This document shows positions 1 to 51,282 of a DNA stretch of 51,282 nucleotides, piece by piece. Where the stretch lies: the NCBI GenBank assembly GCA_044356215.1, contig JBIKWQ010000013.1:1-51282 (forward strand), read 5' to 3'. The translations under genes were made by a program, and so were the position numbers. This DNA comes from Bdellovibrionota bacterium. Its GTDB lineage: Bacteria > Bdellovibrionota_C > UBA2361 > OMII01. The notes beneath the pieces are model-generated. The model had not been told where the DNA came from. It made no database searches and saw nothing but the letters and a program-made list of their open reading frames with translations. Position 1 is the stretch's first letter; every line of letters begins with the position of its first letter.

Positions 1-16
1 CTTTAGCGAAGGTCGG

Positions 17-123
17 AAGTGTATCCGCTGTGATACATTGAGGATTTTTTCCCATCTCGAAAACTCGAAGAGCAGCTCAAGATCCGCTTTCGCAGTAGGG
101 AGGGGTTTTGCCGGCCTTCCTTA
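17..123. repeat. Right arm of GGAAG-ended palindromic MITE-like element (copy of 16444-16550)
   Basis: 107 bp identical to 16444-16550 except 2 substitutions; terminal TTA (121-123) is the yaeQ stop codon on the minus strand. Confidence 0.9.
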
Positions 124-717
124 GGTATTGACCCCCTCCTCCCCAGCTATCGACCCCTGAAAAGCCTCCCATATATCGATATTAATTATCTCAGACTCTA
201 AATCTAGCTCATCAATTGAGAGATAGAACCGGTCATCGATCACAGAGACTCGCCAATAAGGGCTCGATGACTCGCAATCAATTAAACGACCTAGAAACTC
301 TGAATCTAATTTATAGAACCGAACATTCTCAACCCAGTTCGTTTTGCTTCCTCGCAGATAGTGGCAAAACCTCGCTATATCATCTTCTTGGTAGAAGTAG
401 ATCCTGTGCTCAGCGTTCGGATGTTGTTTGAGTGATAGCTCAAGTTTGCGTTTCTCAGGTGCTCCCACCACAAGCCATAGGTTAGTCGCGCCGATCTCAT
501 CACGAACGACAACTGTCGGTTCCTTTGAATCATCAATTAGATTGGTGAATGTGACCGCCGATCGATATGAATGAATGTAGGCTATTAGACGCGCGTAAAA
601 GTGCTCATGAGACTCTAGTTCATGTCTTGGAATCTTAATCCGAAAAGAGCTAAAGATCCCACTGTCAGCGTGATTAAGCTCGATAGTGAAGGAATAAAAC
701 GCGGCGACAAAAGTCAT
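121..717 (-). CDS. yaeQ: YaeQ family protein
   Basis: Y-x-F-x-I-E-L-x-H-x-D N-terminus, RHELESHEHFYARLIAY, EP..VRDEIG..LW..VGAP pattern; start placed at ATG 717. Confidence 0.75.
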   Translation of the reverse strand: MTFVAAFYSFTIELNHADSGIFSSFRIKIPRHELESHEHFYARLIAYIHSYRSAVTFTNLIDDSKEPTVVVRDEIGATNLWLVVGAPEKRKLELSLKQHPNAEHRIYFYQEDDIARFCHYLRGSKTNWVENVRFYKLDSEFLGRLIDCESSSPYWRVSVIDDRFYLSIDELDLESEIINIDIWEAFQGSIAGEEGVNT

Positions 718-811
718 GTCGCCTTGCATAGCGCATCGGCGCGCGCTTATCAATCCATGAGGCAAGTTAAGCAGTCACGACGGGCGGAGATGGCGCCGCC
801 CGTCGTGGTGG

Positions 812-1444
812 TTACACAACGTGTACCGGTTCCTCTAGATTCTCAAGCCCCTCCGCGGAGTTGCAAACAGCCGCGTAGTGAGACTTTAACTGCTCCCTCA
901 TCAGGAGCCGCGATCTGTGGAGCCTACTCTTCACCGCGGGTACCGATAGCTGCAGAACTTGGCTTACAGCCTCATTCGAGAGCCCATCGATATCGCGTAG
1001 AACAAAGATGGCGCGGTACTCGTCCGGAAGTTTCTCAACGGCGCCCTGGATCGCTTCGCGCAACTCGTGTCGCGAGCTCATCAGGTCAACATCAAACATC
1101 TCGGTACGATTACCCACCCAGTTCTGGCGAGTGGTCGGCTCGATCTCATCTATTGAAACGGTCCTGCGGCGGTTGCGGGCGCGAATCTTCATAAAGCTCG
1201 AATTCATCGTCACCCGGTACAGCCAGCTTGAGAATTGAGCCTTATGCTCAAAGCTCCCAAGTTTGGTAAAGACCGTTATAAACACGTCCTGAAGGATCTC
1301 CTCGGCATCCTCCTGGCTACGTGTTATCCTCATGGCTAAGTTGAGGACCTTGGATCCATATCTCTCAAGTAGCTCTTCAAAGCAGCTCTCTTCTCTCTTT
1401 AGTACACCCTTAACAAGTTCAGCGTCTGTTCTTCGCGTCGTCAT
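812..1444 (-). CDS. ECF-type RNA polymerase sigma-70 factor (RpoE-like)
   Basis: DAEEILQDVF, FSSWLYRV, region 4 LPDEYRAIFVLRDIDGLSNE..AVKSRLHRSR; GGAGGGG SD before ATG 1444. Confidence 0.9.
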   Translation of the reverse strand: MTTRRTDAELVKGVLKREESCFEELLERYGSKVLNLAMRITRSQEDAEEILQDVFITVFTKLGSFEHKAQFSSWLYRVTMNSSFMKIRARNRRRTVSIDEIEPTTRQNWVGNRTEMFDVDLMSSRHELREAIQGAVEKLPDEYRAIFVLRDIDGLSNEAVSQVLQLSVPAVKSRLHRSRLLMREQLKSHYAAVCNSAEGLENLEEPVHVV

Positions 1445-1723
1445 GGTTCCCCTCCACAAAACGATACGTGATGGGGATCACACTGACATATCGCCTGGGG
1501 TGAATTGTCACGGATTTGTAAAAAGATCGTTATAAAGGTACGATTCCGCGAATCCAAAAAGGGGACTAAGGTGTCGTCCAAAAGCCGTTTTGGCGAGGTT
1601 AAGGCTGTAATTTGAATGGGTTACGAGCGGTCCTCCGATTTTGAGCTGCTGACAGAGCCAGGCGGTCATGGCATCATAGAGCGGTCGATTTAATGGATTT
1701 TTAAAGATAGTTGGAGATTGATT

Positions 1724-2008
1724 ATGTCCAGAAAAGTTTTCTGCTCTAAATTCAAGAAAGAGATGGATGGACTTGATAAGCCACCTTTTAGTGGAGAGAT
1801 GGGTAAAAAGATCTACGAGAACGTATCCGCAGAGGCATGGAACCTCTGGAGTAAGGATATGCAGATTAAAGTTCTCAATGAATACCGATTGAATATGGCC
1901 GATCCACGCGATTATAAGGTTCTCGTTGATCAGATGACGCGCTTCTTAGGACTAGAGGAGGGAAGTGTCGCAGAGGTAGAGAATGCTGAGCGCGGTCGGA
2001 AACAATGA
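1724..2008 (+). CDS. yggX: Oxidative damage protection / Fe(II)-trafficking protein
   Basis: MSRKVFCSKFKKEMDGLDKPPFSGEMGKKIYENVSAEAW..NEYRLN signature; GGAG SD. Confidence 0.9.
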   Translation: MSRKVFCSKFKKEMDGLDKPPFSGEMGKKIYENVSAEAWNLWSKDMQIKVLNEYRLNMADPRDYKVLVDQMTRFLGLEEGSVAEVENAERGRKQ

Positions 2009-2796
2009 GACTAGCGATCGTCGGCGTTGGAAATTTAGGTGGCGCTTTAGCTGAGCGGCTTCTAGTGTCCGGTTTCTGTCGCGATGATCTAGCAGTCGTT
2101 ACAAGAGGGTCTGAAAGCTCCTTAAAACGCTGCGAAAAGCTCGGGCTAGATCCGAAAGAAATAACGGATGTAAGTTCCTTCGACGTTATAATCCTAACTG
2201 TTAAGCCACAGGATACAGCCGCAATCTGCTCGGAAATTAGGGGTATTTTGCGCTCCGAGATGTTAGTCGTCTCTTTAATGGCTGGCATTCCGACGGCGAA
2301 AATTAGAGATCTGCTTGATCACGCGCTAGTTGCTCGAGCGATGCCTAATTTAGGAACAGTAGTCGGCCAGAGCGCTACGGCGTATTTCGCGCCAAGAGAG
2401 ATATCAGAGGCACAGCGCTTATTTCTTCAGCGAATCTGTGGTGCGTGCGGGAGATCTTTTCAAGTTGCTGATGAGAGCCTGTTAGATCTCGCCACCGCCG
2501 TGGCCGGTTCGGGCCCAGCTTATCTCTGCTGGCTGGGAGAGCAGTTAGAGCGTGTGGCGTTAGACGAGGGGTTCTCAAACGCCGACGCGCACGCTGTCGT
2601 GCTGCAAACTTTTAAAGGAGCCGTCGCTTATCTTGAACAGAGTGGTGAAAGCTTCGGCGCGCTGCGCGCTAAGGTGACCTCACCTCAAGGGACAACAGAG
2701 GCAGCGATAAAAACCCTCTCTGATCACGATACCGAGGAGATAGTTAAGTCAGCGGTTCGCGCGGCGCTCGAGCGTGCGCGAGAGTTGGGAAGATGA
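2005..2796 (+). CDS. proC: Pyrroline-5-carboxylate reductase
   Basis: GVGNLG, VKPQ, SLMAG, RAMPN, GSGPAY, VTSPQGTT motifs. Confidence 0.93.
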   Translation: MRLAIVGVGNLGGALAERLLVSGFCRDDLAVVTRGSESSLKRCEKLGLDPKEITDVSSFDVIILTVKPQDTAAICSEIRGILRSEMLVVSLMAGIPTAKIRDLLDHALVARAMPNLGTVVGQSATAYFAPREISEAQRLFLQRICGACGRSFQVADESLLDLATAVAGSGPAYLCWLGEQLERVALDEGFSNADAHAVVLQTFKGAVAYLEQSGESFGALRAKVTSPQGTTEAAIKTLSDHDTEEIVKSAVRAALERARELGR

Positions 2797-2843
2797 CGTA
2801 ACCAACTGATATTATGGTGTAAATACATCTCGGATAATTCCCC

Positions 2844-2871
2844 TCAAGGAATTTTGACACTACTCCGAATA
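2844..2871 (+). promoter_or_regulatory. Possible sigma28 (FliA) promoter upstream of fliS
   Basis: TCAA-N16-TCCGAATA resembles TAAA-N15/16-GCCGATAA; flagellar context; degenerate match. Confidence 0.3.
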
Positions 2872-2947
2872 CTCATTTAGCAGGCGGTACTGGCGTTTAT
2901 TTAGCGGTATTAAGCAAGCGCCGACTAAGTAGGAAAGTTAGATCAGT

Positions 2948-3400
2948 ATGTACGGCAAACAAGCTCACAGCACCTATCAGCAGGTTCAGATAACTACGAC
3001 CGATCGTGGACGTCTGTTATTAATGATGTACGAAGGGGCGTTGAAGTTTCTGAAACAATCAAAGCTAGGGCTTGAAGAGAAGGATATAGCCAAATTCTGT
3101 AAATACCTTGGCAAATCGCAGGCGATCATCGCTGAGCTGATGAATACGTTAGATTTCGAGAAGGGCGGTAGCATCGCTGTTGATCTAGAGCGACTCTATG
3201 ACTTTATGCTTTTTTACCTAAGTGAGGCGAATCTTTATCGAGACACCGAGAGGATCGATAAAGTAATAGGCTTGATTGATAAGATCTATTCAGCGTTTAA
3301 AGAGATCATCGAAGGCGGCAAGCATCTTGAATCCGATAGTCCTGAGGAACAGGCAGCGAAGATGGGAGAGGCGCTTAAGAGGGTGCAGATAAGTCTTTAG
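2948..3400 (+). CDS. fliS: Flagellin export chaperone FliS
   Basis: LLLMMYEGA..KSQAIIAELMNTLDFEKGGSIAVDLERLYDFM..L.EAN. Confidence 0.93.
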   Translation: MYGKQAHSTYQQVQITTTDRGRLLLMMYEGALKFLKQSKLGLEEKDIAKFCKYLGKSQAIIAELMNTLDFEKGGSIAVDLERLYDFMLFYLSEANLYRDTERIDKVIGLIDKIYSAFKEIIEGGKHLESDSPEEQAAKMGEALKRVQISL

Positions 3401-3582
3401 TGCTTGCAAAAACCATAAGTATCTTCAGTTTGTTAAGAGCAGATCTGGTGTTCTGATCAAATTTTTCAGCAGCTTTATCTAGTTCCTTCGCATCTTTAGT
3501 CATGTGACACGGGTCTCCGCATAAGTGGCAAGCTCCGCCGCTTGGTCGACCGTGGGCTGAATTTCAGGATGCGAATAATACG

Positions 3583-6387
3583 ATGAAGCCATTATCAACT
3601 ATCGCTAATTGCATGCGCCAAGATTGGGATCGCCGCGTTGAGCACGATTACCGTTTCTGGATCGCGAATGAGATCTCATCACAGTCTCTAATTTGGGAGG
3701 AGGGCGAGCGTGATTTCTCCCAGATTATCTCAGGAATTAATTTAACGAATCGAGATGTAGCTCTTGAGATCGGCTGCGGTGTTGGTCGGATGTTACCGGC
3801 GGCTAATAAGATCTTCCGCTCGGTTATCGGTGTGGATGTATCGCCACGGGCGATCTCTAAAGCTAAGGAGCTGTGTGAGTCTCTTAATCAGGACAGCCTC
3901 CAGATTGACCTCATAAATACGACCGGATCTGATCTGCAAGGGGTTCCGTCTAAGTCAATTGATCTTGTTTGGAGCTTCGCGGCGTTGCCGCATATGCCAA
4001 CTCGCATTTTCGCGGCGTATTTGACCGAGATTAAGCGAGTGTTGCGAGAGACTGGGGTCGCAAGATTACAGGTCTTTGTTGGACAGCAGGATAATCCAGC
4101 CGAGAGCGACACACTAAGGATGCGAGCCTACACCGAGAGCGCTATAAAGAAAGCGGTGACACTTGCAGGGTTAAAACTGACAGCGATAACCCAGGTTAGT
4201 ATGCCCCTGCAGGAGCTCTTAGAGGAGCTTTACTTACAACCGGTCCTGATCACACTAGAGCCGGACCAAGCAGGGTCGAAAGATCTAGACGAGATAGTCG
4301 CAGTGTTGCTGCCGCAAGGCGCAGAGCCCGAGGAAGCTGATATATCGTGCACGGAGTTCGAGGCGTGGATCGCTTTGCATTACGCTGATAGGTTGTATCA
4401 AGATGGTGAATATGACAGAGCGAAATCAGCTTTAGAGTATGTCGCTCAGCACTGCAGAGCCGCGGAGGTCGATGTACGCGAGGCCTTAAAGAAGTTATCT
4501 CAGCTCGCGGCAGAGAGGCAGGTAAGTGCTCATATGGCCGAGACTCAAGGTAAGACTGAGATCTATGACGCTAATTGCGAGGTGTTAAAGAGGCGCTTTC
4601 CTGAGATTTTTAATCAGTTGAGCGCAGAGCTCGCTACACAGAATCTACAAGTCGAGGTAAAAGCCAGCGCGGAAGGTCCAGTTTTGTGGGTCGGCCAGAC
4701 ATGCTTGGACCACCCTGAAAAACCGGTGTTAGCCGGGGATACATGGGCTAAACGCGCGAGAAACGATTCACGTTTAGCTAAGTGTCCACACATAGTAGTG
4801 GTAGGTTTCGCAGCGGGATATCACCTAGAGAGTTTAGTGAATAATGGAACTCAAGTAATATCTTGTGTCGAGACGAGTCTCGAAGTTCTGCGCAAGGCTT
4901 TAGAGGTTCGTAATCTTCGTCCGCTACTTGAAAAGCTAGCGTCGCTAACGATCTCAGAGAATGGGCTGCCAGACAATTTAGAGCCCGACGCAGAGATTAT
5001 AGTCAGACCTCAGACCCTGGTCATAGCTGGTGAAGCCGCGCAAACTATCTCAAGAAACTTTAATTCACGAAGAGGATCAGCGAACCTGCGGCCTAAGATG
5101 GCCGTGCTTGGGCCCCTGCACGGAGGAACGCTGCCGATCGGTCACTACACAACATCAGCGCTTAATAAACTCGGTAAAGCCGTTCGTGGCCTCGATATGA
5201 GCGGCTTTAACGGCGGCTTTGAAATGATCAACTCACTGACTAAGAACGATATAAGACAGCAGGTCTGCCGTCAGACCTACGTAGAGATGGTTTCATCGAT
5301 ATTACTCGAGTCATTTACTGAGAAGCCGATCGATATATTAATCTGCATGGCGCAGGCACCGATCTCAGGGAGAGCCCTCTCAGAGCTGCGTAGAAAAGGG
5401 GTGATTACTGTTCTATGGTTCGTTGAGGACTACTTGCGTTTTACCTATTGGAAAGACTACGCCAAGTATTTCGACTACGTCTTCACTATTCAAAAGGGCG
5501 AGTGCATCGACGCGATACGGAAAGCAGGAGCCGCTAACGTACATTATTTACCTACAGCATGCGATCCTGTGATTCATGCCCCTGTTAGCTTGACACCTGA
5601 GGAGCGGGCGCGTTGGGGATCTCCGATCTCATTTGTGGGTGCTGGTTATCACAATCGTCGTCAGACATTCGCCAGTTTAGCGCATCTGCCGTTTAAGATC
5701 TGGGGAACTGAGTGGCCAGCTTGCAAACCCTTTGATCGACTTATTCAGGAGGCGGGTCGCAGGCTTACTCCAGAGGAGTATATTAAGATCTTTAACAGCA
5801 CTGATATCAATCTCAACCTGCACTCAAGTAATGAGCGTGACGGAGTTGACCCAACAGGCGACTTTATTAATCCACGAACTTTTGAGCTGGCCGCCTGCGG
5901 AGTGTTCCAGTTAGTCGATGAGAGATCTCTTCTAGCTGAGGTTTTCGAGGCGGGTAAAGAGGTGGCTACGTTCTCAACAGTAGCTGAGCTTAAAGATAAA
6001 ATCTCTTACTACATGGAGCATCCAGAGGAGCGAGAGATAATAGCCAGGGCGGGAAGAGCTAGAGCTTTAAAAGATCACACTTATGAAAAACGCCTTGAGC
6101 AGATGCTAGAAATTATCTACGGAGCTTCTTATCAGCAGTTAAGGCAGCGAGCGAGCGAGAATCCGTGGGTTGAGATGATCCGGAAAGCCGAATTTGATCC
6201 GGAGCTGCGCGAGCGTTGCGAGCGAGCCTTTGCTCGGGGTGATGAGCCGCAGCTCGATGGGCTAGTCGCGGATATAGCGCTTGGACAGGGGCAGTTAACG
6301 GAGACGGAGCAGAAGCTCCTATTTCTGTTTCATGTCAGAAAACAGATTATTCGCATGGAGCACGAAGGGGCCGGAGTAAGGAACTAA
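3583..6387 (+). CDS. Fusion: class I SAM methyltransferase + TPR-like helix + Maf-like N-terminal region + CgeB-family glycosyltransferase
   Basis: LEIGCGVGR (SAM motif I); YDANCEVLKRRFPE..VVGFAAGYHL..CVE (Maf-like); LWFVED, YLPTACDP, SFVGAGYHNR, INLNLH, NPRTFELAACG, RALKDHTYEKR (CgeB/Glyco_trans_1_2). Confidence 0.75.
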   Translation: MKPLSTIANCMRQDWDRRVEHDYRFWIANEISSQSLIWEEGERDFSQIISGINLTNRDVALEIGCGVGRMLPAANKIFRSVIGVDVSPRAISKAKELCESLNQDSLQIDLINTTGSDLQGVPSKSIDLVWSFAALPHMPTRIFAAYLTEIKRVLRETGVARLQVFVGQQDNPAESDTLRMRAYTESAIKKAVTLAGLKLTAITQVSMPLQELLEELYLQPVLITLEPDQAGSKDLDEIVAVLLPQGAEPEEADISCTEFEAWIALHYADRLYQDGEYDRAKSALEYVAQHCRAAEVDVREALKKLSQLAAERQVSAHMAETQGKTEIYDANCEVLKRRFPEIFNQLSAELATQNLQVEVKASAEGPVLWVGQTCLDHPEKPVLAGDTWAKRARNDSRLAKCPHIVVVGFAAGYHLESLVNNGTQVISCVETSLEVLRKALEVRNLRPLLEKLASLTISENGLPDNLEPDAEIIVRPQTLVIAGEAAQTISRNFNSRRGSANLRPKMAVLGPLHGGTLPIGHYTTSALNKLGKAVRGLDMSGFNGGFEMINSLTKNDIRQQVCRQTYVEMVSSILLESFTEKPIDILICMAQAPISGRALSELRRKGVITVLWFVEDYLRFTYWKDYAKYFDYVFTIQKGECIDAIRKAGAANVHYLPTACDPVIHAPVSLTPEERARWGSPISFVGAGYHNRRQTFASLAHLPFKIWGTEWPACKPFDRLIQEAGRRLTPEEYIKIFNSTDINLNLHSSNERDGVDPTGDFINPRTFELAACGVFQLVDERSLLAEVFEAGKEVATFSTVAELKDKISYYMEHPEEREIIARAGRARALKDHTYEKRLEQMLEIIYGASYQQLRQRASENPWVEMIRKAEFDPELRERCERAFARGDEPQLDGLVADIALGQGQLTETEQKLLFLFHVRKQIIRMEHEGAGVRN

Positions 6388-6390
6388 ATC

Positions 6391-8052
6391 ATGAAGAAGC
6401 GACACCCACACAAAAATAAAGTTTTGCTGGTCAACATCACCCGCCTGGGAGATATGCTGCAGGCAACGCCAACTATCGCCGGTATTAAACGTGAAAATCC
6501 AGATTGCCATACCACCGTACTGGTGGAGAAACAGTTCGCGGATATCTGTCATGTTCTGCCCAATATCGACAGAGTGGTTAGCATAGATCTTAATTACACT
6601 TGCCGGTCACTTGCGGCTGAGCAGTCCGGAATTATTGACGCTTATAAGTACGTGTCTGAATTAGTAGATGGGCTTCAAGAGGAGAGCTTTGATTACTGCT
6701 TAAATATGTCCTCTTCCGCGTATACCGCTCTTTTACTCAAATTACTTAATATTCCAAAGACAGGAGGTTGGACCGCGGATGAAGAGGGGTACAGAGTGAT
6801 TGAGTCTGATTGGGCGCGCCTCTTCGCGACCTCAGTGCACTATCAGAATAGGCAGTATAATTCCCTTAACCTCGTTGACGTTTTTCGCTGCTCAGCGGAC
6901 GTGGAAGATCATCCGCATAAGCTACAGGTCAATATCCTACCTGAAGCAAAGAGATATGCAGAGGATTTAATAAGGAGCGCTGGCTTTACTAATTTCGGCC
7001 CATTGATTGCGGTTCAAGCTGGTGCCAGCCAGGCTAAGCGTCAGTGGTCGCCAGCTTTATTTGTTGAGATGGTAAAGATCCTCGATCGTGAATACAACGC
7101 GCGGATCATACTTACCGGATCTCCAAAAGAGATTTCGATCGTCCAGCCGATACTTGATGGATGTAATTCGCCAAACGTGTTCTCGGCTGTCGGAAAAACC
7201 TCGATTCCGCAATTAGCGGCCCTTCTCAAGGAGTGTCAGGTTCTTGTGACTGGAGATACTGGGCCGATGCATATCTCGGTGGCAGCAGGAACTCCAGTTG
7301 TGGCGATGTTTTTAGCCTCGGCGTATGGATTTGAGACAGGGCCCTATAGTGAGGGAAATATAGTATTACAGCCGGTTATTGGATGTGGTCCGTGTAATCC
7401 AAACAAATCCTGCAGTAGACCTGATTGCCACGATACGATATCGCCGCGATTAATGGCGGATCTCACGATGGCTCGAGTAGCTGGGGAGGTTACATCGATA
7501 TCCCGTGAGCAGGCAGATCCCCGAAGTGTGATGGTGTACAGATCAGTTTTTGATCAGTATGGATTCTGTGATCTTAAGCCGATTAACTCCTCAGATGGAG
7601 ACTCGTTTGCGCGCTACCGCGACGCTTATCGAAAACTTTGGTTAAACGATCTCGGTGGATACGAGGTACATGGAGACGTAGGAAGTCGTAAGCGTTCGTC
7701 TCGATCGAGTTTGGCGATGGCTGATGAAGGAGTTGATGGACTGCGCGAGATAGCCGATTGCGCCCAGAGAGGACAGGAGCTGATGCGACAGCTAAAGGAG
7801 CAGATCCTGGACACGCGAGCGCCGGGCTCAATACTGCAAAGAACAAATCTTGAGATAGTCAAATTAGACCGTGATATTGAGGAGTTAGGATATCACTATG
7901 AGCCGATAGGGGCGCTTGCCAAGATGTTTATGTTCGCTAAAGAGAATTTGGCGGGATCCGATCCCTTATCTTTAGCATCTCAAATGGACAGCGTATATCA
8001 CAACCTCGGTCGGTGGTGCCAGAAGTTCGGACACTTCTACCGGGAGAGCTAG
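6391..8052 (+). CDS. Glycosyltransferase family 9 protein with C-terminal helical extension
   Basis: RLGDMLQATP, GASQAKRQW, VGKTSIPQLAALL, TGDTGPMHISVAAGTP, CGPC..C..DC cluster. Confidence 0.85.
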   Translation: MKKRHPHKNKVLLVNITRLGDMLQATPTIAGIKRENPDCHTTVLVEKQFADICHVLPNIDRVVSIDLNYTCRSLAAEQSGIIDAYKYVSELVDGLQEESFDYCLNMSSSAYTALLLKLLNIPKTGGWTADEEGYRVIESDWARLFATSVHYQNRQYNSLNLVDVFRCSADVEDHPHKLQVNILPEAKRYAEDLIRSAGFTNFGPLIAVQAGASQAKRQWSPALFVEMVKILDREYNARIILTGSPKEISIVQPILDGCNSPNVFSAVGKTSIPQLAALLKECQVLVTGDTGPMHISVAAGTPVVAMFLASAYGFETGPYSEGNIVLQPVIGCGPCNPNKSCSRPDCHDTISPRLMADLTMARVAGEVTSISREQADPRSVMVYRSVFDQYGFCDLKPINSSDGDSFARYRDAYRKLWLNDLGGYEVHGDVGSRKRSSRSSLAMADEGVDGLREIADCAQRGQELMRQLKEQILDTRAPGSILQRTNLEIVKLDRDIEELGYHYEPIGALAKMFMFAKENLAGSDPLSLASQMDSVYHNLGRWCQKFGHFYRES

Positions 8053-8077
8053 GCTTAGGGGGCAGGGAAGGGGTTTT

Positions 8078-8680
8078 ATGATACAAGTTTCGATTAACAA
8101 CGAGATAGCTAATTTTGATCTCACTAATATAGTGAAGTTTACAGATCTTCTTGAGCTAGTTAAGACTCGCATAGATCCCGAGCATATGATCACGGCGATA
8201 ACGATCGATGGTCGCGAGCTAACCGATGACGAGTGGAGTCAGTCTGTTGCCCAGCTTCAAGGTGAATGCCTTGAGTTATTAACAGGACATCCAGATAATT
8301 ACGTCAGTGAAAAACTACAGGACGCTTCGCGAGTTGTGCGTTCATGTTTCTTCGAGTTCCGCGACGCCCGTAAGGGTTTTCAAGATGGTGATACAGTTTC
8401 TGGAAATAAGCGTTTGAAGGTAGCAGTAGATACGCTACGAGCTTTCTTTGATTGGTATGGAACTCTAGTTCAGTTAGTCTCAGAGACGAAGCGTGGCCGC
8501 CTTGATATCTCTCCACAAGTTACAGAGATCTCAGAGACCTGCAAAAAGATCTGTCAGCAGCAGTTATACCAATCTTGGTGGGCCTTGGGAGAGAGCTTAG
8601 AGAAAGAGCTTGAGCCCAAGCTCGATAAGTTAGAGGATGCCTGCCGTCGCGTCGCCCGGGAGATTCAGGCGTCTGCTTAG
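8078..8680 (+). CDS. Hypothetical protein (small beta N-terminal domain plus helical bundle) in the glycosylation locus
   Basis: 200-aa ORF with host-like composition, co-oriented between two GT genes, purine-rich SD-like upstream. Confidence 0.7.
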   Translation: MIQVSINNEIANFDLTNIVKFTDLLELVKTRIDPEHMITAITIDGRELTDDEWSQSVAQLQGECLELLTGHPDNYVSEKLQDASRVVRSCFFEFRDARKGFQDGDTVSGNKRLKVAVDTLRAFFDWYGTLVQLVSETKRGRLDISPQVTEISETCKKICQQQLYQSWWALGESLEKELEPKLDKLEDACRRVAREIQASA

Positions 8681-8787
8681 GAAGCGTAGACAAAAGTTTA
8701 CTAGCGCTAATTTTCGATCGGTAACGGCGCGAGCGTACCGTCTATAATAAAACATCTCATAAGCGAGCCATTGCCGGCCCTCCCTAG
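8678..8787. repeat. Degenerate member of the GGAAG-ended repeat family
   Basis: Left end TAGGAAGCGTAGACAAAA overlaps the stop codon; reverse complement of right end CTAGGGAGGGCCGGCAATGGCTCGCTTA matches 44837 CTAGGGAAGGCCGGCAAAACCTCGCTTA; TCGGTAACGGCGC shared with 44878-44890. Confidence 0.7.
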
Positions 8788-8918
8788 ACAAAACAGGGAC
8801 TTAATAGATTCTATAGACTTCTCTGCATTCTCCAAGATTTTTTCCGAAACCAATCCTCAACACTCGCATCCTAACATCTACGCCCTGGAATATGTGGGGC
8901 ATTAGGAGAGAAGAAACG

Positions 8919-11558
8919 GTGGCAAATTCACCACAAAAAGCAGGTGATAAATTTCGGATACTCATGCAGAGTAGGCCGAACGTATTCACGCAGCGCGGAG
9001 GTGATACGATCGTTCTTGAGCGTCTCAGTGACGGCTTAACAGCGCGTGGACACTCTGTCACTATTGATATTAGCGGGCAACATGATCCAGCGAACTTTGA
9101 TCTAGTTCATCTCTTCAATCTAGCGACCACAGCGATCACTTGGAGCTTCGCAGAGAAAGCGATAAACGCCAATGTGCCATATGTAGTCACCACTCTGTAT
9201 GAGGATATCCCATCTTTTCATAGGCAATCGCATTTAGTGGCCGCGAAAGCGATTCAGTATACTCAAGGTGGACAGATCCCAGGTTCATGGAGCTTGTCTT
9301 ATCAAGATCTAACGGCGCTTACTCCAGCTCCACGTTTTCTCGCAGATGACATAGTTCGTGGCGCGGCGGCACTTCTACCAAATGGAATGGGTGAGGAGTC
9401 AGCTATCAAGAGGGATTTCCCATCGATCAAGAGGTCGATGATAGTTCCAATGGGGAGTGAGGTTGGCGCGAGCGCTGGCCCAGAGCTATTTGAGAGTGCC
9501 TACGGTGAGCGTGATTTCATCCTGTGTGTCGGGCGCCTTGAATCACGTAAAAATCAGTTGATGTTGCTAAAGGCGCTTGAGGACTCTCCTCTAACAGTGG
9601 TGTTGGCTGCTGGAGGTTTCTCGTATCAGCCGCAATACGAGGCCGCGGTGCGCACTTTTAGGCGTCGGGGTAAGACTATTGTTCTCGGTTTAGTGGATCC
9701 GCGAATGCTTTCATCCGCCTATGCAGCATGCCGCACGCACGTTCTGCCGAGCTGGTATGAGTTGCCTGGTCTCGTTTCTCTTGAGGCCGCGGCTCACAAT
9801 AAAAATATCGTTGTAACGAGAACTGGAACTACGGCCGACTATGTCGGAGATAAGGCCTTCTATTGCCTGCCATGGGACGGTGATTCAATCCTGTCGGCGG
9901 TTACAGCGGCCTATTTCAGCCCCGCTAGAGAGGGTCTGGTTGATATGGCGCGGTCGTATTCGTGGAGTGCTTCGGTTGTAGAGACAGAGAGAGTGTACCA
10001 AGAGATAGCAACGCCTAAAAAATGGGCAGTAACGCCCAGTAAGGTTGAAGGAGCGGGAGAAAATGAGGCGCCTTCAACAAACGGAGAGAATAGTATGAGC
10101 CAAGAAACGTCTGAATTTAAAGATATGGTTGAGCGCGGAGAAGTTGCCGCTAAAGCTTCAGACTTTGGAACAGCGGATAAGCTGCTGGCGCAGGCTGAGC
10201 GAATAGATCCTCGGTCTACACGCGTGATGAAGGCCCGTGGCGCTGTGCTTCTGGCGCAGATGAAACCAGCGGACGCGCTTACTTTCTTTGATCGTGCTTT
10301 AGCGATTGAGCCTCAAGAGCCAAAGCTTTTGGCAGGACGCGGCATGTGCGACCTACTGATGAATCGCCCAGATAAGGCGATCTCATTCTTTGAGCGCGCT
10401 CTTCAGGTCGAGCCAGGGTATTTGGTCGCACTACATCAACTACTCGAGTGTAGTTACGCCACAGGAGCTTACCCTACAGCGTTAACAGCACTGACTAGGT
10501 ATCTACAGACTAAGCCAACTGATACGGACATCCGCTTTTGCTTGGCAGGATGCCTATTTAAAAACGGACAACTTGAGGCGGCATTGTGGGAGTTAGATAT
10601 AATTGAGAGATCTAATCCTGAGCATGCGGGAGCTCGTGAGCTACGTAAAATAATCGTTGAGGGCGCGACCTGTAGTAGTGATATGACCATGGCTACTCCG
10701 GAGCCGCGCTTAGTTCCCACAGAGGCAGGCGCTAATATTAAGGCGTCTCTTTCTGAGCTGTCAGATAGGATTAAATCTTGGAAGGTTGACGCCGCTCGAG
10801 CCGATACTGCGGAGGCCGTTAGTCAGTCGACACGGGAGACAGGCATCGAGCTTTCCGAGGACATGATCGCGCAAGCAATCGGCAAGATAGAGGACCTGAA
10901 GCGCTCAGGTGAGTTCACAAGCGCTATTGAGGAGCTCTCGAACCTAATCGCGTGTGGAGAGCTACGTTCTCCTTACCGTGAGATCGCTGATTGCTTAGCG
11001 GCTGAGTTCACCGTCTTAGGGGGTGAATTGACCAAAGCATCTGGTATGTACGACGAGATCCTAGGTCGCGATGCGACTTGTGCGCGAGCGCTCTGTGGTA
11101 AGGGGGCGTTAGCGGCGGAGGCCCAAAACTGGACCGCCGCGCGTAATTACTTCACGCAAGCCCTGGCCTCTGATTGTGAGAACGATGTGGCTTACGCGGG
11201 TATGGGTATCTGCTCAATGGCGGAGAACAACGCTGATAAGGCGTTCACATTCTTCCAGGCGGCGACAGAGAGAAACCCAGAGAATCACAGGGCGCTACTT
11301 GGACTCTTGCAGACTGGGTATCCACTTAAGCGCTATACAGAGATGGAGCGTATGCTGACAGCTTATCTGGATCTCCATCCAGCGAGTTTGGATATGTTGT
11401 ATTCATTCGCAGGTGTTCTCTTTGCTCAGGGTAAAGTTAACGAGGCAAAGATGGAGATCGAGAAGATCTTAATTTTTGAGCCAGCACATGAAAACGCTCT
11501 GGAGCTAAAGAATCTGATCGAACAGAATCCGAGCGAATCTGAGCAGGCTGTTTCGTAA
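8919..11558 (+). CDS. Glycosyltransferase family 4 fused to multiple TPR repeats
   Basis: RGGDT, DLVHLFN, VGRLESRKNQ, LPSWYELPGLVSLEAAA; C-terminal ~480 aa of TPR-like repeats; GTG 8919 after AGGAGAG. Confidence 0.85.
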   Translation: MANSPQKAGDKFRILMQSRPNVFTQRGGDTIVLERLSDGLTARGHSVTIDISGQHDPANFDLVHLFNLATTAITWSFAEKAINANVPYVVTTLYEDIPSFHRQSHLVAAKAIQYTQGGQIPGSWSLSYQDLTALTPAPRFLADDIVRGAAALLPNGMGEESAIKRDFPSIKRSMIVPMGSEVGASAGPELFESAYGERDFILCVGRLESRKNQLMLLKALEDSPLTVVLAAGGFSYQPQYEAAVRTFRRRGKTIVLGLVDPRMLSSAYAACRTHVLPSWYELPGLVSLEAAAHNKNIVVTRTGTTADYVGDKAFYCLPWDGDSILSAVTAAYFSPAREGLVDMARSYSWSASVVETERVYQEIATPKKWAVTPSKVEGAGENEAPSTNGENSMSQETSEFKDMVERGEVAAKASDFGTADKLLAQAERIDPRSTRVMKARGAVLLAQMKPADALTFFDRALAIEPQEPKLLAGRGMCDLLMNRPDKAISFFERALQVEPGYLVALHQLLECSYATGAYPTALTALTRYLQTKPTDTDIRFCLAGCLFKNGQLEAALWELDIIERSNPEHAGARELRKIIVEGATCSSDMTMATPEPRLVPTEAGANIKASLSELSDRIKSWKVDAARADTAEAVSQSTRETGIELSEDMIAQAIGKIEDLKRSGEFTSAIEELSNLIACGELRSPYREIADCLAAEFTVLGGELTKASGMYDEILGRDATCARALCGKGALAAEAQNWTAARNYFTQALASDCENDVAYAGMGICSMAENNADKAFTFFQAATERNPENHRALLGLLQTGYPLKRYTEMERMLTAYLDLHPASLDMLYSFAGVLFAQGKVNEAKMEIEKILIFEPAHENALELKNLIEQNPSESEQAVS

Positions 11559-11574
11559 ATTTTGACCCGCGTTA

Positions 11575-14500
11575 TTAGCTTCTAGCATCTCTCAGATGCT
11601 TCGCCACGAGGGGCAAAACTGATATTGTGAAGGGCCTCCGCAAACGGATGCCATCGTTTACCTCAGCCATTATCGCCCGCACGGCTTGGCATTCCTTAAG
11701 CCGCAGCAGCTTCTCTGCGACAGAAACTCTTTGAGTATCTGTGTTTGTTAGTATCTCGCCAGTAATCTTGGACAGCTCGCGGCGGATCTCCTGAAAGCTA
11801 CCATCGGCTAGCTCCTGCTCCCATTTATTGGCGGCGTTTAGTCCCTGTTCGAACTTAAATATGGTGTGAAGCTGGAACGTGTCTAAAACCTCAGAGAGAG
11901 TCGCGGCGACTTTAGTCACATCTTGCTTGTATTCCCTGGCGCACCAGAGGATCTCAAGCACAACGTGAACCCGACGGAGAAGGCTTAGGACTGTCGCGTC
12001 ATTCTCAGATGCGCCCTTAGCTCGGTACTCCGACAATCGTTTTTCAAATCGAGTTAATTCATCACCAGCGAACATCGTCCTAGCGTGCGGAATTAGATTC
12101 GAAAAGCTAGTTAGGTAGAGGCTTAAGATATCTTTAAGCGGGGTTTGATCCCCATGAGTTTGAATCAGCCACGATCCCGCTCTCCTTAGCGCGACTGTCA
12201 GATCCATCCATAATTCGATGAAATCAGCACGGGTCTTCGCCGTGTCGAGGTCTCGGACCCGTTGTCTCAATTCCCCAGTTTTTAAGATCGCGTCCGCCGC
12301 GAGTAGGCACTTCATCACGTGGGGGATCGCCGCGCCACTGCTAGATACGATAAATGGGATAAAGGATATCCCAACCGCTAAAGTTGCCTCACCTACTATC
12401 TCATTAGAGATAATCTCTCTCCGTAGCGGGTGGCCAAGAACGTCAGTTCTGAAGCTATCCCGCACGCGCTTCGGAAAGTATTCCAGCAGGTGCTTCTCAA
12501 GCTCTGGATCGTTTAAGAGGCCAGAATCACGTAGCCCCTCCTTTAACCACATCTTTACAGCGGCGCTACATACAGCTAACTCAGGGCGAGCCATCCCGCG
12601 TTGAGAAGCTACGCGTAGGCCTAGCTCCTGCTCGTCAGGTAGGTGGTCACGAGCGCGATCTAGAAAACCAGACGCGTGCATCTCTCGGATCAGAGAGCGA
12701 TATTGCTCGATGGTGTTCATTGAGCAGATCTCTGAGACCGTTAATAGCAAGCTCTGATCGCGGTTGTGCTGCAATACAGAGTCAACTACGTCGTTGGCGA
12801 TCTTCTTGAGTAAGTTGTTGCGGTCATCGATTTTGAGAGCGCCCTTTGCTACGAGTGGAGAGAAGAGAAGCTTTAAATTTACCTCGTGATCTGAGAGATC
12901 AACGCCGCCAGAGTTATCTATGGCGTCCGTATTAATCTTGATACCTGCCTGCGCGCACTGTACGCGGGCGCGCTGGGTAAATCCAAGATTTCCTCCCTCT
13001 CCAACTACCAGGCACCTTAGCTCATCAGCGTTAACCCGCACGGCGTCATTAGCGCCGTCGTTAACATCGCTGTGCGATTCGGATCGTGCTTTCACATAGG
13101 TGCCGATTCCGCCGTTCCAAAGCACCGTTACTGGTGCTTTGAGCAGAAGCGAGATCATCGTTTCTCCATCAACGATCGCAGGAACATCATCTCCGATAGC
13201 GAAGGCTTGGCGCATCTCAGGTGTTATCGTAATCTCTTTGGCGTAACGCTCAAATACTCCGCCGCCTTGAGATATCACCTTTGAGTCAAAATCAGACCAC
13301 TGAGAGCGAGATAAAGAGAATAACCTCTGCCGCTCCTTGAAAGCCTCATCTTGATTCGGTGCTGGGTCGATGAATATATGTTTGTGATTGAATGCTCCGA
13401 GCAGAAGGAGATTCGATGTTAAGATCATTGCGTTACCGAACACATCTCCGGACATATCTCCGATACCAACAGCGGTAAAAGGCGCGTTCGTATCAATCCC
13501 TAAATCCCTCGTGTGGCGCATGACGCACTCCCAACCACCGCGAGCTGTGATCCCATACTTTTTATGATCGTATCCCTGAGATCCTCCGGACGCGAAGGCG
13601 TCACCTAGCCAGAACGAATACCGCTCCTGCGCTATAGAGTTCGCTAGATCGCTAAAGGTAGCTGTACCTTTATCAGCCGCGACGACGAAATAAGGGTCAA
13701 ACTCGTCGTAAATTATCGAGTTTGCGGGACGAACCGGTTTATTGTCGATAGTGTTGTCTGTGATCGAGAGAAGAGCTGTTATGTACTCCTTATAGGACGC
13801 CTCTACCAGGGAACCCATAGTCGCTCCGGGCGCAGGGGTGGCTTTGACAACGAAACCTCCCTTTGCGCCGCTTGGGACGATAATAACGTTTTTGACCTTC
13901 TGTGTTTTTACAAGCCCTAAGACTTCAGAGCGGTAATCATCCAGGCGCTCACTCCAACGGATACCGCCACGCGCTACCTTCGAGCTTCGAAGGTGAGTCC
14001 CCTCGATTCGCGATGAATAGACGAACATCTCATAGAGAGGCCGTGGATGCGGCATGAACTCTACCTTCTCTGAGTGGAGCTTTATCGCGATCGTATCTGG
14101 GTTGTTAAAAAAATTAGTTCTTAGCGTATTTTTCAAGAGAACCAAGAGCGCTTTTAGGATCCGGTCGTGTGTGATGTCAGCTACCTTGCGCAGAGCGATC
14201 TGATAGCTCTGCTCGATGATGGTGAGACGAGCTTTTCTCTCTTCTAGTGATAGTTTTAGATCGGGGTTAAAAGCTGTATCAAAATACTTAACGAATTCTC
14301 GAGATACTTCAGGAGAATAGGCTAAGGCCTTCCACATAGTTCTCTTAGTGGCGATCTTATAAGTTTGCCACAGCAGCGCGCAGTAAGATCTAAGAAGCGA
14401 GATCTGATCGATAGTTAGATCCCCAGTTCTAAGAAGAATATTTAGGGGATCGCTAAGGGCCTTGCCGAGAATTATCTTCGCTAGACCAGAGGATACTGAT

Positions 14501-16302
14501 CGGTTAAAGCCAGCGGGATCTAGTGATTTGCCATCAAAGGGACGGACTACGCATTTAAGGATATGGAGAGTCTTGTCTTCTGAGCTTAGTGAGTAAGAGT
14601 TAGCATCTAGAACCTCCAATCCTAGATCCTCTAGCGCGGGGACGGCGGTGCTGATTGAGATCGAGCTGCCGCTTGAGAGGAAGCTCAATTGAGGGGGTCT
14701 AGTTGAATTAGGCTCCTGAAACAGAGAAACCGCTACAGGCGATTCGTCTGTTAGTTTAGAGCAAAGATAAAAGTCATTTACAGCCTCGGCGACTGAGATG
14801 CTCGCCTGGTAGTTCTCTGGAAAATTAATCGGCCATTTGTTGGTCAATAAGGCATTATTCTTTAATTGTTCATCAAGCAGTTCCTTCCAACTAAGGGTAG
14901 CTCTCTGGATGGTTTTACCTAACTGATCGAGATCTGGATTTTTTTGATCATCAGCGCTCGACAAAGGTGTACTTATATACAAGCGAAGTTGCCGTTTCTT
15001 GCTTGAGTCTAGGTGAATCTCACTTGACGATGGAGCTGCTCCAAAGCTCGATTCGACGATGGATCTAACTTCAGAACGGGTCGCAGCGCTGTAGCGGTCA
15101 GGCGGCATTACGATTGCAGTTAGAGCCCATCTCGTGCGTGTGTCGATGCAAGTAATGCTTCTCGAGTCCTCTCTTGAAAATACTCCTAGTGCCAGCTGCG
15201 CTATCGTTTGAAGATCTCGGACTGGAAGTCTAAGAGCCTCATCAGTTGGCATATTATCAATGACTTCGATCACATACTTGTAATCGTGAGAATTAGGTGG
15301 CGTTTCCTCTGTCGCTAAGACCTGCTCTAATTTATGGCGCAGCACGGGGATATCTAAGGCTTCGCATGCTAATGCCTTTGAGGTCAGATATCCGACAAGA
15401 GAGAGCCATGTATTCCCTGCTTGAGTAGCCTTGATAAACACATGAAGTAAGGGTACATGCCTGTGAGCCGGGGACTTTAAGAGGAGCTTGTTGATCGAGA
15501 AATCTACATTATTTTTAGCGGCCCTCTGTAGGTCGTCGGAGATGACAGCAGCGAGTCGTTCTTGGAATTCGCTCTTTGACTTCCAGGCTCCCAGAGCCCC
15601 CGGCAATTGCGATGCTTGATCCCAAGTTGAGGCGCCGACGAAATAAAAGCTGCCGCTACTGAGCCAGTTGAAAAAATCCCGTGCCTCGTTCTCTGGCAGC
15701 TGACCCCATTCCGTGTTTATCTTTCCGATATTTCGGCTAGCTGCGCCGTTGGATACCGCCACCATAGCGGCGTAATCATCGACAACATTTACTAGTGATC
15801 GCAGAGAGTCGCGCAGAGTGGGGATTAGACCCTCGATCTGGCCGCGTGATTCAGAATCAACATCGATGAAAGAGAGCGCGACCTTTCTGCCGTTTACGCT
15901 CAGAATCGGATGTTGATAGCAGACGAGCGAGATCTTAGCCTCGTAAAGGCGTTCGGCGAGGGTGCTGATAATAAAAGGGTGATCTCCTAGAGCGATAAAG
16001 AGGCCACAGCTATTATGAGCGCGTTTTAGCGATACCCCGATCCCATCATCGGCATTTGATTGCATTGTGATGGCTTCTAAGCACCCTTCGAGAATACTTC
16101 GCAGCTCAGCGAGACCTTTCTTGCGGGGAAGGTCGGTTGGAGCGCGGTGAAATAATCGATCAAGAAAGCTCGAAACTCGCCCCGCATCGTCAGAAGAGTT
16201 GGCGAGACTAATACCCTTAAGAGTTTCTATAAGTTTTGGGGAGAGGCCCGCAGTTATATCCTTTACTGTGGATAGAGGAAATAGATTTGTTGAGTTCGGC
16301 AT
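11575..16302 (-). CDS. Large NAD-specific glutamate dehydrogenase (GDH2/GdhB type)
   Basis: VARGGIRWSER, KNVIIVPSGAKGGF, YFVVAADKGTATFSD, DAFASGGS.GYDHK, GDMSGDVFGN, EGGNLG, DNSGGVDLSDHEVNLK; start placed at ATG 16302. Confidence 0.93.
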   Translation of the reverse strand: MPNSTNLFPLSTVKDITAGLSPKLIETLKGISLANSSDDAGRVSSFLDRLFHRAPTDLPRKKGLAELRSILEGCLEAITMQSNADDGIGVSLKRAHNSCGLFIALGDHPFIISTLAERLYEAKISLVCYQHPILSVNGRKVALSFIDVDSESRGQIEGLIPTLRDSLRSLVNVVDDYAAMVAVSNGAASRNIGKINTEWGQLPENEARDFFNWLSSGSFYFVGASTWDQASQLPGALGAWKSKSEFQERLAAVISDDLQRAAKNNVDFSINKLLLKSPAHRHVPLLHVFIKATQAGNTWLSLVGYLTSKALACEALDIPVLRHKLEQVLATEETPPNSHDYKYVIEVIDNMPTDEALRLPVRDLQTIAQLALGVFSREDSRSITCIDTRTRWALTAIVMPPDRYSAATRSEVRSIVESSFGAAPSSSEIHLDSSKKRQLRLYISTPLSSADDQKNPDLDQLGKTIQRATLSWKELLDEQLKNNALLTNKWPINFPENYQASISVAEAVNDFYLCSKLTDESPVAVSLFQEPNSTRPPQLSFLSSGSSISISTAVPALEDLGLEVLDANSYSLSSEDKTLHILKCVVRPFDGKSLDPAGFNRSVSSGLAKIILGKALSDPLNILLRTGDLTIDQISLLRSYCALLWQTYKIATKRTMWKALAYSPEVSREFVKYFDTAFNPDLKLSLEERKARLTIIEQSYQIALRKVADITHDRILKALLVLLKNTLRTNFFNNPDTIAIKLHSEKVEFMPHPRPLYEMFVYSSRIEGTHLRSSKVARGGIRWSERLDDYRSEVLGLVKTQKVKNVIIVPSGAKGGFVVKATPAPGATMGSLVEASYKEYITALLSITDNTIDNKPVRPANSIIYDEFDPYFVVAADKGTATFSDLANSIAQERYSFWLGDAFASGGSQGYDHKKYGITARGGWECVMRHTRDLGIDTNAPFTAVGIGDMSGDVFGNAMILTSNLLLLGAFNHKHIFIDPAPNQDEAFKERQRLFSLSRSQWSDFDSKVISQGGGVFERYAKEITITPEMRQAFAIGDDVPAIVDGETMISLLLKAPVTVLWNGGIGTYVKARSESHSDVNDGANDAVRVNADELRCLVVGEGGNLGFTQRARVQCAQAGIKINTDAIDNSGGVDLSDHEVNLKLLFSPLVAKGALKIDDRNNLLKKIANDVVDSVLQHNRDQSLLLTVSEICSMNTIEQYRSLIREMHASGFLDRARDHLPDEQELGLRVASQRGMARPELAVCSAAVKMWLKEGLRDSGLLNDPELEKHLLEYFPKRVRDSFRTDVLGHPLRREIISNEIVGEATLAVGISFIPFIVSSSGAAIPHVMKCLLAADAILKTGELRQRVRDLDTAKTRADFIELWMDLTVALRRAGSWLIQTHGDQTPLKDILSLYLTSFSNLIPHARTMFAGDELTRFEKRLSEYRAKGASENDATVLSLLRRVHVVLEILWCAREYKQDVTKVAATLSEVLDTFQLHTIFKFEQGLNAANKWEQELADGSFQEIRRELSKITGEILTNTDTQRVSVAEKLLRLKECQAVRAIMAEVNDGIRLRRPFTISVLPLVAKHLRDARS

Positions 16303-16361
16303 TCGACACCTGAAAACAAAATTTAAGCCCGGAAGTAAAGTGGGTCGGTAAAGAAGAACCC

Positions 16362-16550
16362 TAAGGAAGGCCGGCAAAACCTACCCGTAGCGAGAAAGTG
16401 GAGGTTGAGTTGATATTCGATTTTCGAGATGGGAAAAAACCGCAAGTGTATCCACTGTGATACATTGAGGATTTTTTCCCATCTCGAAAGCTCGAAGAGC
16501 AGCTCAAGATCCGCTTTCGCAGTAGGGAGGGGTTTTGCCGGCCTTCCTTA
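16362..16550. mobile_element. 189-bp palindromic MITE-like element
   Basis: Perfect 20-bp terminal IR TAAGGAAGGCCGGCAAAACC (16362-16381 / 16531-16550), inner perfect 18-bp IR (16422-16439 / 16472-16489); right arm repeated at 17-123. Confidence 0.8.
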
Positions 16551-16861
16551 ACAGTATACTCGTTTCATTGTCTTGAAGGCACCCAGGAACAATCACATGC
16601 AGCCACGCCCTTGGTTTTGATAGTCAAAACAAAGGTTTGCATGGAGTGGTATCTGAGAGTCCCTTTTTTAGCTCTGCAAGCTACAGAAAAGGGCTTTTCT
16701 GCCGAATCTCTCTCTTGGGCGGTGAGAGAGTGGCTCTAGGAGGGGGTTACTTAGGCAGCTAAACGAAAATTGCATGGCGCCAGGGATGATAGTTGGTTGT
16801 AGACCCTTGGGGGTATCCCCCTAGAGTCGCGGCCTGACAGGGAGTGTGAGGTTGTAATAAA

Positions 16862-17257
16862 ATGGACAAGTTGTACAAGAGCGCCACCTCGGAATCGGCA
16901 TTCAGGAGGCTTCTGGCAGCCTCGGTTACGCCAGGGGGGCCGGAACCCCCCAAAGAGGATGGCGAAGAAGCAGGCCAGGGCTGGGGGGATAATCGGGAGG
17001 CCTGGCCACGACAGATAACAAGGGCGTTGGAACGTGCGGTTTCGTCGGTAAGAGAGGCCGCTAAAAAAGTAGATGAAATCCGCGAGGTGCTGTCGGATGT
17101 TCGCTTAGAGAACGCCACAGCGGCTCGTGCAGAGCCCCGAAACGTGGAGGAATTTAGGGCTAAGTGGCTCTGGTTCCACCGAGTTTTGCGGAAGGGGGAA
17201 GCGTGGCAAGAAGATAATGGCACAAGTAAAAAGGATTCAGGGCATCTTTTAGGTTAG
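16862..17257 (+). CDS. Orphan hypothetical protein (131 aa)
   Basis: GAGG SD ~10 nt before ATG and a strong terminator just after; no recognised domain. Confidence 0.45.
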   Translation: MDKLYKSATSESAFRRLLAASVTPGGPEPPKEDGEEAGQGWGDNREAWPRQITRALERAVSSVREAAKKVDEIREVLSDVRLENATAARAEPRNVEEFRAKWLWFHRVLRKGEAWQEDNGTSKKDSGHLLG

Positions 17258-17290
17258 GTTTAAGAGTTACTGAATCAATGTTCCGGCGTG

Positions 17291-17328
17291 AGGCGCCCGG
17301 CAGAGAGATCTGCCGGGCGCCTTTTTTT
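17291..17328 (+). terminator. Rho-independent terminator
   Basis: AGGCGCCCGGCAGA-GAGA-TCTGCCGGGCGCCT perfect 14-bp stem followed by a T run. Confidence 0.9.
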
Positions 17329-17539
17329 ATCCCAGAAAAGGCAGGTGGGAGATAATTCTACCGCAGGAAACTCAGAGAAGCTAATATTTCAAAGTATTTA
17401 GCCCTGCGTTCCTATGCGTCCCCTGTGGTAAAAAATCTTCACCAGGGGTATCTGTATAGCGATTGACCGAAAAGCGGAGCGAAATGCCGAGGTCTTAGGG
17501 CGGCTAACTAAAAAGAGTTTCCCCCGCTCCCGTTTGTAC

Positions 17540-17702
17540 TAGGGCGTCGCAGTGTTTTTGGTAAGTTACGGAGACAATTAGTAAAATATTTTTTACCACA
17601 GAGGACGCAGAGGACACAGAGAAAACCCCATAATTGCCCATAAAATGGCCGTTCTCTGTGTCCTCTGCGTCCTCTGTGGTGATAAAGAACTGCGATGCCC
17701 TA
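17540..17702. mobile_element. 163-bp MITE-like element with internal CAGAGGAC hairpin
   Basis: Terminal IR TAGGGCGTCGCAGT / ACTGCGATGCCCTA (13/14); internal perfect 29-bp IR 17595-17623 / 17652-17680; second copy at 51149-51282. Confidence 0.8.
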
Positions 17703-17770
17703 AGTTTGTACTAGCTCGTTGGATATGGTATCTCACAATGCTTAATTTTAGAGATTTAGGTAGTTTCGCT

Positions 17771-18832
17771 ATGGTGGCGTTCCGTTACAAAAATGTGTGC
17801 CTTGAGTCGTGCGCTATAACAGTGCCACCCCAAGTTCTTACATCAGCCGAGATAGAGGACCGCTTGGCGGAGGTCTACCGTGACCTCGGGATCCCGTTTG
17901 GCACACTAGAGCGTTTGACGGGAATCGCGGCGAGAAACTTCTGGGATATAAAGGAGCGCCCAAGCACCCTCGGCACCGAGGTTGTACGTAAGGCCGTTGA
18001 ACAATCAGGGTTTGAGCTAAGCGACATGCGAGCGCTCTTTAGCTGCTCGGTTACTCGTGATTACTTCGAACCTGCTACAGGCTGCATCATTCACAACAAC
18101 TTGAAGATGCCAGAGGACTCAATCGCGCTTGATGTTAGTAACGCCTGCCTAGGTTTCATGGATGGTCTCTTCTTCCTCGCGAACCTGATCGAAACTGGAC
18201 ACGTTAAGGCGGGAGTAGTCGTGTCGGCGGAGCACACAAGGGTAATAGTAGAGAATACTTTTAAGAGTGTGCTAGAAGGGAAAACCTTATCGCGTGACCA
18301 GCTGTTAAGGATGTTGCCTACATTCACAATCGGATCAGGCGCGGTAGCTTATGTTCTCTGCCACGAGAGCATCTCAAAGCATAAGCGCAAGATCGTAGGT
18401 GGCGCCACTCGCTCGGCCACTCAGCACTGCGATCTATGCCTAGGAAATGTTGATTATCACCTGGTTGATGGGCCACCACTTGGTCCGGTGATGGAGACAG
18501 AGTCGTCTAAGTTAATAGCCGCGGCCGCTGTGCTTGGTAAACAGACATGGGCCGATGCCTCTGAAGTTCTAGGTTGGACGAAGCAGGATGTTGATCACGT
18601 CTTCTGTCATCAAGTTGGGCGTCAGGTAAACGAGGCGTTTTACAACACCTTGGGCTTAGATCACACGAAGGAATTTATTATATATCCGACCCGCGGAAAT
18701 CTCGTATCAGCCGCTTTACCTACAGCGTTCGCTGTCGGAGTTGAGGAGAAGGGGCTTAAGAAGGGCGATAAGATCGTTCTGACCGGATTTGGATCCGGCT
18801 TGAACTCGCTCTTTATGGGAATCGAGTGGTAG
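17771..18832 (+). CDS. oleA: OleA thiolase-fold acyl-CoA condensing enzyme (FabH-like)
   Basis: SVTRDYFEPAT, DVSNACLGF (catalytic Cys), FCHQVG, GNLVSAALP, GSGLNS..GIEW; adjacent to oleBC and oleD. Confidence 0.88.
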   Translation: MVAFRYKNVCLESCAITVPPQVLTSAEIEDRLAEVYRDLGIPFGTLERLTGIAARNFWDIKERPSTLGTEVVRKAVEQSGFELSDMRALFSCSVTRDYFEPATGCIIHNNLKMPEDSIALDVSNACLGFMDGLFFLANLIETGHVKAGVVVSAEHTRVIVENTFKSVLEGKTLSRDQLLRMLPTFTIGSGAVAYVLCHESISKHKRKIVGGATRSATQHCDLCLGNVDYHLVDGPPLGPVMETESSKLIAAAAVLGKQTWADASEVLGWTKQDVDHVFCHQVGRQVNEAFYNTLGLDHTKEFIIYPTRGNLVSAALPTAFAVGVEEKGLKKGDKIVLTGFGSGLNSLFMGIEW

Positions 18833-18848
18833 GAGTTTAAGCCTTTAG

Positions 18849-21458
18849 ATGTCGGCGCAGCTTCTTCCATTTCAATCTCGGTTCGTATCTGTAGCTGGAC
18901 ACCGGATGCATTACATTGATGAGGGATCAGGTCCCGTCATCCTCTCCTTGCACGGTAATCCGACTTGGAGCTTTCTCTATAGGAATGTAATCCGAGAGTT
19001 GCGTGACTCTTTTCGTGTAATCGCCCCCGATTTTTTAGGGTGTGGTTTGTCGGATAGAACCCCAGGCAAGCGCTTTAAGGCGATCGATCGGATCAATCAA
19101 CTTGAGGAGTTCGCTCAAGCTCTAGGTTTAAACAAGTTCTCGATGTTGATGCACGATTGGGGCGGGCCACTAGGGACTGGCTTCATGCTTCGTAGATTGG
19201 ATTCAATAGAGCGCATCATTTACCTAAACACTACGCTCACAGAGACAGAGAGCCTGCCGCCGATAATTAAATTAGCTGCTTTTCCAATAGTAGGAAGAGC
19301 GCTCACTAGGCACACTGCTACGTTTGTTAAGTTAACAACGTCGATGGGCGCGCACCGAAAGCTGACACCAGATATAAAAGAGGGGTATTTAGCTCCTTAC
19401 ATAAATCGCAAGCAGCGCGATGCTATCTGGGATTTCGTTGACGATATTCCTTTTGATTTTAGTCACCCGACATATTCGCAGATGGTGGATATCGCCGCGG
19501 GTTTGCCAGAGATTGCGCGTAAACCAGTTAAGATTATCTGGGGCTTAAGAGATCCGTGCTTCCACCGTGAGATGTTAAGCAAGGTCGCGGCGCATTTCCC
19601 GAATGCTGAGATCTTAGAGATAGCTGATGCCTCACATCTAGTTCTAGACGATGCTCCGCAGATAGCGATTCCAGCTATAAAAGAGTTCTTCTCACGCCCT
19701 TTGCAGAGAGAAGCAACTGCACCTGAAGCCCCAGCGGCCACCCGTGAAGATGGAAGTATCCATGTAATCTATGATCAGGTGATGCGCTTAGCTGAGGAGC
19801 AGCCAAACCTTTCGGCGGTGATTTCGCCTCGGTGGGTAAGAGATCCTATTAACGGCAGTGCTCTTCACTACGCGCACACTACCTACGGAGAGCTGGCCAA
19901 GCTTGTTAATCAGTATCAACGTGGGTTAGCTGATTCAGGGCTCGCTCCTGGTGACCGCGTTCTTATGTTGGTGCAGCCTGGAGCTGATTTCTTAGCCTTA
20001 AGTGTAGCGATAGCTGGACGGGGCGCCACTCCGGTTTTTGTGGATCCAGGAATCGGTCTAGAGCGATTAACGAAATGTATTCAAGACGCGGCTCCTCACG
20101 CCTTCATCGGATCTCCTAAGGCTCATATCCTAAGGCACCTCAAGCGCAACCTCTTTAGTCGCTTAAAGTTTTACGTTACCGCGGCAGAGTGGGCGTTTTC
20201 GAGAGGGAAGTCACTCGGGCACTTTAAGCGTTTCGCCAATGCTTCGCTTGCTCCAGTTCCTCTTCCTGTGGTTAGTCACGATGGAACTTTCAAAGCGAAC
20301 AACGCCGCTTTGATCGCCTTTACATCAGGAGCCACCGGAACACCAAAGGGAGTGATCTTCACTAATGAGATGTTGGCCGCGGAGCTTCGTTTGATCCGTG
20401 ATGTGCTTGGTCAGCAGGTTGGCGGAAGAGATCTAACTCTATTGCCGATCTTCTCTCTGTTTAATGTAGCGCTAGGTGTCGCGAGTGTTTTCCCATCTAT
20501 GCCTGTCGGTAAGCCGCTTGCACTCGATCCGGCTCAGGTTGTTAAGTTGGTGCACGATCTCTCAATTGATAGCTCTTTTGGTTCTCCTACTCTGTGGAAT
20601 AAGATAGCTGATTATACATTCCGCACTGGCGCAACGATGCCCACGATGAAGCGGGTATTTATGGCGGGTGCCGCTGTTCCGGCAGCGACCCTCTCTCGAG
20701 TGCAAGGAGTTCTCCCTAACGCTTTAGTTTCTACACCATACGGCGCGACAGAGTGTTTACCTGTTACCTTTGTTTCAGCTCCGCAGTTGGCCTCAACTAA
20801 CAGGGCCGCTGCAACTACAGGCGAGATGGGAACCCTAGTTGGTAAGGCTGTTCCTGGTGTTGAGATACGGGTGATTAAGAGCTCGCTTGAGGCGATAGAG
20901 AGGATTGATCAAGCGGTTAATCTGCCAGCGGGCGAGATCGGAGAGGTGATAGTTTCAGGAGAGAACTGTAGCCCTGAGTATCTAAATCGACCAGACGCTA
21001 ACAGGCTAGGAAAGATCGCCGACGCCGAGCGTGGCTTTTGGCATCGCATGGGGGATCTAGGCTACCTTGATAGCGAGGGTAATCTCTATTACTGCGGACG
21101 CAAGGCGCACTCGATCTATACAGCGGAGCGAGCGTTTCACAGCGTTCCAGTTGAGGAGATCTTTAATCAGCTACCTAAAGTAAGAAGAACCGCGCTAGTT
21201 GGGATTAACTCAGGGAAGGAGCCGGCGCTGGTTGTTGAGCCGCTGCCGGAGTTCTGGCCTGACTCGCAATCCAAAGAAGATGCTTTTAAGGGGGAGTTGC
21301 GAGATTTAGCGAGTCAGAGTCATTTAACTGCTAGTATCTCTACTTTCCTGTTTCACAAATCATTCCCGGTTGACGCGCGTCACAACGCTAAGATCTTTAG
21401 AGAGCAGCTACAAGAGTGGGCTGAGAAGTCGTTAGGTGATCAATCCAAGGCGGCCTAG
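18849..21458 (+). CDS. oleBC: OleB (beta-lactone decarboxylase, haloalkane-dehalogenase fold) fused to OleC (AMP-dependent beta-lactone synthetase)
   Basis: HGNPTWSFLYR, HDWGG in the N-terminal ~285 aa; FTSGATGTPKG, TPYGATECLP, WHRMGDLG, FPVDARHNAKIFRE in the C-terminal part; one continuous ORF. Confidence 0.88.
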   Translation: MSAQLLPFQSRFVSVAGHRMHYIDEGSGPVILSLHGNPTWSFLYRNVIRELRDSFRVIAPDFLGCGLSDRTPGKRFKAIDRINQLEEFAQALGLNKFSMLMHDWGGPLGTGFMLRRLDSIERIIYLNTTLTETESLPPIIKLAAFPIVGRALTRHTATFVKLTTSMGAHRKLTPDIKEGYLAPYINRKQRDAIWDFVDDIPFDFSHPTYSQMVDIAAGLPEIARKPVKIIWGLRDPCFHREMLSKVAAHFPNAEILEIADASHLVLDDAPQIAIPAIKEFFSRPLQREATAPEAPAATREDGSIHVIYDQVMRLAEEQPNLSAVISPRWVRDPINGSALHYAHTTYGELAKLVNQYQRGLADSGLAPGDRVLMLVQPGADFLALSVAIAGRGATPVFVDPGIGLERLTKCIQDAAPHAFIGSPKAHILRHLKRNLFSRLKFYVTAAEWAFSRGKSLGHFKRFANASLAPVPLPVVSHDGTFKANNAALIAFTSGATGTPKGVIFTNEMLAAELRLIRDVLGQQVGGRDLTLLPIFSLFNVALGVASVFPSMPVGKPLALDPAQVVKLVHDLSIDSSFGSPTLWNKIADYTFRTGATMPTMKRVFMAGAAVPAATLSRVQGVLPNALVSTPYGATECLPVTFVSAPQLASTNRAAATTGEMGTLVGKAVPGVEIRVIKSSLEAIERIDQAVNLPAGEIGEVIVSGENCSPEYLNRPDANRLGKIADAERGFWHRMGDLGYLDSEGNLYYCGRKAHSIYTAERAFHSVPVEEIFNQLPKVRRTALVGINSGKEPALVVEPLPEFWPDSQSKEDAFKGELRDLASQSHLTASISTFLFHKSFPVDARHNAKIFREQLQEWAEKSLGDQSKAA

Positions 21459-21459
21459 T

Positions 21460-22491
21460 ATGTCGCAAAAGAGATATGTAATTACAGGCGGCGGTGGATT
21501 TGTCGGCAAGGCACTAGGAAAGGCCTTAAGATCTCGTGGTCATGAGGTTATCAGTGTCTCGCGTGGTGATTATCCAGAGCTTAGAGCTTTAGGGATTGAG
21601 ACAAAAAGCATTGATATATCCTCTGATCCGGCAGAGTGGAGAGATTTCTTTAAGGGAGCAGATGGAGTTTTTCACACGGCCGCCAAAGTCGATATGTGGG
21701 GTGACTACAATGCTTTCTTCAAGACTAATGTAGTCGGCACAAGAAACTTAATTCAGGTCTGCCGCGAATTGGGGATCCGCCACTTCGTCTACACAAGCTC
21801 CCCGAGTGTGATTCACGATGGTAGTGATCTTGAAGGGATCGATGAGAGCTATCCGTACCCGAAACATTTTGACGCCTTTTACCCTGAGACTAAGGCTATA
21901 GCAGAGCAAGAGGTAGTAGCTGCTAATAATGGCGATACTCTTCGAACTGTATCTCTAAGACCCCATTTAATCTGGGGACCAGATGACACTAATTTGGTGC
22001 CGACTATTTTAGAGCGCGCCAGGGCAGGCAAACTTACTCGCATCGGAGCTGGTCAGAACCTAATAGATCTAACATTTATCGATGATTGTGTCTCAGCGCA
22101 TATTTTAGCGATGGAGGCGCTTGAGAGAGATGATTCCACTGCTCATGGCAAGGTCTACTTTATAAGCCAGGGTGAGCCGGTAAATATGTGGGGCTGGATA
22201 GATCAGGTGCTGCTGCGTAACGGCCTACCAAAAGTTAGGAAGTCGATCTCAAAAGGTACCGCTCTTTTTATAGCCAGAGCGATGGAGCGAGTCTCTAAGG
22301 TGCTAAGTAAGGTAGGAATAAATTACACTCCTCTACTAACAGAGTTTCTTGTCTCTGAGATGGCGACTCATCATTATTTCTCGATCGATGCGGCCAGACG
22401 CGATCTGGGGTATCAGCCTTCGTGCTCTATTGAGGAGGGGTTAAGGAGAACTTTTACCTCCCCAATCCACCCGAATCCGAATCCCAAGTAA
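21460..22491 (+). CDS. oleD: OleD 2-alkyl-3-oxoalkanoate reductase (extended SDR)
   Basis: TGGGGFVG, FHTAAK, YTSSPSV, YPETKA, LRPHLIWGP. Confidence 0.88.
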   Translation: MSQKRYVITGGGGFVGKALGKALRSRGHEVISVSRGDYPELRALGIETKSIDISSDPAEWRDFFKGADGVFHTAAKVDMWGDYNAFFKTNVVGTRNLIQVCRELGIRHFVYTSSPSVIHDGSDLEGIDESYPYPKHFDAFYPETKAIAEQEVVAANNGDTLRTVSLRPHLIWGPDDTNLVPTILERARAGKLTRIGAGQNLIDLTFIDDCVSAHILAMEALERDDSTAHGKVYFISQGEPVNMWGWIDQVLLRNGLPKVRKSISKGTALFIARAMERVSKVLSKVGINYTPLLTEFLVSEMATHHYFSIDAARRDLGYQPSCSIEEGLRRTFTSPIHPNPNPK

Positions 22492-22828
22492 AGGTTTTCC
22501 CAGTCCCTTTAGCGTGAGAAGCTGTGCCAGTAAAACCAGTAGGTCTGACAGCTACTGTTAGCTCTACCCCCGCTGATAGCTTCTTAATTCCGGGTAGAAG
22601 GGTGCAGCTCTCGCCAGAGCACGGCAAATAGGCATCATTCTCGAGAAAATACGCCTCTTCCGCCATCGCTACGGATCGGAGATCGATCTCAGCGCGGCTA
22701 TCAAAGGCGCTGGCGCGATAGCTGGCATAGCGTGGCAAAGCAACGGCTATAAGAGAGCTTATGATCCCCATAACAACAAGGAGTTCGATCAGGGTGAATC
22801 CGCCGGAGCATGTAAACTTATTAGACAT
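22454..22828 (-). CDS. Type IV pilin-like protein
   Basis: GFTLIELLVVMGII..L..VALP.Y N-methylation motif. Confidence 0.88.
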   Translation of the reverse strand: MSNKFTCSGGFTLIELLVVMGIISSLIAVALPRYASYRASAFDSRAEIDLRSVAMAEEAYFLENDAYLPCSGESCTLLPGIKKLSAGVELTVAVRPTGFTGTASHAKGTGKTFTWDSDSGGLGR

Positions 22829-22891
22829 TTGAATTTATCCCAAAGGTAGACGTGATGCGAAACAAGCTTATTTTTGTTCGGGCGATGGGAT

Positions 22892-22915
22892 AAAAAAGTT
22901 GCCGCCTTCGCGGCA
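22892..22915 (-). terminator. Probable Rho-independent terminator
   Basis: Minus strand TGCCGC-GAAG-GCGGCA then AC-TTTTTT, just downstream of ORF 22939-24168. Confidence 0.5.
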
Positions 22916-22938
22916 GGAAAGGGTTCTTCCGTGTCTCT

Positions 22939-24168
22939 CTAGAACGATGAGATCTGAGAAGATGGAGTCGGGGCGTTTAAAGCCTTATCACGACGCTTCA
23001 TCTCCTCGAACTTAGCGCGGTATTCGCGCCATTTTTTTAGAGAGATCAAGCATTGGGGCGACTGCCAACCGTCTCTGTGACAAACTGGAGAGGGCAGGTC
23101 GGGTAGCATCACCGTAGCCTGACCAACTAGATCGTAGCACTCCGGTAAGACAACCCTGTATCGCAGTTTACCAGCCCCCGTAGGAGGCTTCTCGCTGTTT
23201 GGATTCTTTATAACCTCGATCTTACGGAGGGCGATCTTTTTGTGATAATCGGAATTCTTAGCTTTAGCTAGTTCCTCCTCGGCCGCGGATAACAGTTTCT
23301 CTTGATACTCAGCTCTGAGAGCTGGCGGGATCTTTAGAAGTTTCTCGCGAATCTCTCTGATTGATGGATCCTCAACAGGTTTGTCCTCCTCTTTCGGGGA
23401 GACTGGGTCCTCTAGCTCGATCGCGACTATCTTGCAGGCGACGCTCATCGCTTGGTCGTAGAGTCTCATCGCCTCATCGCGGAGCTCATTTCGTTCCATG
23501 TCTTTCGCCGCCCCTGAGAAATCCTTGTTGATCTCGGCGATCGTTTCATTTATCGCTTTTAGACGCTCACGATCCTTGGCTGATAAGCCGACCTTTAGAG
23601 CGGGGTCGGGGATCTTGTCGAGGCTTGAGGTGGACGACGAAAAGCGCTTCATGCTCTGCTCGCGGTACGCATCAGAGCACGATGGTGACTCAATACCGTC
23701 ACGCAGGCAGACCGCCACGGGATTGTTAGGATAGATATCAAGGAGACGCTCCATCTTGGCGATGCAATCTGGATTCGTTGGAGATCCAGAGTACGAGAGT
23801 GTCTTCATCAGGTCGCCGAAGCAGCTTTTATTTAGGTGGTTCTCTAACGCGTTCACCAGGTCCGTAAGCGCGCGTAAAGATGGACGAGCTTTCCAGGCAC
23901 TCTCGGCCATCTCAAGTTTTAAGTCAGCTATATCTAGAGCCCCGATAGCTGAGGGCTTCGGCGTGCTGCTTGTCTCGCTAGGTCGGGTGTTAAGTGGTAC
24001 GACCTGCAGAGGCTGTTCAACAGGGGGAGTTTGAGCCAGGGATGAGCGTGGAGCGGTTAGAGCATTAATCGACAAAATGGCGCACAGAAGGGCCAAGACG
24101 CGCCGAGCAAATTGCTCGGATTTTATTCCTAAGAAATCAATCGCCATAAGCAGAAACTCCAGATACAT
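22939..24168 (-). CDS. Hypothetical secreted helical protein with several Cys
   Basis: 409-aa ORF, signal-peptide-like RRVLALLCAILSINAL..SLA. Confidence 0.65.
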   Translation of the reverse strand: MYLEFLLMAIDFLGIKSEQFARRVLALLCAILSINALTAPRSSLAQTPPVEQPLQVVPLNTRPSETSSTPKPSAIGALDIADLKLEMAESAWKARPSLRALTDLVNALENHLNKSCFGDLMKTLSYSGSPTNPDCIAKMERLLDIYPNNPVAVCLRDGIESPSCSDAYREQSMKRFSSSTSSLDKIPDPALKVGLSAKDRERLKAINETIAEINKDFSGAAKDMERNELRDEAMRLYDQAMSVACKIVAIELEDPVSPKEEDKPVEDPSIREIREKLLKIPPALRAEYQEKLLSAAEEELAKAKNSDYHKKIALRKIEVIKNPNSEKPPTGAGKLRYRVVLPECYDLVGQATVMLPDLPSPVCHRDGWQSPQCLISLKKWREYRAKFEEMKRRDKALNAPTPSSQISSF

Positions 24169-24325
24169 CCAGGGTATATGGAATGTCCCTCCATCGCAAC
24201 CTTAAATGGTTTCAATTACTTAGTCAGGTATTTTTTAGTCCCCAGGGGACCGGCTCGAACTTGATCCGCGGTGTGTCGTCTGCTACCGTTGAACGTTTAG
24301 TAACAGCCATAGAGAGAGAGTTGTA

Positions 24326-25330
24326 ATGACATATTCAGTGCTTGTATCGACCTCTAGTTTCATCGACACTCCTGGACCCCACGTTTCTAAGCTTCAAGAA
24401 GCTGGGTTTGAGGTGATTAAAGCGCGTGGTCCTTTAAACGAAGAGCAGCTTCTCTCTTATATCGGTGATGGAAATAAATTCGACGCCTTTTTGTGCGGCG
24501 AGGATGATTTTAACACGCGGGTTCTTCAGGCTGCGGCGCCAAGGGCGAAGGTCATAAGCAAATATGGGGTTGGTCTCGATAAGATCGATCTATCAGAGGC
24601 TGAGAAGCTTGGGATTAAGGTTACTAATACACCTGGGGTTAACCACACAACGGTAACGGAACTGACATTCGGATTATTGCTTAGCTTAACTCGTTACATA
24701 CCTGAGCAGAACGCGCTTGTTCATAAGGGCGAGTGGAGGAGGCATACAGGAAGAGAGTTAGCGGGTAAGACGATCGGTATACTTGGTTTCGGCAGGGTAG
24801 GAAAAGAGGTCGCCAAGAGAGCGATGGCGTTTGGGATGAATGTCAGGGTGTTTAACACCTCGTGGTCGCAGCAGCATGCTGCTTATTTAGACGAGCTTAA
24901 TCAGGTTTTCTCGCACAGTGTTTTCTCTGAGTATCGCCCAACTGCGGTGCGAGCCCCAAAGGATGATGATATCTTCCCGCACTCGGATTTCCTCTCGGTG
25001 CACATGAGCCTCACGCGCGATAATCAACACTTTTTAAATCGCCGTCGTCTGACCATGTGTAGGCGTGGTGTTTACGTTGTTAATGTAAGTCGCGGCGCTT
25101 TGGTGGATCAAAGAGCCTTGGCTGACCTTGTTCGCTCGGGGCACGTGGCCGGTTATGGAGCTGACGTTCTGGACCCAGAGCCAGTGCAGCCTGACAATCC
25201 TCTCTTGGGATTATCCAACGTGCATCTTACCCCGCACGTGGGAAGTCGTACTTATGAGAGCGTTGTGCGTCAGGGTTCCGCTGCGGTCGACAATCTGATT
25301 AAAGCTTTGGGCGAGTCTTCATCAAAGTAG
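24326..25330 (+). CDS. D-isomer 2-hydroxyacid dehydrogenase (phosphoglycerate dehydrogenase-like, no ACT domain)
   Basis: KYGVGLDKID, NTPGVN, GILGFGRVG, VNVSRG, DVLDPEP, TPHVGS. Confidence 0.88.
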   Translation: MTYSVLVSTSSFIDTPGPHVSKLQEAGFEVIKARGPLNEEQLLSYIGDGNKFDAFLCGEDDFNTRVLQAAAPRAKVISKYGVGLDKIDLSEAEKLGIKVTNTPGVNHTTVTELTFGLLLSLTRYIPEQNALVHKGEWRRHTGRELAGKTIGILGFGRVGKEVAKRAMAFGMNVRVFNTSWSQQHAAYLDELNQVFSHSVFSEYRPTAVRAPKDDDIFPHSDFLSVHMSLTRDNQHFLNRRRLTMCRRGVYVVNVSRGALVDQRALADLVRSGHVAGYGADVLDPEPVQPDNPLLGLSNVHLTPHVGSRTYESVVRQGSAAVDNLIKALGESSSK

Positions 25331-25370
25331 CGGATTCCTATCCGCTAGAAACAACGCCAAGTCATAGCTT

Positions 25371-26207
25371 ATGAACCTACTACGTTACCTGCCTCTATCA
25401 TATCTTAGTTGGTTTATAGGTGTCCTAGCTAACCTATCGCTACCGCAGCCTCTTGCTCGTTGGACGATAGGGATCTTCGCGGCGGCGTATGGGATCGATC
25501 CTAATACGGCGAACAGGCCGGTTAACTCTTATCGATCGATCGGTGAATTCTTTACCAGGGATCTTAAGCCTGAATTACGCCCTATTAGTGAAGGGCTGGC
25601 TTCTCCCGTTGATGGAACTCTCCGCGATTGTATCACTCTAACCCCTGGATCACTGATACCGCAGGTAAAGGGGAAGGAATACTCATTGGCTGAGCTTCTA
25701 GGAGGAGATCTCTTAGTGAGCCGATTTGAGAACGGTTCGCTCTGGAATCTATATCTCTCTCCGCGAGACGCTCATCACATTCACGCGCCGCTACCAGGAA
25801 AAATAATTAAAACAACTCACATACCAGGAAAGCTCTGGCCAGTGAATGATTGGGCTTTAAATTCGGTCGATAAGCTTTTCGCGGTAAATGAGAGGATCGT
25901 TAGCTTTATCGAGACAGATCACGGTCTATTCGCGGTGATCATGGTTGGAGCGACTAATGTAGGCCGTATCTCGTTAAGCTACATGGATCTAGAGACTAAC
26001 AGGTATCCGTGGGCAAAGCACAACATACGTTCGTTTGATCACGACGGCGGTATCACGATCAAAGCTGGAGATAAGCTTGGCACATTTAAGATGGGCTCGA
26101 GTGTCGTTTTAATTAGCGAGAAGCGCTTCTCAAGCGAGTCAAGCGGACCAAGGCCTCGAACGGTTCAGTATGGTGAGCCGCTAATTATTCAGCATGTGAA
26201 GTGCTGA
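25371..26207 (+). CDS. psd: Phosphatidylserine decarboxylase proenzyme
   Basis: FFTRDLKP..RP, SPVDG, QVKGKEYS, YLSPRD.H..H.P, LFAVNER, VGATNVG, FKMGSSVV cleavage motif. Confidence 0.92.
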   Translation: MNLLRYLPLSYLSWFIGVLANLSLPQPLARWTIGIFAAAYGIDPNTANRPVNSYRSIGEFFTRDLKPELRPISEGLASPVDGTLRDCITLTPGSLIPQVKGKEYSLAELLGGDLLVSRFENGSLWNLYLSPRDAHHIHAPLPGKIIKTTHIPGKLWPVNDWALNSVDKLFAVNERIVSFIETDHGLFAVIMVGATNVGRISLSYMDLETNRYPWAKHNIRSFDHDGGITIKAGDKLGTFKMGSSVVLISEKRFSSESSGPRPRTVQYGEPLIIQHVKC

Positions 26208-26212
26208 GAGAC

Positions 26213-27646
26213 ATGATTAACTTAAGCAACGGCTACCTAAAACTCCCCGCTCTGTTCTACGAGCGGGTTCTGCCTACACCCGTTAGCTCGCCATCTTTAG
26301 TCGCCCTTAATGAGCCCCTCGCGGGTCAGTTGGGGATCGATATAGCTGCAGCCCGCTCGCCGGAGTACTTAGGTTTATTTTCTGGCAACTCCGTACCTGC
26401 ATCGGCAGAGCCTGTGGCGTTGGCCTATTCTGGGCATCAGTTTGGACACTTTGTGCCCATTCTAGGAGACGGAAGAGCGGTTCTTTTGGGAGAGGTTTTG
26501 ACCCCAGAGGGTAAGTCATTTGATCTGCAATTAAAGGGATCCGGCAGAACTCGTTTCTCAAGGCGTGGCGATGGGCGAGCGGCTCTTGGCCCGATGATAA
26601 GAGAATATATTATCGGCGAAGCTCTTCATTACTTGGGCATTCCGGCGACGAGAACGCTCGCGGTGGTGGCGACGGGAGAGGTGGTGGCTCGCGAAACTCT
26701 ACTTCCAGGAGGGATTCAAACGCGAGTAGCGAACGGCCACATTAGAGTTGGTAGCTTTGAATACGCAGCGGCTCACGGTGGAAAGGATGTAATTAGGGCC
26801 TTAGCTGATTATGTAATCTCTCGTAATTATCCAGAGCTTATAGGGAGTGAAGATCGTTTTTACGAGTTAGTAAAAGCTATCTTTATGAGGCAAGCGGCGC
26901 TAATAGCTACATGGATGCAAGTAGGGTTTATCCACGGCGTTATGAATACAGATAACGTCGCTGTCTCGGGAGAGAGTATAGATTTTGGTCCGTGTGCTTT
27001 TATGAACAGCTACGATCCGAATACTGTATATAGCGCAATCGACCGGGATGGAAGGTATTCGTATGGAGCGCAGCCTGAGGTGATGATGTGGAATCTAACT
27101 CGCTTAGCAGAATCGGTGCTGCCGATCCTTGATGATAATAGTGACCGAGCGCTTGAGCGGGCTAAGGAGCTGGTGAACCTCTTTCCTGGCTACTTTAACT
27201 CTGAGTGGCAGAGCTGTATTCGAGCTAAGCTGGGGCTAGTCACTAGCGAGCCAGGTGATGACACGATTATTAGAGAATTGCTTGAAGAGATGGTGAACTC
27301 TAAGCTTGATTTCACGGCGACATTTAGATCTTTATCTGGCGATCCTGTTTTCACCCTCTCAGAGAATCTTCATAAGTGGCGTGTTAGTTGGGAGGCTAGA
27401 ATAGATCCGAGCCGTAATCAGAGAGAGTTAGCGGATACTCTTACATCCATAAGGTCGGTAAATCCGGCGGTAATAGCGAGGAACAGCTTTGTTGAGGAGG
27501 CGATTAAACGCGGAGTAGAGCAGGGAGATTTTAGCTATATGAATTCCCTAGTCGCAGCGCTACGCGAGCCGTTTGTCAGTCACGAGGAGTTTGGAATTAG
27601 AGAGAGCGTAGACGAGCCGGGGTATCGAACTTTTTGTGGGACTTAG
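26213..27646 (+). CDS. selO: Protein adenylyltransferase SelO (YdiU family)
   Basis: YSGHQFG, LGDGRA, QLKGSGRT.FSR.GDGRA, GFIHGVMNTDN, IDFGPCAF, C-terminal YRTFCGT. Confidence 0.93.
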   Translation: MINLSNGYLKLPALFYERVLPTPVSSPSLVALNEPLAGQLGIDIAAARSPEYLGLFSGNSVPASAEPVALAYSGHQFGHFVPILGDGRAVLLGEVLTPEGKSFDLQLKGSGRTRFSRRGDGRAALGPMIREYIIGEALHYLGIPATRTLAVVATGEVVARETLLPGGIQTRVANGHIRVGSFEYAAAHGGKDVIRALADYVISRNYPELIGSEDRFYELVKAIFMRQAALIATWMQVGFIHGVMNTDNVAVSGESIDFGPCAFMNSYDPNTVYSAIDRDGRYSYGAQPEVMMWNLTRLAESVLPILDDNSDRALERAKELVNLFPGYFNSEWQSCIRAKLGLVTSEPGDDTIIRELLEEMVNSKLDFTATFRSLSGDPVFTLSENLHKWRVSWEARIDPSRNQRELADTLTSIRSVNPAVIARNSFVEEAIKRGVEQGDFSYMNSLVAALREPFVSHEEFGIRESVDEPGYRTFCGT

Positions 27647-27777
27647 GGAAGGGGGGGCATACGCACAACGTACTACGCCTGCCGCCTGTCGTAGTTGAGG
27701 TTGCGTTCATCGGACCGCGCGCCTCTGGCGCGCTTGTTCAGCATGTGACATGCGTACTGCGTCTATCGCGATAATCC

Positions 27778-27870
27778 TCACCCCCTATCCTCCGGCAGAA
27801 CCAGCGGAATTCTCACGTTTCTATGTATCCTATATAACGGGAAATCAGAATCAGTGGTTACTACGACTGC
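27778..27870 (-). pseudogene. Possible 3' remnant of a PIN-domain (VapC-like) toxin gene
   Basis: Minus frame reads AVVVTTDSDFPLYRIHRNVRIPLVLP*, resembling the T-x-D-x-D-F-x-x-Y-R C-terminus of PIN proteins; no N-terminal part. Confidence 0.45.
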
Positions 27871-27914
27871 TGCAAAGATAAGCACGATAAAGATCACTAG
27901 CAGCTTGGCAGCAG

Positions 27915-28322
27915 CTAAATCCCCACACCCACCCAAGCACCGATAAAAAATGTGGCGCTCAAGTAGATCCACAGCGCTGTAAACAGCAGGTGAATAGCTG
28001 TCTCAAAACGTTTGCCTCGCCAGAGCGAAGGTGAGTACACGAAAAATTGGCAAAATAGACGAGCTAGCCAGAATAGTCCCAGGCCAAAAAGGATACGTCT
28101 TCCAATAGGAGTAGCAAGAAGTTCATCAGATGATGAGAGTGTCAGGACTCCCATAAGACCTACAGTTAGCGAGATAAAAAGATAATGAACATAAAATATC
28201 TGACGGGTCAGTAGAGATAGGGGAGCAAGCTCCTCCCGCCAGCCAAAATAACGTGGAAAGAATACGTGAAGAACAGCAAGAAGCAGTAAGATTATTCCTA
28301 CAATGTGCAGATGGATGCTCAT
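27915..28322 (-). CDS. Hypothetical 4-TM membrane protein
   Basis: Four hydrophobic segments, HVFFPRYFGW, FW..RL..QFF.Y; 4-bp overlap with upstream gene. Confidence 0.75.
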   Translation of the reverse strand: MSIHLHIVGIILLLLAVLHVFFPRYFGWREELAPLSLLTRQIFYVHYLFISLTVGLMGVLTLSSSDELLATPIGRRILFGLGLFWLARLFCQFFVYSPSLWRGKRFETAIHLLFTALWIYLSATFFIGAWVGVGI

Positions 28323-29095
28323 GAGTTTGCTAAGCAGTATACGTGCACAAAGGGAGTTATGCGAGAGTAGTCTTTAATCTTTAATCCAGCGGCGGTGAAG
28401 TCATCTTGAAGTTCACCAAGGGGTAAAAAATGGAAGAACCCGATCGAGTAGGCGCAGAAATTAGCGAGATCGCGCGCATGTTCAACGACGATCAACGCTC
28501 CATTAGGTGTTAGCGCCGACTTGAGTTGCTCTAGAAAGGCGACGCGCTCGGCGCGTTCGCGGATCTCATGAACAGCGAGAATTAGAAATATAGCTTGATA
28601 GTGTTGGCTGGGTAGCCGCAGATCCGCGGCCGCGACGGATTTAGTTCCAGGAAAAACTGGCTGAGAAGCCCGTGCCCGTCTAATCGACCTCTCTGTATGG
28701 CGAAGAGGATCGTAGAAGTCGATCACCTCAAGCGCCACTCCTGGATACCGATTGAGAAGCGCCTGACTCGTCTCATCGAATCCGGCGTGGATATTTAGCG
28801 CGCGCTGTGTATCAGCAGGAAGGAGTGAGTCGAGCCAGCGGAGAGAGTAGAGAGGTGAGCGATCATATATAAACCAAGAGACAACGAGAGAAGCGAGGGT
28901 AGCAAGCAGAGTCCCCAACGCGATTAGGGAAGAGATCAAGATTATAACTCCTGAGTCTGCCGTTCCCGCTATGACGCCGCAAATAGCGACCACGAAAAAT
29001 GAAAAGATGAAAAACTCGTAGTTAAAGCGAATTATATTCCAGACTCCTTGAAAAGGTCCTCTATCGAGCTCTCCGCTGACGTTACGCATATTCAT
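28319..29095 (-). CDS. Membrane-anchored class I SAM-dependent methyltransferase
   Basis: Two N-terminal TM segments, NIHAGFDE, DFYDP..HTE.SIRRAR, L.VHEIR, G..IVVEH.RD. Confidence 0.7.
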   Translation of the reverse strand: MNMRNVSGELDRGPFQGVWNIIRFNYEFFIFSFFVVAICGVIAGTADSGVIILISSLIALGTLLATLASLVVSWFIYDRSPLYSLRWLDSLLPADTQRALNIHAGFDETSQALLNRYPGVALEVIDFYDPLRHTERSIRRARASQPVFPGTKSVAAADLRLPSQHYQAIFLILAVHEIRERAERVAFLEQLKSALTPNGALIVVEHARDLANFCAYSIGFFHFLPLGELQDDFTAAGLKIKDYSRITPFVHVYCLANS

Positions 29096-29122
29096 CTTCT
29101 AACTCCGAGCCCGTATCGTCGC

Positions 29123-29881
29123 TTAAATCCTAGTTGCCCTGTGCGGTAGTCTCTCAATCCTGGCTGCTTTCCATGAATATGGAATATCGTTCACCACAAA
29201 AGCGTTGGCTAGTGTGGTCTCAGTAAAGCCTAGAACCTGGATTGTAGGGATATCAGCGCGTGTAATCAGAACAGGCCTAGGCTCCCAGCCCTGTCGGACC
29301 CCCTGAACGATCGCCATCTCAGAGCGCCGTGGATCGAAAGAGAATGTAAAGGGTAGAGGTCCCGAGTAACGACGGGCGCTCTTCCAGGATGGAAAAGGAG
29401 AGTTCTCCGGCAGTGGTGGGTTATCGCCGCTGTGGGGTATCAGCGCCTCAACAAAAAGTCCGTTAGGAGATGACACAGTGATTGATCGTTCACCAGATGA
29501 CATCGAAAGCGGGATCCTGTTGTAGCGGTAGCTGGTGAATATATTCCCAAGGATCCGCATCTGCCAGCGATCGGTCTCTGATCGAAGGATGTATAGTCCA
29601 CGAAGAGTTCGACCACGGGCATCGCGATACCGCACGAAGATTCTATATCCAGCGAGAAGAAAGTCGCGCCCGAGCCAGCTCGGAAAACCGCGTGGTCTGA
29701 GCTCACGCGTATCAACAAAAGCGGCGGCTATGAAACCAAGATCGTCGTCAAATGTATCGAGTTCAAGATATGGAGGAAGTTTGGAGATCAACTGCGCGCG
29801 TGGTGCCGTGTAAGCCAAAACAAGCGAATTTTTGAAGAAAGCCTCAACTCCAAATGGATGGCGGAAGAGGGGCGTACTCAT
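29123..29881 (-). CDS. DUF2071-family (acetoacetate-decarboxylase-like fold) protein
   Basis: HPF.VEAFF..SLVL.Y, LRP.GFP..LG.DF.L.GYRIFVRY, RGLYILRSETD. Confidence 0.7.
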   Translation of the reverse strand: MSTPLFRHPFGVEAFFKNSLVLAYTAPRAQLISKLPPYLELDTFDDDLGFIAAAFVDTRELRPRGFPSWLGRDFLLAGYRIFVRYRDARGRTLRGLYILRSETDRWQMRILGNIFTSYRYNRIPLSMSSGERSITVSSPNGLFVEALIPHSGDNPPLPENSPFPSWKSARRYSGPLPFTFSFDPRRSEMAIVQGVRQGWEPRPVLITRADIPTIQVLGFTETTLANAFVVNDIPYSWKAARIERLPHRATRI

Positions 29882-30279
29882 ACTTTATCCTCCGCCTTAT
29901 TATTTCCGGAGGCTCTGTGTGGCGCAACCATATGGAGGTAGACTGTAACGACGAAGATCAGAGCGAAGAAGCCGTTTAGAGGTCCCCATAGAAGTAGATC
30001 CCGAGCAATCGTGAGTTCTATACAGTTCATGATGACCACAAGGGCGATCTGGAGCCATCCACAAACAGTGCGCCACTTTCCGCTGATCACCCATAGAGCA
30101 ATGAGCAGCTCCCCAACTCCGATCAGGATCGTTATCGGCCTGCTGAGAGGATCTCCGAACACTCGTGCGACGATCTGAATATGAGTTGGAGTGATAGGAA
30201 TTAACTTTCCAAGCAGCCCAAAAAGCAGCCATATCAGCGCGATCGAGTAAGTGATTATTCGACTACGAGTGAAGCTCAT
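29878..30279 (-). CDS. DoxX-like family membrane protein
   Basis: W..GL..KL....P.H.QIV.R, IG..E...A.W, Q......MN..E...A.DLLLWG. Confidence 0.72.
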   Translation of the reverse strand: MSFTRSRIITYSIALIWLLFGLLGKLIPITPTHIQIVARVFGDPLSRPITILIGVGELLIALWVISGKWRTVCGWLQIALVVIMNCIELTIARDLLLWGPLNGFFALIFVVTVYLHMVAPHRASGNNKAEDKV

Positions 30280-30392
30280 ATCTGTTTAGAGTACCACGGA
30301 TTTAGCTAGAGGTTCTAGGGAGGGGGGGTGAGGTTGGTGGGGGAGTAATAGAGTATTGTCGCGCCGGATCGGAGGAGTCGCGGGCCAAACAG

Positions 30393-30821
30393 CTATTTCT
30401 TCGCTTCTGACTCGCTATTCATAAAATTGATGATCTGACGTCGCAGCGGGATGAGATTCTCTGGACTAGTGAATGTCGCTGCTTGGATAAAGGCATGAAA
30501 TAGGACGGACTCCACGGCGCTAGGCATCGGCGAAATTCTTAGTAGGAACCTTTTGTAGCTCCGTAACTCAGAAGCCGCCTCTTCGGGTGGTAGTTGGTCT
30601 AATCCATTGAATTTCGCATCGCGAAAGAAAAAATTAACTTTTCCGTTCGCGGCAGAGTTTAAAGAACGCTCAAGCAATACTGCTTCGGGATGTTTGCCGG
30701 ATAAAATATCATGAAGAAAGATCTCGCGAGCTAAGTCAAGGAAGAGTTGAGCGGTCATTGAATATCCCGAGCCGACTTCCGTGCCGTCCTTATCTTTAAA
30801 CCTGAACAACGGTCTAGCCAT
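30393..30821 (-). CDS. Hypothetical protein (142 aa)
   Basis: Open frame from ATG 30821 with G-rich upstream; the longer ORF extension runs through a tandem repeat. Confidence 0.5.
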   Translation of the reverse strand: MARPLFRFKDKDGTEVGSGYSMTAQLFLDLAREIFLHDILSGKHPEAVLLERSLNSAANGKVNFFFRDAKFNGLDQLPPEEAASELRSYKRFLLRISPMPSAVESVLFHAFIQAATFTSPENLIPLRRQIINFMNSESEAKK

Positions 30822-30860
30822 CTCGCTAGCCCCCACCCCAAATCTCTCACCCCCTAACTC

Positions 30861-30889
30861 CCGGCAAATAATCCGGCAAATAATCCGGC
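30861..30889. repeat. 12-bp tandem repeat CCGGCAAATAAT (about 2.4 copies)
   Basis: CCGGCAAATAAT-CCGGCAAATAAT-CCGGC read directly. Confidence 0.85.
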
Positions 30890-30980
30890 GTTGTTTCAAT
30901 TAACTGTTTGATATATAATGAATTATCCCGAGCCGCCAAGCGGCAAAAAAAGCGGTACTTCTTACAAGATTACTATAAAA

Positions 30981-31377
30981 ATGGAACGACTAGATAATCC
31001 CCGTCTAATGGAGCCTTTACTACCTCCCGAGGGGACAAAGGTTCTTGAGGATCTGGCGGTCGAGCTGGTTTCAGCTTCTGGAGCCAGCCGGATTACTAGA
31101 CCGGGTGCGGCATTATTGCGCGGACCAGATAGAGCGTAAAGAGCTGCCTAAGGGCGCGTTCGAAGTTTTGCGAGAGGTGATACTTTTTGGTCCCCTTCCG
31201 CGAGCGAGAGTGGGTGATGTAACAGGCTACAAAGAGAGGCAGGCAAGGAGCGTTGTCGCGGCACTGCTCGAGCATGAGTTGCTAATCTCCGAATCCCCTC
31301 GCTCGCCTCTTCAGCTTCATATTCCGCACAAAGTTGTCTCAGCCTGGTTTCCGAGGCTTTATCCTGCAGAGCTATAG
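30981..31377 (+). pseudogene. Fic family gene with large internal deletion and frameshift
   Basis: N-terminus MERLDNPRLMEPLLP..LEDLAVEL joined out of frame (~31070-31080) to C-terminal HTH region TGYKERQAR.V...L....LL.S..PR.P.....P..V...WFPRLYP; no HPFxDGNGR motif. Confidence 0.7.
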
Positions 31378-31410
31378 ATGGCTTGAGGAAGCGAGGCTTT
31401 GTCGCTCTTC

Positions 31411-32808
31411 CTACAGCACCTTCCCCGGATTCATAATCCCCTTGGGGTCAAAAACGTTCTTTATGCCGCGCATTAATTCGATCTCCTCAAGTGATCTCGT
31501 GTAGGTCAGAAAATCACGCTTTAAAAGTCCTACGCCGTGTTCGGCGGAGATGCTTCCGTTGTAACGCTTTACAGCCCCAAAAACGATCTTGTCTGACTCG
31601 TGGCACCGCTCCCAGAAGTTAGCGTCAGACATCTCTTGAGGTTTAAGAACGTTGACGTGCAGATTGCCATCTCCAACGTGACCAAATACCGCTACGCGGT
31701 ATGTTGGGTAGGCCTCACGAATGGCAGTGTGAAGATCCTTCAAGAAAGCGGGGATAGATCCAACAGGAACCGAGATGTCATTTTTGTGAATGGTGTGGTG
31801 CTGACTAAGTGTCTCGCTGATTAGATCGCGGAGATTCATCAGTTCCTGAGCCTGATTTGTTGACTCGCTCACCACAACATCTTGAATTAGGCCATCCTCA
31901 TAGGCTTTTGCGAAGACGGTGTTAATCGATTCACGGTCTGATGGTTGATCAATTTCGATCTCAGCTAGTACGTAAGCTTGATAAGATTGCGAGAGCGGAT
32001 CTCTGACGCCACGGTGTCGGACAACTTCCGAATACGGGATTCGTTCCATAAACTCAAAAGCTGATAAGGTTTTAAATGAGTCTCTACAGAGTGTAAGCAG
32101 AGGAAGGATCGAATCCAAGTCTGATAGTCCGCATAAAATTCTCGATATATCGCGGGGTGGAGAGGCGAGTCGCAGAGTAGCTTCGGTGATAATTCCAAGT
32201 GTACCTTCAGATCCGATAAATAGCTGTCGGAGATCGTACCCTGAATTGTTTTTAAAGAGAGAGCCGTTTAGGGTTAGTACCGCGCCTGTGCCTGTTACTA
32301 CCTTTAATCCAAGTACCTGCTCACGAAAATTTCCGTATCTGATCACTCTGATTCCGCCGGCGTTAGTGGCGATGTTTCCTCCGATCTGAGCGGAGCCACG
32401 ACTTGAGAAATCAACTGGGAAGTATAGGTCATTAGATAGCACAGTCTGTTGAATGACTTCAAGTGGAGCGCCCGCCTGGCAGCGGATAGTACGATCAACT
32501 CGGTTGACCTCAAGTATCGATCGCATGCGCTCCATATTAATAAGAACCTCACCACGTGTAGCAGTTGCTCCACCACTTAATCCGGTGCGGCCTCCAGAGG
32601 GCACTAGGGGAATTGAATTTTCGTAACAGGTGCTAACGATCGCTTGAACTTCCTCAGTTGATTGTGGCAGTAAGACTACAGATGGATTAGGGGTAAAATC
32701 TTTAAGCCAATCAGCACCATAGAAGGTTCTAGATTTTTCGTCGGTTAATACCCGCTCTGGTGATAAGATCACGCCAAACAGCTTTGATAAAGTGCTGATA
32801 TCATTCAT
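31411..32808 (-). CDS. FAD-linked oxidase (D-2-hydroxyglutarate/D-lactate dehydrogenase family)
   Basis: PSGGRTGLSGGA, IGGNIATNAGG, KNNSGYDL..LFIGSEGTLG, GHVGDGNLH, GSISAEHGVG, DPKGIMNPGK. Confidence 0.92.
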   Translation of the reverse strand: MNDISTLSKLFGVILSPERVLTDEKSRTFYGADWLKDFTPNPSVVLLPQSTEEVQAIVSTCYENSIPLVPSGGRTGLSGGATATRGEVLINMERMRSILEVNRVDRTIRCQAGAPLEVIQQTVLSNDLYFPVDFSSRGSAQIGGNIATNAGGIRVIRYGNFREQVLGLKVVTGTGAVLTLNGSLFKNNSGYDLRQLFIGSEGTLGIITEATLRLASPPRDISRILCGLSDLDSILPLLTLCRDSFKTLSAFEFMERIPYSEVVRHRGVRDPLSQSYQAYVLAEIEIDQPSDRESINTVFAKAYEDGLIQDVVVSESTNQAQELMNLRDLISETLSQHHTIHKNDISVPVGSIPAFLKDLHTAIREAYPTYRVAVFGHVGDGNLHVNVLKPQEMSDANFWERCHESDKIVFGAVKRYNGSISAEHGVGLLKRDFLTYTRSLEEIELMRGIKNVFDPKGIMNPGKVL

Positions 32809-32912
32809 TGGTAATTTCCTGAAGCAAAACAAACAACGTAGCGGAATAGGGGATGGTAGCACATTTGGTAGGTTTTCAGCGACCCTTTAATCAAATCTTG
32901 GAGTGATAAGCC

Positions 32913-33905
32913 GTGAAGCTATTAGGCAATATTAAAGGCGGGATATCGAGCTATTTTGATTGGGTCGCGCGTTGGCGCTCTCTGCCAGTTAAGGCTTGGA
33001 TCGATGGAGCTGAGCTTTATCAGCGCGGCGATTTTGTAAATGCCGCGGAGAATTATAAGCGAGGTTTAAAGTCTCATCCCAACAGCCCGGCGCGAGTTAA
33101 TGCTCTTCTTGATCTAGCGCACTGCCTCTTCCGTTTGAAAAGGTTTGAGGAATCAGAGAATTATTTAAAACAGGCGATCTCCCACTTCCCAACGACTCGT
33201 GAGGGATATGTTCGGCTAGCGCGTTTGCAGCTCTGGTTAGGTTACGCGATTGAGGCGCTTTGGACGATGAGGATCTGCGCGCAGCGGATCGCGCTTGATC
33301 CAGAGATCGCGACTCTGTTTATTACGGCGGTTATTGAATCCAAAGCTGACGCGGCGGCGGTCGCTGAAGCTAGTAGTTTACTAGCGCGAGTTCATTATGA
33401 CGCGGGTGGCTTCCCACGGCTTGAGGTCGCGCGCGCGCGTCTGGAATTGCTGGCGGGTGACCTAGAGAGTTCAAGAGATGACTTGGCGAAACTGGCGGCT
33501 CAGGATAGAGGTCCATTTGAGGCGGTCGTCGCGTTCGCCGAGGTGCTTATCTCGGAGGGTAAACTCGCGTATGCGAGACATCATCTGCATAGAGCGCTGT
33601 CAGCGGCACCCGAGCATCCACGAGTACTAAGACTATTAGCTCGCAGCTATTTAACAGATGGGGCTTTTTATGAGCCTGATTACGCGGTTCAGCTCGCTCT
33701 AAAGGCATGTCAGATAACAGGCTGGAGAGGTTTGCACGAGACGTACATCCTGGCGCAAGCCTATTTGGCGGTGGGTGATAAGTCGGCAGCATTGCTAGCA
33801 GCCATGAGCGCCAAGAAGATAGCCGGCAGACTCATCGGTGGATATCCTGACATTGAGAGCCTTGAGAGAATTTTACAGGTAGAGGCTGTGGATTCGCAGG
33901 TTTAG
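32913..33905 (+). CDS. Tetratricopeptide repeat protein
   Basis: Repeated TPR-like helical pairs; GGAG SD before GTG. Confidence 0.75.
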   Translation: MKLLGNIKGGISSYFDWVARWRSLPVKAWIDGAELYQRGDFVNAAENYKRGLKSHPNSPARVNALLDLAHCLFRLKRFEESENYLKQAISHFPTTREGYVRLARLQLWLGYAIEALWTMRICAQRIALDPEIATLFITAVIESKADAAAVAEASSLLARVHYDAGGFPRLEVARARLELLAGDLESSRDDLAKLAAQDRGPFEAVVAFAEVLISEGKLAYARHHLHRALSAAPEHPRVLRLLARSYLTDGAFYEPDYAVQLALKACQITGWRGLHETYILAQAYLAVGDKSAALLAAMSAKKIAGRLIGGYPDIESLERILQVEAVDSQV

Positions 33906-34046
33906 AGTGGTAAAATAATGTACTTTCAGCGCTGACCAAATTTGGTCATGAGCCGCTCTGGCATTAGAAATTCATTAGCGCTATGATCGAACGTGTAAGC
34001 CGTCACTGATAAATATCAGGGTGTTCGATAGCTGTAATAGGTTTTT

Positions 34047-34385
34047 ATGAGCGGAAATTGGTTATACGAGATAAGTGGCTTGGTCGCGGTGTCGGCGGCA
34101 GATGTGCCGAATATAACTGGCGAAGTGCGCTTGAGATGTGGTGAATTCGCGAGGAGTATACGCCTAGCGGATGGTCAGATCTTAGCGGGGGATTCCGCGT
34201 GCTCCGAGATACTAGGAGACGAGGATATCTTCAAAGATCTTGCCGCTGGAAGGATTTCGTTACAGGCAGCTTTCAGCGCTGGTAGGGTAAGTCTTTCCGG
34301 AGATCCTGAGCCCTTGCTACGGCTAGCGATGGTGTTGAGTGGAAGAACCGCTAATCTTGGCCCCGCAGACGTGACAGCTAGCTAA
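34047..34385 (+). CDS. Small SCP2 sterol-binding-like domain protein
   Basis: F..L..G.IS...AF..G.V.L.GD....L.L C-terminal SCP2 pattern. Confidence 0.6.
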   Translation: MSGNWLYEISGLVAVSAADVPNITGEVRLRCGEFARSIRLADGQILAGDSACSEILGDEDIFKDLAAGRISLQAAFSAGRVSLSGDPEPLLRLAMVLSGRTANLGPADVTAS

Positions 34386-34392
34386 TTGAGGA

Positions 34393-34860
34393 TTGGTTAA
34401 AGTGAATTTAGATGAAGTCTATCAGGAGCTACTCCTGGATCACTACAAAGCCCCGCGTTGCAAAGGGGTGCTGCTAAATCCCGATAGGTCGGTTGATCTC
34501 CATAACCCCCTATGTGGAGATCAGATCTCATTGTCGATTAAGTTCTCAGAAGAGGCGATCTCTGAGATAGCCTTTATGGGTCACGGCTGTTCAATTAGTC
34601 AGGCCACAGCTTCAATGATGTCTGAGCTTTTGCGCGGCAAATCAAAAGATGAGGCGCGTAGGTTGTCGAAGCTCTTTAGGCAGATGATTAAGAGTGAAGC
34701 CACGGGCGACGAACTAAATGACTTAGGCGACGCTATGGCGTTAGAGGGTGTAAAAAAACACTCAGCGCGGATCAAGTGCGCTCTATTAGCGTGGGATTGC
34801 GTCGATCGTCTCTTAAGTGACGACAGCAACAGAAGCATGCGCGATCAGATCCCCGGATAG
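34393..34860 (+). CDS. sufU: SUF-system NifU/SufU-family Fe-S assembly protein
   Basis: YQELLLDHYKAPR, NPLCGD, GCSISQA.ASMM, RIKCALLAW. Confidence 0.88.
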   Translation: MVKVNLDEVYQELLLDHYKAPRCKGVLLNPDRSVDLHNPLCGDQISLSIKFSEEAISEIAFMGHGCSISQATASMMSELLRGKSKDEARRLSKLFRQMIKSEATGDELNDLGDAMALEGVKKHSARIKCALLAWDCVDRLLSDDSNRSMRDQIPG

Positions 34861-34897
34861 CAAGCAACGGCGCGAACGCGCCGTTTTGCCTCGCTTC

Positions 34898-35551
34898 CTA
34901 AACGTTAATCAATCCTTCCGATATCGCCATCCTGACTAGTTCAGCGTTGCTGCGCATCTGAAGCTTCTTCAGAATGTTGGCTCTGTGTGTATCGACTGTA
35001 CGGGTGCTAATTGAAAGAAGTTTTCCGATATCACGGTTCTTCTTGCCTTGAGCTAACATTAAGAAGATCTCGTGCTCTCTCTTTGATAAGAGATCTTGCG
35101 ATGTTCCGTTGACCCATGGGACCACGGAATCCTCTTTGTTGTTGTAGTCCTTAGCCTTCACATTTGGGCTGACATAGGTCTTGCCGTTCGCGACCGCCTC
35201 AATCGCTGATTCCATCTCAGTAAATCCAGACTGCTTAGGGACAAATCCTTGAGCGCCAGCATTCAGAGCGGCCTGCAACGCTGAGCTATCGCCGTTATTC
35301 GACAAGATTAAAATAGGCGATTTAACCCCGCTATTACGGAGCTTTTGAATCGCGTCAAAGCTCGCGTACTTCGATAGCACCATATCAAGGATAATCACAT
35401 CCGCTTTCCATGTCGCCGGATTACCTAAAAGCTCGCCGGTGTCAGCCGACTGGCCTACCACCTCGTATTTTTCAGTAGCGGAGAAGGCGCGAGCGAATGC
35501 CTCCCTCGTCAGTGATTGATCCTCGACTAGAAAAAGCTTAACCGATGCCAT
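34898..35551 (-). CDS. NarL/LuxR-family response regulator
   Basis: Receiver (LVEDQ, ILDM, GFVPK) plus LuxR HTH LSKREHEI..ISTRTVDTHRANILKKL. Confidence 0.93.
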   Translation of the reverse strand: MASVKLFLVEDQSLTREAFARAFSATEKYEVVGQSADTGELLGNPATWKADVIILDMVLSKYASFDAIQKLRNSGVKSPILILSNNGDSSALQAALNAGAQGFVPKQSGFTEMESAIEAVANGKTYVSPNVKAKDYNNKEDSVVPWVNGTSQDLLSKREHEIFLMLAQGKKNRDIGKLLSISTRTVDTHRANILKKLQMRSNAELVRMAISEGLINV

Positions 35552-35732
35552 AATTCCCCTCTCTAAATAGTTCGCAAGGTTTTAATACGAGCCGCATCTG
35601 AGCGACGTCACTTCGACGCGATAGCTACTTCGCTGCCCTTACCTTTTCTTACGGACAATTCTTAAAAAAACTTTAGAGGAAAGTAGGGATACGGGACAAA
35701 ACCTTGCCTAGGCAAGTCCTGGTTTTGCTTCC

Positions 35733-36668
35733 TTAAGTGCAGGCTACCCACGACCGAGGCTTGCTAAGCACTTGAATTAACTCCTCCTCGCGCGATCCTG
35801 GAAGAATTTGCGGGCAGTAATCCCAGCGAACCTCTGGAGGTAGAGACATCAGAATAGACTCGGTTCTGCCCCCGGTCTGTAATCCAAAATGAGTGCCGCG
35901 ATCGTAAAGTAGGTTAAACTCAACGTATCTACCGCGTCTAAGGAGCTGGAAGTTCCTCTCTTTATCCGTGAATGGAGTGTTCATTCTGCGTTCGACGATC
36001 GGAATATACTGTTCTGTAAAAGCGAATCCGAGATCTCCCGCAAATTTTATAAGCTTCTCGTGGTCGGCCCCATCGTTTCTGCCGAGGTGATCAAAAAATA
36101 TTCCACCAATACCTCGAGTCTCTCCGCGGTGTGGAAGATAAAAGTACTCGTCACACCATTTTTTAAAGCGCGGATAGTAATCAGCGGAGTGAGAATCGCA
36201 GATCTGTTTGAGAACCGAGTGAAAATGAACGGCATCCTCCTGCTCAAAGTAGTAGGGGGTCAGATCCGAACCTCCGCCGAACCAAGCTTGACCGTTTAAT
36301 TCAAGATAGCGCCAGTTGGCGTGAGTCGTTGGAACCATCGGTGAGCGTGGATGGATAACCAACGATACTCCGGTGGCGAAAAACGGCAGCTCCTGTTTGG
36401 GGGCGCCCAGCTTCTCAGCGAAATCTGCGGAGACATGCCCGAAAACCTGGCTAAAATTAACCCCTGCCTTCTCAAATACACGACCGTTCGTCAGGACTCG
36501 CGTAGCTCCGCCTCCGCCGTCTCCACCTTTAATATCAGGCCTATTCCAGTTGTCAGTGATGAACTTTGCGCCACCATCATTAGCTTCTAGTTTTGAGCAG
36601 ATGTGGGTTTGGATAGATTGAAACAAACGCGCCGCGCGCTCGCCTATTGGTGATGATTCAGTGCTCAT
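35733..36668 (-). CDS. hemF: Oxygen-dependent coproporphyrinogen III oxidase
   Basis: FEKAGVNFS, HPRSPMVPTTHANWR, WFGGGSDLTP, RRGRYVEFNLLYDRGT.FGL..GGRTESILMSLP. Confidence 0.96.
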   Translation of the reverse strand: MSTESSPIGERAARLFQSIQTHICSKLEANDGGAKFITDNWNRPDIKGGDGGGGATRVLTNGRVFEKAGVNFSQVFGHVSADFAEKLGAPKQELPFFATGVSLVIHPRSPMVPTTHANWRYLELNGQAWFGGGSDLTPYYFEQEDAVHFHSVLKQICDSHSADYYPRFKKWCDEYFYLPHRGETRGIGGIFFDHLGRNDGADHEKLIKFAGDLGFAFTEQYIPIVERRMNTPFTDKERNFQLLRRGRYVEFNLLYDRGTHFGLQTGGRTESILMSLPPEVRWDYCPQILPGSREEELIQVLSKPRSWVACT

Positions 36669-36675
36669 GGCTAAA

Positions 36676-37833
36676 CTACTTATCTAATTCACTTCCAACC
36701 AGCTTTAAGCATACAGCGGAGGCTTTCTCGATGTCGACAGAGGCGCCCAAACTTTTCGCGGTTAATCCGATAGCCATTATGGCGTTCATAACCTCGAAGG
36801 GATCAACGTGTCCCATGTGTCCTACTCTGACGATCTCGCCTGTGAATTTCCCTTGGCCACCAGCTAGGCGAATCCCAAATCTCTTTCTGACATCTGAGCG
36901 CAGGGTGTCCGCCTCAACCGAATGAGGGGGATAAAAACCTGTAACACTTGTGCTTGGCGCCATCGGAGCGACGATGCGACACCCCAGAGCGCTTAGACCC
37001 TCTCGCGCTATTTGCGCTAAAAGAGCGTGACGCTTGTAGATGTTCTCAAGCCCCTCTTCTTTGAAGATCTCAATAGCGGCGTTTAGACCAACGATAATAG
37101 TTGAAGCAGGTGTCCAAGATGTCTCTCCAGAGAGAAGAGACTTTCTTTCCTTCTCAAGATCAAAATAGAGAGTTCTCTTCGGGGTTTCCTCAACCGCGCT
37201 CCATGCCTTCGCCGATAAAAGAACCATCGATAAGCCCGGAGGAAGCATAAATGCCTTTTGTGATCCCGCTATGTATATATCGATCGTCTCAGGGGTTCCA
37301 GGCATAGGAGTAGTCGCGCACGAGGAGATCCCATCGACTATAGCTAGCATGTTAGGTGCCAGACGCTTAACTTCGGGTAGTATCTCGCTTAGCGGATGTA
37401 ATGCGGTGGTGGATGTCTCGCTGTGTTGGACGCAGAACGCGCGCGCCTTTGGATGAGCCGATACAAAAGCTCTGGTCTGCTCAACACTGACTCCGTAGCC
37501 CCATTCAACGATTAACTCGTGAACTACTAGGCCTAGACGCTCGCCGATCGACCTCCAACGCGCGCCGAAAGCACCGCCGTTAACGGTGATAATCTCGTCT
37601 CCTGGTTTGCAGGTATTTAGGATTGCGGCTTCCATCGCGCCCGTTCCAGAGCTCGCTAGGAAGACAGGGTCATTATCCCAGCCACATAGCCAACGCATCC
37701 CCTCAGCCGCCTTTTTTAACTCCTGCTTAAAAACCTCGCTTCTGTGGTGAAGCAGTGGGCGCTCCATCGCCTGTAAAACTCGAAGAGGGATTGGAGTTGG
37801 TCCGGGAGTTAAGAGTCTTTCTTTGTAGTTCAT
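36676..37833 (-). CDS. Class V PLP aminotransferase (serine-pyruvate / alanine-glyoxylate family)
   Basis: LLTPGPT, SSGTGAMEA, HSETST, VDGISS, GSQKAFMLPPG, RVGHMG. Confidence 0.9.
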   Translation of the reverse strand: MNYKERLLTPGPTPIPLRVLQAMERPLLHHRSEVFKQELKKAAEGMRWLCGWDNDPVFLASSGTGAMEAAILNTCKPGDEIITVNGGAFGARWRSIGERLGLVVHELIVEWGYGVSVEQTRAFVSAHPKARAFCVQHSETSTTALHPLSEILPEVKRLAPNMLAIVDGISSCATTPMPGTPETIDIYIAGSQKAFMLPPGLSMVLLSAKAWSAVEETPKRTLYFDLEKERKSLLSGETSWTPASTIIVGLNAAIEIFKEEGLENIYKRHALLAQIAREGLSALGCRIVAPMAPSTSVTGFYPPHSVEADTLRSDVRKRFGIRLAGGQGKFTGEIVRVGHMGHVDPFEVMNAIMAIGLTAKSLGASVDIEKASAVCLKLVGSELDK

Positions 37834-37883
37834 TTAGCTTTCTCGCATTTACCAAAACACATTGTCGCGTGTGTCTCAAGCCT

Positions 37884-37898
37884 TGGCAGGGGAATTGC
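37884..37898 (+). promoter_or_regulatory. sigma54 (-24/-12) promoter of the flagellar operon
   Basis: TGGCAGGGGAATTGC, exact GG-N10-GC spacing, upstream of the flgF operon. Confidence 0.65.
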
Positions 37899-38102
37899 CT
37901 TAGTTAGCTAGGTAACCCCAATTGGGGAGACTCAGGCGCTGGCTACAGATGCTAGTTCAACTAGTTAGCTGGCGCAAGGAAACCGGTGAGTCAAATAGCT
38001 GACGGCGAGCCCCAATTGGAATGCCATCACTTTTGACACCAAAAATCGTCTCAAAGCTCAAGGTAGTAAGTGAGCTATTGGGATTTAAGAACACGAGGAT
38101 AC

Positions 38103-38864
38103 ATGCTCAACCAGTTATCGATATGGCAGATGGTGATCGATCTCTCATTAGTGACTTCCATCCTAGTGATGGCGTTTCGGTTTACCAAGAGTTTGCGAGC
38201 TCAAGCGCTAATGCCGCGGTTAGCAGAGCTTGAGGCGCGTGTGGTCACTTTGATGAACGATACCGAGGACCGAGCCCAGAGGATAAGTGAGCAATTCATT
38301 CGCCGCGAGCAAAACATCTCAAGAAATGTGGCCGATATCGAAAAACGCCAAAGAGAGATGGAGTTGTCGCTTAATGACAGCGATACGTTAGCTAAGGAGC
38401 TAGCTCTTATGTGCGAGAGCGCGAGGAGAGAAGCGGCTGAATTAGAGCGTTTGGTTATCGAGGCTCGCGATAACAATAGAGTGACGACCCACGCGACCCG
38501 CTCAGAGCGTTCAGAGTTCATTCCCGCAAGTCGTGGACGCTATAGCGATCATGACAGAGCGCCCCAAACAAGCGCGGCTGAAGATAATAAGCCGGGACCG
38601 ATATCTACAGAGCCGAGCGACTCTCGTAGCTCTGCAGTTAAGACGTTGCAAGATTCTTATCGATTGGCGGAGCGGATGCTCAAAGAGGGAAGTAAGCCTA
38701 AAGAGGTTTCCGATCGTACCAAATTGTCGCTCGATGGAGTCGAGCGCCTAGCTCAGATGATCGAGATAGAGCGCGAGGAGATCAAGGACAATCAGGCCAG
38801 ATATGGGACACCTCGACCCGTGGCGGACCCACGTCTTGGCGCCCTTGGAATGTCGAGGCGCTAA
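38103..38864 (+). CDS. Membrane-anchored coiled-coil protein with C-terminal HTH (DUF2802-like), first gene of flagellar operon
   Basis: N-terminal TM, long coiled coil, Y..A..ML.EG....EV.....L....V motif. Confidence 0.6.
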   Translation: MLNQLSIWQMVIDLSLVTSILVMAFRFTKSLRAQALMPRLAELEARVVTLMNDTEDRAQRISEQFIRREQNISRNVADIEKRQREMELSLNDSDTLAKELALMCESARREAAELERLVIEARDNNRVTTHATRSERSEFIPASRGRYSDHDRAPQTSAAEDNKPGPISTEPSDSRSSAVKTLQDSYRLAERMLKEGSKPKEVSDRTKLSLDGVERLAQMIEIEREEIKDNQARYGTPRPVADPRLGALGMSRR

Positions 38865-38909
38865 TTTGTGAGCGGATTTAACTGTAGTGACGCGTAGGGA
38901 GAGTTAGAG

Positions 38910-39686
38910 ATGGATATCGGCACATATGTATCGACATCTTCTGGGGTTCTGCAGATGCGCAAGCTAGAGGTGCAGAATCATAATCTAGCTAATATCAATA
39001 CAGTTGGCTTTAAGGGCCAGTTCGTTGTCGCTGAGTCCCAACAGTTCGATAAAACCTTAGCGAGTCAGATCGATGAGAAGGATCCATTTGCGAAGTCGGA
39101 TCAAACGAGACTCCCTAATGTTGTCGGTGTAAAAACCCAGATCGATTTTTCTCAGGGTCCGATTCAGCACACGGGTAATCCTCTCGACGCGGCGCTTAGA
39201 GGACCAAATGATTTCTTTGTCATTAATACGCCCCAGGGAGATCGTTATACGCGAGCTGGTAATTTCGCCCTATCCGCGGCGGGTGAACTAGTTACGGCCG
39301 ATGGATTCCGGGTAATGGGTGATGGAGGCGCGATTTTGGCGCAGGCTCCAGGGGTGTCCCTTTTTCCAGACGGAAGTGTTCGCGCCGGCCCGAATGTGGG
39401 CGCGCAGCCAAATATAGTTGGCAGATTGCGGGTGGTGCGTTTTCAAGACACCGCGGGCCTCGAAGCAACTGAAGGGGCACGTTTCAAAATTAAGAGCGGG
39501 CCTCAACCAGTACCTGTAGATCCACGGATCGAGCCACAGTCCCTAGAGATGTCAAATGTTTCAGCGATCGTTGGAATGGTCGACTTAATCGCGACCAATA
39601 GAGCTTTTGAGGCATACACAAAAGCCGCGCAGACCTTGGATACGATGAACCAGGCGTCGGTAACGCAGTTGGGAAGAAGGCAATAG
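38910..39686 (+). CDS. flgF: Flagellar basal-body rod protein FlgF
   Basis: NLANINTVGFK, TGNPLDAAL.G, YTRAGNF, LEMSNVS; precedes flgG. Confidence 0.88.
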   Translation: MDIGTYVSTSSGVLQMRKLEVQNHNLANINTVGFKGQFVVAESQQFDKTLASQIDEKDPFAKSDQTRLPNVVGVKTQIDFSQGPIQHTGNPLDAALRGPNDFFVINTPQGDRYTRAGNFALSAAGELVTADGFRVMGDGGAILAQAPGVSLFPDGSVRAGPNVGAQPNIVGRLRVVRFQDTAGLEATEGARFKIKSGPQPVPVDPRIEPQSLEMSNVSAIVGMVDLIATNRAFEAYTKAAQTLDTMNQASVTQLGRRQ

Positions 39687-39704
39687 GAGAGATAGGGAGC
39701 ACTT

Positions 39705-40493
39705 ATGATTAGAGCACTGTACACCGCGGCTACCGGCATGAACGCTCAGGAGACGAATATCGACGTCATCTCCAACAACCTAGCGAACGTAAACACGGTA
39801 GGATTCAAAAAGGGAAGGGCCGATTTTCAAGACTTGATGTATCAGTATGTTGTTGAGCCTGGGGCGCAAACCTCTCAGACTACTTTTAATCCCACCGGCG
39901 TTCAAATAGGACTTGGAGTAAAAACCGCGGCGGTTCAGAAGGTCTTTACGCAAGGCGACCTAAGCTCTACAGGAAATCAGCTTGATGTAGCGATAGAGGG
40001 AGATGGATTCTTCCAGGTCTTGCGTCCGGATGGAACATTCGCCTACACGCGTACCGGAGTTTTTCAGCTAGACCAAAACGGATTGCTGGTAACTTCCGAT
40101 GGATATCAAGTCGCTCCAGGAATAACGATCCCGCCGGATTCACTGAAAATAACGATCGCTAGAGATGGTAGCGTATCTGTGACTCAACCAAACAACGCGG
40201 TACCAACACAGGTTGGACAGTTAATCGGAGTACGATTCCCGAATAATGCGGGCTTACGTGCTGTAGGTCAGAACCTATACGAGGAGACTCAGGCATCGGG
40301 AGCGGCCGTAAATGGAATTTTCAGTCAGCTCGGATTCGGTCGTCTTAATCAAGGATTTCTTGAGAGCAGCAACGTGAGTGTTGTTGAGCAGGTTGTAAAT
40401 ATGATCACCGCTCAGCGTGCTTACGAAGCCTCATCAAAGGGAATTACAACTGCTGATGAGATGCTCAACCAAGCGATTAACTTAAAGAGGTAA
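39705..40493 (+). CDS. flgG: Flagellar distal rod protein FlgG
   Basis: MIRALYTAATGMNAQ, SNNLANVNT.GFKK.RA.FQDLMYQ, MITAQRAYE. Confidence 0.96.
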   Translation: MIRALYTAATGMNAQETNIDVISNNLANVNTVGFKKGRADFQDLMYQYVVEPGAQTSQTTFNPTGVQIGLGVKTAAVQKVFTQGDLSSTGNQLDVAIEGDGFFQVLRPDGTFAYTRTGVFQLDQNGLLVTSDGYQVAPGITIPPDSLKITIARDGSVSVTQPNNAVPTQVGQLIGVRFPNNAGLRAVGQNLYEETQASGAAVNGIFSQLGFGRLNQGFLESSNVSVVEQVVNMITAQRAYEASSKGITTADEMLNQAINLKR

Positions 40494-40498
40494 TAGAG

Positions 40499-41491
40499 AT
40501 GATTAAGAGCGTGTCGCGACAACTGATGATTATAGCGCTCTTCGGGATGGGCTCAGTCAGTTTAGCTAAAGCCGATATAATCGCCCCTGCCAAAACAGAG
40601 ATCCATATTCAGGGGAGAGGTGACGTGATCGTGACAGACGGCGTAATTCGATTGGCTGATATAGCGCTAATCGAGTCCGCTTCAGTGGCTGATGATAGCT
40701 CGATAGTTGAGCTGAGGAAGATACCGTTGGGCTCCAGCCCCCGAGCTGGAGAGACTCTGACTATAGAGGGAGTTTCTGTGTTGGAGAAGCTTAAGGACTC
40801 TGGAGTGAGGCTCAATACCTTACTGTACACCTTTCCAAAAGAGATCCGTATCACGCGAGCCTATCGAGAGGTCTCTCAGGATGAGCTTGAAAGAGCGCTG
40901 AAATCGTTCCTGTTAACACAGGATAGGCAGATCGAGGTCAAGCAAGTTTTGGCCGACCAGCCGATTAAAGTTCCAGCCGACGCCCCACACGTGGAGGTGG
41001 TGGCGCTGAAGGCGACTCAGCCGGGCCATTTCGGTATCGATTACAGGTCGCACGCTAGCTCAGGCGATGTCCGTTTCCAGATGAAGGCTGTTGCGGAGGA
41101 GTGGAGAGTGGTCCCAACAGCGGTAAGGCCGCTTAAGCGTGGTGATGTTGTAACCGCCGCCGATATCAGATTAACAAAGATGAGCGCGGCATCATTGAAT
41201 TCAGGGGTTTTGGAACAGGTAGGTGATGTAGTTGATATGGCTCTTCTTAAAGATGTCGGACAAGGCGAGATCTTTACCGCCAAAACAGTCAAGGTTCCAG
41301 CGGTCGTTGAGGCCGGCTCAAAGGTGACGATGGTCTTTAGACGCGGCAGGCTAGAGGCAACTGCTACAGGTATAGCGTTGGAAGATGGTGCTATTGAGCA
41401 AGAGATAAGTGTCCGAAACGAGTCATCGAAGAAAGTAGTAAGGGCGCGGGTAAGTGAGAAAGGTGTGGTTTTTGTCGGGGCTAAGGGATAA
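40499..41491 (+). CDS. flgA: Flagellar P-ring formation chaperone FlgA
   Basis: Signal peptide; C-terminal SAF region G.ALEDG....I.VRN..SKK. Confidence 0.88.
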   Translation: MIKSVSRQLMIIALFGMGSVSLAKADIIAPAKTEIHIQGRGDVIVTDGVIRLADIALIESASVADDSSIVELRKIPLGSSPRAGETLTIEGVSVLEKLKDSGVRLNTLLYTFPKEIRITRAYREVSQDELERALKSFLLTQDRQIEVKQVLADQPIKVPADAPHVEVVALKATQPGHFGIDYRSHASSGDVRFQMKAVAEEWRVVPTAVRPLKRGDVVTAADIRLTKMSAASLNSGVLEQVGDVVDMALLKDVGQGEIFTAKTVKVPAVVEAGSKVTMVFRRGRLEATATGIALEDGAIEQEISVRNESSKKVVRARVSEKGVVFVGAKG

Positions 41492-42468
41492 TGAAACGTT
41501 CAGTTCGTACCCAATCGATCAATGACCTTAGCGCGTCGGCGCTAAAGTGCTTAAGTGTTTTAGGAGTTGGTCTGATAGCCGGATGTGCTCCGGAGATAAT
41601 CCCGAATCCTTATGTACCGTCGCGGCGTTATGCTACGGTGGCATCACCTGGTAGCGCCAATCTTCCAGAGCTTCAGGAGGAGCGTAGAGCTAACTGGAAA
41701 GGTGGTTTTGTTGAGGAGAAGATAGATGAAGACCGCGCGCGTATACGGGCGGCTGATGCTCCACCGGCGGTGGTGGCTATGACCGTGCGCCCCGCGCAAT
41801 TTAAAGGAGACACTCAGGGCTTAGGCCCTGAGGTGAATATAATAAAGAGCTCAGAGCGCGCTTCTCTGGGATATAGAGGACCGCTCGATATTGGTGATCC
41901 AGGTGTCACAGCGTCTCTTTTTAGAGAGAGTCAGGTTGGTAACGATCCCTTCCGTGATTATCGCGCGTGGCAACCTATGGATCTTGTGACGATCGTTGTG
42001 ACAGAGCAGTCTCTCGGCCAACAGCTAGCTAATACTGAGGTCAAATCAAAGAGTGAATATCTGGCGGCGATCGAGAACTTCTTCGGCTTAGAGAAGCAGA
42101 CTCAGGACTGGACTAACAAACCGGACTTAACGAGCCTTATTCAAGCGCAGACTAAGAATGATTTCAGAGGCGAGGGGCGTACGCTTAGGCAGGCTCAGTT
42201 AAACGCGCGTGTCTCGGCGGTGGTCGCTGAAGTTCTCCCATCAGGCCTTTTGCGTATAGAGGGTGAGAAGATTATCGCTGTGAATAATGAGGAACAGGTC
42301 TTAGTAATCTCAGGCCTTGTAAGACAACGTGATATCAACTCAAACAACGAGGTTAACGCCTCACAGATCGCTCAGGTGCGAATTGATTATTACGGCAAGG
42401 GAACAGTTGGGGAAGCGCAGTATGGTGGTTGGTTATCAAGATTGTTGAGGATTCTGTGGCCATTTTAA
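41491..42468 (+). CDS. flgH: Flagellar L-ring protein FlgH
   Basis: Lipobox IAGC, D.RA....DLVTI.V.E, EVLPSG.L.IEGEK, SGLVR..DI, C-terminal WPF. Confidence 0.92.
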   Translation: MKRSVRTQSINDLSASALKCLSVLGVGLIAGCAPEIIPNPYVPSRRYATVASPGSANLPELQEERRANWKGGFVEEKIDEDRARIRAADAPPAVVAMTVRPAQFKGDTQGLGPEVNIIKSSERASLGYRGPLDIGDPGVTASLFRESQVGNDPFRDYRAWQPMDLVTIVVTEQSLGQQLANTEVKSKSEYLAAIENFFGLEKQTQDWTNKPDLTSLIQAQTKNDFRGEGRTLRQAQLNARVSAVVAEVLPSGLLRIEGEKIIAVNNEEQVLVISGLVRQRDINSNNEVNASQIAQVRIDYYGKGTVGEAQYGGWLSRLLRILWPF

Positions 42469-43559
42469 TTAGAAATATATTCTTCATGCTACTAGCCTCG
42501 TTGACCTTCTGCTCAGAGGTCTACGCGGCGCGGCTAAAAGATATCGCTGATATCGAGGGTGTTCGAGGTAACCAGTTGCTCGGCTATGGATTGGTGGTCG
42601 GCTTAAATGGAACCGGCGATGGTCGTATGACCGACTTTACCCCTAAGAGTATCTCAAACATGCTCGAGAAGATGGGAATCCGCGTTGACCCGATGGCGGT
42701 TCGTGTGAAGAACGTCGCCGCCGTTATGGTGACCGCGGAGCTTCCAGCATTCGCTAGGGCTGGATCTAAGATCGACATTACTCTCTCATCGATGGGAGAC
42801 GCAAAGAGCTTACAGGGTGGTACCTTAGTATTTACTCCCCTTAAAGGAGCAGATGGTAATACATACGCTGTTGGTCAAGGAGCAATAGACTTGGGAGGGT
42901 TCGCTGTTAGCGATGGTGGAGATTCGGCGCAGAAGAATCATCCGACAGTGGCGGTGATACCAAATGGTGGTGTGGTAGAGAGATCGATCCCCTTCGATTT
43001 ATTCCAATCAAAAAAAGTTCGTATCGTCTTAAGGAGGCCTGATTTCACGACTATGACAAGGGTCGTCGCGGCTCTAAATAATCGCATGGGGAGAGACTCC
43101 GCGGTGGCGATCGATTCAGGGGCGGTTGAGATAGCGCTAGATCCGCGCGGTCAGTTTGATCCAGTCGGTATGGTAGCGCGGCTAGAGCAGGTAGAAGTTG
43201 AACAAGATATCGGAGCCCGAGTATTAGTAAACGAACGTACCGGCACAATTATCATGGGAGAGAAGGTAACTCTTAGTAAGGTAGCGCTCGCTCATGGAAA
43301 TCTAAATATCGCTATTCGTTCTGAGACTGATGTAGTTCAACCAAACGCTTTGGCTGGAGGTGTAACAGCCGGTGTAACGAATACTGATGTTAATGTTGGA
43401 GAAGAGGTCAAGGCTCTGCGCATCGTTGGAGGAGAAGTAACCTTAGGAGACGTAGTATCCGCGCTAAACGAGTTGGGAGCGACACCGCGAGATCTGATCG
43501 CGATCTTCACGGCTCTTAAAGCAGCCGGAGCGCTTAACGCAGAACTTGTCGTGATGTAG
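42456..43559 (+). CDS. flgI: Flagellar P-ring protein FlgI
   Basis: RLKDIADIEGVRGNQLLGYGLVVGLNGTGD, KNVAAVMVTAELP, NERTGTI, LKAAGALNAEL. Confidence 0.96.
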   Translation: MAILIRNIFFMLLASLTFCSEVYAARLKDIADIEGVRGNQLLGYGLVVGLNGTGDGRMTDFTPKSISNMLEKMGIRVDPMAVRVKNVAAVMVTAELPAFARAGSKIDITLSSMGDAKSLQGGTLVFTPLKGADGNTYAVGQGAIDLGGFAVSDGGDSAQKNHPTVAVIPNGGVVERSIPFDLFQSKKVRIVLRRPDFTTMTRVVAALNNRMGRDSAVAIDSGAVEIALDPRGQFDPVGMVARLEQVEVEQDIGARVLVNERTGTIIMGEKVTLSKVALAHGNLNIAIRSETDVVQPNALAGGVTAGVTNTDVNVGEEVKALRIVGGEVTLGDVVSALNELGATPRDLIAIFTALKAAGALNAELVVM

Positions 43560-43571
43560 GATGGGAGTGTT

Positions 43572-43874
43572 ATGACTTCAATTAAATCAATTGGGGATAC
43601 GTTAGGGGCGCAGGTTAAGAATCTAAACTCAAAGACGCCATTAACCAAACAGCCTGAGGAAGCGGCGCAACAATTTGAGGCGCTTTTAGTTAAGCAGATG
43701 TTAGACTCGATGTGGTCGACCGTTCCCAAAGGAGGTATCGTATCGGGGAGTAACGAGGAGTCTCTTTATAGGGATATGTTTAATGAGGCTCTATCAAACT
43801 CCATTTCTGAAGGTAGGGGGATCGGAATTAAGGATGTAATTCTTAAGGATTTCAATAGGTTCAATAAAAAGTAA
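43572..43874 (+). CDS. flgJ: FlgJ rod-binding domain protein (no muramidase domain)
   Basis: AAQQFEALLVKQML.SM..TVP..G....Y.DM....L...IS...GIG. Confidence 0.85.
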   Translation: MTSIKSIGDTLGAQVKNLNSKTPLTKQPEEAAQQFEALLVKQMLDSMWSTVPKGGIVSGSNEESLYRDMFNEALSNSISEGRGIGIKDVILKDFNRFNKK

Positions 43875-43963
43875 ACCGTTTCTGAGGTAGCTGCATCTTA
43901 TTGTTTAGCCGGTGGTTTAGTACCACAGTCGCGAAGGTGTATCAGTAGGTAGGCGAGGTAGAT

Positions 43964-44320
43964 ATGAAGGTGCCTGGTTCGGATGGAAGCAGTAACTCTC
44001 TCCCAAGAATTAAAGAGGGAGTAGGAGATAGTCGTTCAGTCGCTCGTAAGGGATCGGGAGAAGCCGACACGCGTCATTCAGGCTTACTTGGAGAGCTATC
44101 CAAGAGAGACACCGACACGATCACAGTGTCTCCATTAAGCTCGAGGATACGCGCCGAGCTGAATCCGGCGAATATGGCCGACGAGCGTAGATCCAGAGTG
44201 GAAGAGTTGGGGCGACAGGTCGCAAATGGCTCTTATAATCCACCAAGGGAATTAGTCGCTAACGCGATAGGCGAAGAGATATCGTTTGAGGTGTTACTGG
44301 GTAAAGTGATGAATAAGTAA
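43964..44320 (+). CDS. flgM: Anti-sigma28 factor FlgM
   Basis: D.I.VS..., R..RVEEL..QV.NGSY.P....VA..I; gene order. Confidence 0.8.
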   Translation: MKVPGSDGSSNSLPRIKEGVGDSRSVARKGSGEADTRHSGLLGELSKRDTDTITVSPLSSRIRAELNPANMADERRSRVEELGRQVANGSYNPPRELVANAIGEEISFEVLLGKVMNK

Positions 44321-44327
44321 TGGAGAT

Positions 44328-44840
44328 ATGAAGCTAAATCCTGGCGCTGTTAAGCAACTAGAGAGGATCCTTGAGAGAGAGCTCTCGTGCTATACCGATT
44401 ACCTAGCGCTTCTGGCGGAAGAGCAAAAGAGCGTAGTTGGATTAAAGCCGGACCAAGTTGAGGCGCTAAGTACCCGCCGATCTGAAGTAGTAACCCTAAT
44501 TGGTGATTTAAGAGATCAGAGGCTTAAATTAGTCGCTGATGTAACAGGTAATCACGATACTCGTCTAAGTGATTTTATAAAAACCTCGTGCGCCCCCGCG
44601 GATGCTAAACGGTTAGACAAGATAGCCTCGCAGATTAAGGCCATTCTCACGGTAGTTGAGTCAAAAAGTCGCGAATTTAGCCAGGTTTTGAATTTCTCTC
44701 TAGGTCTGGTTAACGGAGAGATATCACTGCTCTGGTCAGCTTCCCAATCCGTCACAAGAGTTTACAACGCATTTGGATCTGTCACAGAGGCGACCCAGCC
44801 CACCGCGCCGCGCACTGGATCTTTATTGGGAGAGGCCTAG
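44328..44840 (+). CDS. flgN: Flagellar export chaperone FlgN
   Basis: Helical L..E...Y..L..L..EE pattern, located between flgM and flgK. Confidence 0.75.
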   Translation: MKLNPGAVKQLERILERELSCYTDYLALLAEEQKSVVGLKPDQVEALSTRRSEVVTLIGDLRDQRLKLVADVTGNHDTRLSDFIKTSCAPADAKRLDKIASQIKAILTVVESKSREFSQVLNFSLGLVNGEISLLWSASQSVTRVYNAFGSVTEATQPTAPRTGSLLGEA

Positions 44841-44905
44841 GGAAGGCCGGCAAAACCTCGCTTACGCGAGTTTTTGCTCGGTAACGGCGCTAATCGCGCC
44901 TTTTG
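44838..44905. repeat. GGAAG-family repeat end at the flgN stop codon
   Basis: TAG-GGAAGGCCGGCAAAACC: 17 bp identical to the TIR at 16365-16381; downstream similar to the 8678-8787 element. Confidence 0.75.
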
Positions 44906-44923
44906 TGCGGGCTTAATTCCATC

Positions 44924-44939
44924 AGGCACACCACTTGCA
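44924..44939 (+). promoter_or_regulatory. sigma54 promoter of flgKL
   Basis: AGGCACACCACTTGCA, GG-N10-GC, near consensus TGGCAC-N5-TTGCA, 60 bp upstream of flgK. Confidence 0.75.
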
Positions 44940-44999
44940 CCCCTCTGAAGGAGGAGCTCCAAACAGGCAATTTTTGCCGGATGATGAGAAGCCAACAGT

Positions 45000-46640
45000 A
45001 TGGTGCAATTTACCTCTAAGCTACTAACCAGTGCGGTCAGCTCAATGACAGCTCAGCAAGCTCTGCTAGCTAACTCATCCAATAATATAGCGAACGTTAA
45101 CACTCCAGGTTACACCAGGCGTGAGATCGATATAAGAAACCGCTCTGAGCCGGTTTCCGTTGATTCGGTGCTGCGTGTCGGCAGCGGAGTTCAGATAGGT
45201 GATATTCGCCGCATCACAAATGAGTTCCTCGAGATTTCACTGCGATCCGCTGGTGCTAAGCAGGGTAAAGCGGAGGTGAAGAATGAGTACTTAAGTAGGA
45301 TCGAGAATATCTTCGCTCTATCGGGCTCTCAGGCGACAATCGGCGGAGCGCTGAATAATTTCTTCTCCTCAGTTAACCAGGTGGGCCTGGATCCATCTAA
45401 TTTAGATCTACGTCTCGATGTCCTTCAGAGGGGAGAGGAGCTCGTAAATACGATCAAAAGCGCCTACGAGGAGATCGCTAACGCTCAGACTGAGCTTGAT
45501 CAGCGAGTATATCAAGAAGTTGATTCGATTAACTCCCTAACACGAGAACTAGCCAACCTGAATAATGCGGTTGGATTACGCGAGGCGGCGGGTGTGGCTG
45601 CGATTGATGAGCGTGATCAGCGAGATGTGGTGCTTGGAAAACTGAGCGCTAAGATCGGAATTAAAACACTAGAATTGCCAAGTGGAATGGTGAACGTTTA
45701 CCTGGATAACGGATTTCCACTCGTATCGGAAGGAATATCGAGACAGTTGACCGTGACCACCTCTCCTTCATTCGCTCCTGGTCAGATGCCGCCGTCTCTA
45801 AGTGGAGGCATATTGAGCTATGTGACTTACAATTTCGGAACCGAGGCAGCCCCAACCCATATCGATCTAACGAAGGTTATCAAAAATGGAGAGGGGAGTT
45901 TAGGTGGAGTCTTGCAGTTAAGGGGATACGCTGAGGTAACGAACACCTCAGCATTCCAAGCAGACGGTGAGTTGGTACAGATGGCTTCGCGAATAGAGGC
46001 GTTAACCAGGAACCTTCTTACCACTGTTAACTCAGAGTATCTTGGTGCTGATGAGAACCCAAGCACTTTACAGCACGATCCTAGTTCAGGTGATCTTAAT
46101 GGGAATCCGCCTTCAACGTTCGGATTGTTTGACTTTGATTATTCGGGGGTAAAAGACGCCGATGGTGATGGACTACCCAGTTCAAGTGATCTTAGCGCAA
46201 GCGGCGTTGATTCGTTTACGCGCTATCTCAAGTTGGGATTCTCATCAGCTTCACAATTCGCCGCTGGTAGAGATTCAAACGCCACGGGCGGAGCGTTAAA
46301 TATTGCCCCCGGTGATGGCCGCAACGCACAGGCCATCGCCGATTTGAGAACAAGCTCGCAGAGCTTCTCAGCGGGCGCCTTCTCGTTTTTGGGTACCTTC
46401 GACGAGCTATATAACTCATCTGTAAGTACAGTTGGTAATTTAAAATCATCTGCTCAGATAGAATATGATGTCGCTAAGCAGTCTTATTCGATGACCAGCG
46501 TGAAAAGAGACGAATTCTCATCGGTAAGTTTAGATGAGGAGTTCGCTAATGTAATCAAGTTTCAGAAGGCTTTTCAGGCTTCGGCACGGATGATCCGGAC
46601 AGCTTCTGAGATCCTAGACACAATCGTAGGCTTAATATGA
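45000..46640 (+). CDS. flgK: Hook-associated protein FlgK
   Basis: SNNIANVNTPGYTR, DQRD.....LS, S.VSLDEE.AN.IKFQKAFQASARMI. Confidence 0.94.
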   Translation: MVQFTSKLLTSAVSSMTAQQALLANSSNNIANVNTPGYTRREIDIRNRSEPVSVDSVLRVGSGVQIGDIRRITNEFLEISLRSAGAKQGKAEVKNEYLSRIENIFALSGSQATIGGALNNFFSSVNQVGLDPSNLDLRLDVLQRGEELVNTIKSAYEEIANAQTELDQRVYQEVDSINSLTRELANLNNAVGLREAAGVAAIDERDQRDVVLGKLSAKIGIKTLELPSGMVNVYLDNGFPLVSEGISRQLTVTTSPSFAPGQMPPSLSGGILSYVTYNFGTEAAPTHIDLTKVIKNGEGSLGGVLQLRGYAEVTNTSAFQADGELVQMASRIEALTRNLLTTVNSEYLGADENPSTLQHDPSSGDLNGNPPSTFGLFDFDYSGVKDADGDGLPSSSDLSASGVDSFTRYLKLGFSSASQFAAGRDSNATGGALNIAPGDGRNAQAIADLRTSSQSFSAGAFSFLGTFDELYNSSVSTVGNLKSSAQIEYDVAKQSYSMTSVKRDEFSSVSLDEEFANVIKFQKAFQASARMIRTASEILDTIVGLI

Positions 46641-47626
46641 GAAGAGTTTCCGAAAATCAGAATGTTCGCATGCTCGTCTCTAACGCCCTGGACAATAAGA
46701 GGCGCCTTAATGAGGTTTCCAACCAACTTACATCCGGCGTACGGGTTAACAAGCCAAGCGATTCAGTAGACGCTGGATCAATCGCACGCTATCAAACGCT
46801 GATCGCCAAAGTTGACTCCTACGGAACAACGATATCTCAAGCTAAAAGCTTCTTAGAGTTTCAAGATAGCGTGGTCAGCCAGGCTACAGAGATTATCACA
46901 CGCGCTAAAGAGATAGCGCAGCAGGCAGCGAATGAAACGCTTAGCGCTCAATCCAGAGCTCAATTAGCCGAGGAGGTTTATCAGCTTCGCGATCAGTTCG
47001 CGAACCTAGCTAACTCAAATTACCAGGGTCGCTACGTTTACGGCGGAAGCGATGATGACGATCCCCCGTATGACGCCGCTGAGTACGACGAGCCAGCATC
47101 AGGTGCAGCGAAGACGAGATACGTTTTCGACGCCGAGGCCGGTACGGCGGATAATAAGTCAGTTAAGGTAACGGATGGGATCTCTGTGACACTTAATACC
47201 CAGGCCGATCAAGTCTTTGGTACCGGAATGGAGGCGCTTGAGAGGCTTTCACGAACCCTTGCCGGCTTCAGGACCCTTCCAGATGTCTCCGGGACTCCGG
47301 ATGGAACGGGAGCCGCCTATACATTCCCCGATGACTATCACGCTCAAACAGAGGACATTCGCGACGCGATAAATCTGCTCAATACCGCTAGAGACATTGA
47401 CCTGATACCGGAGCGGGTTAGCCTCGGAGGTCGGCTTCGTCGCCTTGAGACCGGGCAGGCGTTGCTTGAACTAAGCAAAAATTCGGCTAAAGAGGTGCTG
47501 AGCCGACTGCAGGACGCGGACGAGACAGAGGCCGCGGCTAATCTGCAACAAGCGCAGACCGCGCTTCAGGCGTCCTACGCCGTCACCGCAAAGGTTCTGC
47601 GGATGACTATTCTGGATTATGTGTAA
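46637..47626 (+). CDS. flgL: Hook-associated protein FlgL
   Basis: Q.TSG.RVNKPSD, LANSNYQGRYVYGG, ALQASY.......ILDYV; 4-bp overlap with flgK. Confidence 0.9.
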   Translation: MRRVSENQNVRMLVSNALDNKRRLNEVSNQLTSGVRVNKPSDSVDAGSIARYQTLIAKVDSYGTTISQAKSFLEFQDSVVSQATEIITRAKEIAQQAANETLSAQSRAQLAEEVYQLRDQFANLANSNYQGRYVYGGSDDDDPPYDAAEYDEPASGAAKTRYVFDAEAGTADNKSVKVTDGISVTLNTQADQVFGTGMEALERLSRTLAGFRTLPDVSGTPDGTGAAYTFPDDYHAQTEDIRDAINLLNTARDIDLIPERVSLGGRLRRLETGQALLELSKNSAKEVLSRLQDADETEAAANLQQAQTALQASYAVTAKVLRMTILDYV

Positions 47627-47747
47627 AGATGGCGCACAAGATGAAATTATGACTCTTTTCATCACTCACTGTCCTCGCCGCGCTCTTTGTTTTTCACGTT
47701 TTGACGGCTAATTTGCATATAAACGGCCAGATAATCTCTTTTGGGCA

Positions 47748-47776
47748 TTGACCTCAAATTAAACTCGCCACAGTAT
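47748..47776 (+). promoter_or_regulatory. Putative sigma70 promoter
   Basis: TTGACC-N17-CAGTAT; implied start near 47783, just before the structured region. Confidence 0.45.
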
Positions 47777-47785
47777 ATCGACGCT

Positions 47786-48075
47786 GCGCCGGCTGGCTAT
47801 TACCCAAATCCTGGGAGATAAGTCTTCACAGCGAGGAATCAGGACAACAAGTAGGTAAAACCCTTTTCTGGCTCGTCGATCTCTTTTACTCTTTGTTTAA
47901 ATGAAAACCTCGGCGGATCCTTTTTATACAAAGAGAGCAGCGAGAGAAAAGAGGGGGAGGGAAAAGGTGCAGCGTAAGAGATGTGGAGCCATGCCTGTCA
48001 GGACTGAGCTAATTTCAAGATTGTTATCGACACATCTCCCCCCTCAACTACTACTTGTGGGTAATAGCAAGGCGC
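47786..48075 (+). ncRNA. Candidate ~290-nt multi-helix structured RNA / 5' leader (unidentified)
   Basis: Mutually compatible nested helices closed by GCTATTACCCA/TGGGTAATAGC plus GCGCC/GGCGC; no convincing ORF. Confidence 0.55.
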
Positions 48076-48085
48076 GGTGACCGGC

Positions 48086-48787
48086 ATGAATTTAGTCTTT
48101 ATTCCAGTATACAACGAAGAGGCCCATATCGAGGGGCTGCTGCAACGCTTGAGAGAGGTGTATCGAGGCGATGTCCTCTTTGTTGATGATGGGTCGTGCG
48201 ATAGATCCGGCGCTATACTAGAGGCCCTCACCGATCCGCATACACGAGTGATCCGACAGCCAGAGAATAGAGGCTATGGCGCGACTATTATCCGCGGCTT
48301 CGCGGAGGCGCGAAAAGCTGGCTATGAGTATCTAGTTACAATGGATTCTGACGGTCAACACAAACCCTCCTGGGTCCCAGATTTTCTAGACGCTGTTAGA
48401 TCCTGGGATGTCGTGTCGGGTAGTCGTTACCTAGCGGATAGCGATTCATCTGGTAAGGTTCCAGAAGATAGACACAAGATAAACCGCGAGATAACCGCGT
48501 TAATAAATCAGGTTACCGGATTTGGTTTGACTGACTCGTTCTGTGGGTTTAAAGCTTATCGAGTATCCGCCTTGGCGAAACTTAAGCTTGAAGAGTCGGG
48601 ATACTCGATGCCATTACAGTTCTGGATTCAGGCTAAGGCCCACGGGCTGCGGGTGACGGAGCTGCCAGTTTCTAGGATCTATGATGATCCAAATAGGCGC
48701 TTTGGTGGCGACTTAGATGATCCACAACTTAGATTGAATTACTATCTAGAGACGATTAAGAGGGAGCGGGAGAAGTGGAAGATATAG
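48086..48787 (+). CDS. Glycosyltransferase family 2 (DPM1-like, no TM segments)
   Basis: FIPVYNEE, VDDGS.D, N.GYG, MDSDGQH, V.GSRY, D..CGFKAYR. Confidence 0.9.
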   Translation: MNLVFIPVYNEEAHIEGLLQRLREVYRGDVLFVDDGSCDRSGAILEALTDPHTRVIRQPENRGYGATIIRGFAEARKAGYEYLVTMDSDGQHKPSWVPDFLDAVRSWDVVSGSRYLADSDSSGKVPEDRHKINREITALINQVTGFGLTDSFCGFKAYRVSALAKLKLEESGYSMPLQFWIQAKAHGLRVTELPVSRIYDDPNRRFGGDLDDPQLRLNYYLETIKREREKWKI

Positions 48788-49467
48788 CTCTTATAGTCGC
48801 CCCGCACCAGGATGACGCTGAGATCGGCATGGGTGGAACGATCGTGGCGCTCCGGCAAAGTGGAGTCAGGGTTGTTGTGCTCGATCTGAGTGACGGCGAG
48901 CCAACGCCCTATGGTTCACAAGAGATTCGGGCGAAAGAAACGAAAGCTGCTTCGGCGATCTTAGGGGTTCAGGAGCGAATCTTATTAGGTCTGAAAAATC
49001 GGGAGATATTGGATAATGTTGATAATCGAAAGAAGATCGCTGAGGTTATTCGCGGTGTAAAACCAACTATATTGTTCGCTCCTTACTGGCAGGACGCGCA
49101 CCCCGATCACGTCCAGTCCTCGGCATTAGTTGACGCCGCTCGATTTTATTCTAAATTCGTTAAAACCGATCTAGCAGGGGAGCCCTGGTATCCGAGGAGA
49201 GAGTTTTATTATTTCTCAACTCATCTGCGAGTTAAGATCGCACCATCCTTTATCTTTGATATATCGGATCACTTAGAGAGAAAGATCGAGTCTATTCGAG
49301 CTTACGAGAGCCAATTTGTTAAACATCCAAGTAACGCTAAAAGGATCGATGCTATCCGAACTGAGGCGCTTTATTGGGGTGGTGAGATCGGAGTGTTGGC
49401 GGGTGAGCCGTTTGTAAGCAAAGAGCAGATAAGACTAGCGTCAGTCGACGCGTTGTTTGGCGCTTAA
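48775..49467 (+). CDS. PIG-L/BshB1-family N-acetylglucosaminide deacetylase
   Basis: APHQDDAEIGMGGT, DLSDGE....G....R..E...A..ILG, D.HPDH, K...I.AY.SQF. Confidence 0.88.
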   Translation: MEDIALIVAPHQDDAEIGMGGTIVALRQSGVRVVVLDLSDGEPTPYGSQEIRAKETKAASAILGVQERILLGLKNREILDNVDNRKKIAEVIRGVKPTILFAPYWQDAHPDHVQSSALVDAARFYSKFVKTDLAGEPWYPRREFYYFSTHLRVKIAPSFIFDISDHLERKIESIRAYESQFVKHPSNAKRIDAIRTEALYWGGEIGVLAGEPFVSKEQIRLASVDALFGA

Positions 49468-49474
49468 AGGGTAG

Positions 49475-50977
49475 GTGCGTGACATGGTTGATATCTGCGA
49501 GCCTCCTTACGCAAATTGGCACGAGATTTTAAAAATTAACCTGGCGTCGCGAACGGAGAGGGAATTAGCCCTAGGCGCCCCCCGTTTTAAAGCTATTCGC
49601 GATCAGTTGCTCTCTAGAGCGATAAGCTACACCAAGAGTCTTGTCGATTTAGCGCGCGCTAAAGGTCTTACAGAGATCACGGCTCCCACGGAGAACCAGA
49701 CTCAGGTTGAAAAGATCGTTATGACTGGTCATCAGCCAGTTATTTATCATCCTGGACTCCTTTATAAATTAGAAGTTTCGCGAAGATTTAGTCGCGATAC
49801 CGGAGCTGTTCCGGTGCAAGTTGTGATCGATACCGATGAGGGAGACGCTGGAAGTATAAGTTGGCCACTTGTATCCGCAGGAAATTTAGAGATTAAGCGC
49901 GCTTCGATCGGTTCCGATGGGGGAACGGATTCTCTATATTCAGAGCAGCGTGTCGCCGACGGTGATACAGTGACGCGGGTCTTCGACCAGATAATAGAGG
50001 ATCTAAAAACTAGTGGATTAGAGCAGGTAGCGAGTCGCGTAGTGGAGGTTAAATCAGCTTACGTCGCGTTGGCTGGTGAGTCGCTAATCGCCGCTAACTC
50101 TATAGTTAGGTGGCTTTTTAGTGATACGGCGATGCTAGAGGTCCCATTATCAGAGCTATTAAAAGTAGATGAGTTTAAAGCCGTACTTGAGGGGTTTTAC
50201 TCAGACGCTCCAAGACTTGTAGAGACATACAATGCGACCCTAGATAGTTATCGCAAAGAGCATCGGATAAGTAACGCGGCTAATCCCTTTCCTAATATGA
50301 AGATCGATCAACGCGGAGCCGAGGTGCCGTTGTGGAGGATCCTAAAGGGGACAAGATCTCCAGTTTTCAATAAATCGGATCTCCCTTCGCCGGTGGAAGA
50401 TGACGGCGGTTTTTTAGCTACACGTGGGAGCCTTACGACATTGCTTCTTAGAGCGTACTGCAGTGACCTCTTCGTGCATGGTTTAGGTGGAGGAAAATAT
50501 GATCGTTTCGTTGAGCAGTTCGCTAAATCGTATCTAGGGGTGACGCTGCCCACGTTTGTAGTCGCCAGTAGAACTGTATCGCTATTTCCGGAGAAGGTCG
50601 CGAAGTTATCTAGAGAAGTTGAGTTAGCCTCGAATGTAAAGGAGATGACCTCGAAGACAGAGCTGTTTTTGGGGCAGGGGATCTTTACCGAAGAGGAAGA
50701 GAGACAGCTTAAGGGTATAATAACAAAGCGCGATGAATTGCGCCTAAAGTTGCAGGGGCCGATTGAAAGCGACCAGCGCAGTGTGGTGTCGCGTGAACTC
50801 AGTGAGGAGAATAGGAAGGCGCGAGGAATTATAGAGCAAGGGAGCCTAAAGCCGATTATCGCGAGTGCAGCGGCAAATGAGGCGTTGCTAGCAAGATGGA
50901 GCTTTCGGGAGTTTCCGTTTTTTTACCGTAACTACTCACCGGATTTTTTGGATCGTTGCATTTATAGCATCGCCTAA
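49475..50977 (+). CDS. Hypothetical protein, distantly BshC-like (putative amide ligase)
   Basis: MTGHQPVIYHPGLLYK, VIDTD, LFVHGLGGGKYD in positions analogous to BshC TGQQ..LY..K / EDHD / GGPGE..Y; C-terminal coiled coil; follows a bshB-like gene. Confidence 0.5.
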   Translation: MRDMVDICEPPYANWHEILKINLASRTERELALGAPRFKAIRDQLLSRAISYTKSLVDLARAKGLTEITAPTENQTQVEKIVMTGHQPVIYHPGLLYKLEVSRRFSRDTGAVPVQVVIDTDEGDAGSISWPLVSAGNLEIKRASIGSDGGTDSLYSEQRVADGDTVTRVFDQIIEDLKTSGLEQVASRVVEVKSAYVALAGESLIAANSIVRWLFSDTAMLEVPLSELLKVDEFKAVLEGFYSDAPRLVETYNATLDSYRKEHRISNAANPFPNMKIDQRGAEVPLWRILKGTRSPVFNKSDLPSPVEDDGGFLATRGSLTTLLLRAYCSDLFVHGLGGGKYDRFVEQFAKSYLGVTLPTFVVASRTVSLFPEKVAKLSREVELASNVKEMTSKTELFLGQGIFTEEEERQLKGIITKRDELRLKLQGPIESDQRSVVSRELSEENRKARGIIEQGSLKPIIASAAANEALLARWSFREFPFFYRNYSPDFLDRCIYSIA

Positions 50978-51148
50978 GCTGCCCCTTAATAGGGGCTAAC
51001 GTTATTGCGGCATAATTTGCTGAGTAGTCACTTTTTACCTTAGTTAGAACCGATTTAGTAATTGACCAGTTTAGCCTAGTTGTGTCGTGATATTAATAAG
51101 TTAGCAGTGATTCATAACCGGCATTAGGCTCTCCTTTTGAATCTTAGT

Positions 51149-51282
51149 TAGGGCTTCGCAGTGTTTTTGGTAAGCTGCTGAGACAATTAGTAAAATATTT
51201 TTTACCACAGAGGACGCAGAGGACACAGAGAAAACCCCATAATTGCCCATAAAATGGCCGTTCTCTGTGTCCTCTGCGTCCT
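51149..51282. mobile_element. Second copy of the 163-bp MITE-like element (cut by window end)
   Basis: Colinear with 17540-17673, 4 substitutions in 134 bp. Confidence 0.85.

Follow-up and report, generated by a model that had tools for sequence, protein, structure and literature searches.

Organization of the locus

The window, the whole stretch of DNA analysed here, is 51,282 nucleotides long and carries, downstream of flagellar genes, three tightly coupled genes that are referred to as the cassette. The genes and the gap preceding them are:

47627..48085, no strand assigned: 460-bp gap between the flagellar genes and the trio, presumed to be the trio's own promoter region
48086..48787, forward strand: GT2 glycosyltransferase gene (ATG start, 233 aa) of a tight DPM-synthase-like subfamily, proposed to replace BshA
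48775..49467, forward strand: LmbE/PIG-L zinc N-deacetylase gene, BshB1-like (GTG start, 230 aa)
49484..50977, forward strand: gene of protein X (497 aa; 500 aa from the GTG at 49475), proposed to perform the amino acid (cysteine) adding step

The open reading frames were verified at these coordinates, together with the coupling reported in a preliminary description of the sequence: a 13-bp overlap between the GT2 and deacetylase genes and a 7-bp gap, measured to the GTG at 49475, between the deacetylase gene and X. The third reading frame of that description is retained; its start, placed at 49475, is more likely the ATG at 49484. The 497-aa version of X is present in the protein collection (P0001), and a purine-rich run is positioned 8 nt upstream of this ATG. 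An in-frame GTG at 48077 precedes the ATG of the GT2 gene. The upstream gap contains no open reading frame of at least 80 aa, and a consensus scan identified no forward-strand promoter in it, with counts for the region at the level of shuffled sequence. The GC content of the trio agrees with that of its flanks, and X is absent from the plasmids, phages and viral contigs searched for a mobile context. The trio is real rather than a chance arrangement, as indicated by the 3362 representatives at 50% identity that match the profile of X and by the recurring gene order.

Distribution and neighbours of the cassette

Loci with several phylum labels share the order GT2-BshB1-X, which is found in 26 of the 80 examined, and the three-gene synteny across phyla, proposed earlier as a check, is thus present. 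The GT2 subfamily (at least 290 bits) is encoded in 47 of the 49 X-bearing genomes, even when unlinked, and BshB1 over its cut-off in 42 of them. Among 29 order-level relatives, the GT2 subfamily occurs in all 11 genomes with X and in none of the 18 without it. A reverse search anchored on GT2 found X close by in 32 of the 35 metagenome loci with at least 1.5 kb of downstream sequence, and canonical BshC in none of 80 loci. Within its own phylum, X is present in only four genera.

Genes with redox functions are adjacent to some of the loci: Thioredoxin_9 in 5 of 80, OsmC in 6 of 80, superoxide dismutase in 6 of 40, and YggX in one. They appear in four separate lineages, each confined to one, and most loci have none. 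In 11 loci a GNAT acetyltransferase lies close to X, and in the four of these that were checked it follows X immediately; it is of an Eis-like type that only some loci carry. For an amidohydrolase neighbour (PF04909), NCBIfam and PDB sequence searches returned no match, and the Atlas names it only 'Amidohydro_2'. It was considered as a substitute for the deacetylase and ruled out because both genes occur in the genome studied here and in its genus. The neighbours include no conserved phosphatase.

Protein X has the predicted fold of BshC

Searches of X against Pfam, NCBIfam and PDB sequences returned nothing significant, including no match to PF10079 or TIGR03998, and a PDB profile search gave only chance matches. 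According to its model (pLDDT 93.9), X is a BshC-fold, class I aminoacyl-tRNA-synthetase-like Rossmann enzyme, with connecting peptides and a helical extension as in BshC 4wbd. BshC is the top structural match by two programs, with a Foldseek E of 2.8e-11 and TM of 0.52 in one, and a Z of 25.9 over 428 aligned residues (rmsd 9.1, 10-12% identity) in the other; class I LysRS comes next (Z 17.5), and MshC is matched at a Z of 9.5. The BshC-like Rossmann fold sought in the third protein was therefore found. The link rests on structure because a profile-profile comparison of X with canonical BshC gives a probability of only about 1%. The suggestion of a divergent ligase (TGHQ instead of TGQQ) holds as to divergence and understated the distance. 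An Atlas feature search listed PF10079-bearing clusters at 0.87 and 0.81, which are leads only.

X carries the motifs TGHQP..HPG..YK, IDTD, and HGLGGGKYD, with 97-100% conservation of the core residues across 293 rows of the family. By weak hhalign segments, X and BshC share the order of their motifs: GHQ/GQQ, Lys, DTD/EDHD, ExPxW..R, LLR, and GGxxY. The C-terminal part, described previously as a coiled coil, is predicted to form long helices (369-383, 403-424, and 429-452). BshC dimerizes via a coiled coil, according to an excerpt of a review; a homodimer prediction for X scored 0.00 against a mark of 0.42, which speaks neither for nor against a dimer. The family rows contain no conserved cysteine column (best 44%). 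One protein joining X to DUF1653 and GNAT (P0077) occurs a single time and has lost the C-terminal motif of X; it is probably a chimera or a frameshift and was disregarded.

Nothing in X itself points to cysteine as the substrate, and the negligible sequence likeness to BshC and the high rmsd would argue against it. It is possible, if unlikely, that the cassette performs the same three steps and yields a soluble product, with X adding a different amino acid or an acyl group, so that an aminoacyl-glucosamine would serve as solute, cofactor or metal ligand. This reading is consistent with the sequence of X, which is about equally far from BshC and from aminoacyl-tRNA synthetases, with the second-ranked match to LysRS, and with the invariant H89-x-G91, which is missing in canonical BshC, and H83/H332. 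In a by-eye comparison with LysRS in L181, the HxG of X presumably falls where synthetases have their HIGH signature.

A BshB1-level deacetylase with an altered pocket

The second gene was correctly named a BshB1/PIG-L deacetylase, as its product scores 190.1 bits against TIGR04001 (cut-off 182.5). The zinc-ligand motif of the BshB family is HxDD plus H (PMC4101496, available excerpt), and the ligands H11, D13, D14, and H112 are all in place. In alignments to 2ixd and 6p2t, R52 corresponds to Arg53 and is kept, and the equivalent of Arg109 is Ala. The putative Arg109 contact of BshB would be to malate. The position is occupied by a residue other than Arg in all 59 deacetylase rows (54 distinct) and by Arg in all 21 canonical BshB1 rows (19 distinct). 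Docking cited in part of a review suggests that Arg53 and Arg109 contact the substrate in BshB. The pocket of the subfamily includes GEPTP, N75-R76, R85, R123, K127, and H150, with new invariant Arg, Lys, and His residues. The loss of Arg109 and the gain of these residues argue for a substrate that probably differs from that of BshB.

The glycosyltransferase resembles dolichyl phosphate mannose synthase

The GT2 enzyme matches PF00535 (E 1e-28) and scores below every NCBIfam cut-off, the best family being PpgS (NF058614; 90 bits against 370). The closest structure to its model is P. furiosus DPMS 5mlz (Z 25.1, rmsd 2.4, 220 aligned), and the nearest structures consist entirely of enzymes that glycosylate polyprenyl phosphate (DPMS, ArnC, and GtrB). 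The next neighbours are the soluble carboxylate-acceptor GT-A enzymes GpgS, MpgS, and MGS (Z 18-19), which are retaining enzymes. No hydrophobic stretch able to span a membrane is present in the family (in all 31 rows the maximal Kyte-Doolittle 19-mer is no higher than 1.64), in agreement with the earlier assignment as a soluble DPM1-like enzyme. R114, R129, N133, R204, R216, and Y220 are invariant in 83 distinct rows. The acceptor-phosphate residues of DPMS, R117/R131/S135 (PMC5526996, available excerpt), align to R114/R129/N133; the two arginines are kept and the serine is replaced by the invariant asparagine. The invariant Cys153 was dropped as evidence for a thiol because unrelated paralogues have the same cysteine.

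The structural neighbours, the PpgS match, and the largely kept phosphate site would suit a lipid-linked pathway, in which GT2 forms a polyprenyl-phospho-HexNAc that is deacetylated and aminoacylated for envelope transfer or kept as a glycolipid; DPMS also works without its transmembrane domain, which is dispensable (same excerpt of PMC5526996). Against this, interface helix 1 is polar and acidic, with 26% hydrophobic residues and a mean of 2.35 D/E in 31 rows, whereas in the GT2 paralogues of the same genome, whose acceptors are assumed, it is 35-60% hydrophobic and lacks D/E in six of seven. Helix 2 carries the invariant R216. This argument is weakened in that helix 1 retains a hydrophobic stripe (I132, I136, and L139) at the isoprene-unit contacts of DPMS, and the hydrophobic moments of the family and the paralogues overlap without separation. 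Also against a lipid-linked pathway, the clustered neighbours include no flippase, GT-C transferase or small membrane partner shared by different lineages, and the cassette, judged by record titles, occurs in monoderm as well as diderm lineages. The lipid-linked pathway is thus considered improbable.

Known thiol pathways are mostly missing from genomes with X

The preliminary description saw no bshA in the window and named a canonical bshA elsewhere, feeding these enzymes, as one of three findings that would refute it; none of the three was made, and its interpretation is supported. The genome studied here (about 96.5% complete) contains no bshA over the cut-off (best 92.9 bits against 273.7) and no PF10079 match, and both are absent from the 49 X-bearing genomes, for which completeness is not given and some bshA candidates are unscored in six. 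X and canonical BshC never occur together: each is present in 24 of 78 genomes of the same phylum (both in 0, expected 7.4), and in 106 and 24, respectively, of 161 Planctomycetota genomes (both in 0, expected 15.8), counts in which related genomes are not independent. Neither gene is present in 30 of the 78 and 31 of the 161 genomes. GshB passes the cut-off in none of these 30 and in 1 of 50 X genomes. A GshB-like match below the cut-off in Coriobacteriia (L257, one of three such checked) has other genes next to it and was not taken to indicate glutathione synthesis. MshC and BrxA/B were each found in none of five X genomes searched. YpdA passes in 1 of 49 X genomes and also in only 1 of 14 canonical-BshC genomes. 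The reductase and redoxins dedicated to bacillithiol are thus mostly absent from X genomes.

The exclusion, complete in two phyla, fits a shared job of X and BshC; it could partly reflect ancestry, because known thiol genes are often absent anyway and X is limited to few genera. The exclusion, the BshB1-level score of the partner deacetylase, and the redox neighbours in four lineages speak against a substrate of X other than cysteine; the scarcity of YpdA and BrxA/B speaks for one.

It is highly improbable that the cassette yields bacillithiol, in its ordinary form or as the beta anomer, with GT2 as a non-homologous BshA that uses malate. The deacetylase score, the carboxylate-acceptor neighbours of GT2, and the X genome G089, in which YpdA scores 419 bits and both bshA and bshC are missing, would agree with it. 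However, the differences affect all three enzymes together, none of the deacetylase rows keeps Arg109, and GT2 is clearly nearer to inverting DPMS, with the phosphate-binding arginines kept.

Proposed pathway

The cassette probably encodes a BshA-independent sister pathway of bacillithiol biosynthesis, predicted to produce an undescribed soluble low-molecular-weight thiol, a cysteinyl-hexosamine on a carrier other than malate that is probably phosphorylated. GT2 would place an N-acetylhexosamine, most likely GlcNAc from UDP-GlcNAc, on a small polar anionic acceptor other than malate or polyprenyl phosphate; the linkage would be inverted to beta and probably run via a phosphate oxygen, as in DPM synthase. 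The zinc deacetylase, assigned by family, would unmask the amine, to which X, assigned by fold, would couple an amino acid, most likely cysteine. The product may hold the redox-buffer and cysteine-store role of bacillithiol in sister lineages, and the lineage-restricted amidohydrolase and the Eis-like GNAT may tailor or recycle it. Between the products suggested earlier, a different low-molecular-weight thiol or an aminoacylated glycolipid, the evidence leans to the soluble thiol, which is favoured by the polar interface helix, the exclusion with BshC, and the redox neighbours.

No description of the cassette was found in the literature searched. Planctomycetes are named in an excerpt of Hiras et al. 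2018 (PMC6282198) among the major lineages without a documented or predicted low-molecular-weight thiol, and the cassette provides a concrete, testable gene set for the X-bearing majority (106 of 161) of the sampled Planctomycetota genomes and for scattered genomes in several further phyla. Automatic annotation masks it by labelling the deacetylase BshB1 and leaving X without any family. If the pathway is correct, it adds a new thiol backbone next to glutathione, mycothiol, and bacillithiol, and X would be a second branch of the BshC fold. Excerpts of reviews describe the chemistry of BshC as still unsolved and, in 2015 and 2018, its activity as never reconstituted in vitro; a reconstitutable ATP-dependent X would offer an entry to this reaction. 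More speculatively, the product could be a cysteinyl-beta-hexosamine thiol of a new backbone class, linked by a glycosyl-phosphate bond to a carrier that is small and polar, and could act as the chief redox buffer in about two thirds of Planctomycetota and in many uncultured lineages, X being such a ligase.

Comparison with known systems

The cassette shares with bacillithiol biosynthesis (BshA TIGR03999, BshB1 TIGR04001, and BshC PF10079) the glycosylate-deacetylate-acylate gene logic, a deacetylase over the BshB1 cut-off, and a third enzyme of predicted BshC fold. In contrast to the GT4 malate glycosyltransferase BshA, its first enzyme is a DPMS-like GT2 of the GT-A type; X is only 10-12% identical to BshC without a PF10079 match, the deacetylase lacks Arg109, and none of the searched genomes combines the cassette with bshA or bshC.

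Mycothiol biosynthesis (MshA, MshA2, MshB, MshC, and MshD; PMC4360819, available excerpt) has a similar Cys-GlcN logic and a class I synthetase-like ligase. The GNAT behind X loosely parallels MshD, although it is Eis-like. The acceptor of MshA is phosphorylated, which a phosphorylated acceptor in the cassette would parallel. However, MshA is a GT4 enzyme, X matches MshC with a Z of only 9.5, and the cassette has no conserved phosphatase neighbour.

With the polyprenyl-phosphate glycosyltransferases (DPMS 5mlz, ArnC, GtrB, and PpgS NF058614), GT2 has in common the GT-A fold, the DxDxQH motif, and the acceptor-phosphate arginines. It differs from them in its 26% identity, the replacement of Ser135 by an invariant Asn, interface helices that appear more polar, and a C-terminal motif of its own, RxF..LD....R...Y.

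Organization of the cassette

The three genes of the cassette lie near the end of the window:

48086..48787, plus strand: GT2 glycosyltransferase
48775..49467, plus strand: BshB1-type deacetylase
49484..50977, plus strand: X, a protein with a predicted BshC-like fold

Re-reading of the open reading frames bears out the preliminary description: three genes, of which the first two overlap by 13 bp and the next two are 7 bp apart, with the motifs named there. The ATG at 49484 is the more likely start of X, resulting in 497 residues. A gap of 460 bp parts the trio from the preceding flagellar cluster. Genes for a methyltransferase-glycosyltransferase fusion, GT9 and GT4-TPR at 3583-11558 are perhaps involved in flagellar glycosylation, since flagellar genes are present in the window. 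A ketosynthase III-like gene, an alpha/beta-hydrolase and AMP-binding fusion, and a 3-beta-HSD-like reductase at 17645-22491 are arranged like an oleA-oleBC-oleD olefin cluster. A palindromic repeat of about 102 bp, presumably REP- or MITE-like, is located at 17584-17686 and 51193-51282. The last 90 bases of the window produce 293 blastn match lines genome-wide; many show 100% identity, and several lie where a contig ends.

Structure of X

X, for which neither family nor PDB sequence searches give a significant match, belongs to a large group of proteins (3362 representatives at 50% identity). The top structural match of its predicted model (pLDDT 93.9) in both programs is BshC (PDB 4wbd; E 2.8e-11, TM 0.52; in the second program Z 25.9 over 428 residues, rmsd 9.1), followed by class I LysRS (Z 17.5) and MshC (9.5). 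An hhalign comparison of X with a profile built from 22 canonical BshC sequences yields a probability of only about 1%, and two weak segments contain motifs of X and canonical BshC in the same order. Structurally X thus resembles BshC, yet it does not belong to the BshC sequence family. X would add cysteine; a soluble product without cysteine is improbable, though the likeliest of the alternatives.

The glycosyltransferase and its acceptor

Gene 1 matches PF00535 and is below all NCBIfam cut-offs (best PpgS, 90/370 bits). Its predicted model (pLDDT 95.8) is closest to the DPM synthase of P. furiosus (Z 25.1), then to ArnC (20.7) and GpgS (19.4). According to PMC5526996, the DPM synthase reaction is inverting, Arg117, Arg131 and Ser135 hold the acceptor phosphate, the lipid is bound by amphipathic interface helices, and the transmembrane part is dispensable. 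The corresponding positions of the window GT2 are R114, R129 and N133, all invariant among 83 GT2 rows. Helix 1 is polar, with 15-35% hydrophobic and one to four acidic residues (31 rows), compared to 35-60% hydrophobic and no acidic residues in six of seven paralogues, and helix 2 carries an invariant arginine. These sequences make a lipid acceptor disfavoured rather than excluded, because the hydrophobic moment of helix 1 does not discriminate between the family and its paralogues and the inner hydrophobic stripe is kept; we consider a lipid-linked product unlikely. The GT2 would transfer a HexNAc with inversion onto a small polar, probably phosphorylated acceptor. The C-terminal tail beyond the last conserved motif contains at least two cysteines in 27 of 82 GT2 rows (e.g. 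L179:5162-5977) and none in the window GT2.

The substrate pocket of the deacetylase

Gene 2 scores above the BshB1 cut-off. Docking cited in a review (PMC4101496) places Arg53 and Arg109 of BshB in contact with GlcNAc-malate. The position of Arg109 is occupied by alanine in the window deacetylase; arginine is found there in 0 of 59 deacetylase rows from X genomes (54 distinct) and in 21 of 21 canonical rows (19 distinct). The X-linked subfamily has invariants of its own (GEPTP, N75-R76, R85, D107, R123, K127 and H150), which may suit a different anionic aglycone. The enzyme would deacetylate the transferred HexNAc product. Bacillithiol or its anomer as the product agrees with the BshB1 score and conflicts with the altered pocket, and is very unlikely.

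Co-inheritance of the three genes

The trio proved to be syntenic elsewhere: the order GT2-BshB1-X occurs in 26 of the best 80 of 556 confirmed loci, titled Bdellovibrionota, Coriobacteriia, Armatimonadota, Limnochordales, Nitrospinota and several Candidatus genera. Of these 26, two titled Eubacteriales have the same neighbours as the Coriobacteriia loci. The others of these best 80 are GT2-X (4), GT2-amidohydrolase-X (1), X then BshB1 (1), X with an amidohydrolase only (3) and X alone (45, five on short contigs). Lone X is mostly from Planctomycetaceae, with partner genes elsewhere in the genome; GT2 directly precedes X in 30 of 40 further Planctomycetota loci. Among 49 X-bearing genomes, part of those behind the 80 loci, 47 encode the GT2 subfamily (at least 290 bits; other GT2s at most 131) and 42 BshB1. 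In 29 order-level relatives, the subfamily accompanies X in 11 of 11 genomes (three also among the 49) and is found in 0 of 18 without X. A GT2-anchored metagenome search found X nearby in 49 of 80 loci overall, and in 32 of the 35 with at least 1.5 kb downstream once the 45 shorter ones are set aside; no locus had canonical BshC.

Additional genes accompany X:

G000:C127:738-1796, minus strand: Amidohydro_2 protein of the same genome, outside the window
L085:6045-7586, L081:9494-10864, L243, L245, L336 and six further metagenome loci: Eis-like GNAT with SCP2 domain, near X

Within the order, the Amidohydro_2 family tracks X: all 11 genomes that have X encode it, and none of the 18 that lack X do. 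The gene is positioned between GT2 and X in a Phycisphaerae locus (L039) and first in an operon with both in genome G033, and is absent from Coriobacteriia and most Planctomycetaceae searched. Contig C127 probably adjoins the window, placing the amidohydrolase about 1 kb downstream: the repeat at the end of the window also opens C127, and the genes of C127 follow the order seen downstream in relatives. The repeat is common, so the adjacency stays inferential. The Eis-like GNAT lies near X in 11 loci, immediately behind it in the four that come from genomes, and could possibly perform an N-acetylating step, by analogy with mycothiol. Redox genes adjoin X in separate lineages: Thioredoxin_9 (5 of 80 loci), OsmC (6 of 80), superoxide dismutase (6 of 40) and YggX (one locus).

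Exclusion of canonical thiol genes

X and canonical BshC were not found together. Among 78 genomes of the phylum (at least 90% complete), 24 contain X, 24 BshC, none both and 30 neither; X is confined to four genera. The 161 Planctomycetota genomes, sampled from those at least 95% complete and with lists matched by eye, include 106 with X, 24 with BshC, none with both and 31 with neither. Independence would predict overlaps of 7.4 and 15.8, respectively, and Fisher values overstate the exclusion because kin are not independent. A single family includes a genome with X (G033), one with BshC (G133) and one with neither (G132).

The genome of the window (3.24 Mb, 96.5% complete) has no bshA above cut-off, no PF10079 match, and no GshB, MshC, YpdA or BrxA/B. 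Both bshA above cut-off and PF10079 are missing from all 49 X-bearing genomes (completeness not given; some bshA candidates unscored in six), and as a positive control bshA and bshC were both present in three of five X-negative order-mates. GshB exceeds the cut-off in one of 50 X genomes, bin G061, which lacks GT2 and BshB1; it is above cut-off in none of the 30 genomes with neither X nor BshC, which counts against over-reading its absence. G061 is titled Emcibacter and also has class I LysRS; its amidohydrolase-X locus (L044) resembles L039 and is possibly a mis-binned contig. YpdA says little, being above cut-off in 1 of 49 X genomes and in 1 of 14 canonical-BshC genomes. A Nitrospinota genome with the trio (locus L151, genome G089) has YpdA (419 bits) and no bshA or bshC, which makes this YpdA a candidate for reducing the new product.

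Proposed pathway

The complete scheme, HexNAc transfer, deacetylation and cysteine addition yielding a redox-buffer product, is in our judgement probable. The product is most likely a new thiol, which would serve in redox buffering. The literature searched, to which most subscription papers did not belong, contained no description of a GT2-BshB1-X cassette, and the cassette is apparently undescribed so far. Genome lists of PMC6282198 and PMC12719100 may bear on how many Planctomycetota are already predicted as bacillithiol makers. With the folds, family scores, co-inheritance, exclusion and residue changes observed here, the cassette is a real and widespread variant of the bacillithiol pathway, which differs in its first enzyme, has a re-tuned deacetylase and employs a remote enzyme of the BshC fold.
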